NCBI GenBank assembly: GCA_000004985.1
Contig: GG739508.1
Source of the DNA: Naegleria gruberi
Taxonomy: Eukaryota
Length of the DNA stretch: 1,196 nucleotides
Direction: 5' to 3' (one strand)
Part shown: in pieces, positions 1-1,196 of the stretch
Numbering within the stretch: the first letter of the stretch is position 1
Layout: every line of letters starts with the position of its first letter
The notes under the pieces: model-generated
The model's database searches: none
The model's input: only the letters and a program-made list of their open reading frames with translations
Told to the model about the DNA's origin: nothing
Position numbers and translations under genes: made by a program

Positions 1-27
1 ATCAGGTTTACTACTACTATGCTTAAT

Positions 28-100
28 AATCTCGGTACCTTACCCATTAGTATAATTACTTGTTCTCAATCTTGTTTTTATTAATTTGCAATGTAACATG
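28..100. repeat. Direct repeat copy A: 13-bp flank aatctcggTacct (28-40) abutting a 60-bp core (41-100) that is identical to 572-631
   Basis: Seen in sequence. The 60-mer tacccattagtataattacttgttctcaatcttgtttttattaatttgcaatgtaacatg occurs twice with 0 mismatches. The upstream 13-mer matches 481-493 with 1 mismatch (t36 vs g489). Similarity stops abruptly at 101 (tctaattctg vs atatttgaa). Confidence 0.9.
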
Positions 101-153
101 TCTAATTCTGAGCGAAGTGAAGAATGGACTTGTTTTCATTGTAAACTTAATAA

Positions 154-161
154 AATATAAG
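154..161 (+). promoter_or_regulatory. TATA-like motif aaTATAAGt
   Basis: Seen in sequence at 154-161, 15 bp upstream of ATG 176 and 35 bp upstream of ATG 196. It follows a 7-codon uATG ORF (124-144), which argues that any TSS lies downstream of 144. The background is very AT-rich, so the TATA match carries little weight by itself. Confidence 0.15.
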
Positions 162-175
162 TTGAGTATTTTTCC

Positions 176-328
176 ATGCTCAAAAAATTATCACAATGGC
201 CCCAACACCAACTACACCAAAGAACAACAAGAAAACGAAAGACCTTAGCTCACCTTCTGCAGGTAGCTCCCACCCAATTAGTCCCACCCTTATTCAACCT
301 TTTTTACGCTCTCAATGATTCTTGGTAA
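176..328 (+). CDS. Alternative overlapping 50-codon ORF in a different frame: MLKKLSQWPQHQLHQRTTRKRKTLAHLLQVAPTQLVPPLFNLFYALNDSW*
   Basis: Seen in sequence: ATG at 176-178, stop TAA at 326-328. This frame stays open up to the GTAAGT donor at 325. Inference: splicing 324 to 390 would continue it to a stop at 496-498, adding about 36 mostly hydrophobic residues. The ATG context (ccATGc) is weaker than that of the 196 ATG. Speculative. Confidence 0.1.
   Translation: MLKKLSQWPQHQLHQRTTRKRKTLAHLLQVAPTQLVPPLFNLFYALNDSW
196..318 (+). CDS. Candidate small ORF or first coding exon of 40 codons: MAPTPTTPKNNKKTKDLSSPSAGSSHPISPTLIQPFLRSQ*
   Basis: Seen in sequence: ATG at 196-198 in the context tcACAATGGCc, with stop TGA at 316-318. 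Established knowledge: this context matches the plant translation-initiation consensus (A at -3, G at +4, GC at +4/+5). The N-terminus is basic and Pro/Thr/Ser-rich. Inference: it sits in a C/A-rich, G-poor island about 36-40 bp downstream of a TATA-like motif. It is only 40 aa and has no detectable homology by eye. It could equally be a uORF, exon 1 or chance. It was not in the supplied ORF track, presumably because of a length cutoff. Confidence 0.2.
   Translation: MAPTPTTPKNNKKTKDLSSPSAGSSHPISPTLIQPFLRSQ
268..289 (+). repeat. Tandemly spaced duplicate motif tcccaccc (268-275 and 282-289) separated by aattag
   Basis: Seen in sequence. A CACCC-type C-rich 8-mer occurs twice at a 14-bp offset within the G-poor island 199-300. 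Function unknown. Confidence 0.4.
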
Positions 329-389
329 GTGTTCATTGAAGTGAGGTTTCAGATATCATCGAATGATATCTTTTTTATTTTAATTTCAG
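325..389 (+). other. Candidate 65-bp spliceosomal intron: donor TTG|GTAAGT (325-330), T-rich body, acceptor TTTTAATTTCAG| ending at 389
   Basis: Seen in sequence. Established knowledge: GTAAGT is a consensus 5' splice site, and a U-rich tract followed by TTTCAG is a typical plant/nematode 3' splice site. The length is near the lower bound for plant introns. Without transcript evidence or coding continuity this is tentative. Confidence 0.2.
352..370. repeat. 19-bp palindrome gatatcat-cga-atgatatc (8-bp perfect arms, 3-nt spacer) containing two GATATC (EcoRV) sites
   Basis: Seen in sequence. It lies inside the candidate intron 325-389. Confidence 0.85.
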
Positions 390-483
390 TTTAGTTATGC
401 CATCCTATTCGCACCTCCTAATTTTTTTCTTATCTTTACTAATACTATTGATAAGTTTTTTTATAAGAGCCATATTTATTAAT

Positions 484-533
484 CTCGGGACCTGCTAATA
501 AAGATTTATATCCATTAAAGCAGGTCTCAAGGC
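484..533. repeat. Imperfect inverted repeat (hairpin) spanning the flank/insert boundary: ctcgggacctgct (484-496) pairs with agcaggtctcaag (521-533) over a 24-nt loop
   Basis: Seen in sequence. 11 of 13 positions are Watson-Crick complementary; one of the two mismatches would be a G-U wobble in RNA (g488:t529). The core 8-mer gacctgct/agcaggtc is perfect. Confidence 0.7.
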
Positions 534-537
534 TGAA

Positions 538-552
538 TCACCTTAAAGGTGA
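538..552. repeat. Perfect 15-bp palindrome TCACCTTaAAGGTGA (7-bp arms, single central base) inside the copy-B-specific segment
   Basis: Seen in sequence. The reverse complement of tcacctt (538-544) equals aaggtga (546-552). This is the arrangement expected for a dimeric DNA-binding site, but no specific factor is assigned. Confidence 0.85.
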
Positions 553-638
553 AACAGTCCCTGAGCTTTAATACCCATTAGTATAATTACTTGTTCTCAA
601 TCTTGTTTTTATTAATTTGCAATGTAACATGATATTTG

Positions 639-640
<2 letters not shown>

Positions 641-682
<42 letters not shown>
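641..682. repeat. (AT)21 dinucleotide microsatellite
   Basis: Seen in sequence. 42 bp of uninterrupted alternating AT, beginning 9 bp after the end of repeat copy B. Confidence 0.97.
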
Positions 683-685
<3 letters not shown>

Positions 686-1164
686 AATTGTTAGATATTA
701 GTTGTTCCATTTATTTTTAAACTACTCCATCATCCTCCATGAATCTAGTTGTCTATTTCTTGTTGTAAGAGTTTTTCTTTGTTTAAATAAACAACTATCA
801 TAACTCTATTTTTACTACTTCTAATAACAGTGTTTTTGTAATATTTTTACAAAGTTTGTTCTTTCTTTGAATTCATTTTCTTTGGATTTACCATAAAGAT
901 TATTACTTCCAATCAATAATCTTCATAATGATAATACCAACTTTAGAAGATTTTTAAAAATTAATGGTTTTTTATATTTTATATATTACTTTGTTAAGCT
1001 TTTCTAAATTTCAAATCGATAAATTTTTGAAAATTTATTTTAGCTTCTTAATTTTCAATTAATTTCATTATCTTTATATCTAAATCACTTTTAAATGATT
1101 TTTCAGATAAACCAATTTAACCACCATCTTATAAACCAACTTTCAACAAAAATTTTTTCGGATG

Positions 1165-1188
1165 TATATATATATATATATATATATA
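1165..1188. repeat. (TA)12 dinucleotide microsatellite
   Basis: Seen in sequence. 24 bp of uninterrupted alternating TA near the 3' end of the window. Confidence 0.97.
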
Positions 1189-1196
1189 AATGCATG

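Follow-up and report, generated by a model that had tools for sequence, protein, structure and literature searches.

The described systems which come closest to the locus presented here are gene-converted local segmental duplications, remnants of foldback or MITE-like transposons, young plant-type MIRNA loci and templated insertions. For efficient gene conversion a stretch of 60 nt is short. A plant-type MIRNA locus is recognized by its structure, a foldback of less than 300 nt which contains a 21-nt duplex with few mismatches and small bulges, and by miRNA/miRNA* reads of precise processing in small-RNA libraries. An origin of plant MIRNA genes by inverted duplication has been described (PMC3237417). 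Templated insertions of the polymerase-theta/SD-MMEJ type have also been described (PMC5068794; PMC5728401); the inserts made by polymerase theta are error-prone and mostly shorter than 25 bp, and for about 85% of them priming takes place no more than 10 bp from the break (PMC5068794).

The locus consists of a unit of about 60-70 nt which is present three times in 600 bp: as copy A on the + strand, as an inverted copy, and as copy B on the + strand. We prefer to read it as an ordinary family of local repeats which evolves neutrally in unstable, AT-rich DNA and in which a short tract may recently have been converted; we give this reading about an even chance of being right. The coordinates of the features are collected in Table 1.

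Table 1. Features of the locus; positions are those of the window, the whole stretch of 1196 nt that was analysed
Feature	Position	Strand	Remarks
Distal collinear block, copy A	7-19	+	12/13 vs 435-447
Left flank block, copy A	23-40	+	adjoins core; 16/18 vs 476-493
Copy A of 60-mer	41-100	+	60/60 vs 572-631; 44-100 is most of the left arm of the palindrome
Inner near-perfect hairpin	65-166	+	43 pairs (39 Watson-Crick, 4 G:U), apical loop 114-116
Inverted third copy	117-199	-	right arm of the 44-199 palindrome; includes ATG 196
Distal collinear block, copy B	435-447	+	followed by 28 nt (448-475) where copy A has 3 nt
Left flank block, copy B	476-493	+	78 nt from its core; G489 (T36 in copy A) pairs with C526
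Copy-B-specific insertion	494-571	+	between flank and core (alignment); two adjacent hairpins
Copy B of 60-mer	572-631	+	solo, without partner arm
(AT)21 tract	641-682	.	9 nt past right end of copy B
(TA)12 tract	1165-1188		

The window and the duplicated unit

The window has a G+C content of 26%, and T and C abound on its + strand (T 497, A 387, C 191, G 121). By its look it is probably non-coding eukaryotic DNA. The longest ORF in the window is at most 62 aa, none of nine ORFs looked up exactly in the protein collection was present there, a homology search with the 40-aa ORF at 196-318 gave no homologue, and Pfam gave no match to any of ten stop-free segments of the window, neither to a transposase or reverse-transcriptase remnant nor to anything else. 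A scan of the window for tRNA and tmRNA found none, and the best Rfam scores (E up to 10) were 15.8-19.6 bits against gathering thresholds of 47-90, all with E of at least 1. A sub-threshold Rfam match to snR66 was dismissed; it only mirrors the terminal stem of the hairpin described below. BLASTN of the whole window against phages and plasmids gave no match, and exact 22-23-mers from the core, the insertion, the hairpin and a GC-richer island had no matches among viral, metagenome and prokaryote genome contigs. When 14-16-mers were looked for in the full texts of papers nothing relevant turned up. The sole full-text match was a chance 14-mer common to the window and primers for the M2 gene of murine gammaherpesvirus. 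Sigma-70 promoters and intrinsic terminators were scanned for and set aside; the scan was at or below shuffle expectation, and it does not apply to such DNA.

A preliminary description of this DNA had reported an exact 60-bp direct repeat, with candidate ATGs about 75-95 bp past copy A and an (AT)21 tract just 3' of copy B. All of this is borne out: the cores are identical at every position, 76 and 96 nt separate copy A from ATGs at 176 and 196, and the tract lies where it was said to lie. The two copies are on the same strand at a distance of 531 nt. In 300 dinucleotide-preserving shuffles of the window, from which the AT tracts had been taken out, the longest exact direct repeat was 11 nt on average and at most 16 nt, so that identity over 60 nt lies far outside what chance would give. 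To the right of the cores the homology stops (101-215 compared with 683-790), and a tandem duplication of a unit of about 531 bp was rejected for this reason. Likewise, the DNA 3' of copy B forms no hairpin except in the (AT)21 tract and has no homology to 101-215, so that a leftover 3' arm of copy B beyond this tract was rejected as well. The edges of the 60-mer show no microhomology. The head-to-tail copies of a tandem repeat or satellite were not found either; TRF gives only the AT/TA tracts and a weak array of 7-9-nt repeats.

The preliminary description had also placed a 13-bp flank, conserved at 12 of 13 positions, directly beside both cores. The match is real, but its place in copy B was wrong. 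The 13 nt adjoining copy B (559-571) agree with 28-40 at only 2 of 13 positions, and the true partner of 28-40 is found at 481-493, away from the core. Taken as an 18-mer the flank match reaches the 16/18 listed in Table 1; when the 150 nt which precede copy B were shuffled 5000 times, this value was never reached. Flank and core are thus contiguous in copy A and 78 nt apart in copy B. Sequence outside these limits had been called unrelated, which is true of the right side; on the left side a distal collinear block follows (7-19/435-447), whose 12/13 match was reached in 1 of 5000 shuffles. A weaker third match to the distal block occurs at 811-823, and its motif is somewhat low in complexity. 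Since the flank and the distal block each have matches reached in at most 1 of 5000 shuffles, they point to a longer and older paralogy with insertions and deletions. The duplicated unit has a length of at least 94 nt. In copy A it covers 7-100 or more and in copy B 435-631 or more, and copy B has 25 nt (net) and 78 nt that copy A does not have. The true left edge of the unit may, as far as the sequence goes, lie beyond the start of the window.

The flanks bear directly on whether the repeat could be an assembly or cloning artefact, that is, a mis-join or a path through the exact 60-mer (k-1 for k = 61) by the (AT)n tract. The repeat is indeed exactly 60 nt with sharp edges, copy B stands beside (AT)21, which is a classic trouble spot for assemblers, and CATG ends both copies and also the window itself. 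The diverged flanks (16/18 and 12/13) and the 78-nt insertion, on the other hand, mark two distinct paralogous sequences, and even a mis-join needs a genuine genomic repeat. We find an artefact barely credible.

A constrained cis-regulatory module would be another way to keep the cores identical while the flank blocks differ. It could for instance be a core promoter with TATAAT at 52-57 and 583-588 which had been duplicated for two transcription units; a TATA-like hexamer is then present in each copy, and the distance of copy A to the ATGs at 176 and 196 would suit such a promoter. Against this, the ORFs past copy A are only 40-50 aa, without homologue and absent from the protein collection, while past copy B there is only (AT)21 and ORF-free AT-rich DNA. 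The ATG at 196, moreover, only reflects CCAT at 44-47, to which it is complementary within the palindrome that copy A belongs to. A regulatory module is extremely unlikely in our opinion.

Nothing shows a function of the 60-mer. By itself it is unstructured (fold z +0.7 to +0.8), and the lack of structure, of Rfam and Pfam matches, of a tRNA and of a long ORF was counted in favour of a non-functional local repeat. That the 60-mer is no discrete functional element, and just the longest stretch to have stayed undisturbed within a small family of local repeats at the DNA level, is a proposition on which we would bet evenly.

The 78-nt insertion of copy B has edges which cannot be shifted, and its length is exactly 78 nt. 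Seven flank nucleotides take part in the first of its two hairpins (487-528, stem GGGACCTGCT/AGCAGGTCTC), whose pair G489-C526 is created by one of the two substitutions in the flank (T36 in copy A, G489 in copy B). The second hairpin (531-559) contains the perfect 15-nt palindrome TCACCTTAAAGGTGA at 538-552. Folded as RNA, the + strand of the insertion has z -3.0 to -3.3 and the - strand z -4.9 to -5.0; the DNA folds have z -5.1 and -5.7. Two inverted near-copies of the flank motif GGGACCTGCT are found inside the insertion, at 519-528 and 554-563, as would be left by fold-back synthesis.

Several identities were tried for the insertion and rejected. Rfam gave no family, and its 22-23-mer was absent from the viral, metagenome and genome contig collections. 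An intron would have GT..AG, which is found on neither strand, and the edges cannot be moved to make it; a transposon would have terminal inverted repeats and a target-site duplication, and neither is present. The opposite event, copy A having lost the insertion by slippage, fails because both ACC triplets are kept in copy A. The upstream motif of C. elegans 21U-RNAs has an exact 8-mer match, CTGTTTCA, at 557-550 on the minus strand. This motif was dropped, since it is the sole match and the count is at chance level when one mismatch is allowed.

With the insertion included, copy B looks like a patchwork in which patches of 13, 18 and 60 nt, as if copied from a template nearby, alternate with hairpin-forming filler bearing the inverted GGGACCTGCT copies, and in which the substitutions fall in the short patches. 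In these respects it is like the templated insertions of polymerase theta or SD-MMEJ. It is unlike them in having a clean 60-nt patch from about 530 bp away and no microhomology at the junctions, and as the origin of the core a templated insertion is the poorer fit, with a patch of 60 nt lying 531 nt from its template.

The palindrome around copy A

The DNA around the repeat had been taken to be otherwise non-repetitive and without terminal inverted repeats. The first of these statements does not hold: a diverged third copy of the unit lies inverted at 117-199, and palindromes are abundant across the whole window. The second is wrong for copy A, which is one arm of a hairpin of 102-156 nt, namely the left arm of an imperfect 156-bp palindrome at 44-199 with its centre near 115. 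Local alignment of 1-114 with the reverse complement of 117-260 gives a score of 51, against 27 +/- 4.6 (maximum 43) in 300 shuffles. The arms 44-113 and 117-199 are identical at 55 of 63 aligned positions (87%), with 7 gaps of which one is 12 nt. Within copy A, 65-100 is paired with 129-166; further out, 44-62 has its partner in 181-199, across this extra piece of 12 nt in the right arm. The inverted copy directly follows copy A (at least 7-113); copy B has its blocks in the order of copy A and has no inverted partner. The palindrome has its outer edge at 44, no more than 3 nt from where the 60-mer begins (41).

An LTR or TRIM element had been rejected in the preliminary description, and rightly so, since TG..CA termini, a PBS and a purine tract upstream of copy B are all missing. 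The 60-mer starts with TA and ends with TG, and CA is found 2 nt inside the end, at 97-98. The PBS search was restricted to the tRNA-iMet primer; with up to 3 mismatches its pattern occurs only at 459-470 (+) and 565-576 (-), and not at 99-115. Upstream of 435 and of 476 the + strand is pyrimidine-rich, which is to say that there is no polypurine tract.

The strongest rival to a local repeat family is DNA derived from a foldback or MITE-like transposon. Positions 44-199 would be an element made up almost entirely of long terminal inverted repeats, and copy B would be a partial second copy, a solo arm with adjacent element sequence carrying the 78-nt insertion. What gives this rival its strength is the palindrome with its long arms, together with the unit boundary at 41-44. 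The arms of the palindrome measure about 70-83 nt and enclose hardly any sequence, so that the terminal inverted repeats of such an element are there. The edge of the palindrome is close to that of the 60-mer, where copy B has its insertion, and this suggests that a discrete unit has its boundary there. As DNA, the two strands hardly differ in how well they fold, and the setting is AT-rich, non-coding and contains microsatellites. The locus is in this way like foldback and MITE-like remnants: a near-loopless, long-armed palindrome of 156 bp with a partial extra copy nearby.

The locus differs from such remnants in its target site and in the extent of the homology. A target-site duplication is missing: 35-43 (TACCTTACC) and 200-208 (CCCCAACAC), on either side of the palindrome, are not alike, there is no TA or TAA pair, and the junctions, on the left ending in TACCTTAC before C and on the right with G before CCCCAACAC, have no common duplication of 2-9 nt. 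The homology between copies A and B runs to the left outside the palindrome (23-40 and 7-19), so that the palindrome is not the unit which was duplicated. Copy B also stops inside the arm, at position 100 of the arm 44-113, and the Pfam search of the window left no trace of a transposase or reverse transcriptase. We hold a transposon origin to be rather unlikely. It was nevertheless counted against the local repeat family that three units in 600 bp, one pair of them in a hairpin, also resemble transposon-derived DNA.

The inner part of the palindrome is predicted to form a hairpin at 65-166 with three single-nucleotide bulges. The + strand RNA has an MFE of -35.4 kcal/mol (55-175) with z -6.8, and none of 200 shuffles folds equally well; the minus-strand RNA reaches only -20.9 kcal/mol. 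The hairpin is retained when 1-640 is folded; its pairs have a mean probability of 0.87, and its MFEI is 1.24. The 21-nt windows starting at 65-78 have 20-21 positions paired, of which 1-2 are G:U, and 2-3 bulged nucleotides opposite. The predicted hairpin agrees with the structural criterion for plant-type MIRNA loci given above.

In structural terms this could be a young hairpin-RNA gene with transcription from the + strand, resembling a MIRNA or yielding endogenous siRNAs. In line with the model in which MIRNA genes originate by inverted duplication, copy B would have been kept identical to the 5' arm as its progenitor, or as a cis target or decoy of small RNAs from the 3' arm. Young plant-type MIRNA loci (PMC3237417) are like the locus in having a near-perfect foldback of less than 300 nt with a direct copy of one arm nearby, and here the RNA of the + strand is favoured through G:U pairs. 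The + strand is furthermore T/C-rich throughout, as the sense strand often is. The presence of four G:U pairs and no A.C mismatch in the predicted hairpin hints weakly at selection at the RNA level; the asymmetry of 4 against 0 is itself weak (p ~0.06).

Very AT-rich, near-perfect hairpins are common in AT-rich eukaryotic DNA, where most of them have no function, and this was counted against a hairpin-RNA gene. No miRNA family of Rfam matches 65-166, even with E up to 10, and the 14-mers of the hairpin occur in the full text of no paper. The duplication ends at 100, within the stem, and so ignores the limits of the hairpin. The locus is also unlike the young plant-type loci in that it matches no known family and in that its putative progenitor or target is non-coding and in the same locus. 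We consider a hairpin-RNA gene distinctly improbable. A more specific version is that 44-199 is a newborn MIRNA-like gene beside its source or target, with small RNAs from the 3' arm which pair with the 60-mer 531 nt downstream and keep the copies identical by this interaction or by accompanying conversion; we take this to be very improbable.

Uneven divergence and the possible conversion tract

Identity to copy A amounts to 87% for the inverted copy, to 28/31 positions (90%) for the left blocks of copy B and to 60/60 for its core. All three substitutions between copies A and B thus fall within the 31 flank positions and none within the 60 core positions (p = 0.037). The probability of finding no differences in 60 positions is 0.002 at the rate of the flank and about 0.13 at the pooled rate of 3/91. 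The perfect identity had been presented as very telling; as a clean 60 has a probability of 0.13 at the pooled rate, and the contrast between flank and core has p = 0.037, it is less remarkable than first held. A moderately recent duplication, diverged by about 3%, could show a clean stretch of 60 by chance.

If the heterogeneity is real, a short tract of conversion or of repair synthesis would be the neatest explanation, because the perfect block is exactly the stretch of uninterrupted homology between the 78-nt heterology and the end on the (AT)21 side. The need for such a tract can be questioned, the heterogeneity test being marginal; at the pooled rate no conversion may be required. The preliminary description had offered a very recent duplication, ongoing gene conversion, strong constraint or an assembly artefact. 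Of these, duplication and gene conversion are favoured here, on the grounds of a flank at about 90% against a core at 100% and of the edges of the block. The locus is like a gene-converted local segmental duplication in its same-strand copies about 0.5 kb apart, its collinear homology with insertions and deletions, and its perfect block between a heterology and the end of the homology. It is unlike one in that the block is only 60 nt, that the uneven divergence is marginal and that there is a third, inverted copy.

A local repeat family could have come about in the following way. Break repair or template switching in AT-rich DNA with many palindromes would have produced the inverted and the direct duplication roughly together, and the insertions and substitutions would have come later. 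The 60-nt block would then have been made identical, either by chance or, as we think more likely, by one recent short-tract transfer of sequence, through intrachromosomal gene conversion or through synthesis-dependent repair which copied one copy into the other. Such a tract would have been confined to homology without interruption, which begins at the 78-nt insertion and comes to its end beside (AT)21. The (AT)21 tract is a possible fragile site at this end and might have had a part in the event.

Meaning of the locus

Nothing found makes the locus a new kind of element. The key features, that flank and core are not contiguous in copy B and that copy A is an arm of a hairpin, had escaped the preliminary description. 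Should the unit be a high-copy transposon, the consequence would be one for annotation. If the hairpin makes small RNAs, the locus would have an inverted duplication, a hairpin and a retained direct copy side by side. If it is neutral, it is one more local inverted and direct duplication, with possible short-tract conversion, in palindrome-rich and AT-rich non-coding DNA, and would matter little. The lesson of the locus is that perfect identity over 60 nt does not alone imply function.

Hairpins and inverted AT tracts

Short perfect inverted repeats were counted in the window when the stem was at least 8 bp and the loop at most 20 nt, and four were found against an expectation of 0.96 +/- 1.0 from shuffles (Table). 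A small side hairpin is also predicted in the right arm of the imperfect 156-bp palindrome, where it would involve a 12-nt extra piece of that arm and would arise when the outer helix 44-58/186-199 is formed.

The segments 628-662, CATGATATTTGAAAT(AT)n, and 1162-1196, (TA)nAAATGCATG, are mutually 80% complementary, so that inverted AT tracts ending in CATG frame the segment 628-1196. This arrangement is probably a microsatellite coincidence. CATG also terminates both copies of the 60-mer, the exact direct repeat.

Table. Positions of short features in the window
Feature	Position	Sequence or remark
Perfect inverted repeat, 9 bp, 3-nt loop	351-371	AGATATCAT CGA ATGATATCT
Short perfect hairpin	near 896-923	
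Short perfect hairpin	near 1019-1038	
Short perfect hairpin	near 1027-1058	
Side hairpin (predicted)	162-185	UUGAGUAU...AUGCUCAA
Motif in the 78-nt insertion	550-557, minus strand	CTGTTTCA
40-aa ORF	196-318	MAPTPTTPKNNKKTKDLSSPSAG..., within C-rich island

A motif in the insertion specific to copy B

The 78-nt insertion that precedes the second 60-mer core holds an exact match to CTGTTTCA, the core sequence of the motif found upstream of C. elegans 21U-RNAs. No other match occurs in the window, and when one mismatch is permitted a single match is at chance level (mean 1.06 per shuffle).

C-rich island and strand asymmetry

The C-rich island at 196-318 carries the 40-aa ORF and has 44-47% G+C compared to 26% for the whole window. 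A homology search with the ORF gave no homologue, and it is absent from the protein collection. Its first 14 nt match, by chance, primers for the M2 gene of murine gammaherpesvirus, and a donor-like GTAAGT is located nearby at 325.

On the + strand the base composition of the whole window is strongly asymmetric, with 497 T against 387 A and 191 C against 121 G, and the cumulative GC skew declines all along it. This asymmetry would fit a transcribed, intron-like region whose sense strand is the + strand.
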